This document shows positions 1 through 64,000 of a stretch of DNA of 64,000 nt, piece after piece. The DNA comes from an uncultured delta proteobacterium. Lineage in GTDB: Bacteria > Desulfobacterota > WTBG01 > CAIYCZ01 > CAIRTM01. The position numbers and the translations under genes were made by a program. Position 1 is the stretch's first letter. The number at the start of each line of letters is the position of its first letter. The stretch spans positions 1 to 64,000 of the forward strand of contig CAWDSQ010000035.1 of NCBI GenBank assembly GCA_963804955.1, read 5' to 3'. The notes below the pieces were generated by a model. It had not been told where the DNA came from, ran no database searches, and saw only the letters and a list, made by a program, of their open reading frames with translations.

Positions 1-78
1 GGTGGTGGCGCTTTGTCTATGAAAAGACCTTTGAGCCGGAGAGGAGAAAGGGTGGGCTTGATAATTTGAATAATAATT

Positions 79-112
79 GCCGGACGTCCGCTGAGGCGGA
101 GGACCGGCCTAC
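79..112 (-). repeat. GTAG-type REP-like palindrome
   Basis: Minus strand reads GTAGGCCGGTCCTCCGCCTCAGCGGACGTCCGGC: GTAG foot plus an imperfect hairpin. Confidence 0.5.
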
Positions 113-130
113 ATTTTCGTAGAAGAATGC

Positions 131-663
131 TTACTTGCCGGGTAGGTTTTTGATGTTCTCTATAAACATTTTTGCGGAAAAGCTGAGATAGGTCCCCACC
201 AGCACCACGCGCTTGCGCTCCACATCAAGCACGTAGATGCTTACCCCTGAAGGCGATTTTTTTCCAAGCTTCAGCGTTGTGCTCGTCCCGCATTGACGGC
301 TACCGCCAGCTCCGGAGCATCAAGGCCGTACTGACCCATCTGCACCGGGTTTTCTTCCACAATGCTCAGCACCACAGTGTCGAGCATGGCCGACACCATG
401 CTTTCGCACTGTTCCAGGGAGGGCTTCCGCGCGGGAGGATCCGTTACCTCCCATTTGAGGTTTTTGCGGCCAAGGATGACGCTCTTGCCGGCAGAGGTAA
501 TGCTGACGGATTCTATGTCGCTCTGGGCAAGGTCGAACATCTTTTCATAATCGCCCCGCTGTGCCGGCTTTTGTATTTTTAAGGCGGGCTTTTCAAATAC
601 CAGAACGTATATGAGCAGGCCTGAAAAAATAAGTGCCCATGTTATAAGGCGCCGGATGTTCAT
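131..663 (-). CDS. DUF4340 domain protein (GldG-cluster associated), one frameshift near 285
   Basis: N-terminal TM helix and YGLDAP motif; another frame continues TLKLGKKSPSGVSIYV...NLPGK to TAA at 131; lies downstream of the GldG-like gene. Confidence 0.75.
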
Positions 664-2036
664 CTCTTAAAACGCCTCCATGCAACAACCATGATGCCGA
701 TAAGGAGCACCAGCGAGGGCTCAATCACCACGGCCGACCAGAAAACGAGCTTGCTTTGAAGCTCGGTGAGGAAGAACATGGAAATGGGCCCCCCGCCCGA
801 TTTTGACCGCGCTGAGAGCATGCCGCTGTTTTCGGCAAGCCAGTTCACCGTGTTCAGGAAAAAATCCTTGTCCCCGAGAATATTAATGTAATGGTTGGTG
901 GCGAAAGCCGAATTGCCCATGGTGATGAGAATGCCCTGCGGCGGAGCCTGGCCCTGCGCAGCACCGCCCTCCACAGGGGTGATAACGGCAACCGGCACCG
1001 GGCCTCGCATGTCCTGGCCGGGGTTAAAAGTGACGGTGTTGGTGCGCACGCTCTGGGTATCTGTTTCGGCCCAGCTTTCCTTGCCAGACAGGGCAAGCAC
1101 ATTTGTAGCTGCATTTGCCAGGGGCACAACCGACCGGCATACCGGAAAGACGACAGCCTCGTTCATGTTGCGGGCTATGGGGTGGCGCTTGTCGGGTATG
1201 ATGATGGGCGTGAGATGGTCAAAGGTCATGAGCTTGCTTTGCGTATCGATCAGATAGTTGCGGCCCAGCTGTATCTGCTTTCCTGCCAGATAGTTCTCAA
1301 GAGCAGGCAGAGGAACCGGATCGCAGAGCATAAGCACCCTGCCGCCGCTTTTGAGATAGGTGTCGATCATATCAATTTCCCGGGGCAGGTAGTCTTTTTC
1401 GGGTCCTGCAATAATCAGCGCCTGCGTATCAGCGGGCACTGCCTGCGCCTGCATCAGCAGCAGCTCTTCGACCCGGTAATTTTCAGCCTGCAGAGCCTTG
1501 CAGATCATGGAGTAGCTGTTTTTTGCGTCCGTACCGTAAATGTCCTTTTCGCCGTGGCCCTTCACGAAACGAACTGTTTTTTCCCTGTTTTCGGTGAGCT
1601 TGAGAATTGCGGTCAGCAGGCCGTCTTCAGAGACGGCAAACATTTTTTCCCGCCGTCCCTCATATTCCATAATGCCTGCGCCGTAGCCTTTCACGTTAAG
1701 GGCTTCTGCCCGCGCCGGGTTTTTTTCAAGATCCAGCAGTTCATAGATGAATGTATCTGTAGCGCGCGAAAAAAGCTCCAGCACATCCTGTATTTCCTGC
1801 TTCTCCTGGGGGCGATAAAAAACCGTGACGCGAAGGGGGCCTGATAGCTTGCCCAGCACCTGCACGGTCTGGTCAGCAAGCGTGTAGCGTTTTTCCGGCG
1901 TAAGATCGATGCGGAGGTTGTGCCGCACTGCGATAAGGTTTACGAGTATGAGCGAGCCGGCTACAAAAAAGACCAGCAGCGCAAGCTCGATCCAGTGCGC
2001 AATGGCCTGTTTCCTGAAGACGTCAAAAAATTTCAT
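660..2036 (-). CDS. GldG-family ABC-type uncharacterized transport system auxiliary protein
   Basis: DLTPEKRYTL, GHGEK and GDKDFFLNTVNWL motifs; N- and C-terminal TM helices. Confidence 0.85.
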   Translation of the reverse strand: MKFFDVFRKQAIAHWIELALLVFFVAGSLILVNLIAVRHNLRIDLTPEKRYTLADQTVQVLGKLSGPLRVTVFYRPQEKQEIQDVLELFSRATDTFIYELLDLEKNPARAEALNVKGYGAGIMEYEGRREKMFAVSEDGLLTAILKLTENREKTVRFVKGHGEKDIYGTDAKNSYSMICKALQAENYRVEELLLMQAQAVPADTQALIIAGPEKDYLPREIDMIDTYLKSGGRVLMLCDPVPLPALENYLAGKQIQLGRNYLIDTQSKLMTFDHLTPIIIPDKRHPIARNMNEAVVFPVCRSVVPLANAATNVLALSGKESWAETDTQSVRTNTVTFNPGQDMRGPVPVAVITPVEGGAAQGQAPPQGILITMGNSAFATNHYINILGDKDFFLNTVNWLAENSGMLSARSKSGGGPISMFFLTELQSKLVFWSAVVIEPSLVLLIGIMVVAWRRFKR

Positions 2037-2773
2037 TTTATGCCCCTCCATTTCCGTGATTCGAGGGAGCATTTTGTCAGGAACAGGAAAAAAGCTGTCA
2101 CGCTCAGGTAATAGACAATATCGTTGATATCGATGACGCCCCGGATGAAATTTAAAAAATGTTCCGAGAACGACAGCTGGTGCAGCACCTTGACCACGGC
2201 TGATCCTGCAATGCCCTCGTTCCAGTCAAGGAACCACATGAGCAGCAGCACGCCGATTGTCGACATGGCTGCCACGACCTGGTTTTCGGTGAGCGAAGAC
2301 AGGAAAATGCCGCAGGCGATGCAGGCCCCGCCCATAAGCAAGAGCCCGAGATAGCAGGCCGCAAGCGGCGCCGGCTCGAGCTGGTAGACGATTTTCAGAA
2401 GCGCCGGATACAGCAGCGTCAGTGCCAGCATGAGGGCAAAAACCGCCAGGCAGGCAAGATATTTTCCCATGATGATCTGCCGGTCGCGAAGCGGGCTTGT
2501 GAAGAGCAGCTCGATGGTGCCCATTTTTTTTTCTTCGGCAAACAGGCGCATGGTCAAAAGCGGCAGCACCGATACGGTGACAAAGCGGATATCGTAGAAA
2601 GTCTGCTGCCAGAGCCCGAGCTTGACATCCGAGCCCACGAACATGACGAACATGACCATATTGGTATAGTAAAAGTAGCCCGACATGACCAGAAAGACCG
2701 TGGTCACCACATAGGCGATGAGCGAGGTGAAGTATGACCCCATTTCGCGCTTGGCGATTGTCAGGGTGTTCAT
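2033..2773 (-). CDS. GldF-like ABC-2 transporter permease
   Basis: LTMRLFAEEKKMGTIELLFTSP and SSLTENQVVAA motifs; six hydrophobic segments. Confidence 0.9.
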   Translation of the reverse strand: MNTLTIAKREMGSYFTSLIAYVVTTVFLVMSGYFYYTNMVMFVMFVGSDVKLGLWQQTFYDIRFVTVSVLPLLTMRLFAEEKKMGTIELLFTSPLRDRQIIMGKYLACLAVFALMLALTLLYPALLKIVYQLEPAPLAACYLGLLLMGGACIACGIFLSSLTENQVVAAMSTIGVLLLMWFLDWNEGIAGSAVVKVLHQLSFSEHFLNFIRGVIDINDIVYYLSVTAFFLFLTKCSLESRKWRGIK

Positions 2774-3720
2774 CGCCGGCGTACCTCCGTGTCATCTGCA
2801 ACAAGCTGTATGAAAATTTCCTCAAGCGTCATATCTACAGGCCGTATTTCCGCTAAGCTCCAGTTTCGGCCGCATATGGCCTGCGCAAGGCTGTTGATGA
2901 CCGGCAGGCCCTCTTCCACAGCGACGATGAAAGCATCGGGACCCTCAATGCCCGGCGTAACGGATACAACGCCCGGTATGCTGAGCATAGTCTGCGTGAT
3001 GGCATCGGCCGGCGCCTGTGCGCGAACGAGAATTTTGGGAGTCTGCTGCAGGCGGCGGGTGAGATTATGCGGCGTGTCTACCGCTACCAGCCGCCCCTCC
3101 TGAATGATGATAACCCGGTCGCACACAGCGCTCACTTCGGAGAGAATATGGGAGCTTAAAATGACGGTGCGTGAAGCGCCAAGGCCTTTGATGAGGCTGC
3201 GGATTTCGATGATCTGCTTCGGGTCGAGCCCGATGGTGGGCTCATCGAGAATCAGCACTTCCGGATCATGCAGCAGGGCCTGGGCAATGCCCACGCGCTG
3301 GCGGTAGCCCTTGGAGAGCTTGCCGATGAGCCGGTGCGCCACATGGGCAAGGCTGCATTTGTCAAGAACCTCGTCGATCCTTGCTGTGCGCTGCCGGGAC
3401 GCTATGCCCCGCACCTCGGCGAAGAACCGCAGATAGCTGCGCACGGGCATGTCAAGATACAGGGGCACGCTTTCCGGAAGGTAGCCGAGCTTGCGCCGCA
3501 CTTCCAGGGGCTCTTTTAAAATGTCATGGCCGCAGATACGCGCCGTGCCGCTGGTGGGCGGAAAGAAGCAGGTGAGCATGCGCATGGTCGTGGTTTTGCC
3601 CGAGCCGTTCGGCCCGAGAAAGCCCATGATCTCGCCCTCGCTCACGTCAAATGACAGGTCGATGACGCCGCGGCTGTTGCTGTAGTATTTGGTCAGGTGG
3701 TCGACTTCAATGGCGTGCAT
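2770..3720 (-). CDS. GldA-like ABC transporter ATP-binding protein
   Basis: Walker A GPNGSGKTT, LSKGYRQRVG signature, ILDEPT Walker B. Confidence 0.92.
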   Translation of the reverse strand: MHAIEVDHLTKYYSNSRGVIDLSFDVSEGEIMGFLGPNGSGKTTTMRMLTCFFPPTSGTARICGHDILKEPLEVRRKLGYLPESVPLYLDMPVRSYLRFFAEVRGIASRQRTARIDEVLDKCSLAHVAHRLIGKLSKGYRQRVGIAQALLHDPEVLILDEPTIGLDPKQIIEIRSLIKGLGASRTVILSSHILSEVSAVCDRVIIIQEGRLVAVDTPHNLTRRLQQTPKILVRAQAPADAITQTMLSIPGVVSVTPGIEGPDAFIVAVEEGLPVINSLAQAICGRNWSLAEIRPVDMTLEEIFIQLVADDTEVRRR

Positions 3721-3816
3721 AATCAATTGTGCTCATTGTCCTGCAAAAACAAACATTTCCCGGATATCCCCGGGACTTGTTTTATTATCATCAAAGCCCT
3801 GCGCTGTCAATTTTCC

Positions 3817-5144
3817 TTATTCATCGTCAAGGTCGGCGATGAGGGGCAGGGGCGCGCTGGCAGGCAGTTCCTGCACGCCTTTCAATTTGCGCTCGATGGT
3901 GCGGGATTTGCGGGAGGCGTCCTCAATGGTGTTGCTGGCCTCCTGCAGTTTTTTGTGGGTTTTGTCTAGCAGGTCGCCGAAATTGCCGAATTCTTTTTTT
4001 ACCGTTCCTAAAAGCGACCACACCTCGCTTGAACGCTTTTCAATCGTGAGCGTGCGGAAGCCCATCTGGAGGCTGTTGAGAAGCGCGGCAAGCGTCGTGG
4101 GCCCGGTTACCACAATGCGGTGATCGCGCTGCAGCCCTTCGCACAGACCGGGGCGCCGGAGCACCTCGGCATAGAGGCTTTCGACCGGTACATACATTAT
4201 GCCGAAGTCGGTCGTATGCGGCGGGTCGATATATTTTTCCTGAATTTTTTTTGCCTCGTTTTTTATAAACCGTTCAAGGCTTTTTGACGCCTCTTCCAGA
4301 AGAGCCGGGTCGGCTTTTTCCTGTGCCTCAAGCAGCTTCTGGTAATCTGAATCGGGAAACTTGGCGTCAATCGGGAGCCAGACTTCGCTGTCGTTTTGCT
4401 CGCGCCCCGGAAGGCGTATCGCAAATTCGACCCTGTCGCTGCTGCCTTTTTTAGTGGCCACATTGCAGGCGTACTGATCTTTTGTGAAAAGCTCCTCAAG
4501 CAGGAAGCCCAGGCTCATATCTCGCCCCAGGTGCCCCGTGTTTTTACATTGGTGAGCACTTTTTTAAGATCCCCCACGCCGGCGGCAAGGCTTTGCATTT
4601 CCCCCAGCCCGCGGTGCACCTGCTCGAGCCGGTCGCCGACGAGCTTGAACGACTCCCCGAGGCGCTGCTCAAGCGTTGCGTGCAGCTTTTCATCAACCGT
4701 CTGGCGCATGGCCTCAAGCTTTCGGCTGTTGTCCTCCTGCAGCTGCCGGAGCCGCTGCTCCACGGTCAGGCGCACAGCCTCAAGCTTTTCTTCATTGACT
4801 TTGGTGAGGGAGGTGAGCTGGTTTGAAAACGTATCCAGCTGCTGCTTCTGCAGCGTTGCAATATCGGTCATGCGCGACAGCAGCGAATCCCCGAGCGTTG
4901 TAAAACCTGCAGCAAGCTCCTGCCGGGCAAGCTGGGCAGTATGCCCGGCCTCGCTGCGCCCCTGAGCCATCTCGGCTTTGAGCGCGGCTTCGATCCGCTG
5001 CTGGTTTTTTTCATAATTTTCAAGGAGGGCTTCGATTTTTAGCAGCTCTTTGCCCTTTTTGGCAAAGAGCTGCAGTATCCCTGCCACAGCCCCTGCCGCG
5101 GCACAGATGAGAATACTAACAAGAAGAATGTCTGTCATAGCCAT
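3817..5144 (-). CDS. rmuC: DNA recombination protein RmuC (frameshift near 4515)
   Basis: Coiled coil plus NVKTRGTWGE / LPIDAKFP / YIDPPHTTDF motifs split over two adjacent ORFs. Confidence 0.9.
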
Positions 5145-5373
5145 AGTCTTTTATTGTTTGAATGAAACACCTTTTAGAGCCTTTTTGGTTTTTGTAATGG
5201 CCCTGCAGTTGCAGGTCCGGGTGTTGAAGACTATAAGGGTTTTTTTGAGGCGCTCTTTGAGCCCGCTATTTGCATATCAGAAGAGCGTTTTCCTGCCGCC
5301 AATTTTTATGAAAACATGTGCAGGCATATTTACTCTATCGAATACCAGAACTGGGCGTAAGTGTATATAATTT

Positions 5374-5401
5374 TTGACAAAAAATTTTATTATGCTATAG
5401 T
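5374..5401 (+). promoter_or_regulatory. sigma70 promoter of the tRNA operon
   Basis: TTGACA-N16-TATAGT 15 bp upstream of tRNA-Arg. Confidence 0.7.
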
Positions 5402-5416
5402 TTCACGCTCGGCGAT

Positions 5417-5493
<77 letters not shown>

Positions 5494-5546
5494 TACAGCG
5501 CCTGGCCCCGAACAGCAGCGCGCCGTGACAGACTTGCATTTTCAGT

Positions 5547-5620
5547 GGTGGGTGTAGCTCAGTGGTTAGAGCACCAGGTTGTGGCCCTGGGGGCCGAGGG
5601 TTCAAGTCCCTTCATCCACC
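5547..5620 (+). tRNA. tRNA-His(GTG)
   Basis: G-1 and C73; anticodon arm CCAGG-TT GTG GC-CCTGG; CCA not encoded. Confidence 0.96.
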
Positions 5621-5635
5621 CTCTTCTATTTGAAC

Positions 5636-5680
5636 AAGCAAAGAAAGCCGATGCACGACGCATCGGCTTTCTTTGCTTTA
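5636..5680. terminator. Bidirectional intrinsic terminator
   Basis: 19-bp perfect inverted repeat AAGCAAAGAAAGCCGATGC / GCATCGGCTTTCTTTGCTT between convergent units. Confidence 0.85.
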
Positions 5681-5722
5681 TATGTTTTTGGCTACGGTGC
5701 TGGTTGCAGCTTTACGATTGTG

Positions 5723-8170
5723 CTACCGCTGAAACCCGCGCTGACCCCAGGGCTGCTGCTGGACAGGCTGCGGCGCTCTCTGCTGGCGACCGCCAGACGG
5801 CTGCTGTATGGTCCGGGGCTGCTGTCGCGGCTCGGGCGCGCTTTCCCGTGGCTGCTGTATGGTCCGGGGCTGTTGTCGCGGCTCGGGTGCGCTTTCGCGC
5901 GGCTGCTGTATGATCCGGGGCTGCTGTCGCGGCTCGGGTGCGCTTTCGCGCGGCTGCTGTATGATCCGGGGCTGCTGTCGCGGCTCGGGCGCGCTTTCCC
6001 GTGGCTGCTGTATGATCCGGGGCTGCTGTCGCGGCTCGGGTGCGCTTTCGCGCGGCTGCTGTATGGTCCGGGGCTGCTGTCGCGGCTCGGGTGCGCTTTC
6101 GCGCGGCTGCTGTATGATCCGGGGCTGCTGTCGCGGCTCGGGTGCGCTTTCGCGCGGCTGCTGTATGATCCGGGGCTGCTGTCGCGGCTCGGGCGCGCTT
6201 TCCCGTGGCTGCTGTATGATCCGGGGCTGCTGTCGCGGCTCGGGCTTCTGGAATACAGGAGGCTCGGGTCTTACGGGCCGTTCCGGACGTGCTTCGTCAC
6301 GGTCGGGCCGCATACCGGGCTTATTCTCGTCAGACTCACGAACCGGCTGCTGTTTATGAACGCCAGGCCCCTTGTCTTCATCCTGCCGGGGGGGGCGCAG
6401 CCGGTCTCTGTCAGGCTCGGGTCGGTCTTTTCCCGCCTCGGGCAACCGGGGTTTTTCACTGCCCCGATCAGGTTTTCTCTCCATATCCAATCCTGTGCGT
6501 TCAGTTCTGTCCCGGTCCGCATCAAAAGACGGTTTTTCCCTCAGCGGCTCTTGTGCTTTAAGCTGCTCTGGTTTTACCTGTCCCGACGGCTTGAGCTCGC
6601 GGGTGGGGAAAAGGGTACGTGCTTTTGGTCTGTTAACATCGCGATCAGGCACCAGCTTATCGGAAACCTGCAGGGGCCGGCCTTTCATAATGCTCCCATC
6701 CGCAGGCCTGCCGGACTTCATCCGATCCAGCTTCTGCGCGATGGCAGATGCGTTCTGCCTGTCGCCGCGCTTTGCAGCGGCGAGATTCTGCTGGATGCGC
6801 TCGCGCACGGTTTGATGCGGTTTCTGGCGCACATTAATGTCGGCGAAGTTATATTTTCCAAGAGCGTTTTTATGATTTTTGAGCACGAGATCGTTCACCA
6901 TCGGCGAGCCGCGGTAGCTTTTCGCGATTGTCGCCCTGTCGACATTTCTGATGCGAATGTCATTATAGTTGTTGACCGTATAGAAATTATTCTGATTTAC
7001 CACCACGGCATGGTCTTCATAATGGTGCCTGCCGTGACGGCCGTCGTGCCGGTCATGGTGATCATCGTAGATATTGATCGATACGATAGCCGAAGGGCCC
7101 CAGTAGTTGCGGCAGTAGTAGGGCTCATACGGAGCAAGGGGCACCCAGCCGACATAGGTATCCGTATATATCCATGACACGCGGCCCGGATACCAGCCAT
7201 AGCTGATCGTGTATGACGGCGCCACCGCAATGCCCACAGCCATAACAGGCGGAGCCCAGTACCAGCGGCGGGAGGCATCGACATACACCCATGAGCCGTA
7301 ATGGTGCGTCACGTAGCCGAACGGCTCTGCCGGGATCCAGACCTGATCGCCGTACCAGGTGGTCCAGCGGCCGCAGGTGTAGGGCGCCCAGCCGGCGCTG
7401 ACATGGGTGGGCCGCCAGAATTGACGATACCCGCCATCGTAATTGACGCTTTCCCAGCTGCCCTGCTCTTCAAGAACATAGGCCTCGCTGTGCAGCTGCT
7501 CCGGCAGATGGCGTACGGTTTCGCCCCTGGGCTCAAGCCGCTGCTGCCAGAGGCGGTCGCGGTCGGCATTCCAGCTGTTCCATGAGGCATCGGTCAGGCC
7601 CTCGCCCGACGTGACCTGTGAGCGGTTGGCAACGATGGAAGAGGCTCCCGCCCGCACGTCGTATTTTGTGGAGCCTGAGGGGTGCACATAATTTACCGTC
7701 CCGTTAACGGCGATTACCTCCATGGACTCATCGCCCGCATACAGATCAAAAACCGTGCCCGCGGGGGCGATGACCTGCCCGAACGGTGTGGTTGCCCTGA
7801 TGATGGTGTTTGAGCTGTTGTTGTAAAACCGCGCCGTGCCCGAGGCTATATCGATTTCGGTCGCATCTTCGGCCAGCCGCAGCAGCTGCGCCTGCGTGCT
7901 GCCGCCAATGCGCAGCATGGTGCTGTTGGGCATGATGATTTCGGCCCGCGTGTTTTTGTCGGCATAGAGCGCATCCTCAAGCCCGAACGGCGCATCCTTC
8001 ACCGTAGCCACCCAATCCTTGTTTTCAGGCACATAGCGCAGCAACTGCCCTTCCACATGGTCGATATGGCCTACCAGAATGGGCTGTTTCTGCTGCTGAC
8101 CGGATGCAGGGGCAACCGCGGCAAGCAGCACAACAGCAATCAGGCATAACATCCATCGCATTGTCTTCAT
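5723..8170 (-). CDS. Secreted FecR-domain / DUF6600-like protein with Pro/Gln/Arg-rich repetitive tail
   Basis: Signal peptide, FecR-like RAEI..GSTLRIG region, WAPY..GRW..W.P.EPFGY.T.HYG.W motif, VGWVPLAP. Confidence 0.85.
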   Translation of the reverse strand: MKTMRWMLCLIAVVLLAAVAPASGQQQKQPILVGHIDHVEGQLLRYVPENKDWVATVKDAPFGLEDALYADKNTRAEIIMPNSTMLRIGGSTQAQLLRLAEDATEIDIASGTARFYNNSSNTIIRATTPFGQVIAPAGTVFDLYAGDESMEVIAVNGTVNYVHPSGSTKYDVRAGASSIVANRSQVTSGEGLTDASWNSWNADRDRLWQQRLEPRGETVRHLPEQLHSEAYVLEEQGSWESVNYDGGYRQFWRPTHVSAGWAPYTCGRWTTWYGDQVWIPAEPFGYVTHHYGSWVYVDASRRWYWAPPVMAVGIAVAPSYTISYGWYPGRVSWIYTDTYVGWVPLAPYEPYYCRNYWGPSAIVSINIYDDHHDRHDGRHGRHHYEDHAVVVNQNNFYTVNNYNDIRIRNVDRATIAKSYRGSPMVNDLVLKNHKNALGKYNFADINVRQKPHQTVRERIQQNLAAAKRGDRQNASAIAQKLDRMKSGRPADGSIMKGRPLQVSDKLVPDRDVNRPKARTLFPTRELKPSGQVKPEQLKAQEPLREKPSFDADRDRTERTGLDMERKPDRGSEKPRLPEAGKDRPEPDRDRLRPPRQDEDKGPGVHKQQPVRESDENKPGMRPDRDEARPERPVRPEPPVFQKPEPRQQPRIIQQPRESAPEPRQQPRIIQQPRESAPEPRQQPRIIQQPRESAPEPRQQPRTIQQPRESAPEPRQQPRIIQQPRESAPEPRQQPRIIQQPRESAPEPRQQPRIIQQPRESAPEPRQQPRTIQQPRESAPEPRQQPRTIQQPSGGRQQRAPQPVQQQPWGQRGFQR
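5799..6245. repeat. Intragenic 51-bp tandem repeat, about 8.8 copies (PEPRQQPR[I/T]IQQPRESA)
   Basis: Near-identical units starting at 5799, 5850, 5901, 5952, 6003, 6054, 6105, 6156 and 6207. Confidence 0.97.
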
Positions 8171-8215
8171 AGCTCCACTCCTTGTGTAGTAATTAGTACA
8201 TGTTTTATTCTATAC

Positions 8216-8230
8216 ACACAAGCCGTGCCA
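8216..8230 (-). promoter_or_regulatory. Possible sigma54 (-24/-12) promoter for the FecR/DUF6600 gene
   Basis: TGGCACGGCTTGTGT; perfect -24 element, deviant -12. Confidence 0.4.
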
Positions 8231-8356
8231 GATGTGGTCTCATACTACTAAGTTACTATAATAGCATGTTATTTTTATAATCTGCGTAAAAGGCAAAAAA
8301 AAAGATGTCCAAATTATCAAACACCGTACAGCCAATAAACAAGGATAATCTTATAG

Positions 8357-9016
8357 TTAATCAATTGGGTGAACGGGGCTCCCGTCCTTTTTTTCAGACA
8401 GTTGCCCTCCCGTTTCAGCGCTGTAGGCAATGTCGCTGCTGCGCAGCCCGTAGGCCTGCGCAAGCAGCTCATTTTTTTGCCTGGGCAGCTCGAAAAGCCC
8501 GGGCTGGTAGTGGTTGAGTCCGTACTTTTGAAGCAGGCGCTGTTCAAGCTCCTCCTGCGATACGGCCCGGTCGGGAGAGAGAATATGCTCGACGCGAACC
8601 CCCCGGCCGGCAAGCTCGCGGGAGACAAGAACGAACCGGTGACAGTCAAACGGATCACGCTCAGCGCACATAAGGGCGATGCGCAGCCCTTTTTTAATGC
8701 CCCTGATGACCCGGTCGATGCCTGCCTGAAATGCGGGCATAAGGCGCACGCGGCTGAAATCGACCCGGCCTTCCGGGGTGAGCACAGAGGGCTTGCTGTG
8801 GCGCGCACCGAGGCTGTCGCCGAGATACAGGTACCGGATGTCGGCCAGCTGCAGGTCGGTTTTTATGCTTTCGCGGTTGAACTGAGGCTGGCGGCGGCTG
8901 TAGGGCGCGCTGCGAACATCGACAGCGCAGTTCACGCCATGGGCAAGCAGCATGCGCACAAAGGTGTCGATGCTGTGGTTTGAATGCCCTATGCTGTAGC
9001 AGGAAAGCTCTTTCAC
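8357..9016 (-). CDS. DUF488 family protein
   Basis: YSIGHSNH, DVRSAPYSR, LMCAERDPFDCHR motifs. Confidence 0.9.
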   Translation of the reverse strand: MKELSCYSIGHSNHSIDTFVRMLLAHGVNCAVDVRSAPYSRRQPQFNRESIKTDLQLADIRYLYLGDSLGARHSKPSVLTPEGRVDFSRVRLMPAFQAGIDRVIRGIKKGLRIALMCAERDPFDCHRFVLVSRELAGRGVRVEHILSPDRAVSQEELEQRLLQKYGLNHYQPGLFELPRQKNELLAQAYGLRSSDIAYSAETGGQLSEKKDGSPVHPID

Positions 9017-9113
9017 GGTTGCTCTTGTTCCGCAGTTGTGTATAATCGGCAGCGGAAGATGTATACCCGCAAGCAGGCTTTTTACAAAGAACTTTTTGCA
9101 CGGAGCATGTTAT

Positions 9114-9479
9114 ATGCCCGTCTTTGTCGTGCAGAAGCACCATGCCACAACCCTGCATTATGACTTCCGGCTTGAGAAAGACGGGGTTCTCAAGAGCTGG
9201 GCCGTGCCCAAAGGCATAGCGCCGGAAAAGGGCGTTAAGCGCCTGGCTGTGGAGGTCGAAGACCATGACCGAGAGTATGCCGGTTTCGAGGGCGATATTC
9301 CCGAAGGGCAGTATGGCGCAGGCAGGGTTGAAATCTGGGATGCCGGCACCTATGAAGAAGAGGAGTGGGCTCCCGGCAAAATTGTTTTTGCCCTTCATGG
9401 CAAAAAGCTGAGGGGCCGCTTCTGCCTTATCCGCTTTGCAAAGGCCGGAGAGAAAAACTGGCTTCTCTTCGCATTATAA
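9114..9479 (+). CDS. Stand-alone LigD 3'-phosphoesterase domain protein
   Basis: FVVQKHHATTLHYDFRLE..GVLKSWAVPKG, RLAVEVEDH, YGAG.V.IWD.G. Confidence 0.92.
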   Translation: MPVFVVQKHHATTLHYDFRLEKDGVLKSWAVPKGIAPEKGVKRLAVEVEDHDREYAGFEGDIPEGQYGAGRVEIWDAGTYEEEEWAPGKIVFALHGKKLRGRFCLIRFAKAGEKNWLLFAL

Positions 9480-9530
9480 AAGGCCTGCCCGCCCGCTCTG
9501 TTGCGAGCGAGCAGGCAATTTTTATGATTT

Positions 9531-10301
9531 ATGCTTATTGACACCCACTGTCATTTAAATGATCCGGCCTTTACCGAAAAGCTGCCCGGTGTGATTGAAC
9601 GGGCTCAGGCAGCCGGCATTGGCGCGTGCATTGTGCCTGCCTATGACCGTGCATCGCTGCCGCGAACTGCGGCGCTTGCGCGGCAGTTCGCGCATTTTAT
9701 TGTCCCGGCATACGGCCTGCATCCATGGTTTGTCGGCCAGGGTATAGATATCGATGAGCTCAGGGCGTATCTTGTGCAGCCCGGCATCGTGGCTGTGGGT
9801 GAGATCGGTCTTGATTTTTCGCCCGAATGCCCACCGCCGGAAGCGCAGAGGGAGCCGTTCAGGCTGCAGCTTGACCTTGCGGCAGAGCTCGGCCTGCCCG
9901 TGCTTCTCCACTGCCGTAAGGCGCATGATGAGCTTTTAAAAATTTTAACACGGTATAAAGGAGTGCTGAGCGGCGTGCTGCATTCATTCTCCGGCGGAAG
10001 GGATATGGCTCTGCGGTTCATCGAGCTTGGTTTTCATATTGCATTTTCCGGCTCGGTGACGCGGACAACGGCAAAAAAATATCACAGGACCGCGGCAGGG
10101 ATTCCGCTTGATTCTCTGCTGGTTGAAACCGACGCGCCATCCATTGCCACGCAAACCACCCTTGCCTCGCAGGTGGAGCCGCGGCATACGGTTGAGGTGG
10201 CCCTCACCATTGCCGGGCTTCGCGGCAGCACGTTTGAAGAGATTGCGCAGGCAACAACAGAGAATGCCCGGCGGCTGTTCGGCCTGCAGGGGATTATGTG
10301 A
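9531..10301 (+). CDS. tatD: TatD family hydrolase
   Basis: LIDTHCHL, GLHP, VGEIGLD, LHSFSG, ETDAP. Confidence 0.92.
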   Translation: MLIDTHCHLNDPAFTEKLPGVIERAQAAGIGACIVPAYDRASLPRTAALARQFAHFIVPAYGLHPWFVGQGIDIDELRAYLVQPGIVAVGEIGLDFSPECPPPEAQREPFRLQLDLAAELGLPVLLHCRKAHDELLKILTRYKGVLSGVLHSFSGGRDMALRFIELGFHIAFSGSVTRTTAKKYHRTAAGIPLDSLLVETDAPSIATQTTLASQVEPRHTVEVALTIAGLRGSTFEEIAQATTENARRLFGLQGIM

Positions 10302-11059
10302 CCATGGACCCGCAAAGCGACCGGTTCATCCGCAATAAAATGTTTTTCGGCCTTGAGGGCTTCCACAAGCTGCAGGAGAGTTTCGTGGCCGTGGTGGGGC
10401 TCGGGGGCGTTGGGTCCTATGCCGCAGAGGCGCTTGCGCGGGCGGGCATTGGACGGCTGCGTATCATTGATTGCGACAAGGTGAAGCCTTCGGATATCAA
10501 TCGCCAGCTCATCGCGCTTTCCACCACCGTAGGCATGCCCAAGGCTCAGGCTGCGGCAGACCGCCTTGCCGCCATCAACCCGCAGCTCAGGCTTGAGCCG
10601 GTGCAGGCCTTTTTTCATTTTGACACTGCCGGGGAGCTTATCACCGGTGATATCGATTTTGTCATCGACGCCATCGACAGCCTGAATCCGAAGGGCCAGC
10701 TCATTCGCCACTGCCTGGAAAAAAATATTCCTATGATCTCGGCCCTTGGCGCTTCCAGCAGAACAGATCCTTTTCAAGTACAGCTGACCTGCTTGAACAA
10801 AACCGTCAACTGCCCGCTTGCCCGGGCATTGCGGCGGCATCTGCGCACCAAAGGCATCAGGGACGATGTGCCGGTCATCTATTCTCCCGAGCCTCCCGGC
10901 CGGTCGCGCCTGCCCGCGCCTGAGCCCATGGTCGAGTCAACCGACGCCTATATCCGCGGCAGGCTCAGGCGGTCGCTGCCCAGCATCCCGACGCTGCCGG
11001 GCATCGTCGGGCTCATGGCGGCGAATTATGTCATGTTCGAGCTGCAGAAAAGAGGATAG
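10298..11059 (+). CDS. tcdA: tRNA threonylcarbamoyladenosine dehydratase (ThiF/E1-like)
   Basis: GLGGVGS..AEALARAG, NRQLIAL..TVG..K, DAIDS, CPLAR.LRR.LR. Confidence 0.85.
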   Translation: MTMDPQSDRFIRNKMFFGLEGFHKLQESFVAVVGLGGVGSYAAEALARAGIGRLRIIDCDKVKPSDINRQLIALSTTVGMPKAQAAADRLAAINPQLRLEPVQAFFHFDTAGELITGDIDFVIDAIDSLNPKGQLIRHCLEKNIPMISALGASSRTDPFQVQLTCLNKTVNCPLARALRRHLRTKGIRDDVPVIYSPEPPGRSRLPAPEPMVESTDAYIRGRLRRSLPSIPTLPGIVGLMAANYVMFELQKRG

Positions 11060-11844
11060 TCCAGACAATTATTAAGACAAAATCAAAGCTATGGCATTAA
11101 CCAGGAAGTCGAGGGTTTAAAAGCTTAACAATGTACGAAAATATCGTTATAGCAAGTGCTTGGCGATTTGCCAGAGCCTAAACTAACCCATAGATTCTAT
11201 TAACGAAGCAAAATTTTTAGCCCCTTACGAAACGGTCGGGTGCGCACAAAAGCAGCCGTTCAGGTTTACATAACAACAACCCATATTAGAGGTGCCCGCT
11301 GCACCGCAAGATTTCTAATCACGGACGCACATTTTTTGTCCGGCACAGCAACTGATGATTTCAAATGTGAAGGCCCACTAGAAGCTTATGGCGGGAAACC
11401 GGGGGGCTTGCTTCCGGGGCGAAGGCTGCCGCACCAGAGACAGTATGTCTGCCGGCATGACGGAAGTATCAACTGCTGCCATGGGCGATCTGATCGCACA
11501 GCGTATGTAGGGCGTGTCTCATTCAGTTGAGTTCGCAGCACAGAAGTCGATGCCTCTTCCGAATAATTTTTTGAACCAGGACAAGTGATCGGGCATTTAT
11601 TTAGGCAGAAAACAGAGGGCACATACATTAACCGATAGCTAAATTCAAATACGTGAGGTTTTTTGTCTCCTCGTTATTTCGATTGCTCTGTTTTAAGCTT
11701 TTCTCTATACTCTGTTGAAAAATCAACAGCTCGTCTCCAGACTGTGCCGCTTTCTTTGATCGTGCGGGGAGCAGTTTTAAATAATGAGGCTGAAGCAGTG
11801 CTCGAGCGCGAAATCATCTTTTGTTAATAAAACCGTCTGCCACT

Positions 11845-12358
11845 ATGCATAGTTTAAAAAAAACACAAAACATTATATTCATACTTTTGGTGGGTTTTTA
11901 TTTTGCGTATGCGGCAAGAGTACTGATCAATGAGGCCCGTCTGTGCGTTGGTCAGTATAAAGCGATGAGGGGATTCAGTCCGGATCAAAAAAGACATGCT
12001 TTGCTGGGCGATATAGTGGTCTTTGCCGATATATGCAAAAAAATTATCCCTGAAAATGGCCGTGCTCTGCTGCTCATCAACCTTCCAAGCAGACCGAATA
12101 ACGACGATTTCCAGCTGAACTATTATATATATCCTCGCAAAGCTCTATTGGCTACACCAGGAGAACGCCTACCCGGACGACATACCGGTCTTGAACCGCA
12201 ATGATTATTGCGCATTACAGCAGCAGGATATAAACTGGATAATCTATATGTATTCTGCGCCGTTCACGATGCGCAAAATAGTGCGGCTGGAAAAATGCGG
12301 CACTGCCGCTTCCTACACTATCGATATGGAAAAGGGTCAGTATGTTCGCGACAGGTAA
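11845..12358 (+). CDS. Hypothetical membrane-anchored protein (frameshift near 12140)
   Basis: N-terminal TM; YYIYPRK continues in another frame as LYWLHQENAYP...QYVRDR to TAA 12358, overlapping the next start. Confidence 0.55.
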
Positions 12359-13817
12359 ACTCATATACCTGGCTGTAGTCATTTTTTGTGCGGGCGATCT
12401 TCTGAGCGCTCTGCTTTTCAAAAAAACCTTCAGGGAAAATCGGGCTCTGCGTTTTGCCCTGGCCTATGGCCTGGGAGTCGGCACGGTGACTCTGCTGCTG
12501 TTTTATCTTTCCTGTGCCGGGGTACGGCTGACGTTCGGCAGTGTTGTACTGTGTACCGTGCCGGTTATTCCATTATGCTTGTATTATTGTTTGATGAAGT
12601 ATCCCGTTGCTTCTGCCTGTATGCGTGCCGAAAAAAATAATATCGGCAGTCTATACCGGTATATAAGCGCCTTCTGTATTGTGTGTATTGTATCGGCCGT
12701 GGCAATTGTTTTTTTTCGAGCGCTTTTTTTGCCGATGCATCTGCCTGATGATATGGTGCAGTGGTGCATACGGGCAAAAATAATTTTTCATACCTCGACC
12801 GTCTTTGCCGATGATTTTATTGAGCACTACAGGGTGATGTATCACGCCAACTACCCCGTCATGATACCCCTGCTTGAAAGCCTTGTTTTTATGGCCCTCG
12901 GCGAAGCAGACGATATTCTTGTAAAAATCCCCTTCCCTGTCTTTTTTGCAGCTTTGCTGGCCTTTTTCTATGCAGCGCAGCGGCGATTTGCCCCGCATCG
13001 CCACGCTCTGCTTTTTACGGCAATGCTTGCCGTTGTGCCGATTTTTATACAGGACGGCAGAGGCAACCCGGCATCGGGTTATGCCGATGTGCCGCTCAGT
13101 TTCTTTTATTTTATTGCAGTTGTTTCGCTGCTTCAGTGGATGGAGTCCCGTGGCCGCAATGATTTATTCCTTGCAATGCTGGCCATAAGCTTCGCAATCT
13201 TCACCAAAAAAGAGGGTACTGTCCTGTGGCTCATGTTGACAGGTTTTGCCTCGCTTTTGACGATCTTAAAAGACAGACGGGTTTCCAGGGATATTGTTCT
13301 GCTTCTCTCCTGTTTCGGCCTGGTGCCGATGCTGATCAATCTGCCGTGGACATATATTAAGACATTTTTGCTGCCTGTCTCAACATGGGAGCAGGATTTC
13401 AGTTTGGCAAATTTAACGCTTGGTTTTATTTCGGAAAAGCTGTTCAGGCTGCCGGTGCTGTTCTCTTCACTCTGGCGCACCATGTTTTCATTGAACAGCT
13501 ACAATGTTGTCTGGATTCTGTTTTTTTTCAGCATTGTGCTGGCATGGCGCAGGGCCATTGCGATTCCGCACATGCTTTTGCCTGCTTTGGTTCTAGCCAA
13601 TGTCGGGTCGGTTTTTGCCGCTTCTTTTTTATATCCGCACTGGTGGTGGGGTAATTTCCCGGGCGATATGCCCCGCTTGCTGATGTTCAACACACCCTTG
13701 CTGGTATACTTTATATCGCAGCAGGCGCATACTGCGAAAATCATAAGCGCAGCAGATGACGAGCATCCCGGAGCCTGTCCGGCGGGAGATAAAGCGGGCG
13801 GCAGCCATATGCCTTGA
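12342..13817 (+). CDS. GT-C fold (PMT/ArnT-like) integral membrane glycosyltransferase
   Basis: About 11 TM segments; DD..QW..RAK, H..YP...P, GYADVPL, TK.EG motifs. Confidence 0.7.
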   Translation: MFATGKLIYLAVVIFCAGDLLSALLFKKTFRENRALRFALAYGLGVGTVTLLLFYLSCAGVRLTFGSVVLCTVPVIPLCLYYCLMKYPVASACMRAEKNNIGSLYRYISAFCIVCIVSAVAIVFFRALFLPMHLPDDMVQWCIRAKIIFHTSTVFADDFIEHYRVMYHANYPVMIPLLESLVFMALGEADDILVKIPFPVFFAALLAFFYAAQRRFAPHRHALLFTAMLAVVPIFIQDGRGNPASGYADVPLSFFYFIAVVSLLQWMESRGRNDLFLAMLAISFAIFTKKEGTVLWLMLTGFASLLTILKDRRVSRDIVLLLSCFGLVPMLINLPWTYIKTFLLPVSTWEQDFSLANLTLGFISEKLFRLPVLFSSLWRTMFSLNSYNVVWILFFFSIVLAWRRAIAIPHMLLPALVLANVGSVFAASFLYPHWWWGNFPGDMPRLLMFNTPLLVYFISQQAHTAKIISAADDEHPGACPAGDKAGGSHMP

Positions 13818-14035
13818 GAGCAGCAGGCCAAAACCCGATGGTGGCAGGGGGAAGAGCTTGTCGCCGCGCACTATGCGGCAAGACCAGTGTGGGAGCAGCC
13901 TGCGACAGAGATGTAAAAATGCTTGTGGCGGCGCGCGCTATTTGCTATTTGTGTAAGGTGTGTAAAGTGATTCTGCAGAACAGAATGCGTACGATTGTCC
14001 TGTCTGCCGCCAATTTTTTTTAATAGAAATGCACG

Positions 14036-14830
14036 ATGAATAACAACAATCAAAGCAACACCCCGCATATAATCGTGGTCATGCCTGCGTACAATGCCGC
14101 ACTGACCCTGGAAAAGACATTGCGCGATATACCGGAAGGGAGCGTCGATGAGATAATACTTGTCGATGATGCCAGCACCGATGCTACCGTTGAAATTGCG
14201 CGCGGGCTGGGAATCACCGTCATGTGCCATGATAAAAACAGCGGCTATGGCGCCAATCAAAAAACATGTTATGACGAAGCCCTGAAAAGACAGGCTGATA
14301 TCGTCCTCATGATTCACCCTGATTATCAATATGACGCCCGCATCGTCCCGTATGTTGCCGGCTTTTTAAAGACAGGAATCTGCGATGTGGTGCTTGGTTC
14401 CCGCATCAGAACACGCCGGGAAACCCTTGAGTGCGGCATGCCGGTTTACAAGTATATCTGCAACCGCTTTTTGACGCTGATTGAGAATACCGTTTTAGGC
14501 CAGAACCTGGGCGATTTTCATTCGGGCTTCAGAGCCTATACGCGCCGTGTTCTAGAAACCATCCCCTATCATGAAAATTCGGACGATTTTGTTTTCGATA
14601 CGGAGTTTCTGGCACAGGCGGCCTTTTTCGGCCTTCGTATCGGCGACGTGCCGATTCCAACCCGATATTTTGAAGAAGCATCTTCAATTAATTTTTCGCG
14701 CAGCTTTACCTACGGGATGCAGACCCTGCTGGTCATGCTCAAGTATGTGCTCCAGAAAACCGGCCTGATGAAATTCAGTATTTTCAGCGCTGCCTCGCCA
14801 CAACATGCCAGCCGGTCCGCCTCAGTGTAA
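14036..14830 (+). CDS. GT2 family glycosyltransferase (polyprenol-phosphate glycosyltransferase-like)
   Basis: [39 protein letters not shown]. Confidence 0.9.
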
Positions 14831-14869
14831 TAACCCGGCAGGGTTGCGTACCAGCCAGCCTTTCTCTCT

Positions 14870-15091
14870 TTATCCGCAGCTGCCGCATTTTTTTGAGCGG
14901 CAGCCGGCGCAGCTCTTCCCGGATGACGCCGCTGCTTTGGAAGACCCCGGGCTTTTAACGCTGAAGGCTGACATAAGCCGCGTAACATCAGCTTTTTTGC
15001 ACCTGGGGCATCGCACCTCAGCGTCGCGGCTCAAAACAAGCTCCTCAAACTTTTTTTTACATGTGTTACAGCGAAATTCATACATGGGCAT
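14870..15091 (-). CDS. FmdB family zinc-ribbon protein
   Basis: MPMYEFRC..C...FE.....CP.C, C-terminal CxxC...CxxC. Confidence 0.88.
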   Translation of the reverse strand: MPMYEFRCNTCKKKFEELVLSRDAEVRCPRCKKADVTRLMSAFSVKSPGSSKAAASSGKSCAGCRSKKCGSCG

Positions 15092-15236
15092 GGTCGTGCG
15101 TACTCCTAAACATGGGTGAGCGTATTCTCTCTGCTGCCGCAGCTGTCAAAAGCTGTACAAAAAAGCTTCCCTCCTGTCCTGCCGTACTCCATAAAATCTT
15201 CTAAGGTCATGCGTGACTACTGACGATTATATATTT

Positions 15237-16340
15237 TTACGGCACCTCAATCGCACGGCCCCAGTCGGGCACGAGAAACCGCGAACCCCGCATGGCTGCC
15301 TTTTCAATTCCGGCCCTGAGGGCTTCAGCGGCTTCATGCTGGCCGTCATCGCCAAGGGGAAATGTGCCGAAATGCATGGCAATGCTGGTTCTGGCTTTGA
15401 GTTCAAAATGCGCCTTGAGAGCATCTTCCGGCCCCATGTGCCCGGGCCACATGAACCATTCGGGCTTATATGCCCCAATGGGCAGAAATGCAAGTCTCAG
15501 GGGGCCGAACCGCCGGGCGATTTCTTGAAAGTGCTCACCGTACCCCGTATCGCCCGCAAAATAGATGGGCCCTGCCGTGCTTTCCAAAATAAAGCCGCCC
15601 CAGAGAGTTTTATAGCTGTCGCGCATGCCGCGGCCTGAAAAATGCTGCGCAGGCACACAGGTAATGCGCATCCCTCCCGGCAGAGCCGTCTGCTGCCACC
15701 AGTCAAGCTCGGTCACATTGTCATAGCCTGCTTGTTTGATCTGAGGCTTATTCCCGAGCGTCGTCACCACCTGCGGCCGGTTGGATCGGGCGAGCTTGCG
15801 CAGGGTGGGCAGATCCAGATGATCATAGTGATTATGGCTTATGAGAATCAGGTCTATGGGCGGCAGATCTTCAAGCCTGAGCCCCGGCGCCTGCACGCGC
15901 CTCGGGCCGGCGAATGAGACCGGGCTAGCACGCTCCGACCAGAGAGGGTCGGTAAGGATATTCACCCCGTCTGCCTGAATAAGAAACGTGCAGTGCCCCA
16001 CGGGTGTCACCAGCAGCTGTCCGTTTGCAACCCGATCCGGAGGCCTGTGCCCCGACCCGTTATCCGTAACATGCTCCTGCCAGGAGCCGCGGTTGCGGTT
16101 GGTGACCCAGGTGAGAAAAGTTTTAAAATCGTGCTGGGCTCTGCGGTTCTGATTATAGAAGCGCGCTCCGTCAAAATGTTCCGACACCGGGCCTGAATAG
16201 CCGGGCCCGGAGAATACGAAACTGCCGCCGTACAGACAGGTAAAAAAAATACCGCAAGCAAGAAGAACTGTTGTCATATTCGTAACGAAGCCTTTTTGGC
16301 TGTTAATCTGGCTGCTTATAGGGTTTTGCACCTGCTGCAT
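15237..16340 (-). CDS. MBL-fold metallo-hydrolase (RomA/NAPE-PLD-like)
   Basis: SHNHYDHLD, PAQHFSGR, YFAGDTGY, LPIGAY, MHFGTF; start may be 16277. Confidence 0.88.
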   Translation of the reverse strand: MQQVQNPISSQINSQKGFVTNMTTVLLACGIFFTCLYGGSFVFSGPGYSGPVSEHFDGARFYNQNRRAQHDFKTFLTWVTNRNRGSWQEHVTDNGSGHRPPDRVANGQLLVTPVGHCTFLIQADGVNILTDPLWSERASPVSFAGPRRVQAPGLRLEDLPPIDLILISHNHYDHLDLPTLRKLARSNRPQVVTTLGNKPQIKQAGYDNVTELDWWQQTALPGGMRITCVPAQHFSGRGMRDSYKTLWGGFILESTAGPIYFAGDTGYGEHFQEIARRFGPLRLAFLPIGAYKPEWFMWPGHMGPEDALKAHFELKARTSIAMHFGTFPLGDDGQHEAAEALRAGIEKAAMRGSRFLVPDWGRAIEVP

Positions 16341-16590
16341 ACATCCCTGCGTCTTTTTATAATTGCTTCACCAGCACAAAAATGTCAAGCTTCAGACAAA
16401 AACTTTGCTCGTGCCGGGACTTGACAGCCCTGTTTTTTAAGCTCACAATATAGGTACTAAAGGCGCAGCGCTCACCTCTGCCTCGGCATGCAGTTCTGCC
16501 TTCTTCAGGGCAGATGAAAAGCTGACGGGTTGCATGTTTTTTTGTGGCGTGGATGGGCTGAATACAGTATAAAAAAACGGACGGGTCAAC

Positions 16591-16971
16591 GTGGGACTGA
16601 TGTCGTTTGAGGAAATGAAGGAGCGGTACGAAAAGGGCGAAGAATCCCTTGAGCTGGCTCTTGAAAAATGGCAGAGGATACTGGATGACAGCCGTACGGT
16701 TTTCCACCTGTCACATTTTCAGCAGCTGCTGAAGGCGGCGATCGTACCGCTTTTGCTGTGCGTCGAGTATGAGAACCAGTGCCATATGTGCCCGATTTTT
16801 TCAGTGTGCAAGCGGGGGTATTCAGAGGAATGGAACTGCCTGCTGCGCATCATTCAGGCATATGCAATTGCAGGCGACTTGCTGCCCCTGGAGCCCTATG
16901 TGGGGCAGCTTGAATCCTTTATGAAAAAACTGCGGATGTGCCGCGACGAGCTGTATATGAAAGCAAACTGA
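16591..16971 (+). CDS. Hypothetical Cys-motif protein
   Basis: 126-aa ORF with C-x6-CxxC-x5-C, plausible codon usage. Confidence 0.65.
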   Translation: MGLMSFEEMKERYEKGEESLELALEKWQRILDDSRTVFHLSHFQQLLKAAIVPLLLCVEYENQCHMCPIFSVCKRGYSEEWNCLLRIIQAYAIAGDLLPLEPYVGQLESFMKKLRMCRDELYMKAN

Positions 16972-16988
16972 TAGAAGGATGGCACTAT

Positions 16989-17168
16989 ATGGCAAGCGCT
17001 TATTATAATGCATCACTGAGCAAAGATGAAGATGACGAACTGGATATGCTTTTTAAAACTTTTGACAGCCAGTTTCAGGACCTTCAGCAGAAATTCACAG
17101 ACCTGGAGCGCAATCTGCAAGACATGCGCAGAGAAAAACCCCTTGAAGAAGAAGACAACACGCATTGA
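16989..17168 (+). CDS. Small acidic coiled-coil hypothetical protein (59 aa)
   Basis: ATG after AAGGA, 17 bp downstream of the previous gene; heptad pattern. Confidence 0.55.
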   Translation: MASAYYNASLSKDEDDELDMLFKTFDSQFQDLQQKFTDLERNLQDMRREKPLEEEDNTH

Positions 17169-17265
17169 TTGTTCGGTATGCGTTCAATTGTCTCCCGCCC
17201 GCCCCGGCCCATGGTTATGATTCCGAGCCGCCTACGGTTGTCCGAATGCAACTCCCTCCTGTCTA

Positions 17266-17433
17266 TTAAAACAAAAACGGCATGAGGATGAATGCAGTCT
17301 GCAGCGCTGTAAAGTCAACCCCCTTGAGCAGTTCACTGTAGTTGGTGCCCATGATCAAAAAATTCACCGCAGCGATCTGCAGCCCTGCCGCAGCCAGTAA
17401 AGCGCCAACCAGAATATTTAATGTTTTTTCCAT
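17266..17433 (-). CDS. Small hydrophobic protein, 55 aa (MEKTLNILVGALLAAAGLQIAAVNFLIMGTNYSELLKGVDFTALQTAFILMPFLF)
   Basis: Strong SD AAGGAGG 7 nt before the ATG; below the ORF-track cutoff. Confidence 0.7.
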   Translation of the reverse strand: MEKTLNILVGALLAAAGLQIAAVNFLIMGTNYSELLKGVDFTALQTAFILMPFLF

Positions 17434-17484
17434 GTCCAATCCTCCTTGCGTTTTTCCATGTTGCGCCCGGAGCTTTTTCCGAGC

Positions 17485-19003
17485 TTACACAGGAAGTATA
17501 GCTTTTTGATTCTGACAGAGGGCTGACGCACAGATTACATTTTGGTAATGTTCTCCAGGGTGGACTGCGGGAAAAATGAGCGTCACCGTGGTGCCTTCAG
17601 TCGGCGCGCTTGCAATTTTGATGCTGCCGCCATGAAGGTCCATGATGGATCTGACGATGGCCAGCCCCAGGCCCGTGCCGCGCGAGACAAGTTTTTTTGC
17701 GGCGCTGCCCCGATAAAAGCGGCTGAAAATATGGTCGATATCAGCGGCGGCAATGCCCACGCCGGTATCAGCCACGGTTATGGTGGTTTCTCCCAGCGTG
17801 TTCTGCGCAAGGCTTATCGTCACGCGGCCTCCTGCAGGGGTATAGCGGAAGGCGTTTGACAGCACATTGGTCATAATGCGGCGAAACAGCACAGGATCGG
17901 CATTAAGGCGGGCAGATCCATTCAGGGTGACGGAGATATTCTTTTCATCAATATAGGCGTCATAATAATCAAGCACGGCCGAAATCTCCCTGTCTGCTGA
18001 AAATTCGGCCCGCAGGATCGCTATGTCGGTGCTTTCGGCCTTGGCGATGAACAGCAGACTCTCGATCATGTGAGAGAGGTGCTCATACTCCTCGAGGCTC
18101 GACTCGATGATCTGGCGGTACTCGTCGGCTGAACGCGCCTTTGACAGTGCCACCTCTGCCTCGCCCCGCAAATTATTGATGGGCGTGCGCAGCTCATGAG
18201 CAAGGTCGGTTGAAAAGCGTGTCAGGCGGTTGAAGGAATCCTCAAGCCGCTCGAGCATATCGTTAAACGAAGCGGCAAAAACGGTAAGCTCGCGGGGCAG
18301 CCTGCTCGCATCGAGCCGCTTGCTGAGCCGGGTGGCCCGCACGCCCTGGAGCGTTCGGGTGAGCAGGCGCATGGGCCGCATGGACCGGCGCGCGATCCAG
18401 AAGCCGACCGCGCCGCAGATGAGAATGCCCGCTATGACCACAAGCTCGACCTTAATGCGATAGCGCCGCAGTATGCCGGCCTCATGCGACAGGTCAAGGG
18501 CGGCCTGGATGCGCCAGCGCCTGCCGCCGGGATTGCCGTCATCAGCCCAGGCGCTCATGAGATAGCAGGAGGCGCCGTCGGCAAGGCGCATTTTTTTTCC
18601 TGTTTCCGGCAGCCTGTCTGCTGAAACCGGCTCGGGAAACAAATCGGCAGCAGGGGAAAATATGGCGTTTTTTGTCTGGGCAATAACCGCGTCTTTTTCA
18701 TCCAGCACGCGGATATAAAAGCGGATGAACTGAAAATCACCCTGCAGCTGTATTTCGCGCTGCACCTCGGCCGCATCATCGGGGTTTGCCTGAAGAACGC
18801 TGCGCACAACCTGTATTTTTTTTATCAGGTACAGGCGGTCCTCTTCCTCAAGGCTCAAAACCAGCGCATAGTACAGGTAGCTGATGGTGGTAAGCAGTAT
18901 GACCAGAGCCGCCACGATGTTAAAGACTATCAGCCGCCGCGTTATCGAGTACGCCCCGCTTCAGCTGGGGCTGCTCGTCATTCGTCGCGCTCTTCCAGAA
19001 CAT
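17485..19003 (-). CDS. Heavy-metal sensor histidine kinase (CusS/CzcS-like), frameshift near 18955
   Basis: Two TMs, [17 protein letters not shown]-box, N/G boxes; N-terminus MFWKS... in a shifted frame overlapping the regulator. Confidence 0.85.
17495..17549 (-). promoter_or_regulatory. OmpR/CusR-type binding array plus -10 element
   Basis: ATTACCAAAATGTAAT palindrome followed by GTCAG, GTCAG at 11-bp period, then TATACT. Confidence 0.6.
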
Positions 19004-19656
19004 AGCCCACTCCCCGGACGGTATGGATAAGTTTCTTTTCAAACGGGTCATCCACCTTGGTGCGCAGCCTGCGGATGGCCACATCCACCACATTGGTGTC
19101 GCTGTCGAAATTGATGTCCCAGATCTGTTCGGCAATCAGGGTCCGGGAAAGAACCTGCCCCGAGCGCTGCAGGAGCAGGCTCAGGAGCATGAATTCTTTC
19201 TGTGTGAGCTCGATAACAGTGCCTGCCCGTGTCACCTTGTGGGCCAGCAGGTCAAGCTCAAGGTCGGCGATGACAAGCATCTCCTGCTTTTTTTGAGGGC
19301 CCCGCCGGATGATGACCCGTATGCGGGCCAAAAGCTCCGAAAAGGCAAAGGGCTTCACAAGATAGTCGTCTGCGCCGAGCTCAAGGCCCTTCACGCGGTC
19401 CTGCACCTTGTCGCGCGCGGTCAGAAACAGCACAGGCGTCATATTGCTCTGGCTGCGCAGCTGGCTGAGTATGGTCCATCCGTCCACCTCGGGCAGCATG
19501 ACATCAAGAATAATCAGGTCATACTGCATGGTGCAGGGCATAGTGCAGCCCGTCGTCGCCGGAGCTTGCCACGTCGACCACAAACCCGCTTTCAGACAGG
19601 CCTTTCTTCAGATAGGCGGCTGTTTTCTGTTCGTCTTCGACAACAAGTATGCGCAT
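18978..19656 (-). CDS. Heavy-metal response regulator (CusR/CzcR-like), frameshift near 19530
   Basis: [45 protein letters not shown]. Confidence 0.9.
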
Positions 19657-19675
19657 GGTGTATCCTGCCGTGATA

Positions 19676-22135
19676 CTACATAAGCAGCATGGGATCGATA
19701 TCCACGATCACCTTCACGCCGCTTCGTTTTATAATCTCCGCATGCTCCTGCATGGCGCCGGCCGCGCAGGTCTTGAGCGCCTGGCTTCCTGCACCCTTCA
19801 GAAGCATCTGGAACCGGTACCGGCCCTTCATCTTCTCCCAGGGCGCTTTGACCGGCCCGAGAACCTCTATTGTAGCGGCATCGGGCCCGGTTTGACACAT
19901 TTTTCTGCAGTAGGCTCCGATCTGCTGCGCCATGGCCTCAACGTCGCGGCCATTGGTGCCCTCGCAGCGGATATTCACCAGTTTCCCAAAAGGCGGATAT
20001 TTCAAATCGCGGCGGAAGACCACCTCCCTGTCATAAAATGCGCGGTAGTCGTGGCGGGCAGCGCAGGTAACACTGTAGTGATCGGGGTTGTAGGTCTGTA
20101 TAATTACCTCACCGGGCAGCTCCCCCCGGCCCGACCGTCCCGCCACCTGCGTAAGCAGCTGAAAGGTTCGCTCGGCTGCGCGGTAATCGGGCATGCTGAG
20201 CGACTGGTCTGCGCAGACCACGCCCACAAGCGTCACACCCGGCAGATGATAGCCTTTGACGATCATCTGCGTGCCGATGAGAATGTCGATCAGGCCATGA
20301 TGCATATCGCTCAAGATCTTATGGGTTGACCCGCGCTGCGAAGTGGTATCGCGGTCCATGCGCGCGATACGCGCTGCCGGGAAAAGCTCGCGCAGCTCGG
20401 CTTCAAGCCGTTCCGTGCCCCAGCCCATGGAATCAAGGAAAAGCCCCTGACAGGCCGGGCATTGCTGCGGCACCGCAATCGTGAAGTCGCAGTAGTGGCA
20501 GGTCAGGCTTTTGCTGCTCAGGTGATGGATCAGCGCCACCGAGCAGTTGGGGCAGCGAAAGGTATGGCCGCACTGGCGGCACAGGTGCACAGGGGCAAAG
20601 CCGCGCCTGTTGAGGAAAAGAAGGCTCTGCCGTCCCTGGTCAAGCCGCTGCGCCAGAGCCTCTTTGAGTGCTTTTGAAATAATGCCCGCTTTTTTCCTCC
20701 GAAGCGCTGTTTCAACCCGCATATCAATAATAGTCACCCGGGGCAGAGTCCGGTCTTCAATCCGGGTTTTCAGCTCGGCAAAATGATATTTGCCCGTGCG
20801 CGCATTGGTGTAGGTTTCAAGGCAGGGAGTGGCCGACCCCAGCAGCACCATGCAGGCTGCATCGCGGGCCTTCACGATGGCCAAATCCCGGGCATTGTAG
20901 CGCAGGCTGTCATCCTGTTTGTAGGAGGAGTCATGCTCCTCATCGACAATGATCGCCCCGAGGTCTTTGAACGAAGCAAAAATTGCCGACCGCGCACCCA
21001 CCACCACCTGCACCTGGCCGCGCCTGATCATGCGCCAGGCATCATAGCGCTCGGCATCGGTGAGGCTGCTGTGCAGCATGGCTATGGGCACCTGCAGCCG
21101 TGAGCTGATGCGGTCGTAGAGCTGGGCGGTCAAGGCTATTTCGGGAACGAGGTACAGGCACTGGCGGCCTTCGCGCAGGACATGGGCCATGACAGTGAGA
21201 TAAATCTCGGTTTTGCCGCTGCCGGTGACGCCGTGCAGCAGCACAGGGTGAAAGACCTTCTGGCCAAGGGGCTGCTGCAGCCCTTCGATAATCCGCTGCT
21301 GCTGCGGTGTCGGCGTATGCACGGGCTCGATAAATATCTGCTCGCTGTCGGGCGGCCGTCTCAGACATTCGCGCTCGACAAAGACGATGAGCCCCTTTTT
21401 TTCAAGTGTGGCAAGCTGGGCTGCGCAGGGGCCCCACAGCAGGCGCAGGGCGCTCATGGACACAGGCCCGTTGTCGGCAATATGCCTGAACACCTCAATC
21501 TGTTTGCCTTTCAGTCCCTCGGCGGCAGACGCTGCCGCTGCCGATGAAAACCATTTTTCCGTTTTTATGCCCACACCCGCCGACTTTTTTCTCTGCACAG
21601 CCGCAATGAGGCCCTGCTCCTGCAAAAGCCGCAGGCTATAGGCAAGCCCCTTCCTGCCGGTTTTTTTTTCAAGACTTTTCAGTGACAGCGATTTTGCCCC
21701 GGCCAGCGCCCCAATGATGGAACGGCCGTATTCCGGCACGGTTCCCTGCTCGAGCGCCTGACAGCCCGCGTCGGTAAGGGCAAAAGCGTCGATATATTCG
21801 ATGTTCAGCCCCGCCGGCAGGCCGGTGCGGATGGTAAGACCCAGAGGATAAAGGTAATAAGCTGCAACCCACTGAAAAAACCGCAGGTCGGTTTCATCAA
21901 AAAGCGGCTCGGCGTCCAGCACATCGGCAATTTCTTTTATCTTTTGAAGCGGCGCCTCTGCCGGAAAGCCTATGCAGTAGCCCGCTATCAGCCGCCTGCC
22001 GAAGGGCACCAGCACCCGCATGCCGATGCGCAGGCCATCGGCAAACTGCGGCGGCACACTATAGGTAAAGGTGGCATTGAGCGGCAGCGGGACTGCCACA
22101 TCGACGAGATGCGAAGATAGTGAAGGTTGCGTCAT
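19676..22135 (-). CDS. priA: Primosomal protein N'
   Basis: [16 protein letters not shown], two CxxC zinc pairs, QVAGRSGR. Confidence 0.96.
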
Positions 22136-22276
22136 GGCACCTGATAATACTCAAAGACGGCCCCGTCCTACAAGTGTAAAATGGCCGGACAGGGCACGCG
22201 CTGTCTGCTTTCTTGTAAGCCCCGAAAAAGTATGGGGCATCTTGACGTATACGGAAAAATATTAAACAATTAAAGT

Positions 22277-22792
22277 ATGAAAAGCGGATTGTCACTTTTA
22301 CTGTACTTATTTCTGTTGCATCTGGCAGCCTGCAGCAGTGCGGGCGCAGCTGCTCCAGACACTGCCGCACACAAAGGCACCGTTTACGGGTCAGTGCTTG
22401 ACGCGCAGTCAGGCGAGCCGGTTGCGGGGGCAAAAGTCTATCTGCTCAACACCCGGGTGTGCAAGCTCGGTGGCGCCAAAATGACTGTAAGGACAGCTCA
22501 GGGAGAGTCTCTGCTGCCGCATGTTCACAGCGCCGCAGCCCGCGGCAGCACCGACGAGGCTGGCATGTTTCGTATATCCGGCGTGCCCGCGCCGCAGCCC
22601 TTTAAAAGCTATACGGTTTTCATACGGGCTACCGGCTATGGCGATTTTGTGATCCACAATGCAGCGGTCTATCCCGGGGCTTCCCGGGCGCTGCGAATCG
22701 GCTGCCGGCTGGCCAGTGGCGCTGTGCTTGCCACATGGTTTGAAGGGTCTGCACGGGAAGCTCCCGTCAGCTACCGCAGTGAAAAAGAATAA
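22277..22792 (+). CDS. Lipoprotein with carboxypeptidase-regulatory-like (beta-sandwich) domain
   Basis: LAAC lipobox; G.V.DA.SGEPV.GA.V and TDE.G.F motifs. Confidence 0.65.
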   Translation: MKSGLSLLLYLFLLHLAACSSAGAAAPDTAAHKGTVYGSVLDAQSGEPVAGAKVYLLNTRVCKLGGAKMTVRTAQGESLLPHVHSAAARGSTDEAGMFRISGVPAPQPFKSYTVFIRATGYGDFVIHNAAVYPGASRALRIGCRLASGAVLATWFEGSAREAPVSYRSEKE

Positions 22793-22798
22793 CGGCTC

Positions 22799-24142
22799 TT
22801 AGAGCGTTATCTTCCGGCACTCAAGATAGAAGCGTTTTTCATGGGCCTCGCCCATGGAGAAGGTCTTGCGCGGCAGCGCTCCGTCCAGAATCACTGTTTT
22901 GAAAAAATCAAATTTTGAAATGACCGGCAGGGCAAAGCCGATATTGCCCTGCTGCGAGCCCAGTTCCGCAACAATGTCCGCTCCGTGGATATAATCGATC
23001 TTTGCCTCGGGCCGCTCCTTCATATACGCATCCAGAAAAGCCTGAAGCGTGGCTACTTCAAGGTTCAGCGCGGGCTTGTCAATGCAGAGCAGGCCCAGGG
23101 ATTTTCCCGCCACAAAAGGAATCATGTGCCTGCCCGGCCGGGCAAGCTGCGCGGCTTTTTTTCTCATATCCGCTCTTTCAGCGACGTCATGCCAGGAAAA
23201 CGAAGAACCCTGGCCGCTGTAAAAGCTCTCCATCCGGGCAAGCATATCCTGCAGATCAACATTGAACATCACGCGGTAGATGGGCTCAAATTCAAGGCCT
23301 TCGTCATGGATATTCACCAGCTCCACCAGCGCATACCGCGCCGGGTGGTTCATAATGGCTGCTGTATCAGGCATGGCTTTTTTGAGATTTTCCCAGATGA
23401 CCTTGGCCGTGGCAAATGAGTGATTGCCGTCGCCCAGGGCATAAAGCAGAACTGGCTTATCTGCAACGCCATAGCGCGCGCCAAAGGCCTCAGGCGCGGC
23501 GAGGCGTTCAAGGGCCTGCGATACCTGCCGGATATCGGCATCACCGGAAACCAGATATCCGCTGACATGGCCGCTGTCCATCATGAGATCGGTATCATAG
23601 GTTTTCGGCAATTCTTTTTGAAACAGGGGCTCGATGACCGTGCGGTCAGGATCGTCGATAAGCACCATGATATGAGGCAGCTCGATCGGGGCATGCTCGC
23701 GCACTTTGATGCGCGGCGGCAGACGCTCGATAATGGTGCCTTCGGTGGCGCGGATAAGCGTGGCTGCCTCCCGCGTATAGTCGTAGTGCTCAAGGTCAAG
23801 GGCGGCAATCAACCCTTTGCGAACCTTGCCCTGGGCTGTTGTCCGCTCGACAAGCATGAACCCCGGCTGCTGCGCGGCAAGAACGCCCTCTGCAAGACAG
23901 GCTTCCATCTCTTTGTTAATTGCGGTGATCATATCGTCCACATCCGGAGATTCAAGATACACCTCAGGAAGGGTCAGCTTCAGGGTGGACGGGCTGTCGC
24001 CCGCAAACTGACGCACCCGGTCCCAGTAGTCGGGCTGCGATGTGTACTGATCACAGGCTACAACAGCCCATTTCTGAAGATCTGTGCCTTCTTTGGGCAG
24101 CAGGATGGTTGGCACATGCACAGCGATTTTTTCAAAATTCAT
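22799..24142 (-). CDS. DUF1015 family protein
   Basis: WAVVACDQYTS, RATEGTI.ERLPPR, GDGNHS.ATAK, LPRKTFSMG. Confidence 0.88.
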   Translation of the reverse strand: MNFEKIAVHVPTILLPKEGTDLQKWAVVACDQYTSQPDYWDRVRQFAGDSPSTLKLTLPEVYLESPDVDDMITAINKEMEACLAEGVLAAQQPGFMLVERTTAQGKVRKGLIAALDLEHYDYTREAATLIRATEGTIIERLPPRIKVREHAPIELPHIMVLIDDPDRTVIEPLFQKELPKTYDTDLMMDSGHVSGYLVSGDADIRQVSQALERLAAPEAFGARYGVADKPVLLYALGDGNHSFATAKVIWENLKKAMPDTAAIMNHPARYALVELVNIHDEGLEFEPIYRVMFNVDLQDMLARMESFYSGQGSSFSWHDVAERADMRKKAAQLARPGRHMIPFVAGKSLGLLCIDKPALNLEVATLQAFLDAYMKERPEAKIDYIHGADIVAELGSQQGNIGFALPVISKFDFFKTVILDGALPRKTFSMGEAHEKRFYLECRKITL

Positions 24143-24266
24143 ACCTTCAGTCTCCGTTGTATAATAATCAAACAGGAATTATCTTCATAGAGCTTGAATA
24201 TAGTGGCGGGGGGATGGTGTGTCAATACAAATGCAGACGCACGGGATAGCGCGCCCAGGAAATCGT

Positions 24267-24297
24267 AAGAGGCGGCCCTGATGAGCCGCCTCTTTTC
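24267..24297. terminator. Intrinsic terminator
   Basis: AAGAGGCGGC-loop-GCCGCCTCTTTT. Confidence 0.6.
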
Positions 24298-24341
24298 ATG
24301 AAATATTCTTACAGCGCATCTGTCACTCAATCGGCATCGCG

Positions 24342-24719
24342 CTATTTCTTTTTAGGCTTTTTTGATGAGCAGGCCTGCAGTTCAGCCTGCGTTTTGGCCA
24401 ATTCAGCCTTCAGCGTATCCAATTCCGTACTCAGTGAAGCGGCCTGTACCTTGGCTGCGCTCAACTCGGTTCCGGCGATGGCAAGATTACCGCTTGCAGC
24501 CACAGCGTCTTTCTGCGCCTTCATGATATCCGCATCTTTTTTAGACAGCGTTATTGTTAATTCCTGAATTTTCTTATTAAGTGTTACTTTTTCCGCTTCG
24601 CATGCTTTTATAGCTGTGTTTTTATTTTCAACCTCTTTTTTGAGCTCATCAATGCCGCAGCCGGAAAATACAAAACTTAACCCGCATACAAGAAAAAATA
24701 ATTTTAAAGGGTTCTTCAT
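24342..24719 (-). CDS. Coiled-coil lipoprotein
   Basis: FSGC lipobox followed by heptad repeats. Confidence 0.75.
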   Translation of the reverse strand: MKNPLKLFFLVCGLSFVFSGCGIDELKKEVENKNTAIKACEAEKVTLNKKIQELTITLSKKDADIMKAQKDAVAASGNLAIAGTELSAAKVQAASLSTELDTLKAELAKTQAELQACSSKKPKKK

Positions 24720-24924
24720 AGGGCGTGCTCCTTTATAAAAGGTTTATAGTAAGGCATAAATACAGCACATTTTTCTACATAACCACAAACCGTTTACGCT
24801 GTCAATGCATCTCTGTGTTTCATCCTCAATCGCAATTAGCGCACAAACCACAAACTTATACGGCAGCTCTCGTGATGCGCCCCGCCTGCAAGCCGCACAG
24901 AAGCCCGCATGGAACCGCTGATAA

Positions 24925-25960
24925 TCAATAAATAGTTTTTATTTTTACCCCGGGTACAAGTGGTGAGCCTTCTGGCAGGCCGTTCAGCTGGGACAGTTTT
25001 TTTGCCTGGGTCGAGGTTCCCATTGTCTTGCGCGAGATCGTTTCAAAGGTATCGCCGGAAGCCACCGTGTATATTTTAATATGACGGAGCGACCTCTCGG
25101 GGACCGTAGGCAAGGCCGTCGATCATGCTTAAATACCTGTCGCCGAACACTTCGCCGTGGACAGCGGTTTTTTCCGGACGGTTCTGCAGCTGTCCCATGG
25201 CGCTGTCCATGGCATGCGTGACTTTTGCCTTCGCCTGCACCCGGGAGATGCGATCGAAAATATACGGGTGGGTGGTCAGGTACTGCTGCGCGCCCGTGTA
25301 TCCCTGGCTGGAGAAGGACAGGGTGCGAAGAAAAGCCGCCATCTGCATGGGGTCATAGCCTGCCTTCATCACATAATCGACCGACTGCTCATCTGCCAGA
25401 TACTCCTTCTGGCGGCTGTAGCCGAGCATGACCGAATTGAACAGCTGATTGGTTGCTGCCGCAAGCTCCGGAGATCCGCCGCCGGCTGCAGCCCCCGCAG
25501 CGCCGGCAAGCATGGCTATCTGGGCGATCATGCTCTGGCTCATGAGCGTGGCGCTGTCGCGCCCCACAACATGGCCGATTTCATGGCCGAGCACCCCGGC
25601 AAGCTCGGCTTCATTGTTCATGAGCGCCAACAGCCCGCGCGTTATATAAATATAGCCTCCGGGAACGGCAAAAGCATTTTCCATCTCCGTATCAAGCACG
25701 GTGAAGTGGTAGGCAAGATCATTGCGCCGGCAGATGCGCGCAAGCTTCTGCCCCACGCCATCTACATAATTCTGCAAAGCCGGGTTGCGGTAATAGCCGA
25801 AACGCTTGATGATCTGGGGATCGGCGCCGCGGCCGATATTTACCTCTTTTGTCTCACTCACCACATTGAATTCGCTTTCAAACGTTGTGGGATTGATCGA
25901 GCAGGCCGCTGTGCACAGCAGCAAGGTGAAAGTTAGCAGGGCAGTACCATTTTTTATCAT
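24925..25960 (-). CDS. M48 family metalloprotease lipoprotein with C-terminal LysM (frameshift near 25095)
   Basis: NAFAVPGG, HEIGH, YSR..E..AD, THP; LysM YTVASGDT...LNGL in the next frame. Confidence 0.85.
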
Positions 25961-26157
25961 TTTGCAGAACTCCTTACCCTTCTCTTTTTTTACCGGAAAT
26001 CAATTTTAAAATCCGGGATGCCCTGCCTTGCAGGCGGGCATCACTATTACTAGTATATAGATTGCACAGCCACAAGCTGTTTTTTTAAATTGCAATTATA
26101 TGCCTGTTCATATTATTTTAACATATTATTAATATAATCGTTACATGAGAATGACCC

Positions 26158-27195
26158 ATGCTGATTCGCGAGCGGCTTGAAGAGATTGAACGAACCACGC
26201 TTTCGCCCCGGGCAAAGCTCAGCTGTCAGAGCAGGGGCAGACCGCAGCGGGAGAAAGAATGCGACCTGCGGCCGGCATTCCAGCACGACCGGGACCGCAT
26301 TATCCACTCCAAGGCATTCCGCCGCCTGAAGCACAAAACGCAGGTATTCCTGTCCCCCTCCGGCGACCACTATCGCACGCGCCTCACCCATACGCTGGAG
26401 GTTGCGCAGATCGGCCGCACCATCGCAAAGTCGCTGTTCCTCAACGAAGACCTGACCGAAGCCATAGCCCTGGCGCATGACCTGGGGCATACGCCGTTCG
26501 GCCATGCCGGCGAGGACGTGCTCAACAGAATCGTGCCGGGCGGATTCCGGCATCCCGAGCAAAGCCTGCGGGTGGTTGATGTTCTGGAAAAGCTCAACCT
26601 CACCCATGAAGTGCGCGACGGCATTCTCAAGCATTCAAAACGCGGCGGCCCGATTCTGCCCGACAACCTGTCGCTCATGCCGGAAACGCTTGAGGGGCAG
26701 ATCGTGCGTATTGCCGATTCCATTGCCTATCTCAATCACGATCTTGATGATGCGCTGCGGGCCCGCGTCATAGCTGCAAAAGAGCTGCAGGGCGCCGGCG
26801 CCGAATTCATGCTGCTGCTTGGCTCGACCCATGCCAGGCGCATCGGCAAAATGGTGCATGACGTCATACTGGCCACCATGTCCTGCAATCTTGAAAAAAT
26901 TTCGGCAAGCCCCGAAATTCTTGATGCCGCACGGAAATTACGGCGCTTTCTTGATGAACGTGTCTACAGTGTAAACGCCATCTATGATGATTTCAGAAAA
27001 GCATCAAAAATTCTCACCGAGCTCTACACCTATTACCTTGAGAAGCCTGAGTATTTCTACAAGGAAGCGGGCAGAAACTACAACTCCGGAAGCCTTGCAA
27101 CCGATGTCTGCGATTTTATCTCCGGCATGACCGACCGCTATGCGTTCAGCGCCTATGAAAAAATCTTTCTGCCGCAACCCTGGATTCTCTATTAA
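26158..27195 (+). CDS. dgt: Deoxyguanosinetriphosphate triphosphohydrolase
   Basis: FRRLKHKTQVF, RTRLTHTLEV, HDLGHTPFGHAGE, DFISGMTD. Confidence 0.95.
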   Translation: MLIRERLEEIERTTLSPRAKLSCQSRGRPQREKECDLRPAFQHDRDRIIHSKAFRRLKHKTQVFLSPSGDHYRTRLTHTLEVAQIGRTIAKSLFLNEDLTEAIALAHDLGHTPFGHAGEDVLNRIVPGGFRHPEQSLRVVDVLEKLNLTHEVRDGILKHSKRGGPILPDNLSLMPETLEGQIVRIADSIAYLNHDLDDALRARVIAAKELQGAGAEFMLLLGSTHARRIGKMVHDVILATMSCNLEKISASPEILDAARKLRRFLDERVYSVNAIYDDFRKASKILTELYTYYLEKPEYFYKEAGRNYNSGSLATDVCDFISGMTDRYAFSAYEKIFLPQPWILY

Positions 27196-27278
27196 TTCCC
27201 GCAGGGGATGTTAACCATTTAATTGAAACGCCGCACCGCCGTATGAAAAAATAAAGGCAGCAGGCTGTGTTGTGGCTT

Positions 27279-27464
27279 CAATCCACACCCTCTGTTGAAT
27301 TGCTGTGGAAAACCATGTTGAAAAATACTTTCGGGCAGGAAAAACGGGGCTAATATCAACTTTGCTCAAAAATTGAGCAGAATATTAAACAAGCTATTTC
27401 AGCTAGTTAAAAACAAAGAGCCCTGCATATCACTCCAACAGCCCTGCGAAAAAAGTTTTCAACA
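27279..27464. promoter_or_regulatory. DnaA-box cluster around a central palindrome
   Basis: TGTGGAAAA 27304, TGTTGAAAA 27316, TTTTCAACA 27456, CAATCCACA 27279; TGCTCAA-AAA-TTGAGCA 27363. Confidence 0.5.
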
Positions 27465-27717
27465 GGATTTTTTTATAGACCTGAAAACGGCACGCTCAAT
27501 GCATTGTTTTTCCGAAATTCAAACGCCCCTATTTTGATTGCCGCGAAATCCGTGTTGTGCAGGCAAGAAGTAGCACTTTCTTGCAATATGAAGCGGTTTG
27601 AAGTATGTTTTTTATATTAATGCTTGTGACGGAGTTGGTCGCAGCAGCGCTGGAGCCGTTTGCATGGCTTAAGCACCTTTAAACAGCAGACCAGGTAATA
27701 GAATCTAGGCTTATACT

Positions 27718-28649
27718 ATGGAAAAATCTGACAAAATTTTTATTGCCGGACATCTGGGCCTGGTAGGCTCAGCCATAAAAAGACGGCTTGAAGCAGAAGG
27801 GTATACTAATTTCATACTGCGAACCCTTCACGAGCTCGACCTTACCAACCAGCAGGCGGTGCGTGATTTTTTTGCGGCAGAGCAGCCTCAGTACGTGTTC
27901 CTCGCCGCGGCAAAAGTTGGCGGCATCAGGGCGAACAATGTTTATTCCGCCCAGTTCATCTACGAAAATCTGATGATTGAGTGCAATATCATCCACAGCT
28001 CCTGGGAGCAGAATGTCAAAAAGCTTTTGTTTCTGGGCTCCTCCTGCATCTATCCGAAACTGGCCCCCCAGCCCATCAAGGAAGACTGTCTGCTCACAGG
28101 CCTTCTTGAAGCCGACCAATGAGGCCTATGCCATAGCAAAAATCGCCGGCATCAAGCTCTGCCAGATGTATCGCAAGCAGTACGGCTGCAACTTCATATC
28201 AGTCATGCCCACAAACCTCTATGGCCCGGGCGACAACTACCACCCCGAAGACTCCCATGTCATCCCCGCGCTCATACGCCGGTTTCATGAGGCCAAAATG
28301 CAGGGGCTTGCCGAAGTGGTCTGCTGGGGCACGGGCAGCCCGCGGCGCGAATTTCTCTATGTCGATGACCTTGCCGATGCCTGTTATAGCTCTCATGCAT
28401 ACCTATAATGAAGCCGAGCATGTCAATATAGGCACGGGAGCAGACCAGACCATTAAAGAAATCGCGGAACTGATTGCCGAAACCACAGGTTTTAAAGGCA
28501 GCATCAGCTGGGACAGCTCAAAGCCCGATGGCACGCCCCAAAAGCTGCTGGATATGTCAAAGCTGCACAGCCTTGGCTGGCGCCACAAAACAGAGCTGAA
28601 AGAAGGGCTGAAAATCGCCTATGAAGATTTCCTGAAGCGCTATCAATAA
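27718..28649 (+). CDS. fcl: GDP-L-fucose synthase (two frameshifts)
   Basis: [40 protein letters not shown] across three frames. Confidence 0.92.
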
Positions 28650-28833
28650 AGCCGCTTTCCATGTTCCATAGAAAAAAGGCCTTCCCCATCGGGAAGGCTT
28701 TTCTTATCTTTTATATAATGTAGCTGTGGCCACCCTGCATATAAGAAAAGCCCCGCTCTCCCAGATAATAGGTGAACGGGGCCGGTACTGTTCTTTAATA
28801 AAAGATTAAAGCATCAGCAGGCGCTGCCAACCA

Positions 28834-30192
28834 TCATTTCGCCCATGTGATTGAGCCCTCGCAGTCGCCAACAAGCACGCGATACTCTTGTGGATCAAGC
28901 GGCTCTCCATTAAACTTCGCCCGCATGAACAGGAAGCGCTTGAAAAATACTCGTGCGCGCACTACCTCTATTGCATCAGACTCCCATTTTATCACCGGGT
29001 TCTCGTCAAATTCCGTTCCCCTCTTGCCAATGACGAGCAGGGATCTGTTTTTTTCTTTGTCGCCAACCAACCAGCCAAGAGTTTTGGGGATGATTTTTAC
29101 CTCGCAGGTCGGTAAAAAGTCGGTATAAAATGGATCAGTGTCATCAACGTCAAAGCCGCTGCTGTTATCTGCATAGCCTTCAGGCGGCGTCAGAGAGCAA
29201 AATTCCGTCGCATTGTCGGCAATGCCGTACCCGTCGCCGTCGGCATCGGAGTAATAGGTGACTGTGGCGTGAATTGCAGAATCATTGTCGTTGCAGTCCG
29301 GCCCCGCAGCGCAGTAATGTCCATACGTGTCATTGTCATTATCAATGCAGTTAGAAACAAACGCCAAGGAGTCGACCTCGGCCCCACCCGGGAACGCGCC
29401 CACAAGAGTGGTGCTGCCGGTGGCGGTATCTGCCGTGCGCAACTCACCCTGAAAGGCAGTATTATTGAATGCGGCAAGATAAAGCACCCCTGTATTCCAA
29501 TCGAAGGACATGCCCTGGGCATAATTAGCATCGAAACCGAGAGCGCCTACAATCGTACCAGCGCCGGTTGAAGGATCTATGCTGATAAGGTTGTCATTGA
29601 GGATATCCACGCCGTACATCTCATTTGATTCGTTGATGGCAATGTCGATGATGCCCGGGGCATTGGTTATCTCACCAATCACGGTCGCGGTCCCGGTCGC
29701 GGGGTCTATGGTATAGAGGGTGGACCTGCTTATACTAGTAGATGAAGCATACAGGGGGCCGTCAACAGTCGAGGTCATGCCCGACCATATTTCGGCCCCG
29801 AAGGGTGTACAGGCGCCCACAAGGGTGTCAGCCGCGGTTTTTGTGTCTATGGTGTAGAGATTGTTCTCAGAATAGCTGATGGCATATAGTGTTGAATTGT
29901 CCCCATTTAGAAAATCCCCGGCGAAAAATTGTCTGTTCGTGACAGGACCAATAACCGTCCAGACAGTAGGATCGTCGGTGTTGAACCTAACGAGATTGCT
30001 GCCAGGAGAGGCTTCCAGGGCATAAGCGTTGGAGCCGGCCATTGGCTGATTTATTGATACGGGAGCTTCGAATACAGGTGAAACTATTTTTGATGCACGC
30101 CCGCTAGAGGGGGCGGCGGCCTGACTCGTTCCAGCGGCCAGCGCAAAACAGAAACAAACTGCAACAACCATAACCTGCAATACTTTTTTCAT
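28834..30192 (-). CDS. Secreted beta-propeller-like protein with MopE-like metal-binding repeats and a conserved C-terminal domain
   Basis: Signal peptide; repeated LYTID..TG.AT.VG blades; D.DND.YG...G.DC.D and YY.DADGDGYG motifs. Confidence 0.75.
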   Translation of the reverse strand: MKKVLQVMVVAVCFCFALAAGTSQAAAPSSGRASKIVSPVFEAPVSINQPMAGSNAYALEASPGSNLVRFNTDDPTVWTVIGPVTNRQFFAGDFLNGDNSTLYAISYSENNLYTIDTKTAADTLVGACTPFGAEIWSGMTSTVDGPLYASSTSISRSTLYTIDPATGTATVIGEITNAPGIIDIAINESNEMYGVDILNDNLISIDPSTGAGTIVGALGFDANYAQGMSFDWNTGVLYLAAFNNTAFQGELRTADTATGSTTLVGAFPGGAEVDSLAFVSNCIDNDNDTYGHYCAAGPDCNDNDSAIHATVTYYSDADGDGYGIADNATEFCSLTPPEGYADNSSGFDVDDTDPFYTDFLPTCEVKIIPKTLGWLVGDKEKNRSLLVIGKRGTEFDENPVIKWESDAIEVVRARVFFKRFLFMRAKFNGEPLDPQEYRVLVGDCEGSITWAK

Positions 30193-30470
30193 CCTACCCT
30201 CCTTTTATACATGCGGTTTGTGTAAATAACCTGAAATCGATATATTTAAATAATATAGCATGGTTTGTACAAATATATATCTAAAAAAAACCCCTCCTCT
30301 GACGGACAGTCGCAAGCGCCCGTGCGCACAAGGCTTTTTTCTGTCTGAAGCAACACAGAGCAGCTGCCACTGAGAATAAAAAAGCCCCGTTCATCCGGGT
30401 GAATCAACAGGTGAACGGGGCATATTCTGTTAAGAGAGCAGATTAAGGCATCAGCAGGCGCTGCCTGCTC

Positions 30471-32369
30471 TCATCTCGCCCATCTGATCGCGCCTTCGCA
30501 GCCGTCGATAAGCACACGGTATTCCTGCCACTCAAGCGGGTCGCCGTTGAACGTCGCCCGCATGAACATGAACCGCTTGAAAAACACTCGTGCGCTTAAA
30601 ACCTCAATCGCATCAGACTCCCACGTGATAGTCGCGTTATCGCTGAATTCCGTGCCCCTCGCGGCAATGACCAGCAGTGTTCTGGTTCTCTCTTTGTCGC
30701 CGATAAGCCGACCAAGAACTCCGGGTATAATTTTTACAGCGCATGCCGGTAAGATGTCGGTATAAAAGGCATCCGTATCATCAACGTCAAAGCCACTGCT
30801 GTTATCTGCATAGCCTGCAGGCGGCGTCAGAAAGCAGAACTCCGAGGCATTGTCTTCATTGCCGTAACCGTCGCCATCGGCATCGCGGTAATAGGGAATC
30901 GGGTTGTGAATGGCGGAATTATTGTCATCGCAGTCCGGCCCCGCAGCACATCCTTGTCCATACGTGTCATTATCATTATCAATACAGGCCGCCCAGATCA
31001 GCGAGTTAGCCATCAGCAGGGCGCCATCTGTTGTGGCAGTCCAGTAAGTCCGCCTGGGCATCGCTGGAGGGTGGGAAAAAGTTCAGGCCCACGATTTTCC
31101 CGGTGGTCGGCTGTTTTGTGGCCACCAGCGGAACGTCGTTGCTCCAATGCGCCACCTGGGTCGCTCCAGCCGTTAGGGTTACGACATTATGCCAGCTGCC
31201 AGATCCTCCGTCGAAGAAATTGACGCCCGCCATGATGGGATGGGCTGGCAGGTCCGGGATCAAAGTAAGCGGTGTTCCGAAGGTAAACGCGCCTGTCGTA
31301 AAAGGCAGGTAGCCTGCGCTTGCGAACCGCCCGGAAATATCACAACCCGGAACACCCCCGAACGCAAAGGAAGCCAGTACAACGCCGCCTCCGGCATCTG
31401 CATAGTTTGCCAGCACATCGCCCATTGCAGTGCTGTTACTGAAAGGAAAATCACTATACACGAGCACAGCGCTATATTGTTGCAGTTCTCCCCGGCTCGG
31501 AGTGTACGATCTTACATCGTGAACATCCACCCGGGTAAACAACCCGGTGCTGTTCAGTTTGCTCTGGACATCTGCAGCATTCGCTGAACTTTCTGCGCCA
31601 TAAATGCCAACCACACCGCTGGTGTCTTCCGTGATGCAATTTCCCGCCCAGGCCAGTGCATTGCCCATCAGCCGTGCGCCATCCGTTGAGGCAGTCCATA
31701 AGGTCGGACTGGCATCGCTGGAGGGTGGATAAAAGTTCAGGCCCACGATTTTCCCGCTGGTCGATTGTTTTGTGGCCACCAGCGGCACGTCGTTGCTCCA
31801 ATGCGCCACCTGGAACGCCCCGGCAGTCAGGGAGATTGTTTCATGGTAACTATCTAAACCTCCGTCGAAGGAGCTGACGCCTGCCAGGATGGGATGGGCC
31901 GGCACGTCCGGAATCAACGTGAGAGGTGTTCCTGAAGCCTGAGAGCCTTCTGTAAAAGGCAGGTAGCCGCCGCTTACGATCCGCCCGCGACAAGGCTGCT
32001 AATATTGAACGCAAAGGTAGCCACTACAACGCCGCCTCCGGCATCTGCATAGTCTGCCAGCACATCGCCCAGTGCAACGTTGTCACTGAAGGTATAATTA
32101 CTGAACACAAGCACAGCGCTGTATTGCTGCAGTTCTGCCAGGGTCGGAGTGTAGGATCTTACATCGTGAACACCCACCTGGGTAAACAGGCCGGTGCCCT
32201 CCAGTTTGCTCTGGACATCCTCTAATCTGTCTAAAGTGTTTGCGCCATAAATGCCAACCTTGCAGGGACCTGCTGCTGCGGCTTGATGCGGCGCTATAGA
32301 GAATACCGCGAAACTTGCCAGGAGCGCCACTGACAGGGTTAATGAAAAAACGCGAAAAACACGGTGCAT
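30471..32369 (-). CDS. Secreted protein with two ~205-aa tandem domains, MopE-like repeats and the same C-terminal domain (frameshifts near 31970 and 31045)
   Basis: ORFs 31974-32369, 31006-31917 and 30471-31061 join into one gene; signal peptide; duplicated domain. Confidence 0.75.
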
Positions 32370-32606
32370 AAAAACCCCCTTTCGAAGAAAAAATTTTTAT
32401 GAATACATGCTTGAAAAAGAAAGTAATAACTAAAAAATAGCATACTAAAAAAGTTGCTTCAAATTAAATTTTACAATACCGCATAAGCATACCAATCATG
32501 CCATTAAAAAAAGCCGGCATGAAGATTTCACCTCTGGCACCGGAGGCCTTTTTTCTTGCTTATCTAGTTGAAAAAGTATATGTTTTCTCATCTTGCGGCC
32601 CGGTAA

Positions 32607-33547
32607 ATGCCCATGCTTGAACACTATATCCGCACCTTTGAACAGCACCTGAGCGCTGAGCGCAATGCCTCGGCCCACACAAGCCGCGGCTACCTGCATG
32701 ACCTGGCTGAGTTTGACCTGTTCCTGCAGGATAAGGGCTACGCGGCTGCGGGCCTGGCAGACATTGACAATTTTGCGGTGCGGGCCTGGCTTGCCTGCCT
32801 TGCCAGAAAAAACAAAAAAAGCTCGCAGGCGCGCAAGCTTTCAAGCATCAAGGCTTTTTTCAGGTTTTTAAAGCAGCAGGGCGTCATCGAGCACAACCCT
32901 GCCCAGCCCGTAAAGACGCCCCGGCAGGACACAGTACCTGCCCCGGCATCTGAGCGTTGACGAAATGTTCGCCGTGCTCGACAGCGTGCCCGAGGATAGC
33001 CAGTTGCAGGTGCGCGACAGGGCGATTCTTGAGCTGCTGTACTCGAGCGGTCTGCGCGTCAGCGAGCTTGTTGGCTTAAACCGCACCGGGCTTGAGCTTG
33101 CGGCGGGCTCGTTTAAAGTATTCGGCAAGCGCCGCAAAGAGCGCATTGTGCCTGTGGGCAAAAAGGCTGTGGCATGTATCGAGCGGTATATAGCCGCAAG
33201 CTCTGATCTGTGCCGGACAATCTATGGCGACGGGGCGCAAAAAAAAGCGCCCCTGTTTCTCAACCGCAATGGCGGCAGGCTCACGGCCCGGAGCATTGCC
33301 CGGATAGTTGATAGATACACCCTGCAGGCAGGGCGTGCTGCATAAGATGAGCCCCCACGGCATGCGCCATTCATTTGCCACGCATATGCTCAATGCGGGC
33401 GCCGATCTTCGGGCCATACAGGAACTGCTGGGGCATGAAAGCCTGTCGACCACGCAGAAATACACCCACCTGAACATCGACAAGCTCATGGAGGTGTATG
33501 ACAAGGCCCATCCCCGCAGCAGAACAAAGGAAGGAAAGGACTTGTAA
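32607..33547 (+). CDS. xerC: Tyrosine recombinase XerC (two frameshifts)
   Basis: [56 protein letters not shown]; upstream of hslVU. Confidence 0.9.
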
Positions 33548-33548
33548 C

Positions 33549-34083
33549 ATGGACCAGTTTCGCGGCACCACCATTCTTGCCATACGCAAAGAAGGCAGGG
33601 TCTGCATCGGCGGCGACGGCCAGGTGAGCTTCAACAACACGGTCTTGAAGCACAAAGCCAAAAAGCTCCGCAGGCTCTACCAGAACAAAATAGTTGCCGG
33701 CTTTGCCGGCGCTACGGCAGATGCTTTTACGCTGTTCTGAAAAATTTGAAAAAAAGCTTGAGCAGTACAATGGCAATATCGTCCGCGCCGCTGTGGAGCT
33801 TGCCAAGGACTGGCGCTCCGACAAAATTCTGCACAAGCTCGATGCGCTGCTGATCGTGGCAAATGAGGAGCATCTTTTTATTCTTTCGGGCAATGGCGAT
33901 GTGATCGAGCCCGATGACGATGTGGCCGCCATCGGCTCGGGCGGCCCCTATGCCCTGGCGGCAGCCCGTGCGCTGCTGCGCCATGGCAGCCTGCCTTTGC
34001 GCCAGGTTGTCGAAGAGTCCATGAAAATAGCCGCCGAAATTTGCATTTATACCAACAGTGAAATCTGCATCGAAGAACTGTAA
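33549..34083 (+). CDS. hslV: ATP-dependent protease subunit HslV (frameshift near 33737)
   Basis: [35 protein letters not shown]. Confidence 0.95.
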
Positions 34084-34130
34084 ACCGCTGCCGCCTGTGA
34101 TGACAAAAGATTGTATTCACGCCCCGGCAT

Positions 34131-35521
34131 ATGAATGGTTATAACGACATATGGAATCCCAGACATCCCTTAAATCCCCGCGAAACCGTGGCCGCACTGG
34201 ATAAGTTCATCATCGGCCAGAACAATGCAAAAAAGGCCGTTGCCATAGCTCTGCGCAACCGCTGGCGCCGCCAGCAGGTGCCGGAAGACCTGCGCGACGA
34301 AATCGCCCCGAAAAATATCATCATGATCGGCCCCACGGGCGTCGGAAAAACCGAAATCGCCCGCCGGCTTGCAAAGCTTGCCCAGTCGCCGTTTTTGAAG
34401 ATCGAGGCCTCCAAGTTCACCGAAGTCGGCTATGTCGGCCGCGACGTTGAATCGATGATCCGCGATCTGACCGAGCTTGCCGTCAAGCAGGTGAAAGACG
34501 AGGAAGCTGAAAAGGTGCGGACAAAATCTCTTGAGATTGCGGAGGAAAAGCTCCTCGATCTGCTGCTGCCGCCGCAGCGCCGCCCCCGCAAAGATCAGCC
34601 CCGCAAATCGAAGACGGCCAGAAAACAGAGGTCGAAACGCAGGCTGAAACGCGCGAGAAGCTGCGGGCAATGCTGCGCGACGGCAAATTCGACGAGCGCG
34701 AAATCGAGCTTGAGATCACGCAGCAGAACATTCCCATGGTTGAAATTTTTTCGGCCTCGGGCCTCGAGGAGATGGATATTAACATCAAGGATATGTTCGG
34801 CAATCTTTTGCCGAAAAAAACCAAAAAGCGCAAGGTCAAGGTTCCCGAGGCCCGCGAAATTATAGCCAAGGAGGAAGCACAGAAACTCATCGATATGGAC
34901 AGGGTGACGTCCATGGCAGTGCAGCGCGTGGAGCAGTCGGGCATCATCTTTCTCGATGAAATCGACAAAATCGCCAGCCGCGAAAGCGGCCACGGGCCCG
35001 ATGTGTCGCGCGAGGGTGTGCAGCGCGACCTGCTGCCGATTGTGGAGGGCTCGACCGTCACCACCAAGTACGGCATGGTCAGAACGGATCATATTCTGTT
35101 CATCGCCTCGGGCGCATTTTATGTTTCCAAGCCCTCGGACCTGATACCCGAGCTGCAGGGCCGCTTCCCCATTCGGGTTGAGCTCAACTCGCTGTCCAAG
35201 GAGGATTTCATCCGCATACTCACCGAGCCGCAGAATGCGCTCATCAGGCAGTATATCGCCCTCATGGATACCGAGGGCGTGAAGCTTGTGTTTAGTACGG
35301 ATGCCATTGAACGGCTTGCAGAAATCGCCACAACGGTCAATGAAAAGACGGAAAATATCGGCGCACGGCGCCTGCATACCATCATGGAGCGCCTGCTTGA
35401 GGATATTTCCTTTGAGGCACCGGAGCGCAGGGGCGATGAGATCGACATCGATGCGGCCTATGTGTCCCGGCGGCTCGATGATTTTATAAAAGATGAAGAC
35501 TTGAGCAGATATATACTATAA
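34131..35521 (+). CDS. hslU: ATP-dependent protease ATPase HslU (frameshift near 34600)
   Basis: [52 protein letters not shown]. Confidence 0.96.
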
Positions 35522-35540
35522 TTATCAACAGATAACGGAC

Positions 35541-36422
35541 ATGCCCATGCAGACAGCCATTGAAAAAGTCAATATCCTCATGGAGGCCCTTCCCTATATC
35601 CGGAAGTTCGCCAACAAGACCTTCGTGATCAAGTTCGGCGGCAATGCCATGATCGACGAAGCCTTAAGCCACAGCTTCGCCCTGGATATTATTCTTCTGA
35701 GCTATGTGGGCATACGGCCCGTGGTGGTGCATGGCGGCGGTCCGCAGATAGGCGGGCTTATGGAAAAACTGGGCAAGCAGCCCGCATTCATCGACGGCCT
35801 GCGGGTGACGGACCAGGAGACCATGGACATTGCCGAGATGGTGCTCACGGGCAGCATCAACAAGGACATCGTGAGCCATATCAACAAAAACGGCGGCCGG
35901 GCCGTTGGCCTGAGCGGCAAGGACGGCAGCCTCCTCATGGCCCGCAAGATGCTTAAAAAAGACAAAAATGATCCGTCGAAAACCATCGACATCGGTTTCG
36001 TGGGCGAGATCACCTCGGTGAACCCCCGCGTCATCAATACGCTTGACTCAAACCAGTTCATTCCCGTTATTGCACCTGTGGGCTGCGGCGAGGACGGCCA
36101 GACCTACAATATCAACGCCGATACGGCAGCAGGCGCCATCGCCGGCGCGCTCAAGGCTGAAAAGCTCATCCTGCTCACCGATGTCGAAGGCGTGAAGGAC
36201 AGAGGCGGCAGCCTGCTCTCGACGCTCACCGAGCCCGAGGTGCAGCGCCTCATCAGCTCAGGCGACATATCCGGCGGCATGATACCCAAGGTGACCTGCT
36301 GCTGCAGGGCCCTTGATGAGGGAGTGGCAAAAGCCCATATCATCGACGGCCGCCTGGATCACGCGGTGCTACTTGAAATTTTTACCGATATCGGTATCGG
36401 CACGCAGATTGTTAAGGCATAA
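35541..36422 (+). CDS. argB: Acetylglutamate kinase
   Basis: [32 protein letters not shown]. Confidence 0.96.
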
Positions 36423-36486
36423 AGGGATAACGGAGCCAGAGGCGGAAAATTTTTCAACCGGCACGGGCCGGCAAGCGAGGTTGAGC

Positions 36487-37676
36487 ATGGTAAACGTTGT
36501 TGAAACGACTGACGAAAGCATTTTTCAGACCTATAAGCGGTACCCCGTCGTGCTTGACCACGGCAAGGGCTGCCTTGTGTGGGATGACAGGGGCAAGGAG
36601 TACCTGGACTTCCTTGCCGGCATCGCCGTGTGCAATCTGGGGCACTGCCACCCGGCGGTGGTGCAGGCGGCAAAGGAGCAGCTTGATAAGCTTATGCATG
36701 TTTCCAATTATTTTTACACCGGACCGCAGGCGGAGCTTTCCGAGCTGATCATCAAAAACTCATTTGCCGACCGCATTTTCTTCTGCAACAGCGGGGCCGA
36801 GGCCAATGAGGCGGCGCTGAAGCTGGCGCGCAAATATGGCCAGGACCACTCGGACGGCAAAAAGTATGAGATCATCACCATGGAGTATTCCTTCCACGGC
36901 CGCACCTTTGCAACGCTCACCGCAACCGGGCAGGATAAGTTCCATCACGGCTTCGGCCCCCTGCTGCCCGGGATTCAAATACGTGCCGTTTAATGACATC
37001 AAGGCGCTTCGCGAGGCCGTCAGCGACATTACCTGCGCCGTCATGCTCGAGCCCATTCAGGCCGAGGGCGGGGTGAACATGCCCGCGAAAGGCTATCTCA
37101 AAAGCGTGCGGGAGCTGTGCGATGAAAAGGGCCTGCTGCTCATCTACGACGAGGTGCAGGTCGGCCTGGGCCGCACGGGCAAGCTCTTTGCCTATGAGTA
37201 CGCGGGCGTTGCCCCCGACATTATGACCCTGGCCAAGGCCATCGGCGGCGGGCTGCCGGGCGGTGCCATGCTGGCGGGAAAAACCGTGGCTGAGACATTC
37301 ACCGCAGGCAGCCATGCCACGACCTTCGGCGGCAACCCCGTAGTGATGGCCGCCGGCGTTGCCACGATGAAAATTCTGCTCGAGGGCTCGGTGCTTGAAA
37401 ACTGCCGCGCCATGGGCGCTTATTTCATGGAACAGCTGGAAAAGTTCAAGGCGAAGTACCCGCAATTCGTAAAAGAAATCCGGGGCGCGGGGCTGATCAT
37501 CGGCATGGAAACCACCCTTGACGGCCGCGATATCGTCAGCCGCTGCCTTGAGAAAGGGCCTCATCATCAACTTCACGCGCGACACGGTGCTGCGGTTCCT
37601 GCCGCCCCTGATCGTTGAGAAGCAGCATATCGACCGGTGCATGCAGGTGCTTGACGAAATATTTGCAGCTCTATAA
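36487..37676 (+). CDS. argD: Acetylornithine aminotransferase (two frameshifts)
   Basis: NSGAEANE, SFHGRT, EPIQAEGG, DEVQ.G.GRTG, TLAK, TFGGNP. Confidence 0.92.
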
Positions 37677-37703
37677 CGCAATAAACAGCAAATCGAATAT
37701 GGG

Positions 37704-37740
37704 GCCCTGTTATCTGAAGCGATGACAGGGCTTTTATTTT
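37704..37740 (+). terminator. Intrinsic terminator after argD
   Basis: GCCCTGTTATC / GATGACAGGGC stem plus TTTTATTTT. Confidence 0.75.
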
Positions 37741-37895
37741 CAGCAACTGTTTCCAGTGCCCCTCACTGAAGCCGGACACTGCGCGGTATAACCCTTCAGT
37801 CCGTAGAAAGGGTGGCAACCCGCCGTTTCAGTTTTTATCATTGCTTCCCGCCGGTCATTTCATTTTTCAGGTTTTGTTCCGCAAACCCGACCTGT

Positions 37896-38005
37896 GAACT
37901 TTAGTATGACCATGGCGAGAAGATGCAAGGCTTCACCTGACTCCAAAAAGCCGCAGCCTGCTTCTTGAAAAAGCAGACCCGGCAATAGAAATGATCCTGG
38001 AATAA
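37896..38005 (+). pseudogene. Degenerate 3' remnant of a CFI-box-CTERM-type gene
   Basis: TATGACCATGGCGA...AAAAAGCCGC...GCTTCTTGAAAAAGCAG.CCCGGCA.TAGAAATGAT..TGGA.TAA matches 40820-40935. Confidence 0.7.
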
Positions 38006-38021
38006 CTAGCGGAAAATCAAT

Positions 38022-38190
38022 TAAAGAAAAAAGCGGCGACGGCCCTGCATTCAGGGCCGTCGCCGCTTTAATGGGAGAAGGCATGCAGAGTGAATGAAAA
38101 GGGGGGGGGAACACCCACTCTGCACGCCATGAGAACATTTTATTTAAAAGATCCTGCACGAACCGTTGTGCGTTATTCATCGTTCATTTT
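38022..38190 (-). ncRNA. Candidate sRNA with a C-rich loop hairpin and intrinsic terminator
   Basis: Extended -10 TGcTATATT; 17-bp stem with three G-U pairs valid only on the minus strand; 15-bp GC stem plus U-tract. Confidence 0.55.
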
Positions 38191-38652
38191 AGTTTTAATA
38201 TAGCACAACGATTATTAAAGGAAGGTTAAAAAAAAATTAGATAATATTAATGTGCCGCCGGCCTGCGGCAATCGACTGAAAGCAGAAATGACAAGGCTAA
38301 AATGGCCCTGCCTTTTCTGTATCATTATAAAAAAGCGTTGAATTGATCTCATTATCACGTCTCCGTTTTCGTCGGTGTCAACGGTGTTTATAGGACTTCT
38401 ATGTCCGGCCTGTTGTGGAACAATTAAAAACGGCACTGCATCATGCAGGAAGTCCTTCCCTGCCGTTTCAAAAAGGCATTAATGCCGGCCTCGATCCCGC
38501 AGCACTTCTATGCTATATTTTACATCATTGGGCGTCATATACCAACAGGAGGAACAAGGCAGGGTTGGTCCACGGGTCTAATAACCCAGCTGTTTACCCG
38601 TGCATTCTCACAGGACTATCAAAATAATCATTTTTTGACCAAGGGGGTGTCT

Positions 38653-40935
38653 ATGAGCGAAAAAAAACAAAGCCGTCGATGGTTATCAGCCTTTTTTTGC
38701 TGCTTGCAATGCTGCCGGACATGCCTGCTTTCGGCGCTGGTGACATGCCTGTATTTAACGAGGATTACTTTGGGCAATGCACCATTCCGGGAATGAAGCT
38801 TGACTATGCCGTCACTTCCGAAACCGACACATCCACCGGAATAGCCGGAGAATACTGGGATGAAAACGGTTCACCGCAAACGCCCGGCACGTCTTTTATA
38901 GACTTTACAGTTTCTTATTATCTGAACGCCGTTGAGGCGCAGGGCTATTACCTGGCCGCAAAGAATAATACCATCGAAAGTTGCGATGTGCTGGGACAAT
39001 ATCCCGAGAATACGATACTGCAGTGCGATACGTCTGATAATGAATCGACGGAGGTGTACCTCCAGATCGGCTTATATCATGGCGCCTATTATCTCCTATA
39101 TGCTGAACATTATTTCCTGTTTTTTCAATTCGAGCTGCATCCGCCGGTTACTGAACAGCATATGTGGGATGTGCTTGCCCAAACAAAGGAGTGCATGCAA
39201 AATGCCCTGACAAAGGAGCGCGCTCTTACGGGAACGGTTACCAATGCCTGGGGAGAGATACTGCCTGGCATGGTGGTGAAGCTGACCTATAACGGCAAAG
39301 AGCAGGAGACCACGACCGATGAAAACGGCATCTACAAGTTCCCGTTTAATGGCGCCTTCGGCAGGCAGGCCCGGCTGAGCCTTGTCATGCAGTGCCGTGA
39401 CGGGCAGACCACGTATTTTACCCTTGCAGACAACCTCAGCCCCCTTACTCCCCACGTTGTGAGGGAAACCTTCACCATACGAACGGAGGCCGACCTGAAG
39501 CATGATGCCGTGATTCAGGACAAACAGAGGGGAACGGAGTATCTGGGAGACGTCTACCGGGATATGCTGGAGGCGCTTGCCTTCTATCAGGAGGTGCTGA
39601 AAGTCCAGCCCGAGCCCTGCGTGGTCCTGCCATACTCAAACGGCAAGACAAAATATGTCCCGTCGGGAAAGGGTTTTCAGCTCAGGGATTCAGAAACTAT
39701 TTACAAGGGCTACAATGATGCATACCTGCGCTCTCCTCTGCCTGTGTTTCATGAATATTCCCACCATATCATGTACTGCATGTACGGCAGCAAATTCCCC
39801 GCACCCCCTGCAGGCGCAGCGCCCGAAGAAAAAAATCACGGCGGGTACATGAACCCCTCCACCTCAGACAGCTTTGTCGAGGGCTTTGCCCAATTTATGA
39901 CCCGGGTAATGATCGCCTCATACAGCGGTGGCTCCTCCGGTGCCGGGGATGTTAACGAGCGCTCATGGGACAGCTTCGGCTATGCTGAGGAAGACGCGGT
40001 TGACGGGGTGTTCTGGGACCTGCATGACGGCATATACCCTCTGGACAATGACAGCCTGCAGCTGACGCTTGACGAAATATGGGCAGTGCTCAAAGACTAT
40101 CGCGCCAACATGCATGAAGTGTATAAGGGTTTTATAGAAGCCTATCCTGAGAAAAAAACGGACATTGACCGGATTTTTATTAATCATGGGTTTTTTGCGG
40201 ATACAAATGAGGGGAATAAAAAATATGACTTCAGAGAGCCCACCTGGGGAAATCCTGAGTTGCGTGGCGACCCCTACATTGATCTTGCCAGCTCCCATCA
40301 AGTATGATACCGGCGAAACCATAGGGCAGGCTACCAACTACCAGCGGCCGGAACGCTACAGCAAGGAGCCTTGGCCCAATCATTTTATAAAGACAGGCGA
40401 CGCCTACCCGTTTTTTAAAGTGACCTTCACCTTCCCTGACCACCCCTATCTTGACTATGACCTGCATCAGGAGCAGCAGAACGGGCTTATTTATGTGCCC
40501 GTGCCGCCTGACATATACCAGGCGGACATAAAAATTGAAGGCTTTGGCGATGGTATTACAACCGGCAATCCTTTGAGTTTTACCAATCAAGAATTCATCA
40601 GCAGCTATGAGACGATCATCGCACTGGGGTTTTACCGCGAACATGATTTTGACATAACCGGCACCATGCCGGTCAGGCCCCGAACCGACCCAAGGCGCAA
40701 AGGCGTGTGCCCGGCGCAGAGGGTGTTGGAAGGCAGCGCGCGGGAGCTTGAAATACTGCGCCGCTTTCGGGACGAGACGCTTGGGAAAAGCGCTCTTGGA
40801 AAGCTCTGCATACGGCTGTATTATGACCATGGCGAAACGATAACCGGGCTACTGGACAACAGACCTTATCTTAAAAAAGCCGCGGCTGTGCTTCTTGAAA
40901 AAGCAGCCCCGGCACTAGAAATGATTTTGGAGTAA
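38653..40935 (+). CDS. Secreted HEXXH metallopeptidase-like protein with carboxypeptidase-regulatory-like domain and CFI-box-CTERM-like tail (two frameshifts)
   Basis: Signal peptide, TTTDENG.Y, HEYSH...EGFA, C-terminal CPA...L..LR.FRD..L.KS..GK..I.LYY. Confidence 0.75.
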
Positions 40936-40959
40936 CTTGCAAAATATTGATTAAGACAG

Positions 40960-40992
40960 AAAAGGCAGGGCGCAAACGGCCCTGCCCTTTCT
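40960..40992. terminator. Bidirectional terminator
   Basis: AAAAGGCAGGGC-loop-GCCCTGCCCTTT. Confidence 0.7.
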
Positions 40993-41063
40993 GTAAAAAA
41001 TGTTAGGTTGGTTTAATTAGAACCGTTGCCGATTACATCTGAGCTCTCGTGCCTGCAGAGAAT

Positions 41064-41495
41064 TTAGGTCGTTGCCGCCCGTTCGAGAAGCTCCTTGACC
41101 TGTTCATATTCCTTCAGCCTGGCATAGTCCTTCTCGGAGGGTTTTCCGATGCGCCTGAGATCCATGTTGTCCGTGACGTCAGCCAATTTGACTGCGCGGG
41201 CAATGGGTTTCTGAGCTGCGCGTTGTGCTGCTTCCAACCGCGCTTCTCCATCAACTTTGGTTAGGGCTTTTACCGCTTCCAGGACATCTTCGCTGAATCC
41301 CTCCGCCCTCAGGTCATCAAGTGTGAGGTTTGTGTCTTCGACCACATCATGCAGCACGGCGGCAATTTGCTGCTCCCGGGTCTTGACGGCCAGCATCAGG
41401 CGCAGAGGGTGAAAAATATATGGCTCACCAGCCTTATCAACCTGCCCGGCATGGGTGCGTGCAGCAATTTCGATTGCCCTTTCGATGGTACTCAT
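41064..41495 (-). CDS. HD-domain protein (Mesh1/small alarmone hydrolase-like)
   Basis: AH.GQVDKAG.PYI.HP, LHDVVED, VKLAD..DN. Confidence 0.85.
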   Translation of the reverse strand: MSTIERAIEIAARTHAGQVDKAGEPYIFHPLRLMLAVKTREQQIAAVLHDVVEDTNLTLDDLRAEGFSEDVLEAVKALTKVDGEARLEAAQRAAQKPIARAVKLADVTDNMDLRRIGKPSEKDYARLKEYEQVKELLERAATT

Positions 41496-41546
41496 AGGTG
41501 TTCTCCCCCCGACGAAGTAATATTGGATTTGACAGGCGGCGAAATT

Positions 41547-41640
41547 GGTAGACTGTGCAAAGTCCGCTACGGCTTATGCCAAAAAATTCTGTTTATTGAT
41601 AGACGGTTGTTGGGCACGTTTCACTTTGCCCAACCTTGCT
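41547..41640. repeat. Degenerate inverted REP doublet (REPIN-like)
   Basis: Minus strand GcAaGGTTGGGCAAAGTGAAACGTGCCCAAC plus a partner ending CTTTGCACAGTCTAC. Confidence 0.5.
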
Positions 41641-41642
41641 GA

Positions 41643-42005
41643 TCAATCCGAACCGCGAACTACTTTTTTAAAAATGAGGTCAAAAACAATCGACATTCCA
41701 ATAAAAAAACGCCAAGCACAGAAAATGCGGCATTTTTCTTTCAGTCAGTTATTGTAAGTCTTTGATCCGTAGGTAGAAGGCCAATGGTAGTGCCAATTTT
41801 GAGAAGCATTTCCTGACATTTGGTTAACCCGCCACCATATATTCCTTCACCATAGCGGCCCTCTCCGTACCCAGTTGTGGTAACAATATCTGAGAAATTT
41901 TCGCGCAGGACACCGTAAGATGCAAAAGCAGCTCCGGCAATTTGAGATATTAGCCATACGGCAAAAACAAGCTTCTAGCTTATATAATGTCGAATGATTG
42001 GCCAT
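41643..42005 (-). pseudogene. Decayed cassette gene encoding a two-TM protein with a GYGEGRYGEGIYGG motif
   Basis: SD TAGGAG and ATG 42005; in-frame TGA at 41741-41743 plus frameshifts. Confidence 0.55.
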
Positions 42006-42024
42006 ATCGGGTACTCCTATCATT

Positions 42025-42084
42025 GCCTACCGCTGGAGTTAAGCGACCGCGCGTAGCGCGGTCCGCTTGAACGACTTGTTAGGC
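42025..42084 (-). mobile_element. Integron attC site (60 bp)
   Basis: GCCTAAC-aagtcgttcaagcggaccgcgctacgcgcggtcgcttaactccagc-GGTAGGC; R'' overlaps the cassette stop codon; R' has GGT instead of GTT. Confidence 0.85.
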
Positions 42085-42468
42085 GACCACCTTTTTATGG
42101 AGCAATTTTATAACAGAAACAATAATAACAAAGATGGCACATGCACTAACAACTACTATTTGCTCAGATTTGTTGGGTGGAATTACGAATATAAACCCGT
42201 GGCCCTTTATTAACGACGAAAAACTTGAAACACAAAATGGCATAGCAAACAGTCTAAAAATCTGCCATCTGTCCATTTTAGAGCCGGGCTTTCCCGAAAC
42301 GCTAAGAATCAGTGCAACCCCGATTACAACGCAAATACCGGACGAATTAATCCATATACGAATATCTGGATCAAAATAGAAAGAGACAATCACGATGTAC
42401 CAAATCAGGTAACACCATAAGATTATCTTTCCTTTCTGCAAATTGGCTAAATAGTCATATATTCCCAT
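42079..42468 (-). CDS. Gene-cassette hypothetical 4-TM membrane protein
   Basis: Low-GC ORF bounded by GTTAGGC (42490-42484) and the attC. Confidence 0.8.
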   Translation of the reverse strand: MGIYDYLANLQKGKIILWCYLIWYIVIVSFYFDPDIRIWINSSGICVVIGVALILSVSGKPGSKMDRWQIFRLFAMPFCVSSFSSLIKGHGFIFVIPPNKSEQIVVVSACAIFVIIVSVIKLLHKKVVA

Positions 42469-42483
42469 TGACGATTACTGCTA

Positions 42484-42521
42484 GCCTAACATATTATTTA
42501 TATAGACATCTGTATTTTCCG
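42484..42521 (-). mobile_element. attI-like site heading the cassette array
   Basis: AT-rich ...GATGTCTATATAAATAATAT-GTTAGGC with no attC hairpin; core complementary to the cassette R''. Confidence 0.45.
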
Positions 42522-42665
42522 AATTTTGCCCAAAAAGCTTATTTCAAATTTTATAATTTTCGTCAAATAGATAATATTTTATTCTGCATAAACCCCGTAT
42601 TCACATGATCTAGAGACTTCTATATATCATCAGATTTTTTGCAAGTCTGCTCTTCCCCTATTCGC

Positions 42666-44559
42666 TTAACTCCCGCAAATCTCATCAAGCCCCAGGCTTT
42701 CCAGCGTCTGCCGGGTGGGGTTTCCGGTTACAATGTCCCAGCCGCGGAGGCGATAGTAGTCGGAGAGCATGTCCTGCCACTTTTCAGGGTCAAGCTCCGC
42801 TCCATCGTACCTTCCGCCCTGCACCGGGCCGCGCGACCATTTGCCCAGAAGCACATCGTCTTTGCGGGTGATGCCCTCGCGGGCTAAAAAGGAGCGTTCT
42901 AAGGCAAACACCCGGTTTGCCACGGTGCGCAGCCCGGCAGTATCAAACTCCATGCCGGTAACGGCGCGCAGCATATCGGCCATGTCCTGCAGGGTGATGC
43001 CGTGGCCCACATGTTCGGTGATGAACTTGCAGACCTCAAGGCAGTCGGCAATGGTATACATGTCCTGGCAGAAAACCGCGGCGGCAGCCTTGTTGTAGGA
43101 CATGGGGTCGAGCACATCGGCTGTGCCGAAGCGGTCAACAGCCTCCTGCAGGCGATATGGCGGTTTTACCCTCCTTCGACGGCAGTTCGAACAGCACGCC
43201 GCCACGCAAATGGTCGCCGCCGCGCGTGCCGGTTGCATAGCACAGGCCGCTGCCCCGCAGCACCCGGGGATCGACTCCGCCGAACAGCATGCCCTTGCTG
43301 GAGCTGACATAGCTTGCTGCATCGCCGCCGATCTTTTGTGCTGCCAGTACCGCGCCTTCGGCAAGCAGATCGCCAAAGCCCTCGCGCCGGGCTATTTTTT
43401 CGAGCATGGCAACCATGGCTTCGTGATTGCCCCAGTTAAGGCTGATGCCGCCGGTGTCGGCAGGCCCGATAATACCGTGCTCATACCAGTCCATGGCCGT
43501 TGCCATGAGCAGGCCGAAGTCCAGCACATCGATGCCGTAGTCATTGCAGAGATTATTGATTTTGAAAAGCGACTCGGGGCTCGTGTTGCCGCAGCTCGGG
43601 CCGCAGGAAGAATTGCACCCCTCGGTCATCTTCGTGCCGCTGAAATGTCCATACTGCCCGGCCTTCACCTCATAGCCCTGTATGCAGTGCACTGGGCAGG
43701 CAAAGCAGGCATGCGACGAGGTCAGGTAATTTTTTATTGTCGTGGCGCTCACCTGCACAGACTCGGGGTAGTTGCTTGTCTGTGTGTAGTTTTTCACGGC
43801 AAGTATGCCTGACTCGTCTTCGCGCTCAAGGGGCCCTGCCGAGCCGTACTGGCCGAAAAATTTCGTAAAAGGATTTGCCTTGATCCTGTCGTTCCAGCGC
43901 TGCCGCACTTCTTTAAAGAGTGCCGCATCGGCAACTGGAATCTTAGCACTTCCCATGACGCACACTGCTTTCAAGTTCTTTGCGCCCATGACCGCTCCCA
44001 TGCCTGTGCGGCCGGCTACATTATAGTGGTGCACCACGCAGGCCATGCGCACGCGGTTTTCACCTGCAGGGCCGATTATCGCTGCCTGCACAGCGTCGCC
44101 GTGGGCCTGCTTTAAAGCAGCCTCGGTTGCTCCGGTCGATTTCCCCCACAGGTGCGCGGCATCGCAAAAGCTGACGCCGCCGGCTGTCACCAGCAAATAA
44201 AGGGGCTTCTCAGCGCAACCGGTGATGATGATATGATCATAGCCCGCCCGCTTCATGACCGGCGCAAAGAACCCGCCGAAATTGGCATCGCCCAATATGC
44301 CGGTGAGGGGCGATTTGGCCGTAACCGTGCAGCGGGCACATCCCGGAGCAAGCGTACCTGCCAGGGGGCCGGTGCCGAAGATGACGGCATTGTCCGGGCC
44401 GAAGGGGTCGGCCTGTGCAGGCACGAGCCTGTAGAGCAAATGCGAATTTCTACCCCGACCACCGAGAAACAGCCTGCGGCTGTGTTCATCGTTTTCAATG
44501 ATGGTGGATGTTTGCGAGGTGAGATCGATCTGAAGAATTCTGCCTGTCCAGCCGTGCAT
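42666..44559 (-). CDS. aor: Aldehyde:ferredoxin oxidoreductase (AOR family), frameshift near 43140
   Basis: KSPLTG..GD.N.GG, IGPAGEN, AGRTGMGAVMGAKNLKA, CxxC.VHC, RGGDHL, YY..RGWD. Confidence 0.9.
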
Positions 44560-44577
44560 GATGTGTTCCTTTCTTTT

Positions 44578-44606
44578 GTAGAGACAGGTTTGAAACCTGT
44601 CTCTAC
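44578..44606. repeat. GTAG-type REP palindrome
   Basis: GTAGAGACAGGTTT-G-AAACCTGTCTCTAC perfect hairpin. Confidence 0.8.
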
Positions 44607-44663
44607 GGGAGAACCAAAAACCCTTCACCACAGGTTCAGCCCGCGGCGAAATCCTGCTGAAGC

Positions 44664-45362
44664 CTACGGCTTTTCGCCGGTGTGAATAGCTGCAATGCCA
44701 TTGGTGAGCCGGATATAGCGCACCTGGGTAAACCCCGCTGCCTGCATTATAGCTAAGAGTTCATCGGGCAGGGGAAATTTTTTTATTGAGTCGGGAAGAT
44801 ATTCATAGGCTTCGCGGGAGCCGGCGATGAGAAGCCCGGCCGTGGGGATGATATAGCGGGAATAGAAATCATACAGCAGGCGGAACCATGGCCACACGGG
44901 CGTTGAAAACTCAAGGCACACGAGCCTGCCGCCGGGCCGCAGCACACGCAGCATTTCCTTCAGCCCCTGCTCGCGGTCGGCAAGATTGCGAAGACCGAAG
45001 CCGATGAGCGCCACGTCAAACGAGCTGTCGGCGCAGGCGATGCGCTGGGCATCGCCGCAGACAAATGAGACAGCCGGGACAGCGGCAGCCTTTATTCTTC
45101 CGACGCTCAGCATGCCGGGGCTGAAATCACAAACTGTTACGGACTGCGCGCCTGCTTTGGCCGCACGCAGGGCAAGGTCTGCCGTGCCGCCGCACAAATC
45201 AAGCACACATGCGCCCGGCGTGATTCCGGCCAGCTTAATTGTCCGGCGCTTCCAGAGATGATGCAGGCCGAAGCTGAGCAGGGTATTGAGCAGGTCATAG
45301 CGGCCTGCAATGGCGTTGAAATAGCCCCGGACGGTTTGTGCTTTATTGTCGGTCTGTGTCAT
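44664..45362 (-). CDS. ubiE: UbiE/MenG family methyltransferase
   Basis: F..IA.RYD..N.LLSFG.H..W, LDLCGGT.D, FGLRN, Y.YLP.SI..FP. Confidence 0.9.
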   Translation of the reverse strand: MTQTDNKAQTVRGYFNAIAGRYDLLNTLLSFGLHHLWKRRTIKLAGITPGACVLDLCGGTADLALRAAKAGAQSVTVCDFSPGMLSVGRIKAAAVPAVSFVCGDAQRIACADSSFDVALIGFGLRNLADREQGLKEMLRVLRPGGRLVCLEFSTPVWPWFRLLYDFYSRYIIPTAGLLIAGSREAYEYLPDSIKKFPLPDELLAIMQAAGFTQVRYIRLTNGIAAIHTGEKP

Positions 45363-45466
45363 GGCGCAATAAACAGCAAAGGGGATTCAGGTGTGCTGAA
45401 ATCCCCTTTGCCCTCCTCCTGGCGGTGCATAAACAAAAGCGGGCATGCGCCCGCTCCCGTTATTGC

Positions 45467-46567
45467 TTAATTTGACTTGCGGCCTGCGATACCCTTGGTG
45501 GCCTTGGTGATCTGCTTTGCCGCTTCCCTGGGCCGAAGTGCGCGGGTGGCTTTGCCTGCCAGCCACATCTCGGAATTTCCGAGCGTTGCAAGCTCTTTGG
45601 TCAGCAGCTCCTGATAATTGGGCTTGCTGCAGGTGGTGAGCACGCGGCGGGTTTCGGCGCCTGTTTTCACGCGCTTGTACAGATCTTTAAATACGGGCAT
45701 AACGGCCTTCTTGAATTTCGGCTTCCAGTCAAGGGCGCCGCGCTGTGCTGTTGCTGAGCAGTTCGCATACATCCAGTCCATACCGTTTTCGCTCACAAGG
45801 CGGATAAGGCTCTCGGTGAGCTCCTCAACGGTTTCATTGAATGCTTCGCTCGGGCTGTGGCCGTTTTTGCGCAGCACGTCATACTGTGCTTCCATAACGC
45901 CGGCAAGAGCGCCCATGAGAATGCCGCGCTCGCCGGTCAGGTCGCTGTACACTTCCTGCTGAAAGGTCGTGGGGAACAGATAGCCTGCGCCGATGGCGAT
46001 GCCCACGGCGACGGTGCGCTCAAGCGCGCGGCCCGTTGCGTCCTGAAATACGGCAAAGCTTGCATTGATGCCTGCGCCGGAAAGAAAGTTGCGGCGCACC
46101 GATGTGCCCGAGCCCTTGGGTGCAACCAGTATCACATCAACATTCTTGGGCGGAATGACCTTGGTCTGGTCTTTGTACACGATGGAAAAGCCGTGAGAGA
46201 AATACAGCGCATCGCCGGCTTTCAGGTTTTTCTTAACTATGGGCCAGATGGTGCGCTGGGCAGCATCCGACACGAGCATCTGGATGATGGTGCCGCGCTG
46301 CACAGCCTCTTCAATGTCAAACAGGGTCACGCCGGGCTTCCAGCCGTCTTTGACCGCACGGTCCCAGTCCCTCTTGATCTTTTTTGACTGGCCGATGATG
46401 ACATGAAAGCCGTTGTCCTTCATATTGAGCGCCTGTGCCGGGCCCTGCACGCCGTAGCCGATCACAGCGATGGTTTCTTTGCTCAGAACCTTGCGGGCCT
46501 TTGCCATGGGAAATTCTTTGCGCATGACGACGTTTTCTTTCACGCCGCCGAAATCGATAAGTGCCAT
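45467..46567 (-). CDS. ilvC: Ketol-acid reductoisomerase
   Basis: GYGVQG.AQALN, FSHGF, VAPKGSG, SDLTGERG.LMG, CS.TAQRG. Confidence 0.95.
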   Translation of the reverse strand: MALIDFGGVKENVVMRKEFPMAKARKVLSKETIAVIGYGVQGPAQALNMKDNGFHVIIGQSKKIKRDWDRAVKDGWKPGVTLFDIEEAVQRGTIIQMLVSDAAQRTIWPIVKKNLKAGDALYFSHGFSIVYKDQTKVIPPKNVDVILVAPKGSGTSVRRNFLSGAGINASFAVFQDATGRALERTVAVGIAIGAGYLFPTTFQQEVYSDLTGERGILMGALAGVMEAQYDVLRKNGHSPSEAFNETVEELTESLIRLVSENGMDWMYANCSATAQRGALDWKPKFKKAVMPVFKDLYKRVKTGAETRRVLTTCSKPNYQELLTKELATLGNSEMWLAGKATRALRPREAAKQITKATKGIAGRKSN

Positions 46568-46731
46568 ACTAAAAATCCTCCTTGCATGAATGATAAAAAA
46601 AGTAATGCACCTGAAGCGGTGCAGCATGTGCGGGCGACAGTGTGCAAGCGCCGGTTTTCCCTGCGCATTTCCTGAATACTCTATATCGAACCCGCCAATA
46701 TGTCAATAACTATGCAGGAATGCTTCCGTAC

Positions 46732-47448
46732 TTAAAAATGATAGCTCACGCCCTTGTTGAAATTGGCCATGCCCACAAGGGATTTTAGTTCCGGGTCGTC
46801 GGAGCCGGCATAGCGGCTCAGCAGCTCGTCATAGGCTGCATTGGCAGCCTCGCGGTGCATGGCCTTGCCATATGACAAGCCTTTGCTGAACAGGGCATTG
46901 GCAATCAGGCTCTGCAGCGCAGGCTCCTGCGAAGCGCCGAAAAGCTCCAGGAGCTTGTCATAGCAGCCGCGCTCTTGTTCAAGCATGTTCTTGCGGGTAC
47001 AGGTAAAGCCCTTCTGCAGCAGGGCCTTTGCCACCTGCTCCTGAATGGCCGGCTCCTGCGCGCCTGCAAATTGCTGCACTACCGCGTCATAGACGGCAAT
47101 GGCATCTGCGGTTTTGCCCTGCTGGTCAAGGGTAATCGCCTTGTTCACCTGGGCGATGGCGCTGCTCTCGCGGCTTGCTGCATCATCGCTCCCGGACACA
47201 AGCGCAAGCGCCTGGTCAAAAGCAGCCAGCGCATCGGCATGGCAGTTCTGTTTGCCCAGAATGACGCCCTTGTTCACGAGCGCTTTTGCCGCAAGCTTTT
47301 TCAGCTCCGGCTCCGGCGCTGTGCCGAAACGCCCGGCTATGTCGTCATAGATTTTTTTTTCATCCCCGGCAGCGCCCTGCCGGGAACATATCTCAGCCTT
47401 TTTAAAAAGCTCCTCAACCTCTGCAACTCTCGCGTCACTCATTGCCAA
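46732..47448 (-). CDS. Tetratricopeptide-repeat protein
   Basis: Repeated A.AL..KG..L......A...YD helical motifs at about 46-aa period. Confidence 0.8.
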   Translation of the reverse strand: MAMSDARVAEVEELFKKAEICSRQGAAGDEKKIYDDIAGRFGTAPEPELKKLAAKALVNKGVILGKQNCHADALAAFDQALALVSGSDDAASRESSAIAQVNKAITLDQQGKTADAIAVYDAVVQQFAGAQEPAIQEQVAKALLQKGFTCTRKNMLEQERGCYDKLLELFGASQEPALQSLIANALFSKGLSYGKAMHREAANAAYDELLSRYAGSDDPELKSLVGMANFNKGVSYHF

Positions 47449-47473
47449 ATCCTTATCGCTGTTTCAGATCAGA

Positions 47474-48454
47474 TTACAGTTCAGTCAAATGCCGGCAGCC
47501 CGGAACAAGATAGTCGCGCACATAGCGCGCCACAAACTCGCGGAACCGGTCGGGCTGCTCAGGAAAGCCTGCCGCACGGAGCCGCTGCATGTCGGCCTGC
47601 GTAAAATACTGATACCGGCCCTGCAGCTCATCGGGCATGGGGAAATATTCAATGACCGGCGGCTTGCCAAGGCCGTCGAATACGCCCTGGGCAAGATCAT
47701 TGAAGGTATGCGCCCGGCCCGTGCCAACATTGAAGATGCCGTTTGCCGTGTCATTGGCAAGAGCAAACAGCGTGGCATCGATCACTTCATCAATATAGAT
47801 AAAATCGCGGGCCTGCTCGCCGTGGCCGCAGTCGGACCGGTGGCTTTCAAAAAGCCGTATTTTGCCTGTCTTCTGCGCCTGTGGCACGGAATGAAAAACA
47901 ACGCTTGCCATTTTGCCCTTGTGGTATTCATTGGGCCCGAACACATTGAAATACCGAAGGCCCGCAACTGTGCCTGCAAGGCCGTTTTCAAGCACCCACA
48001 TGTCAAACATCCATTTCGAGAAACCGTACTTGTTGAGTGGCCGAAGCCGGGGCGTGAGCTCGTCGGCATCGGAAAACCCCAGGCTCCCGTCGCCGTAAAC
48101 GGCAGCAGAGGAGGCATACACAAACCGCCTGCCGCGGCTGCGGGCCCACTGGCAGAGCAGTATGGAGAAATCGACATTGTTGGCCAGCAGGTAGTCCATG
48201 TCGGTCTCGGTGGTGTCGGAGCAGGCGCCCAGATGCACCACGGCGGTGATTGCCTCCGCCTGCGGGTCTTCATTGAGGAAGTCGAGCAGCTCCGTGCAGT
48301 GCACAAAGCGGCTGTAGCGCAGCCCGACAATGTTTTTCCATTTGTCCCGCTCGCCCAGGCGGTCGGAAAGAATAAGATCGCTTCTGCCCGTGCGGTTGAG
48401 CGCGCAGGCAATAGCGCTGCCTATAAAACCGGCAGCACCCGTTATAAGTATCAT
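47474..48454 (-). CDS. hldD: ADP-L-glycero-D-manno-heptose 6-epimerase
   Basis: TGAAGFIGS, HLGACSDT, YASSAAVYG, YFNVFGPNEYHKG.MAS, YQYFTQAD. Confidence 0.95.
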   Translation of the reverse strand: MILITGAAGFIGSAIACALNRTGRSDLILSDRLGERDKWKNIVGLRYSRFVHCTELLDFLNEDPQAEAITAVVHLGACSDTTETDMDYLLANNVDFSILLCQWARSRGRRFVYASSAAVYGDGSLGFSDADELTPRLRPLNKYGFSKWMFDMWVLENGLAGTVAGLRYFNVFGPNEYHKGKMASVVFHSVPQAQKTGKIRLFESHRSDCGHGEQARDFIYIDEVIDATLFALANDTANGIFNVGTGRAHTFNDLAQGVFDGLGKPPVIEYFPMPDELQGRYQYFTQADMQRLRAAGFPEQPDRFREFVARYVRDYLVPGCRHLTEL

Positions 48455-49230
48455 GACGGTTCTCCTTTGCTGGTAATGAACTGTCGCACTGCCGCGTTGA
48501 ATCCAACGACAGCTTCCTGCATGACCATGTGGCCGGCTTTTGCAAAAGCCATGAAATCGCCCTGCGGCAATTTTTCTGCAAGCTCGCGGCCCGCCTCAGG
48601 AGGCGTAATTGTATCATGATTGCCGGAGATGACAAGGGCAGGGACTGATATTTTGCCTGCCCAGGCCGTAGCGTCAAACTGCGTGCAGGCAAACACATCT
48701 TCATACATCGCCTCGCCCCCATTGCTCAAAAGCATTTCAAGCCCGCGGTGATAAAGCTCTGGCGCAACGCCCGGGGCATAGGCGCTGTCGCAGGAGGCCC
48801 GCGCTGCGCGGTTAAAGTCCTTCTGCAGCACCTTCAGATATTCCGGCGCAACCACAAAGCGCATAGCCGTGCTCACGAGTAGAAGCCCCGCAACCCGCGT
48901 GGGATAGGAATGGGCCATGGCCTGCGCTATGGCGCCGCCCATGGAATAGCCCATGAGAATAAAGCGGTGCAGCCCCAGGGCCTCGGCAAAAGCCTCGATC
49001 CATGAGGCATAATCTTCGATACTGTACCCGCCCCTGCCGTGCGTGGCGCCATGGCCGGGAAGATCGGGGGCTATAAGCGTACAGTCGGCAGCAAGGCCAG
49101 AAAACTGGCTTGCCCAGACCGAACTGTCGCCGCCCGAGCCGTGAATGCACAGCAGAGTCGGGCTGCCATGCCCGGCGACCGAGGAAATTCTATATACTGA
49201 TTTATGTCCGTCGATGTCTGTAAACAGCAT
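48451..49230 (-). CDS. Alpha/beta-fold hydrolase
   Basis: IHGSGG, DLPGHG, GYSMGG nucleophile elbow, D...P, AGH. Confidence 0.88.
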   Translation of the reverse strand: MLFTDIDGHKSVYRISSVAGHGSPTLLCIHGSGGDSSVWASQFSGLAADCTLIAPDLPGHGATHGRGGYSIEDYASWIEAFAEALGLHRFILMGYSMGGAIAQAMAHSYPTRVAGLLLVSTAMRFVVAPEYLKVLQKDFNRAARASCDSAYAPGVAPELYHRGLEMLLSNGGEAMYEDVFACTQFDATAWAGKISVPALVISGNHDTITPPEAGRELAEKLPQGDFMAFAKAGHMVMQEAVVGFNAAVRQFITSKGEPS

Positions 49231-49265
49231 AATTTTTACCACTGAGGCACAGAGGATTTTTAAAT

Positions 49266-49417
49266 CCCCTCATCCTAACCTTCTCCCCTTTAAAGGGGAG
49301 AAGGGACTTTTTTTCAGCTGCTTTAAACTTGCTAATAATCTTTGACTAATTTCAAAGACGCAGCATGGGTTCCTCCCTCTCCGCCATTTTGCGGGGGAGA
49401 GGGTCGGGGTGAGGTGG
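49266..49417. repeat. Inverted pair of CCCCTCA.CC..ACC.TCTCCC-type intergenic palindromic repeats
   Basis: CCCCTCATCCTAACCTTCTCCCC-TTTAAA-GGGGAGAAGGG and the inverse copy ending GGGGAGAGGGTCGGGGTGAGG. Confidence 0.7.
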
Positions 49418-49419
49418 CA

Positions 49420-49652
49420 TTAAAGGCTGGGCAAACAAAGTGTGCCCAGCTTTCATTCGGCTCCTGATTTCAGCAAGGACACTGCTTCATCTTTTACAAA
49501 AAGTGTTTGCATGGTTTTTTTCCAAAGTTTCATTGTCCGCCGCCACCGCCTTCGGCTGTTGGTGGCGGAAGACAACTTGGCACTTCGTGCCCATGTCTCC
49601 CCCTTTCAGGGGAATCCAAGCCGCCTGCCATGCGGGGGGTATCGACTATATA
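49420..49652 (-). ncRNA. Candidate structured RNA (or 35-aa sORF transcript)
   Basis: TTGACA-N18-TATAGT promoter (49688-49659), several stable hairpins, terminator-like hairpin 49422-49453. Confidence 0.5.
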
Positions 49653-49790
49653 ACCCAAACTATAGCAAAAGAACTGCAAGCATGTCAAACAAGGCCGTCA
49701 GACAGAAAGATCCACCGCAAAGTCGGGGGGGGGAAGGGGCCAGCAGTTGTCTTTTTGTTTAAGTTAACCGGCGCCCCGAAATTAATCGTA

Positions 49791-50141
49791 TCAAGCGCCG
49801 TGGGCCCGTATCTGCTCAAGGCGGCGCTCGCGCATGAGAAGAAACAGCGGGAAGGCGAAAGCAAACGCAACCCCAAGGGTCAGCACTGCGTACATCCACC
49901 ACCGCCTCATGCCGAGCCTGCGCGCCTCAAACGGCAGCCACAGTAAAAAGGCCACAGCACCTATCGACACATCGCTTGCCAGAGATGCGGCTGCGGGGTT
50001 GGCAAAGCCGTCCTTTATAAAGGCAGCAAGGCTGAAAGCGCCGCCCGCATCGAGCATGAATCTGATGTTGAAATACCAGGTGACTGCTGCCCCGGCAAGG
50101 GCGAGCAGGCCATACAGAATGGTGCGGAAGGTATGCTGCAT
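49791..50141 (-). CDS. DUF2834 family membrane protein
   Basis: FAN.AA.....D, EARRLGMR.WW, AF.FPLFL..RER. Confidence 0.8.
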   Translation of the reverse strand: MQHTFRTILYGLLALAGAAVTWYFNIRFMLDAGGAFSLAAFIKDGFANPAAASLASDVSIGAVAFLLWLPFEARRLGMRRWWMYAVLTLGVAFAFAFPLFLLMRERRLEQIRAHGA

Positions 50142-50231
50142 GACGGTCTCTCCGGAAAGAATTGTTCGGGAAACGCTATCGCCAAACCCGCAGACGCTGC
50201 CTGCCGGTTGTGTAACCGTCATTAGGAAAGG

Positions 50232-50456
50232 TCAGGTATTAGTCCATTTGATCTGAAATTCAAGCTCCTCGTGTGCTCCTTCACGCTCATGTTCTATTGA
50301 GCACACCGCCCGTGCCGGCACGCAGATCCGCTCGCCTCCTACCTGCACCCGGAACTGACCGCCCTGCTCCAGCGCATCGGCCAGCCGCCGGAGCTTGACG
50401 GCGAATTCAGCCGCTGAATACGTTTTTTCAATATCGCGCTTTTTTTTCTTTGCCAT
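50232..50456 (-). CDS. Amphi-Trp domain protein
   Basis: RDIEK.Y, KLRRLADALE.G..F..QV.GERI.VP, EELEFQIKW. Confidence 0.85.
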   Translation of the reverse strand: MAKKKKRDIEKTYSAAEFAVKLRRLADALEQGGQFRVQVGGERICVPARAVCSIEHEREGAHEELEFQIKWTNT

Positions 50457-50482
50457 AATCCGCAACCAGAATATTTTTTATT

Positions 50483-51490
50483 CTACTGAATGGTTCCCGC
50501 CAAAATACCTGCAACGGCCTGCCGGTAGCTGGGGCCGCCATAATTAAAGCGCCCCCCCGTAAGCCGGCACACTTCTTCTTCCGTGTGCACGGAATCAAAG
50601 TCGGTGTTTCGTGATCCGGCGATATTAGTAAAGAGTTCGGCAGTGACCATGACGCCGTTGCTGCCAGGAGCCAAAGATATTTCAAGCCGCGAATAGACCT
50701 TGCCGCCTCTGCCCTTATGATACAGGCTGGCTTTGCCCCCCCGGCTTTTATCAACCGTATACAAAAAAGACGGCACATAGCCGCTGCCGGGGGCAATATG
50801 CGGCGAGCCCTCCTTTTCAGCAAGGCCGTTATTCCTGCCGGGGGCGGTTACCAGCATGTGGCAGGAGTCCTCATTTGGAACCTGGTCGATAAAAACCTGT
50901 ATGTCCGGTGCTGTTTCGTCTTTTGCAATATTCATCTGCGGATCTGAAAACCCCTTGAACAGATCCACGGTAAACCCTTGAAAGGATGGCCGCATCAGCA
51001 TGCGGCTTTTTTTGCTGTCAACCAGCCCGGGATCGCATTTTTTCTCCAGCGTAAACACAACAGGCTTGCCGCGGTCGGGAAGGAACAAAGGATCTTTACT
51101 TCCCTCATCATAGGAATACGATTTCTCGTAAACTGTGCGTGGCGCTTCATAGCAGCGCTTTTCTATGGACCTGATGTATAACCTTTTGACCAGGAGTCCG
51201 GTCAGCACAAAATTTCCGTCGTCATCAGCTTCGGTCTTCACGGTTTCCACGCCGAAAAAACGTACGCTATTGGTGCTGAAGAACTCTCTGCCGGCTGTTA
51301 TTTTTGCTCCGGCAACCGGCTGGCCATTCTGGTTGATGACCTTACCGTAAAAAATTATTGCCGTATCAGAGGAGTTTTCTGTCGGCTGGGCCAGATTGTT
51401 TTTTTCGCTATAGGTATCTGCTGCAAAAACATCGCAGGCCAGAAAAAGCCCCAGTAAAAAAGCAAAGGACATCACGGATTGTTTTTTCAT
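50483..51490 (-). CDS. Secreted protein with carboxypeptidase-regulatory-like domain
   Basis: Signal peptide; FYGKVI.Q.G.PV.GA.I and D.DG.F motifs. Confidence 0.7.
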   Translation of the reverse strand: MKKQSVMSFAFLLGLFLACDVFAADTYSEKNNLAQPTENSSDTAIIFYGKVINQNGQPVAGAKITAGREFFSTNSVRFFGVETVKTEADDDGNFVLTGLLVKRLYIRSIEKRCYEAPRTVYEKSYSYDEGSKDPLFLPDRGKPVVFTLEKKCDPGLVDSKKSRMLMRPSFQGFTVDLFKGFSDPQMNIAKDETAPDIQVFIDQVPNEDSCHMLVTAPGRNNGLAEKEGSPHIAPGSGYVPSFLYTVDKSRGGKASLYHKGRGGKVYSRLEISLAPGSNGVMVTAELFTNIAGSRNTDFDSVHTEEEVCRLTGGRFNYGGPSYRQAVAGILAGTIQ

Positions 51491-51536
51491 AATGTTATTC
51501 CATTGCAAGATGTGTGGTGAGCAGAGCACTGCCCGT

Positions 51537-51749
51537 TTATTGTCTTCAGAAAACCATCAGCCACAGGCGATGGTTTTCTGAAGAATGCAACACAAACACT
51601 GCGTGTTTTTGCTAACGCCCTTTCAGGGCGAAATCAAGCCACCCTCTCTGCGTGTGGTTGTTGACTTGCCGGATGGGCGCATCTAACCGCAACCCATCAT
51701 TGAAGGCAATACCCACCTGCATAGACGATGATTTTCCTAAAGACAATAA
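51537..51749. mobile_element. MITE-like element with imperfect terminal inverted repeats
   Basis: TTATTGTCTTCAGAAAACCATC ... GATGATTTTCCTAAAGACAATAA; TA at both ends; internal hairpins; no ORF. Confidence 0.65.
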
Positions 51750-51947
51750 GTTTTTTATCAGGAAGCCCGCTTCATATTCAAGCTTTTAATATCGTTAGAA
51801 ACCATGGCCTGCCAATAAAGCCAGAGAGGCCGGCATGAAAACCTGTACCCGGGAAAAATTTTTGTTTGCGAACATTCCCGTAAAAAACTTTCGCATTTTT
51901 GCCCGTGGACTTCTTGCCCGCCCTATCTGTTGTTAATAAGGCCCTGC

Positions 51948-53867
51948 TTACCGCTGAAGAAGCCTGCCCCGCTTCCAGGAAGAAGACAAGCGCTGTGCCT
52001 CGGCAATTTGCTGACCGTTCATATCTTTTTTAAGCTTGTTTTGAAAGGTGCGATAGCGGGCTTCACCCGGGTCCTGAGCCGCTGCCACGTTCAGCCATGC
52101 GCAAGCTATAACTAAATCCTGCGGCACCCCCGCACCCAAAACATAGAGCCTCCCAAGGTTGCACTGCGCATCAGCATGCCCCTGGGCAGCGGCCTTCTGA
52201 TACCACTCGGCAGCTCTATCCATGTCCTTCGGGACTCCATCGCCCTGGTCATAAATAACCCCAAGATTATACTGAGCTGCAGCATTACCCTGTGCTGCTG
52301 ACTTCTGACACCACTCGATTGCCTTGTTCATATTTTTAGGAACACCATTGCCGCTTGCATAAGAAAAGCCAAGGGTAGCCTGTGCTCCTGCATGCCCCTG
52401 CTCCGCCGCTTGCTGATACCACCCGATTGCTTTGACCATGTCCTTCGGGACTCCATCGCCCTTCGCATAAATAAGCCCCAGGTTATACTGTGCAGTAGCG
52501 TTTTTCTGTGCTGCTGCTGTATGCCACAGGTCAACTGCTTTGCTCATATCTTTAGGCACACCCTTGCCTGTCGCATAGGCAAATCCGAGTTCAACCCGCG
52601 CTTTGGCATTTCCCTGGTCAATGGCTTTTTGATACCATGCAACAGCTTTTTGCAGGTCTTTAGGTATACCGTCACCATTGGCATAGCTGAGCGCCAGAAA
52701 AAATTGAGCGGCAGCGTTTCCCTGATCAGCAGCTTTTTGATACCATGCAGCAGCCTTTTGCGTATTCTTGGGAATACCGTCACCATTGGCATACCTGATC
52801 CCAAGCAAATAGTGCGCGCCAGCGTTTCCCTGGTCAGCCGCCTTTTGCCAGCACTCAACAGCCTTTTTCATATTAAGAGGAGCACCACTGCCAGTGGCAT
52901 AACAAAGCCCGAGAGAAAATTGAGCATCAGCGTTTCCTCGCAAAGCTGCAAACTGGTACCACTCGACAGCCTTTTGCATGTTTTTGGCTACACCGTTACC
53001 CGTCGCATAGCAGAGGGCAAGGAAATATTGCGCATCGGCGCTGCCCAGCTCAGCTGCTCTCTGATACCAGTTCACAGCCTTTTTCATATCCAGAGGAACA
53101 CCTTCCCCCAGATTATACTTGAACCCAAGCTTAAATTGCGCACGGGCTTCTCCTTGTTCTGCTGCCTTCTGATACCAGTACAGTGCTTTCTCCATGTCTT
53201 TCGGGACGCCATCACCCTGATCATAGAGTAAACCAAGTTGAAACTGCGAAGGGACATATCCCCGCTCTGCTGCCTTTTGCGATGCTTCAAATAGTTTTTG
53301 CCACCACGCATAGCTTGCTTTGGAAGCATCGACGTCCAGATTATTATGCATGAGCCAAAATTTTAACTGTGCACGGGCAGCTTCCTGCTCAGCGGCCTTT
53401 TGATACCACTCAACAGCCCTGTTCATATCTTCCGGGACACCTTCTGGAATCTCATTGCGGAGATCAAGAAGAAATTTTGCGGCAGCGTTTCCCTGCGCAG
53501 CTGCTTTTTGTACCCATTCAATGGCCTTATTTTTATCTTCGGGAACACCGTCACCTTTAAGGTAACAGGCTCCAAGGGAATATTGCGCAGCAGCGTTTCC
53601 CTGCTCTGCCGCTTTTTGATACCACTCGGCAGCCTTTTTGATATCTTTTGGGGCGCCATCTCCATTTTCATAGATGACACCTGTTCTGTATTGTGCATCG
53701 GCATTGCCCGCAGCAGCCAGCTTGTGGATCCTGGTAAATTCTTTTGTTTCAGCAGCTTGTGTAGAGTCTTTTTTTTCTGCGGGATAGGAACGGTTGGCGA
53801 ACCCGAAGGATATAAGCATGAAAAGGGATATGCCTAAAAAAAATTTCAGGGAAATTCGAAGCGGCAT
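51948..53867 (-). CDS. Secreted Sel1-like repeat protein (about 15 repeats)
   Basis: 36-aa A.AQ..LG..Y..G.GVP.D..KA..WY.KAA.QG repeats; N-terminal signal. Confidence 0.92.
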   Translation of the reverse strand: MPLRISLKFFLGISLFMLISFGFANRSYPAEKKDSTQAAETKEFTRIHKLAAAGNADAQYRTGVIYENGDGAPKDIKKAAEWYQKAAEQGNAAAQYSLGACYLKGDGVPEDKNKAIEWVQKAAAQGNAAAKFLLDLRNEIPEGVPEDMNRAVEWYQKAAEQEAARAQLKFWLMHNNLDVDASKASYAWWQKLFEASQKAAERGYVPSQFQLGLLYDQGDGVPKDMEKALYWYQKAAEQGEARAQFKLGFKYNLGEGVPLDMKKAVNWYQRAAELGSADAQYFLALCYATGNGVAKNMQKAVEWYQFAALRGNADAQFSLGLCYATGSGAPLNMKKAVECWQKAADQGNAGAHYLLGIRYANGDGIPKNTQKAAAWYQKAADQGNAAAQFFLALSYANGDGIPKDLQKAVAWYQKAIDQGNAKARVELGFAYATGKGVPKDMSKAVDLWHTAAAQKNATAQYNLGLIYAKGDGVPKDMVKAIGWYQQAAEQGHAGAQATLGFSYASGNGVPKNMNKAIEWCQKSAAQGNAAAQYNLGVIYDQGDGVPKDMDRAAEWYQKAAAQGHADAQCNLGRLYVLGAGVPQDLVIACAWLNVAAAQDPGEARYRTFQNKLKKDMNGQQIAEAQRLSSSWKRGRLLQR

Positions 53868-54566
53868 TACGATCTCCTTAATGGAAAACGGCACGAACTA
53901 TATTCTGCGATTCTTGACCTAATGGATGCGCTATCAACCCGATAGATTTTTATGGGGTGCTGCTCACACGCTTTCCGCCACACGGGTCTTGCTGTAGACC
54001 CTCCCTTTTTTATCTCCGCCCATTGCCCGATTGGTACTATCCATGGCTGAGGTTGCAGGCACATGCGAGCCGCACAGGGGATTTTTGTTGGTTCATAAAT
54101 GAGATACATATTACATGCCTTCGCCATCTGTGCATGTGCCGATACAAAATATTCATTTCTCTGCGGAGGGCAATTCGTACTATGCTCAGCAGGGGGAAAT
54201 ACTGCTTCACACAAATCTTCTTCTATGATAATTTTTATATTATTTTAAAACAAAAGAAACAAGTGTTTTATAGCGAAGCGGTTTGCACGAACAGAACTAT
54301 AACCTGCCACCAGGCCTTTTTTCTTCTCCTGCTGCGCCGATTGAGAGCTCCTTTCTGGCGGGGCAGTGATTGCTGGTGTCGCAGATGGTGATATGTTAAC
54401 CGTCATGCATCAAGGCTCGGATAAGCAGAGAAGGCTGTAGTTGTTGCTGGTTGCCCCGAGAAAAATTATCCATGTGTCAACGGTTTGTGCGCATCATCCT
54501 GGCCGGTGAGCCTGCCGGATTTCATGCTGTGAATGCTGCGGCAGGGCTCTGGGTACGATCAAAGCT

Positions 54567-55028
54567 ATGAAAACAATTTTAGTTATATATCATTCCCAGG
54601 GAGGCACTACGGAGTGTATGGCGCGGGCTGTAGCCGATGGTGCGGCCGGGATGGAAGGGGCCTGCGCTCTTCTGAAGCGGGCCGTCGAGGCATCCCTTGA
54701 TGATCTTTTGAGCTGCGACGGCCTTGTGATCGGCTCGCCTGAGTACTTCGGCTATATGGCAGGAGCTGTGAAGGATTTTTTTGACAGAACCTATGAAGCG
54801 GGGCATACAGGGAGAAGGTCTTTTCGTAAGCCGTATGCCGTTTTTATTCATGCAGGCAATGACGGCACCGGCGCCCTTGCCAGCATCGAGCGCATCTGCC
54901 GCGGGTATACATTTAAAAAAGTATATGAACCCCTTATTGCCTGCGGCGACGTGACGGACAGTGTGCTGGCGCGGTGTGTAGAGATGGGGCAAACCATCGC
55001 GGCAGGCTGTGTTGAGGGGATTTATTAA
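54567..55028 (+). CDS. Flavodoxin family (WrbA-like) protein
   Basis: YHSQGGTT..MA, GSPEYFGYMAG..KDFFDR, AGNDGTGA. Confidence 0.85.
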   Translation: MKTILVIYHSQGGTTECMARAVADGAAGMEGACALLKRAVEASLDDLLSCDGLVIGSPEYFGYMAGAVKDFFDRTYEAGHTGRRSFRKPYAVFIHAGNDGTGALASIERICRGYTFKKVYEPLIACGDVTDSVLARCVEMGQTIAAGCVEGIY

Positions 55029-55230
55029 GCAGTGGGAAACATGAAATCAGAGCTTGCATGTGTTTTGCTGGCACGCATCGCTATATATTTACGCTATGCC
55101 CTGAACGCGGACAGGCTCAGCAGTTCTTCGCGGGATGATTTTTTCAAGGCGGTAAAAAAAGCGCAGATCGGCGCTGCACGTTTAACCGGCCTGTATAAAC
55201 GCAAATAAGTTATTCAAAACGGGGAGAGAC

Positions 55231-55635
55231 ATGGAACACATTTCAGATCCTGTAGCCTATGCGCGCGATGTGGTCGGCGGCGACCCCATGGCAACATTTC
55301 TCGGGGTGCATATCGATGAAGTGCGGCAGGGCTATGCCCGCTGCTCGCTTTTAGTAAAGCCTGAATATTTGAATGCCGCTGATCGGGCCCATGGGGTGAC
55401 GGTCTGCGCCGTTGCAGACCAGGCTTTTGCCGTCGCCTGCAACTCTCTTGGTACAAAAGCCCTCGCGGTGAGCCTTAAGCTTACCTATACGGCTGCTGCG
55501 CCTCCGGGTGATATTATCGTTGCCGAGGCAACGCCGGTCAATGTGGGCCGCAAGGTAAGCGTCTGGAAGATCGAGGTGCGCGGCAGGGAAAATGGCCTGA
55601 TTGCCTCCTGCGAAGGAATTGCCTATCATAAATGA
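55231..55635 (+). CDS. PaaI family hotdog thioesterase
   Basis: DP.A..LG, LN....HG.....AD.AFAVACNS. Confidence 0.85.
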   Translation: MEHISDPVAYARDVVGGDPMATFLGVHIDEVRQGYARCSLLVKPEYLNAADRAHGVTVCAVADQAFAVACNSLGTKALAVSLKLTYTAAAPPGDIIVAEATPVNVGRKVSVWKIEVRGRENGLIASCEGIAYHK

Positions 55636-55654
55636 ATGCTGCGGGAGAGCGCTC

Positions 55655-56053
55655 ATGCTGAAGAAAAAGAGCAAGGGCATGATCGAGGCCGAGATCAGCG
55701 AGGCCATGATCAAGTTTGAAAAAGAGTATATGGGCCGCGGGCCACTGGAGACAAAAACCTATATTGTTGAAGATATGGTCATCGTGCGGCTTACCAAAGT
55801 GCTGACCCGTGCAGAAGAGCAGCTCACCAGAACAGCCGAAGGTCTGGCGCTCATAAAAAAGGTACGGGTGACGCTGCTTGAAGAGGCCCGTCACCTTCTT
55901 GAGGCCATAATCAAGGATATCGCCGACAGTCAGGTGCTGAGCATGCACACGGATATCAGCACGACAACCGGTGAGAGGGTTATCATTTTCGTTCTTGACC
56001 GTAACCTTGAGGAGGTGTTAAAAAAATCTATTGAAAAACAGAAAGTGTTATGA
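55655..56053 (+). CDS. DUF2294 / MpsC family protein
   Basis: KG.IEAEISEA..KFEKEYMGRGP, L.IKK.R..LLE, V.SMHTDIST.TGERVI.F.L. Confidence 0.9.
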   Translation: MLKKKSKGMIEAEISEAMIKFEKEYMGRGPLETKTYIVEDMVIVRLTKVLTRAEEQLTRTAEGLALIKKVRVTLLEEARHLLEAIIKDIADSQVLSMHTDISTTTGERVIIFVLDRNLEEVLKKSIEKQKVL

Positions 56054-56162
56054 GATAATACAAGAAGATTGGAAGATTGTGTTAAATACCTGAGGCATGA
56101 CACGGGGCGTTCGCGGGCAAAAACCGGCGAAATCCCTTGAGCCGATAAGGTGGTTAATAAAT

Positions 56163-56222
56163 AAGCCAATATCAGACAAGCCCTCTCAATGCGGGCCCGC
56201 TGATATTGGCTTTTTGTTTTTT
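56163..56222 (+). promoter_or_regulatory. Terminator/attenuator hairpin with internal loop directly abutting the pckA SD
   Basis: AAGCCAATATCAG-acaa-GCCC-tctcaatgc-GGGC-ccg-CTGATATTGGCTT-TTTGTTTTTT-GGAGGTG. Confidence 0.7.
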
Positions 56223-56232
56223 GGAGGTGTTT

Positions 56233-58000
56233 ATGGATAGAGCTAAATTCATGATTTTTTGCCCGTAAGGTGATCATCTATACCAGGGGCAAGGTATGCG
56301 AAACGCCGGAAGAGTTGCTGTCAAGCCCGTTGTTTACAGAACTGCTGCGCCGGTATTTTGATGAGCTTGCCGAAAAGCAGTCCTACCTTATAAAGGTGCT
56401 TGGCGACAGGCCGGCCGATGCCGAAACGATCAGCCTGCTTGTGGAAACACTGCGGCATCTTGCAAAGCTGCCGTATACAAAAGTACCCAGCGTGGTGCCG
56501 GGCGCCGAGGTGTTTTTTCGTGACATGGCCCTGATCAGCGAGTTTATCGAGCAGCTTTATAACTACTGGCGCAGCCATGACCGGTTTCTGCTGTGCGATT
56601 CCGAAGGCGACATTCTTGACCAGCGCCCCTACAGGACGTTCAATTTTTCCATAGAAACGCTTACGCATCTGATCCGGAGCGTCTACCGCGACATCCAGGA
56701 GAATATCACGCTGTCGCATCCGCGCATTTACCGTCAGGTCACGGCGGGAGCTGAAATAGCAGCCATATCCCTGCCGCAGAAGCTGCAGCTGCCAGGGGGT
56801 GTCTATGAGAAGCTTTATAAGATACCGGTCATCAGGCAGGTTCTTATCAATCCGCCCCTTATTTTGAACCCGCCCATGAACAAGCGGACCGGGCAGTTCG
56901 TGAAGGTGGAGCGCAACCCGCTTGAGTTAGTGGAGTTTCATCAGGATGAATGGCTCTGCTATCCGGCCAAGGTCGGACCGCTGTTGATACTGGTGTATTT
57001 TCACGCCCGTTTTTTTGAGCTTGGGTTTACCCTGTGCAATCTGTTCGAGCTTGCTGAAGATGAGGATTTGAACAGGCCACCCGATGCTGTCTATGCCTTC
57101 GGCGCGCCAGCCGGCAGCCTTGACGGGCTTGGCGTTTTCCCGACGGTTTTCCATGAAGATGCTGAACATGATTTGCTTGTTGCAGCAGCGCCCTGTGATG
57201 ATGCTTTCGGCTATTTTGGCTATCTTAAAAAAATGGTGCTCACGCTGCACAATATCAAGATGATGCAGGCCGGAAAACTGCCATTTCACGGCGCATTTGT
57301 CAAAATGCTCCTGAACGATTACGGAGAGAAAAATATCCTGATCATCGGCGACACGGGCGCGGGCAAGTCCGAGACACTGGAGGCCCTCAGAACCCTGGGT
57401 GAAGGCCGCATCAAAGGCATGTTTATCATTGCCGACGATATGGGCTCCCTTGATATTGATGAAGAAGGCCGCATCATCGGCTATGGAACCGAGACAGGCG
57501 CTTTTCTGCGCCTTGATGACCTGCAGGCCGGCTATGCCTTTGGACAGATCGACCGTTCCATTATCATGAGCCCCAGCCAGGTGAATGCCCGGATCGTGCT
57601 GCCCGTCACGACCTATGCTATGGTCATGCAGGGCCACAGGGTCGATGTGGTGCTGTATGCCAACAACTATGAGCAGGTTGACGATGAGCATCCGGTCATC
57701 GAGCGGTTTACCTCTGTTGATCAGGCTTTCAGCGTTTTTCGCGAAGGCACGGTCATGAGCAAGGGCACAACTACCTCGAGCGGTATTGTGCACTCTTATT
57801 TTGCCAATATTTTCGGGCCTGCACAGTACCGGCAGGTACATGACCGGCTTGCCACGATATTTTTTAACGCTTTTTTCAGCAAAGACGTTTTTGTCGGTCA
57901 GATGCGCACACGCCTGGGCATTGCGGGATATGAAACCGATGGGCCTGCCCAGGCTGCCGAAGAATTGCTTGAGAGACTACAGCAGGCAACGAATAAGTAG
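56233..58000 (+). CDS. pckA: Phosphoenolpyruvate carboxykinase (ATP)-like, atypical family (frameshift near 56258)
   Basis: YFGYLKKM.LT.HN, PFHGA, GDTGAGKSE P-loop, IADDMG, GTE.GAF.R.DDL; true start MDRAKFMIFARKVII after SD GGAGG. Confidence 0.75.
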
Positions 58001-58144
58001 AAGCCTCAAGAAGGGTAGTGCTATGCGCTGTATTGTGTTTGCTAATTATATTATTAGTACCGCCAAGCAAGCGGCTGGTTTTTTCTTGCGGCGCGCACTT
58101 GCGGATTCATAAATTTACATAGGAACTATAAGTAGTTATATATA

Positions 58145-58174
58145 TTGACAGGGGAATGCTTCGTGTGCTATAAA
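58145..58174 (+). promoter_or_regulatory. sigma70 promoter of the por operon
   Basis: TTGACA-N18-(TGc)TATAAA. Confidence 0.6.
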
Positions 58175-58231
58175 TTCTCCTCTTAAATTAGAAAATGAGT
58201 GGGGTTTTGAAAATATACAGGAGGACACGGT

Positions 58232-58783
58232 ATGCTTGAAGTTCGCTTACATGGAAGAGGCGGGCAGGGATCAGTCACGTCTGCCGAGCTGTTTGCCGAA
58301 GCGGCAATCGGCGAGGGCAAGTACGCCCAGGCTTTCCCCAGCTTCGGTCCCGAGCGCCGCGGCGCGCCGGTGCGGGCCTTTATCCGCATCGACGACAAAG
58401 CCATTCAGCTGCGCAATGAAATTGACGAGCCTGATGTGGTGCTGGTGCTTGATCCCACACTGATTCGGGTGGTCAATGTGACCGAAGGCTTGAAAAAGGA
58501 CGGGATTGTCATCTTGAATACCAGCAAGTCCGTTGCTGAGATCAGGAAAGAGTACGGCATCACGGCAAACGTCGCAACAGTCAATGCCACCAGAATCGCA
58601 ACCGAAAATCTTGGCCGCCCCATTGCCAATACCACCATGCTGGGCGCCCTGATCAAGGTGACCAATGTTATTGCCATCGAATCGCTCAAGGAAGCATTCG
58701 GGCACCGGTTCGGCAAACTGGGGGAAAAGAATTACAAGTCATGCCAGGCAGCTTTTGGCGAGACGGTAATGGAGGGACGCTGA
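58232..58783 (+). CDS. porC: Pyruvate/2-oxoacid:ferredoxin oxidoreductase gamma subunit
   Basis: HGRGGQG.VT, FPSFGPERRGAPV, NT.MLGA. Confidence 0.93.
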   Translation: MLEVRLHGRGGQGSVTSAELFAEAAIGEGKYAQAFPSFGPERRGAPVRAFIRIDDKAIQLRNEIDEPDVVLVLDPTLIRVVNVTEGLKKDGIVILNTSKSVAEIRKEYGITANVATVNATRIATENLGRPIANTTMLGALIKVTNVIAIESLKEAFGHRFGKLGEKNYKSCQAAFGETVMEGR

Positions 58784-58784
58784 C

Positions 58785-59078
58785 ATGGCAAAAAAAGATT
58801 TTGAACTGACCTGGAAAGAGATACCTGTCGGCGTCATCGTGCATGAGCCCGGCAATGCAAGCGAATATCAGACCGGCGACTGGCGCTCGCAGATGCCCGT
58901 GCTGGACAGGGCAAAATGCGTAAAGTGCGGCATTTGCTACCGCTTCTGCCCCGAGCCCTGCATCGTCAAAGACGACGAAGGCTATTATGTGGCGGATCTG
59001 TTCTACTGCAAGGGCTGCGGCATCTGCGCCTATGAATGCCCCAAGGATGCAATAACCATCGTGAAGGAGGAACATTAA
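58785..59078 (+). CDS. porD: POR delta subunit (2x[4Fe-4S])
   Basis: TGDWRS..P, CVKCGIC...CP, YCKGCGIC..ECP. Confidence 0.93.
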   Translation: MAKKDFELTWKEIPVGVIVHEPGNASEYQTGDWRSQMPVLDRAKCVKCGICYRFCPEPCIVKDDEGYYVADLFYCKGCGICAYECPKDAITIVKEEH

Positions 59079-60255
59079 TGGCAAAACGAGTCGGAGCAGA
59101 AGGATCGTTTGCAGTTGCCGAGGCTGTTCGTCTTGCCGATACGGATGTTGTGGCAGCCTATCCCATAACACCTCAGACCCATATCGTCGAGCGCCTCTCC
59201 GAAATGGTGGCCGACGGCGACCTTAATGCAAACTTTATTTATGTTGAATCCGAGCATTCGGCCATGAGCGCCTGTCTGGGCTCTGCGGCTGTTGGCGCCC
59301 GCACCTTTACCTCCACGGCAGGCCAGGGCCTTGAGCTGATGCATGAGGTGCTCTATCTTGCCTCATCCATGCGCCTGCCGATTGTTATGGCGGTTGCCGA
59401 CCGTGCGCTGTCGGGCCCCCTGAATGTCTGGGGCGACCATTCAGACGCCATGGCAACCCGCGAATGCGGCTGGATTCAGTATTTCGGCGAAAACGCCCAG
59501 GAGGTGTTTGACCTGACCCTGTGCGCCTTTAAAATAGCCGAGCATCATGATGTGCTCTTCCCGGTCATGGTGCATATGGACGGTTTCCATGTCTCGCATG
59601 TGGTTGAGCCCTATTTGCTGCCTGACAAAGAAGAGCTCGGAGACTTTTTGCCCCCGATCGACTATCCCTATCCGCTTGACCCCAATAAGCCGGTAACCAT
59701 GGGCGCTTTTGCCCCGCCGGCGGTCTATTCCGAGTGCCGCAAGGCCCAGGATGTGGCTGTCAACAGCACCCATCGGCACCATCGAGAACGTGTGGAACGA
59801 ATTCGGCAAGCGGTTCGGCCGGCAGTACAAGCCGATTGAGACCTATAAGACCGAAGATGCCGAAACCATTCTGGTTTCTATCGGCAGCTTCAACCAGATG
59901 GCAGCGGTAGCAGTCGATAAGCTGCGCGTCAGAAGGCAAAAAGGTCGGCCTTGTCCGGATTCGCCTGTGGAGGCCTTTTCCGCTGCAGGCATTCCGCCAG
60001 GCAGTAAAGTCAGCCAAAAACGTTGTCGTTTTTGAGCGCTCCATGACCTATGGCGGCACGGTGGGCCCGGTCTGCGCCGAGGTAAAATCGGCGCTGTACG
60101 GCATCAAGGGCGCCCCGCGCGTCATGGATTTCATCGGCGGCCTGGGCGGCAGAGACATGAGCCCGAAGCAGTTTGAGGCTCTCTTCAAGCGCGCTCAGGA
60201 AATATTCGACAAAAACCTTGATATTCAATATGAAACGATTGGAGTGAGAGAATGA
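59078..60255 (+). CDS. porA: POR alpha subunit (two frameshifts)
   Basis: AYPITPQT, VESEHSA, DH.D, GLGGRD. Confidence 0.92.
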
Positions 60256-61182
60256 GCACATTTAAATACACTTCAAAAACTTAGAAGCGCCGGGGAACTG
60301 TTCATGCCCGGCCATCGCGCCTGCATCGGCTGCGGCGAAGTGCTTGCCATGCGCCAGGTCTGCAAGGCCCTGGGCAAAGACATTATCATCGCTAATGCCA
60401 CGGGCTGCATGGAAATCATTTCATCGCCGTTTCCCACGACCAACTGGGACGTGCCCTGGATTCACGCGCTGTTTGAAAACACCGCTGCAGTGGCCTCGGG
60501 CGTTGAGTCGGGCCTGGATGCCATGAAGCGCAAGGGCAGGGGCCCTGCGCAGGACGTGACGGTTGTTGCCATGGGCGGCGACGGCTCAACGTTTGACATC
60601 GGCCTGCAGTCGCTTTCAGGCGCCCTTGAGCGCGGGCATAATTTCATCTATGTCTGCTTTGACAATGAAGGCTACATGAACACGGGCATTCAGCGCTCCT
60701 CGGCCACGCCCTTCGGCGCCTCGACCACGACATCGCCGGTCGGCAAAAACAGCATCGGCCAGACAACGCAGAAAAAGGATATGCCCCTCATAGCCCTTGC
60801 CCATCATATACCCTATATTGCCACCTGTACGCCGGCCCATCCGACGGACCTTGCCAAGAAGATCAAAAAGGCAAAGGAGATCAAGGGCCCGGCATATATT
60901 CATGTGTTCAGCCCCTGCCCCACGGGCTGGGGAACGGACTCTGATGTGGCCATCGAGCTGTGCCGGCTGGCTGTTGATACGGGTGTTTTTCCCCTGGGCG
61001 AGTGCGTGTACGGCACCTACGCGCTCACGAAGCACATCAAGGAGCTCAAGCCTATCCGCGATTATATGAAGCTGCAGCGCCGGTTCCGCCATCTTTCCGA
61101 TGATGTGATCGATCAGATTCAGGCGCAGGTGCGTGAGCATTATGAAATTGTCAAGTCCAAGTGCGGCGTGGCAAGTAATTGA
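60252..61182 (+). CDS. porB: POR beta subunit (N-terminal frameshift)
   Basis: GH.AC.GCG, ATGC.E, GGDG, DNEGYMNTG.QRS, PCP.GW. Confidence 0.92.
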
Positions 61183-61342
61183 GTTTTGGTTTTTCGTGGA
61201 AAGCAGCACAAGCCTCCTTGCTACCGGAGGCTTTCTGCTTTCTTTTGACAGCTTCTTGAGAAGGCCCTGTCTTTGTTGCGGGGTGTGGTGTAAGTCCTGC
61301 ACCTATGCAGGTATGCGCTTTTTCACATGCGTTGGAGCACTT

Positions 61343-62366
61343 ATGAACGACGACAATCTGCGAAAAGGGCCATGGCAGGGCCAGCAGCCGCCCGATATCG
61401 CGGAGTTTTTAAAAAAGCTCCGCGAAGGACTGCCGGGGGCCGGTATTATCGGCGGCCTGATCCTGATCGCTTTCATCGCCCTGACCTGCTGCTACAGCAT
61501 ACAGGCCGGCGAGGTGGGAGTCGTGCAGCGCTTCGGGAAGTTCGTGCGCCTATGCAACTCCGGGACTTAACTTCAAAATGCCTGCGGGCATTGAGAGCGT
61601 CATGCGTGTGCCCGACCAGTATATCGCCACGGAAGAATTCGGCATGCGCACCGTGAACCCCGGCGTGCGCACCCAGTATGCCCCGGAAAAGCAGTTCGTC
61701 GACGAGGCGCTTATGCTCACGGGCGACCTTAACTGCGCCCTGGTGCCCTGGATCGTGCAGTACCGTATCAGCGACCCCTATAAGTATGTTTTCAAGGTGC
61801 GCAACCGGCAGCTCATGCTGCGCGACTTTTCCGAGGCTGTTATGCGGCAGATCGTCGGGGACCGCAGCATCAACGAGGTGATCACCGAACGGCTCGAGAT
61901 AGCAACCGAGGCAAAGCGCCAGCTGCAGGCATCACTTGATGCTGCCGAGACGGGCATTCAGGTGGTGAACCTGGAGCTGAAAAACACAACCGTGCCGGAG
62001 CCGGTGCAGCCATCGTTTAACGAGGTCAACCAGTCCGTTCAGGAAAAGGAGAAAATGATCTATCAGGCCCGCGAGGCCTACAATAAGATCATCCCCGAGT
62101 CAAGCGGCGAGGCCGAGCGCGCCATCAAGGATGCCGAGGGCTATGCCCTTGAGCGCATCAACCGCGCCACCGGCGATGCCAACAGGTTTTCCTTTCTGCT
62201 CAATGAGTATATCAAGGCAAAAGACGTGACGCGCCGCAGGCTCTATCTTGAGGCCATGGGCGCGGTGCTCCCGAAGCTCGGCAGCAAATATATTATCGAT
62301 CCGGAGCAGAAAAGCCTTCTGCCGTTTCTGAATCTGAATGAAAAAGCCGGGGAGAAGAAGCCATGA
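61343..62366 (+). CDS. hflK: FtsH protease modulator HflK (frameshift near 61555)
   Basis: QPPD, GVV.RFG, MLTGDLN, VQYRI.DP, VTR.RLYLE. Confidence 0.92.
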
Positions 62367-63315
62367 TGAAGCGTTATGCAGGAATTATCGCAGCACTGGT
62401 GCTCGGCTTTTTTATCTTCGGGCAGCCGTTCTACACGGTTAACGAGACCGAGCAGGTCATTATCACGCAATTCGGCAAGCCTGTCGGTGATGCCGTGACC
62501 GATGCGGGGCTGCATTTCAAGGTCCCGTTTATTCAAACGGTCAACAGCTTCCCTAAAAACCTGCTTGAGTGGGACAGCGATCCCGGCCAGATTCCCACGC
62601 AGGATAAAACGTTTATCTGGGTTTCCGCATTTGCCCGGTGGCGCATAAAAGACCCTCTGGCTTTCTACAAGGCCGTAAACAATGAACGGGCGGCGCAGAA
62701 AAAGCTTGATGACATTCTTGACGCGGCGACATATAATTTCGTGACCTCGCATCATCTGATCGAGATCGTCCGGAGCTCAAACCGGCTGATGAAGGCTGAA
62801 AACATAGTTACGGTCGGGCTTCCCGACAAGGCCGCCGAGCAGCTGCAGATAAAGGTGGGCCGGGAGGAAATGGCGCGTCTCATTCTTGAGCAGGCATCAC
62901 CCGAAGCTCGTGCAGTTCGGCATCGAGCTTGTTGATTTTCGCATCAAGCGCATCAACTATGTTGAGGAAGTGCTCAAGAAAGGTCTATGAGCGCATGATT
63001 GCCGAGCGCAATCAGATATCGGAAAAGTTCCGCTCCGAGGGCAAGGGCGAGAGCAAGAAGATACAGGGCGATCAGGAGAAGGAGCTGCGCCGGATTCAGT
63101 CCGAGGCGTACCGAAAAGTTGAAGAGATCAAGGGTAAGGCCGACGGCGAGGCTACGCGCATCTGCGCCGAGGCTTTCGGCCGCGACCCCGAGTTTTATTC
63201 ATTTGTCATGACGCTGGATATTTATCGCAATGCGCTCAACGCCGATACCAATGCGATACTGAGCACGAACAGCGATTTTTTTAAATACTTTAAAGAATAT
63301 AAACCGTCAAATTAA
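62363..63315 (+). CDS. hflC: FtsH protease modulator HflC (frameshifts near 62900-62975)
   Basis: TQFGKP, GLHFK.PFIQ, RWRI.DP..F, RM.AER....FRSEG, DPEFY.F. Confidence 0.92.
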
Positions 63316-63328
63316 GGAGGAACACAGC

Positions 63329-63604
63329 ATGGCACATAAAAAAGCGGGCGGCAGTTCACGCAACGGACGCGACAGCGCGGGCCAGCGGCTGGGCGTCAAG
63401 CGCTACGGCGGCCAGGTCGTCAAGGCCGGCAATATTCTCATCCGCCAGATCGGCAGCACGGTGCATCCGGGCAAGAATGTGGGCATGGGCAGAGACTATA
63501 CCCTGTTTGCCCTGATCGACGGCGTGGTGCAGTTTCAGCGCTACGGCAAAGACCGCAAGAAAGTAAGCATCATTCCTGTTTCAGCTGACGTTACCGCTGC
63601 ATAA
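63329..63604 (+). CDS. rpmA: 50S ribosomal protein L27
   Basis: [22 protein letters not shown]. Confidence 0.98.
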
Positions 63605-63617
63605 GTGAAGGCAGACC

Positions 63618-64000
63618 GTGTCGGCGGACGCGATCAGAAAAGACATTGTCGGCAAGGTCCGGCGGGTTGTGGTGAAGCTCGGCAGCTATGTGCTCACCAC
63701 GGCCTCATGGAGCCTTGACCGCAAGGTTTTTACCGATGTCACGGACTCGATAGCGGCACTGCGTGCCACGGGGATCGAGTTTGTTGTCGTGTCTTCAGGG
63801 CGCAGTGGCCTCAGGCATGGGCAGGCTCGGCCTGAAAGAGCGGCCGCGCGTGCTGCAGCAGGAGCAGGCCGCCGCGGCCGTGGGGCAGATAAGCCTCATG
63901 GCCTACTGGGAGAAGATGCTGTCGCGCCACGGCCTGCACGCGGCGCAGATTCTGCTCACCCACGGCGACGTGCGCGACCGCAAGCGCTTTCTGAACGCGC
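63618..64000 (+). CDS. proB: Glutamate 5-kinase, 5' part (frameshift near 63800, runs off the window)
   Basis: RVVVKLGS.VLT, VSSG/AVA.G, QAAAAVGQ..L, AQILLT..D..R.RFLNA. Confidence 0.9.
   Translation, partial: MSADAIRKDIVGKVRRVVVKLGSYVLTTASWSLDRKVFTDVTDSIAALRATGIEFVVVSSGRSGLRHGQARPERAAARAAAGAGRRGRGADKPHGLLGEDAVAPRPARGADSAHPRRRARPQALSER

Follow-up and report, generated by a model that had tools for sequence, protein, structure and literature searches.

In the hut operon of Bacillus subtilis, an RNA with a terminator lies between the gene for the small regulator HutP and the controlled genes, all on one strand, and HutP presumably prevents the terminator from forming by binding this RNA. Proteins of the BglG/SacY/LicT type stabilise a weak, looped RAT hairpin that shares sequence with the 5' arm of a stronger terminator. 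In transcriptional ON riboswitches, guanidine-I and Na+ among them, a structured, conserved 5' leader with an overlapping intrinsic terminator stands before metabolically coherent genes. In the excerpted text of Fan et al. (2019, PMC6689103), a Staphylococcus aureus delta-mpsC mutant is without phenotype, and S. aureus mpsA has lower expression at 5% CO2.

The window analysed here is a stretch of 64,000 nucleotides from an uncultured delta proteobacterium, in which an mpsC (DUF2294) gene is followed by a hairpin, a gene originally called pckA and the genes of a pyruvate/2-oxoacid:ferredoxin oxidoreductase (POR). Direct reading of the sequence (Table 1) confirmed the DUF2294 gene, the looped 13-bp hairpin and the U-tract running into GGAGG, all of which the original prediction had described. 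The comparative results suggest that mpsC, a leader RNA ending in this hairpin and the gene behind it make up a switch of inorganic-carbon metabolism not described before.

Table 1. Features of the mpsC locus, with positions in the window
Feature	Position	Strand	Basis and remarks
mpsC (DUF2294)	55655..56053	+	132 aa; start ATG 55655, stop 56051-56053 (direct reading); Pfam PF10057 match; candidate trans-acting factor of the leader RNA
Sigma-70-like promoter, TTGAAA, 17 nt, GATAAT	56031..56059	+	TTGAAA 56031-36, GATAAT 56054-59; 10/12, with TG; overlaps the mpsC end
Leader RNA motif	56067..56215	+	Full covariance-model match; proposed antiterminator rod plus putative terminator
P0 5' strand AUUGG (56068-72) and conserved AAG (56073-75)	56068..56075	+	Proposed helix
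P1a, P1b, P2	56076..56162	+	Window row of covariance-model alignment, covariation; P1a 56076-78/56160-62, P1b 56082-85/56154-57, P2 56089-93/56146-50
Putative intrinsic terminator hairpin	56163..56212	+	Direct reading and folding; outer stem 13 bp, 56163-56175 with 56200-56212; internal loop ACAA (56176-79) versus CCG (56197-99); inner stem 4 bp, GCCC (56180-83) with GGGC (56193-96)
U-tract TTTTTGTTTTTT	56211..56222	+	Direct reading; runs into GGAGG
SD GGAGG (56223-27) and true start ATG (56233-35) of PEPCK-like gene	56223..56235	+	Direct reading; homologue N-termini agree
PEPCK-like P-loop gene	56233..58000	+	Frameshifted in assembly; homologues 583-590 aa
Promoter-like site, TTGACA, 18 nt, TATAAA	58145..58174	+	Before the POR genes; read from sequence
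Pyruvate/2-oxoacid:ferredoxin oxidoreductase gamma, delta, alpha, beta	58232..61182	+	Pfam POR, Fer4, POR_N, TPP_enzyme_C

The region 56150-56240 folds with an energy of -29.5 kcal/mol (z -3.25), and none of 200 shuffled sequences was as stable. Hairpin and U-tract together have the form expected of an intrinsic (Rho-independent) terminator. Since only ten bases lie between the stem and the SD, there is no space for a promoter there, as had been noted originally. It had also been argued that expression of the downstream gene appears to need read-through or a start within the hairpin; such read-through need not begin at mpsC, as the leader is preceded by a promoter-like site that separates it from mpsC. 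Such sites, scoring at least 10/12, precede 32 of 73 leaders versus 0 of 72 control windows inside mpsC, and they are enriched immediately upstream of the motif. With this site upstream, the hairpin would therefore lie within a 5' leader and would not merely mark the end of mpsC.

The window matches the covariance model of the leader, R1, at 46.7 bits (E 1.9e-8), the sole strong match in its genome. The conserved unit consists of (U)UGG-AAG, the helices P1a, P1b and P2, and then UAAGCC, the base of the terminator, so that the conserved part sits 5' of the hairpin and in the first five bases of the hairpin itself (AAGCC, 56163-67). The GG and AAG are near-invariant, conserved unpaired bases are located in the internal loops of the leader, and in the window P2 carries a 52-nt insert. 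A covariance model of the regions behind DUF2294 genes, suggested originally as a check, thus recovered a conserved leader RNA, of which the inner loop of the hairpin is not the conserved part. Indeed, the interior of the terminator measures 15-56 nt across loci, with unrelated sequence, contrary to the expectation that the ACAA/CCG loop and the GCCC/GGGC stem would be conserved. Searches against Rfam 15 returned only mir-283 noise (E 2.3-3.3) for window positions 55900-56400 and no match at E <= 1 for five other leader loci; the leader is an RNA family absent from Rfam 15.

In alignment A8 (73 sequences), 91.1% of cells were paired, versus 79.0% in shuffled alignments (0/500) and 31-51% in slid ones, with compensatory changes at 20 of 23 pairs and P1a 98.6% paired. 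In alignment A12 (25 matches, namely 24 leaders and the reverse strand of the terminator of L191, none of them used in building R1), 91.8% were paired versus 70.7% in shuffled alignments, again with compensatory changes at 20 of 23 pairs; both alignments were fitted to the model, and the pair counts are biased towards it. The first five terminator pairs are near-invariant (AU 70, AU 66, GC 51, CG 68 and CG 70 of 72), while beyond the fifth pair A8 shows free covariation. The base of the terminator is constrained in sequence beyond pairing.

This base contains CCAAU (56166-70), the 3' strand of the proposed helix P0. When the RNA was folded truncated before the 3' arm, 45 of 72 sequences paired the 5' arm with columns 3-6. 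Pairing of P0 reaches 84% in A8, where one pair is U-A in 42 sequences and C-G in 7, and 82% in A12, where one G-C pair is replaced by A-U; its support comes mostly from the invariant GG:CC, and the outer two pairs do not form in 21-23 of 72 sequences. For 49 of 72 sequences, the minimum-energy fold of the full-length RNA contains P1a together with the base of the terminator. Competition with the terminator comes from P0 only and not from P1.

Of 80 metagenome mpsC loci, 60 match R1 at E < 3e-4 (58 of 77 in one search, plus L120 and L138 from another). Two further loci (L170 and L172) match at E 1.4e-3, and six weaker matches lie at the same position relative to mpsC. In the Bacillota-type phylum, 18 of 30 mpsC loci have a match at E <= 1e-3, often beginning no more than about 15 bases from the stop codon of mpsC. 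Loci without a match number 12-20 of the 80 metagenome loci and 12 of the 30. Whole-genome scans gave one match among 150 further genomes from the phylum of the window and four in 151 Omnitrophota-side genomes, plus G191. In these scans of about 300 genomes, an MpsC ORF lies directly upstream of all six strong matches, that of the window's own genome included, and one weak match (E 3.9e-4) has no upstream MpsC ORF. When loci were collected by the PEPCK-like gene instead, mpsC was upstream at 8 of 80, and exactly these eight carry the motif, versus none of the other 72. Thus mpsC and the leader RNA are linked almost obligately, and the module recurs in at least four phyla. At three loci (L148, L207 and L167), the gene behind the leader is itself an mpsC.

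The next same-strand ORF mostly begins about 20-40 nt from the terminator; at a few loci (L046, L009, L010 and L123) 180-260 nt, even with a further promoter-like site, precede it. By Pfam matches and tblastn, the genes behind the leader encode PEPCK_GTP at 25 loci, DUF4914 at 6, the PEPCK-like family at about 20 (some after a GH18 gene), AIR carboxylase (PurE) at 3, PEPcase_2 at 2 and an aminotransferase at 2. Single loci have PurK, SbtA, biotin carboxylase, an HMGL-like gene, SAICAR synthase or citrate synthase, and a NuoL-like MpsA gene follows the leader in L206, whose near-identical twin L205 was left out of the scan. GH18, GT2, MFS, peptidase M48 and P-type ATPase genes have no evident link with inorganic carbon, and the P-type ATPase lies behind an mpsC paralogue. 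As judged by these annotations, the downstream set appears functionally coherent across phyla (carboxylases, with parts of pyruvate carboxylase among them, decarboxylases and bicarbonate/CO2 uptake), in line with the inorganic-carbon theme first suspected. No mpsAB is present in the window, as stated originally, or in its genome region.

The gene behind the leader in the window is not a canonical PEP carboxykinase. Membership was judged by a profile match above cut-off, to PEPCK_ATP (PF01293) or PEPCK_GTP (PF00821/PF17297), and the ORF matched neither; no Pfam family was found at E <= 0.01, and 'PEP carboxykinase' is therefore an annotator's name only. The protein scored 12.1 bits against NCBIfam NF006821 (cut-off 369) and 7.7% probability against PEPCK_GTP by hhalign, and a canonical PEPCK_GTP is present elsewhere in the genome. 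Pfam likewise gave no match to DUF4914 (PF16260); the only link, from profile-profile comparison, is a distant one (probability 89%, E 2.1e-6) that spans 143 columns surrounding the P-loop. For P0001, a 95%-identical homologue, the ESM Atlas model aligns to a PEPCK_ATP cluster at TM 0.58 over 399 residues. The protein also has a P-loop (GDTGAGKSE), a DD motif and an NAR motif, kinase motifs that PEPCK and HPr kinase carry in the same order. The PEPCK-like family has at least 3,935 relatives. The long ORF was called as 576 aa from GTG 56270, and ATG 56233 is out of frame with it because the T-run at 56255-56260 carries 6 T in the assembly versus 5 T in two same-genus genomes; P0001 begins MDRAKFKIFARKV, and its N-terminus and those of the same-genus genomes agree with a start at ATG 56233.

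The POR genes, originally counted as part of the system, are probably a separate transcription unit. They have a promoter-like site of their own, unlisted in the promoter scan, which accepted only second hexamers ending in T, and syntenic POR genes were detected only at G001, a locus of the same genus, and at two spirochaete loci. The POR alpha subunit is divided among several ORFs.

MpsC matches PF10057 over profile positions 2-111 of 111 (E 4.1e-38, 130.3 bits, cut-off 23) and is the product of the single mpsC copy found in the genome. This is its sole Pfam match, with neither a CAT nor a PRD domain. Its AF2 model has a mean pLDDT of 92.4, and no RNA-binding fold was recognisable in it (best Foldseek E 0.011, best VIA Z 6.7, both under the level that signifies kinship). 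The earlier suggestion that MpsC may be a trans-acting, RNA-binding regulator fits the near-obligate linkage and is weakened by the lack of such a fold.

The hairpin is probably the terminator of an attenuator leader bound by MpsC, in which P0 would act as the antiterminator, allow read-through and respond to a signal that is perhaps inorganic carbon; its place in an attenuator before the downstream gene, as predicted originally, is supported by the sequence comparisons. We infer the roles of P0 and MpsC and the direction of control as follows. Transcription of the leader would start at its own promoter, at about 56065, and attenuation would control the PEPCK-like gene. In the first fold, an antiterminator rod, AUUGG would pair with CCAAU to form P0, followed by an internal loop that is symmetric, with AAG on both strands, and by P1a, P1b and P2. 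The second fold, the terminator, would require the same CCAAU, and the two would be mutually exclusive. The RNA alone is predicted to favour the terminator, making OFF the default. MpsC would bind the AAG/AAG loop with its GG:CC closing pairs and keep P0 shut, so that RNA polymerase reads through into the gene. The signal is most likely the supply of inorganic carbon, or a metabolite reporting it, because the module recurs before carboxylases, decarboxylases and bicarbonate/CO2 uptake genes.

A riboswitch would account for many of the same observations: its own promoter, a conserved structured 5' domain and then an overlapping terminator and the SD, conserved unpaired bases in the internal loops, a coherent metabolic theme downstream, and a protein without a known RNA-binding fold. 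The leader would then bind a small ligand (for example bicarbonate/CO2 or an ion related to it, or else a metabolite of the oxaloacetate/PEP node) and flip between rod and terminator without a protein, while mpsC would be a co-inherited neighbour with another role in inorganic-carbon handling. We regard this as rather unlikely, since a riboswitch requires no fixed upstream neighbour, yet all six strong genome matches lie behind an adjacent, same-strand mpsC, the PEPCK-like loci carry the motif in 8 of 8 cases with mpsC versus 0 of 72 without it, and in the Bacillota-type phylum the motif often nearly abuts the mpsC stop. The conserved core is also small, a rod of about 45 nt with large variable inserts, and is nearer to a protein site such as RAT than to a ligand pocket.

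The position of the motif behind mpsC, abutting the stop codon at some loci with no space for a promoter, could mean an element of the mpsC transcript, either a 3' UTR with a terminator or a released small RNA, which would act on mpsC mRNA stability or in trans and leave the next gene uncontrolled. The few loci with 180-260 nt or a further promoter-like site before the next gene would fit this, but promoter-like sites between mpsC and the motif at most Omnitrophota and Desulfobacterota-type loci, the usual 20-40 nt from U-tract to next gene, and a downstream coherence across phyla that a pure 3' element does not require make it improbable. That the hairpin is an ordinary mpsC terminator, adjacent to the SD by coincidence and without regulatory role, is hardly credible: a strong hairpin followed by a U-tract is what such a terminator would look like, but the upstream sequence and the hairpin base are conserved and covary across phyla, and the base is constrained in sequence beyond pairing; the comparative data already contradict this reading.

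Returning to the MpsC-bound attenuator, a wider proposal is tentative: that MpsC/DUF2294 is a new family of RNA-binding antiterminators, and that this clade and its leader form a dedicated CO2/bicarbonate switch activating carboxylases and importers when inorganic carbon is short. If so, the switch would belong to heterotrophic and anaerobic bacteria, with PEPCK, PEP carboxylase, pyruvate carboxylase and PurE/PurK as carboxylase targets and SbtA and MpsAB/DabAB as importers, and both the PEPCK-like protein and DUF4914 would be additional kinases that carboxylate or decarboxylate C3/C4 compounds. The module gives MpsC, whose deletion is silent in S. aureus in the excerpted account (PMC6689103), a testable role. 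It also supplies an RNA family that Rfam 15 lacks, defines across phyla a regulon of genes for carboxylation and for uptake of inorganic carbon, and would place two widespread unannotated enzyme families, PEPCK-like and DUF4914, in carboxylation/inorganic-carbon metabolism. The module bears on how non-photosynthetic bacteria sense the supply of CO2/bicarbonate and respond to it.

Among known systems, hut has the same order of regulator gene, terminator RNA and controlled genes. Unlike in hut, the leader at many mpsC loci has a promoter-like site of its own behind the regulator gene; MpsC is unrelated to HutP in sequence and has no clear match to a solved fold, the RNA site has the form of a rod interrupted by an AAG/AAG internal loop where HutP uses spaced UAG triplets, and the regulon concerns carboxylation and inorganic-carbon uptake, not histidine use. 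The logic proposed for P0 and the AAG/AAG loop is that of BglG/SacY/LicT, although MpsC lacks CAT and PRD domains, the RNA differs in sequence and shape, and there is no PTS link. ON riboswitches share the layout of leader and terminator before a coherent gene set, but the window and five other instances have no Rfam family, and an obligate protein gene upstream is no hallmark of riboswitches. The PEPCK-like protein has its motifs in the order seen in PEPCK, and the P0001 model aligns to a PEPCK_ATP cluster, but the protein has no Pfam match at E <= 0.01 and coexists with a true PEPCK_GTP. In the MpsABC/DabAB inorganic-carbon uptake system of S. aureus, mpsC follows mpsAB (PMC6689103), which the window and its genome region do not contain, and the excerpted text of Fan et al. 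(2019, PMC6689103) does not mention an RNA partner. Still, MpsC is of the same protein family in both, S. aureus mpsA is CO2-responsive according to the same excerpts (PMC6689103), and a NuoL-like MpsA gene stands behind the leader in L206.

A conserved RNA leader was found between mpsC (the DUF2294 gene) and the gene behind it. The upstream regions of orthologues in related genomes share, between mpsC and the terminator hairpin, the order GGAAGA, a helix, a variable hairpin and RUAAGCC entering the terminator, and a strict text pattern of this motif was present in 47 of 80 metagenome loci that had been retrieved by MpsC alignment. The original prediction had suggested a covariance model of the regions downstream of mpsC genes, and such a model (R1), built from 40 compact copies with the structure set by hand, recovered a conserved RNA in 60 of the 80 metagenome mpsC loci at E < 3e-4, with 8 additional weaker matches at the same position. 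In the window, R1 matched positions 56067-56215 (46.7 bits, E 1.9e-8).

Counted on alignments fitted to R1, and hence biased toward the model, 91.1% of the cells in the full set of 73 matches (A8) were in standard pairs versus 79.0% after shuffling (0 of 500 shuffles reached the observed value), only 31-51% were paired when the partners were slid, and compensatory changes occurred at 20 of the 23 pairs. With the same bias, 91.8% of the cells paired versus 70.7% shuffled in the 25 matches outside the building of R1 (A12; 24 leaders and one match on the reverse strand of the terminator of locus L191), again with compensatory changes at 20 of the 23 pairs. That the leader helices are real is argued both by the controls with slid partners and by the independent A12. 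RNAalifold on the MAFFT alignment (A6) returned the terminator only; helices P1 and P2 emerged only once the structure had been set by hand and the sequences realigned to the model. Rfam 15 had no match to the window or to five other loci.

The leader is tightly linked to mpsC. Of 80 genomic loci with the PEPCK-like gene, exactly 8 have mpsC upstream; these 8 contained the text motif and the remaining 72 did not. R1 matches were rare in genome scans, occurring in 1 of 150 further genomes from the window's phylum, in 4 of 151 from the Omnitrophota side, in 1 of 5 hand-picked genomes and once in the window's own genome, in which a single mpsC was found. Each of the six strong genome hits was immediately preceded, on the same strand, by an MpsC ORF; the only weak hit (E 3.9e-4) lacked one and is probably a false positive. 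PF10057 was present in 80 of 251 genomes of a Bacillota-type phylum, and R1 matched 18 of the best 30 mpsC loci there at E <= 1e-3, usually directly 3' of mpsC, with many matches starting within about 15 bases of the stop codon.

Several loci showed further arrangements. The leader stood directly before an mpsC gene or paralogue in three loci, which hints at autoregulation or regulator cascades. Two leader copies, in tandem or before successive genes, were present in some loci (L010, L111, L151, L218 and L220), and one locus (L196) had an R1 hit on the opposite strand. Locus L025 (G006:C142) has a second mpsC paralogue, and behind it a promoter-like TTGACA, two hairpins and a terminator; the next gene is similar by eye to the DUF4914 consensus at its N-terminus. 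R1 reached only E 0.41 there, and the region may be a diverged leader type.

Features of the window and positions of leader copies in compared loci
Feature	Position	Description
mpsC (DUF2294) ORF	ATG 55655 to 56053	Full-length, Pfam PF10057, E 4.1e-38
Leader promoter-like site	TTGAAA 56031-36, GATAAT 56054-59	Consensus scan
Terminator hairpin	56163-56212	Outer stem 13 bp; ACAA/CCG internal loop; GCCC/GGGC inner stem
POR promoter-like site	58145-58174	TTGACA, 18 nt, TATAAA; near-consensus, before POR gamma gene; missed by consensus scan (last base A)
POR alpha	59036-60255	267-aa ORF with POR_N, further short ORFs before beta subunit
Two Band_7/SPFH genes (HflK/HflC-like)	61133-62366, 62363-63315	Each over at least two ORFs
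Paired leader copies	L010/L065 933-1033 and 1192-1291; L151 1527-1629 and 2796-2910; L111 477-569 and 2791-2877
Leader before mpsC or paralogue	L148 109-213; L207 1279-1390; L167 2931-3036

In the window, the sequence of 55400-56500 contained every element of the predicted layout (mpsC, looped hairpin, U-tract and GGAGG). The hairpin stretch folded at -29.5 kcal/mol (z -3.25), and 0 of 200 shuffles folded equally well; 3' of it are TTTTTGTTTTTT, then GGAGG at 56223-27 and the ATG at 56233. The long PEPCK-like ORF was called from the GTG at 56270, with which this ATG is out of frame. Since the N-terminus of P0001, a 95% identical homologue, reads MDRAKFKIFARKV, and the T-run at 56255-56260 has 6 T in the window versus 5 T with an intact frame in two same-genus genomes, the true start is 56233, with the frame shifting at the T-run 22 bases past the ATG. 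Thus, this assembly carries a one-base frameshift or error at 56255-56260. Other window genes, POR alpha and both Band_7 genes, are also split across ORFs, which suggests assembly indel errors or decaying genes; because several further genes are affected, a sequence error is favoured at the T-run.

The original prediction rightly remarked that no promoter fits between the terminator and the Shine-Dalgarno sequence, and considered that pckA expression appears to need read-through or a start inside the hairpin. A dependence on read-through from mpsC was not upheld, since a promoter-like site (56031-56059) lies between mpsC and the hairpin. A sigma-70-like site with at least 10 of 12 consensus bases was found within 90 nt before GGAAG in 32 of 73 leaders versus 0 of 72 control windows inside mpsC, the end of the -10 box being 12-38 nt before GGAAG. 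In the window, transcription of the leader from this site would begin near 56065, only a few bases 5' of the motif. The POR genes had also been assigned to the system. They are separated from the PEPCK-like gene by 232 nt with a weak hairpin and have their own promoter-like site. Their synteny is repeated in the locus of the same-genus genome G001 (two copies, L004/L026). Of the other loci examined, two from spirochaetes also have oxidoreductase genes behind the PEPCK-like gene and the rest do not. We treated POR as a probable neighbour outside the attenuated unit.

The label "PEP carboxykinase" for the gene behind the hairpin has to be loosened. The protein matched 0 Pfam families at E <= 0.01, and in NCBIfam it gave only sub-cut-off rows (HPr kinase, 13 bits; PEPCK, 12 bits). 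Its family is large and strongly conserved: a scored set of 8,000 candidates contained at least 3,935 proteins at E <= 0.001, the top 120 of them being 60-95% identical and mostly 583-590 aa, and some NCBI records of the family carry the name phosphoenolpyruvate carboxykinase. In profile comparison, the region around the P-loop was linked to DUF4914 (probability 89%, E 2.1e-6, 143 columns), and a link to PEPCK_GTP was only faint (probability 7.7%). In the ESM Atlas, its model reached TM 0.58 to a PEPCK_ATP cluster over 399 residues; a sequence search of solved structures gave only chance-level rows. Since a true PEPCK_GTP is encoded on another contig (G000:C14:80926-81999), where there is no R1 match and no mpsC, the gene is PEPCK-like and not simply the PEPCK of this genome, in which, of the two, only the PEPCK-like gene is placed behind the leader.

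The next same-strand ORF is mostly 20-40 nt past the U-tract. By Pfam and tblastn, the downstream ORF was PEPCK_GTP in 25 loci, the window's PEPCK-like family in about 20 (in some after a GH18 gene), DUF4914 in 6 and AIR carboxylase (PurE) in 3. Archaeal-type PEP carboxylase, class I/II aminotransferases and CitMHS transporters were each found in 2 loci, and PurK, SAICAR synthase, biotin carboxylase, an HMGL-like carboxyltransferase, the bicarbonate transporter SbtA, a NuoL-like MpsA/DabB (in L206, the one scanned of the near-identical twins L205 and L206), a hexapeptide protein and citrate synthase in 1 locus each. For a few downstream genes (GT2, MFS, peptidase M48, a Nuo51-like protein and mpsC paralogues), no link was evident. 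The common thread of these assignments is CO2/bicarbonate fixation, release or import together with the oxaloacetate/PEP node; the inorganic-carbon theme, already raised in the original prediction, is thus reached from data on leader-associated genes. The GH18-family gene, with no evident inorganic-carbon link, separates the leader from the PEPCK-like gene in a spirochaete-type clade (L028, L110, L112, L119 and L111).

The predicted model of MpsC (pLDDT 92.4) has two alpha-beta-beta units. A sequence search of solved structures gave chance-level rows only, and fold searches with the model found no clear solved-fold relative. Rows of ribosomal uL23 and of Bet3/V4R/H-NOX recurred (Foldseek E >= 0.011, Z <= 6.7), which is a lead toward a ligand-binding fold and nothing beyond. 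A literature search on DUF2294 returned nothing relevant, the name MpsC carrying other meanings as well; an excerpt of PMC6689103 describes MpsC as dispensable and its role as unknown. 5' of mpsC are genes for a PaaI-type hotdog thioesterase (55231-55635) and a flavodoxin-like protein (54567-55028), and the same neighbours are present in same-genus genomes.

In sequencing runs, the word share of the sequence was at most 0.42 in any run. The contigs from three RNA libraries, and from a fourth that is doubtful as RNA, covered only pieces of mpsC and the PEPCK-like gene; in the doubtful library, a 151-nt contig spans 56142-56258. All of these data are uninformative on starts, ends and read-through. 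In the literature, a search for leaders or riboswitches of PEPCK or bicarbonate transporters returned nothing like this module, and for PEPCK leaders only a Vibrio pckA 5' UTR candidate was listed.

How the leader may act was considered in several ways. A small leader ORF ending at the conserved TAA of UAAGCC had no common frame or start by eye, and a pseudoknot of GGAAG with the terminator loops had no consistent complement by eye. A TRAP/HutP-type site made of repeated AAG triplets was rejected because such triplets were confined to the Omnitrophota-type clade and absent from the window. In the terminator, the sequence of the first five pairs (AAGCC with GGCUU) hardly varies, and later pairs covary freely; therefore, the terminator base is constrained by more than pairing. 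When leaders were folded after a cut before the terminator 3' arm, the 5' arm paired with columns 3-6, (U)UGG just before AAG, in 45 of 72. We propose that this pairing would form helix P0 (UUGG with CCAA), followed by a symmetric AAG/AAG internal loop and helices P1a, P1b and P2, and that the resulting antiterminator rod would occupy bases that the terminator requires. P0 was 84% paired in A8, with GG:CC invariant and one pair 42 U-A versus 7 C-G, and in A12 it was 82% paired, a G-C pair being swapped once for A-U. The outer P0 pairs do not form in roughly 30% of sequences, and conservation makes up most of the P0 signal; overall, the alignments give P0 moderate support.

The full-length minimum-energy fold had P1a and the terminator base together in 49 of 72 sequences. 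Since P0 is short and the terminator strong, the RNA alone should terminate. A factor clamping the AAG/AAG loop and P0 would lead to antitermination, and MpsC, encoded alongside the leader, is the obvious candidate. The closest known logic is that of HutP, or of BglG/LicT with RAT. The direction of control and the signal can only be guessed: for transporters and carboxylases, induction when inorganic carbon is low would make sense, and it would match S. aureus mpsA, which is repressed by CO2 according to an excerpt of PMC6689103.
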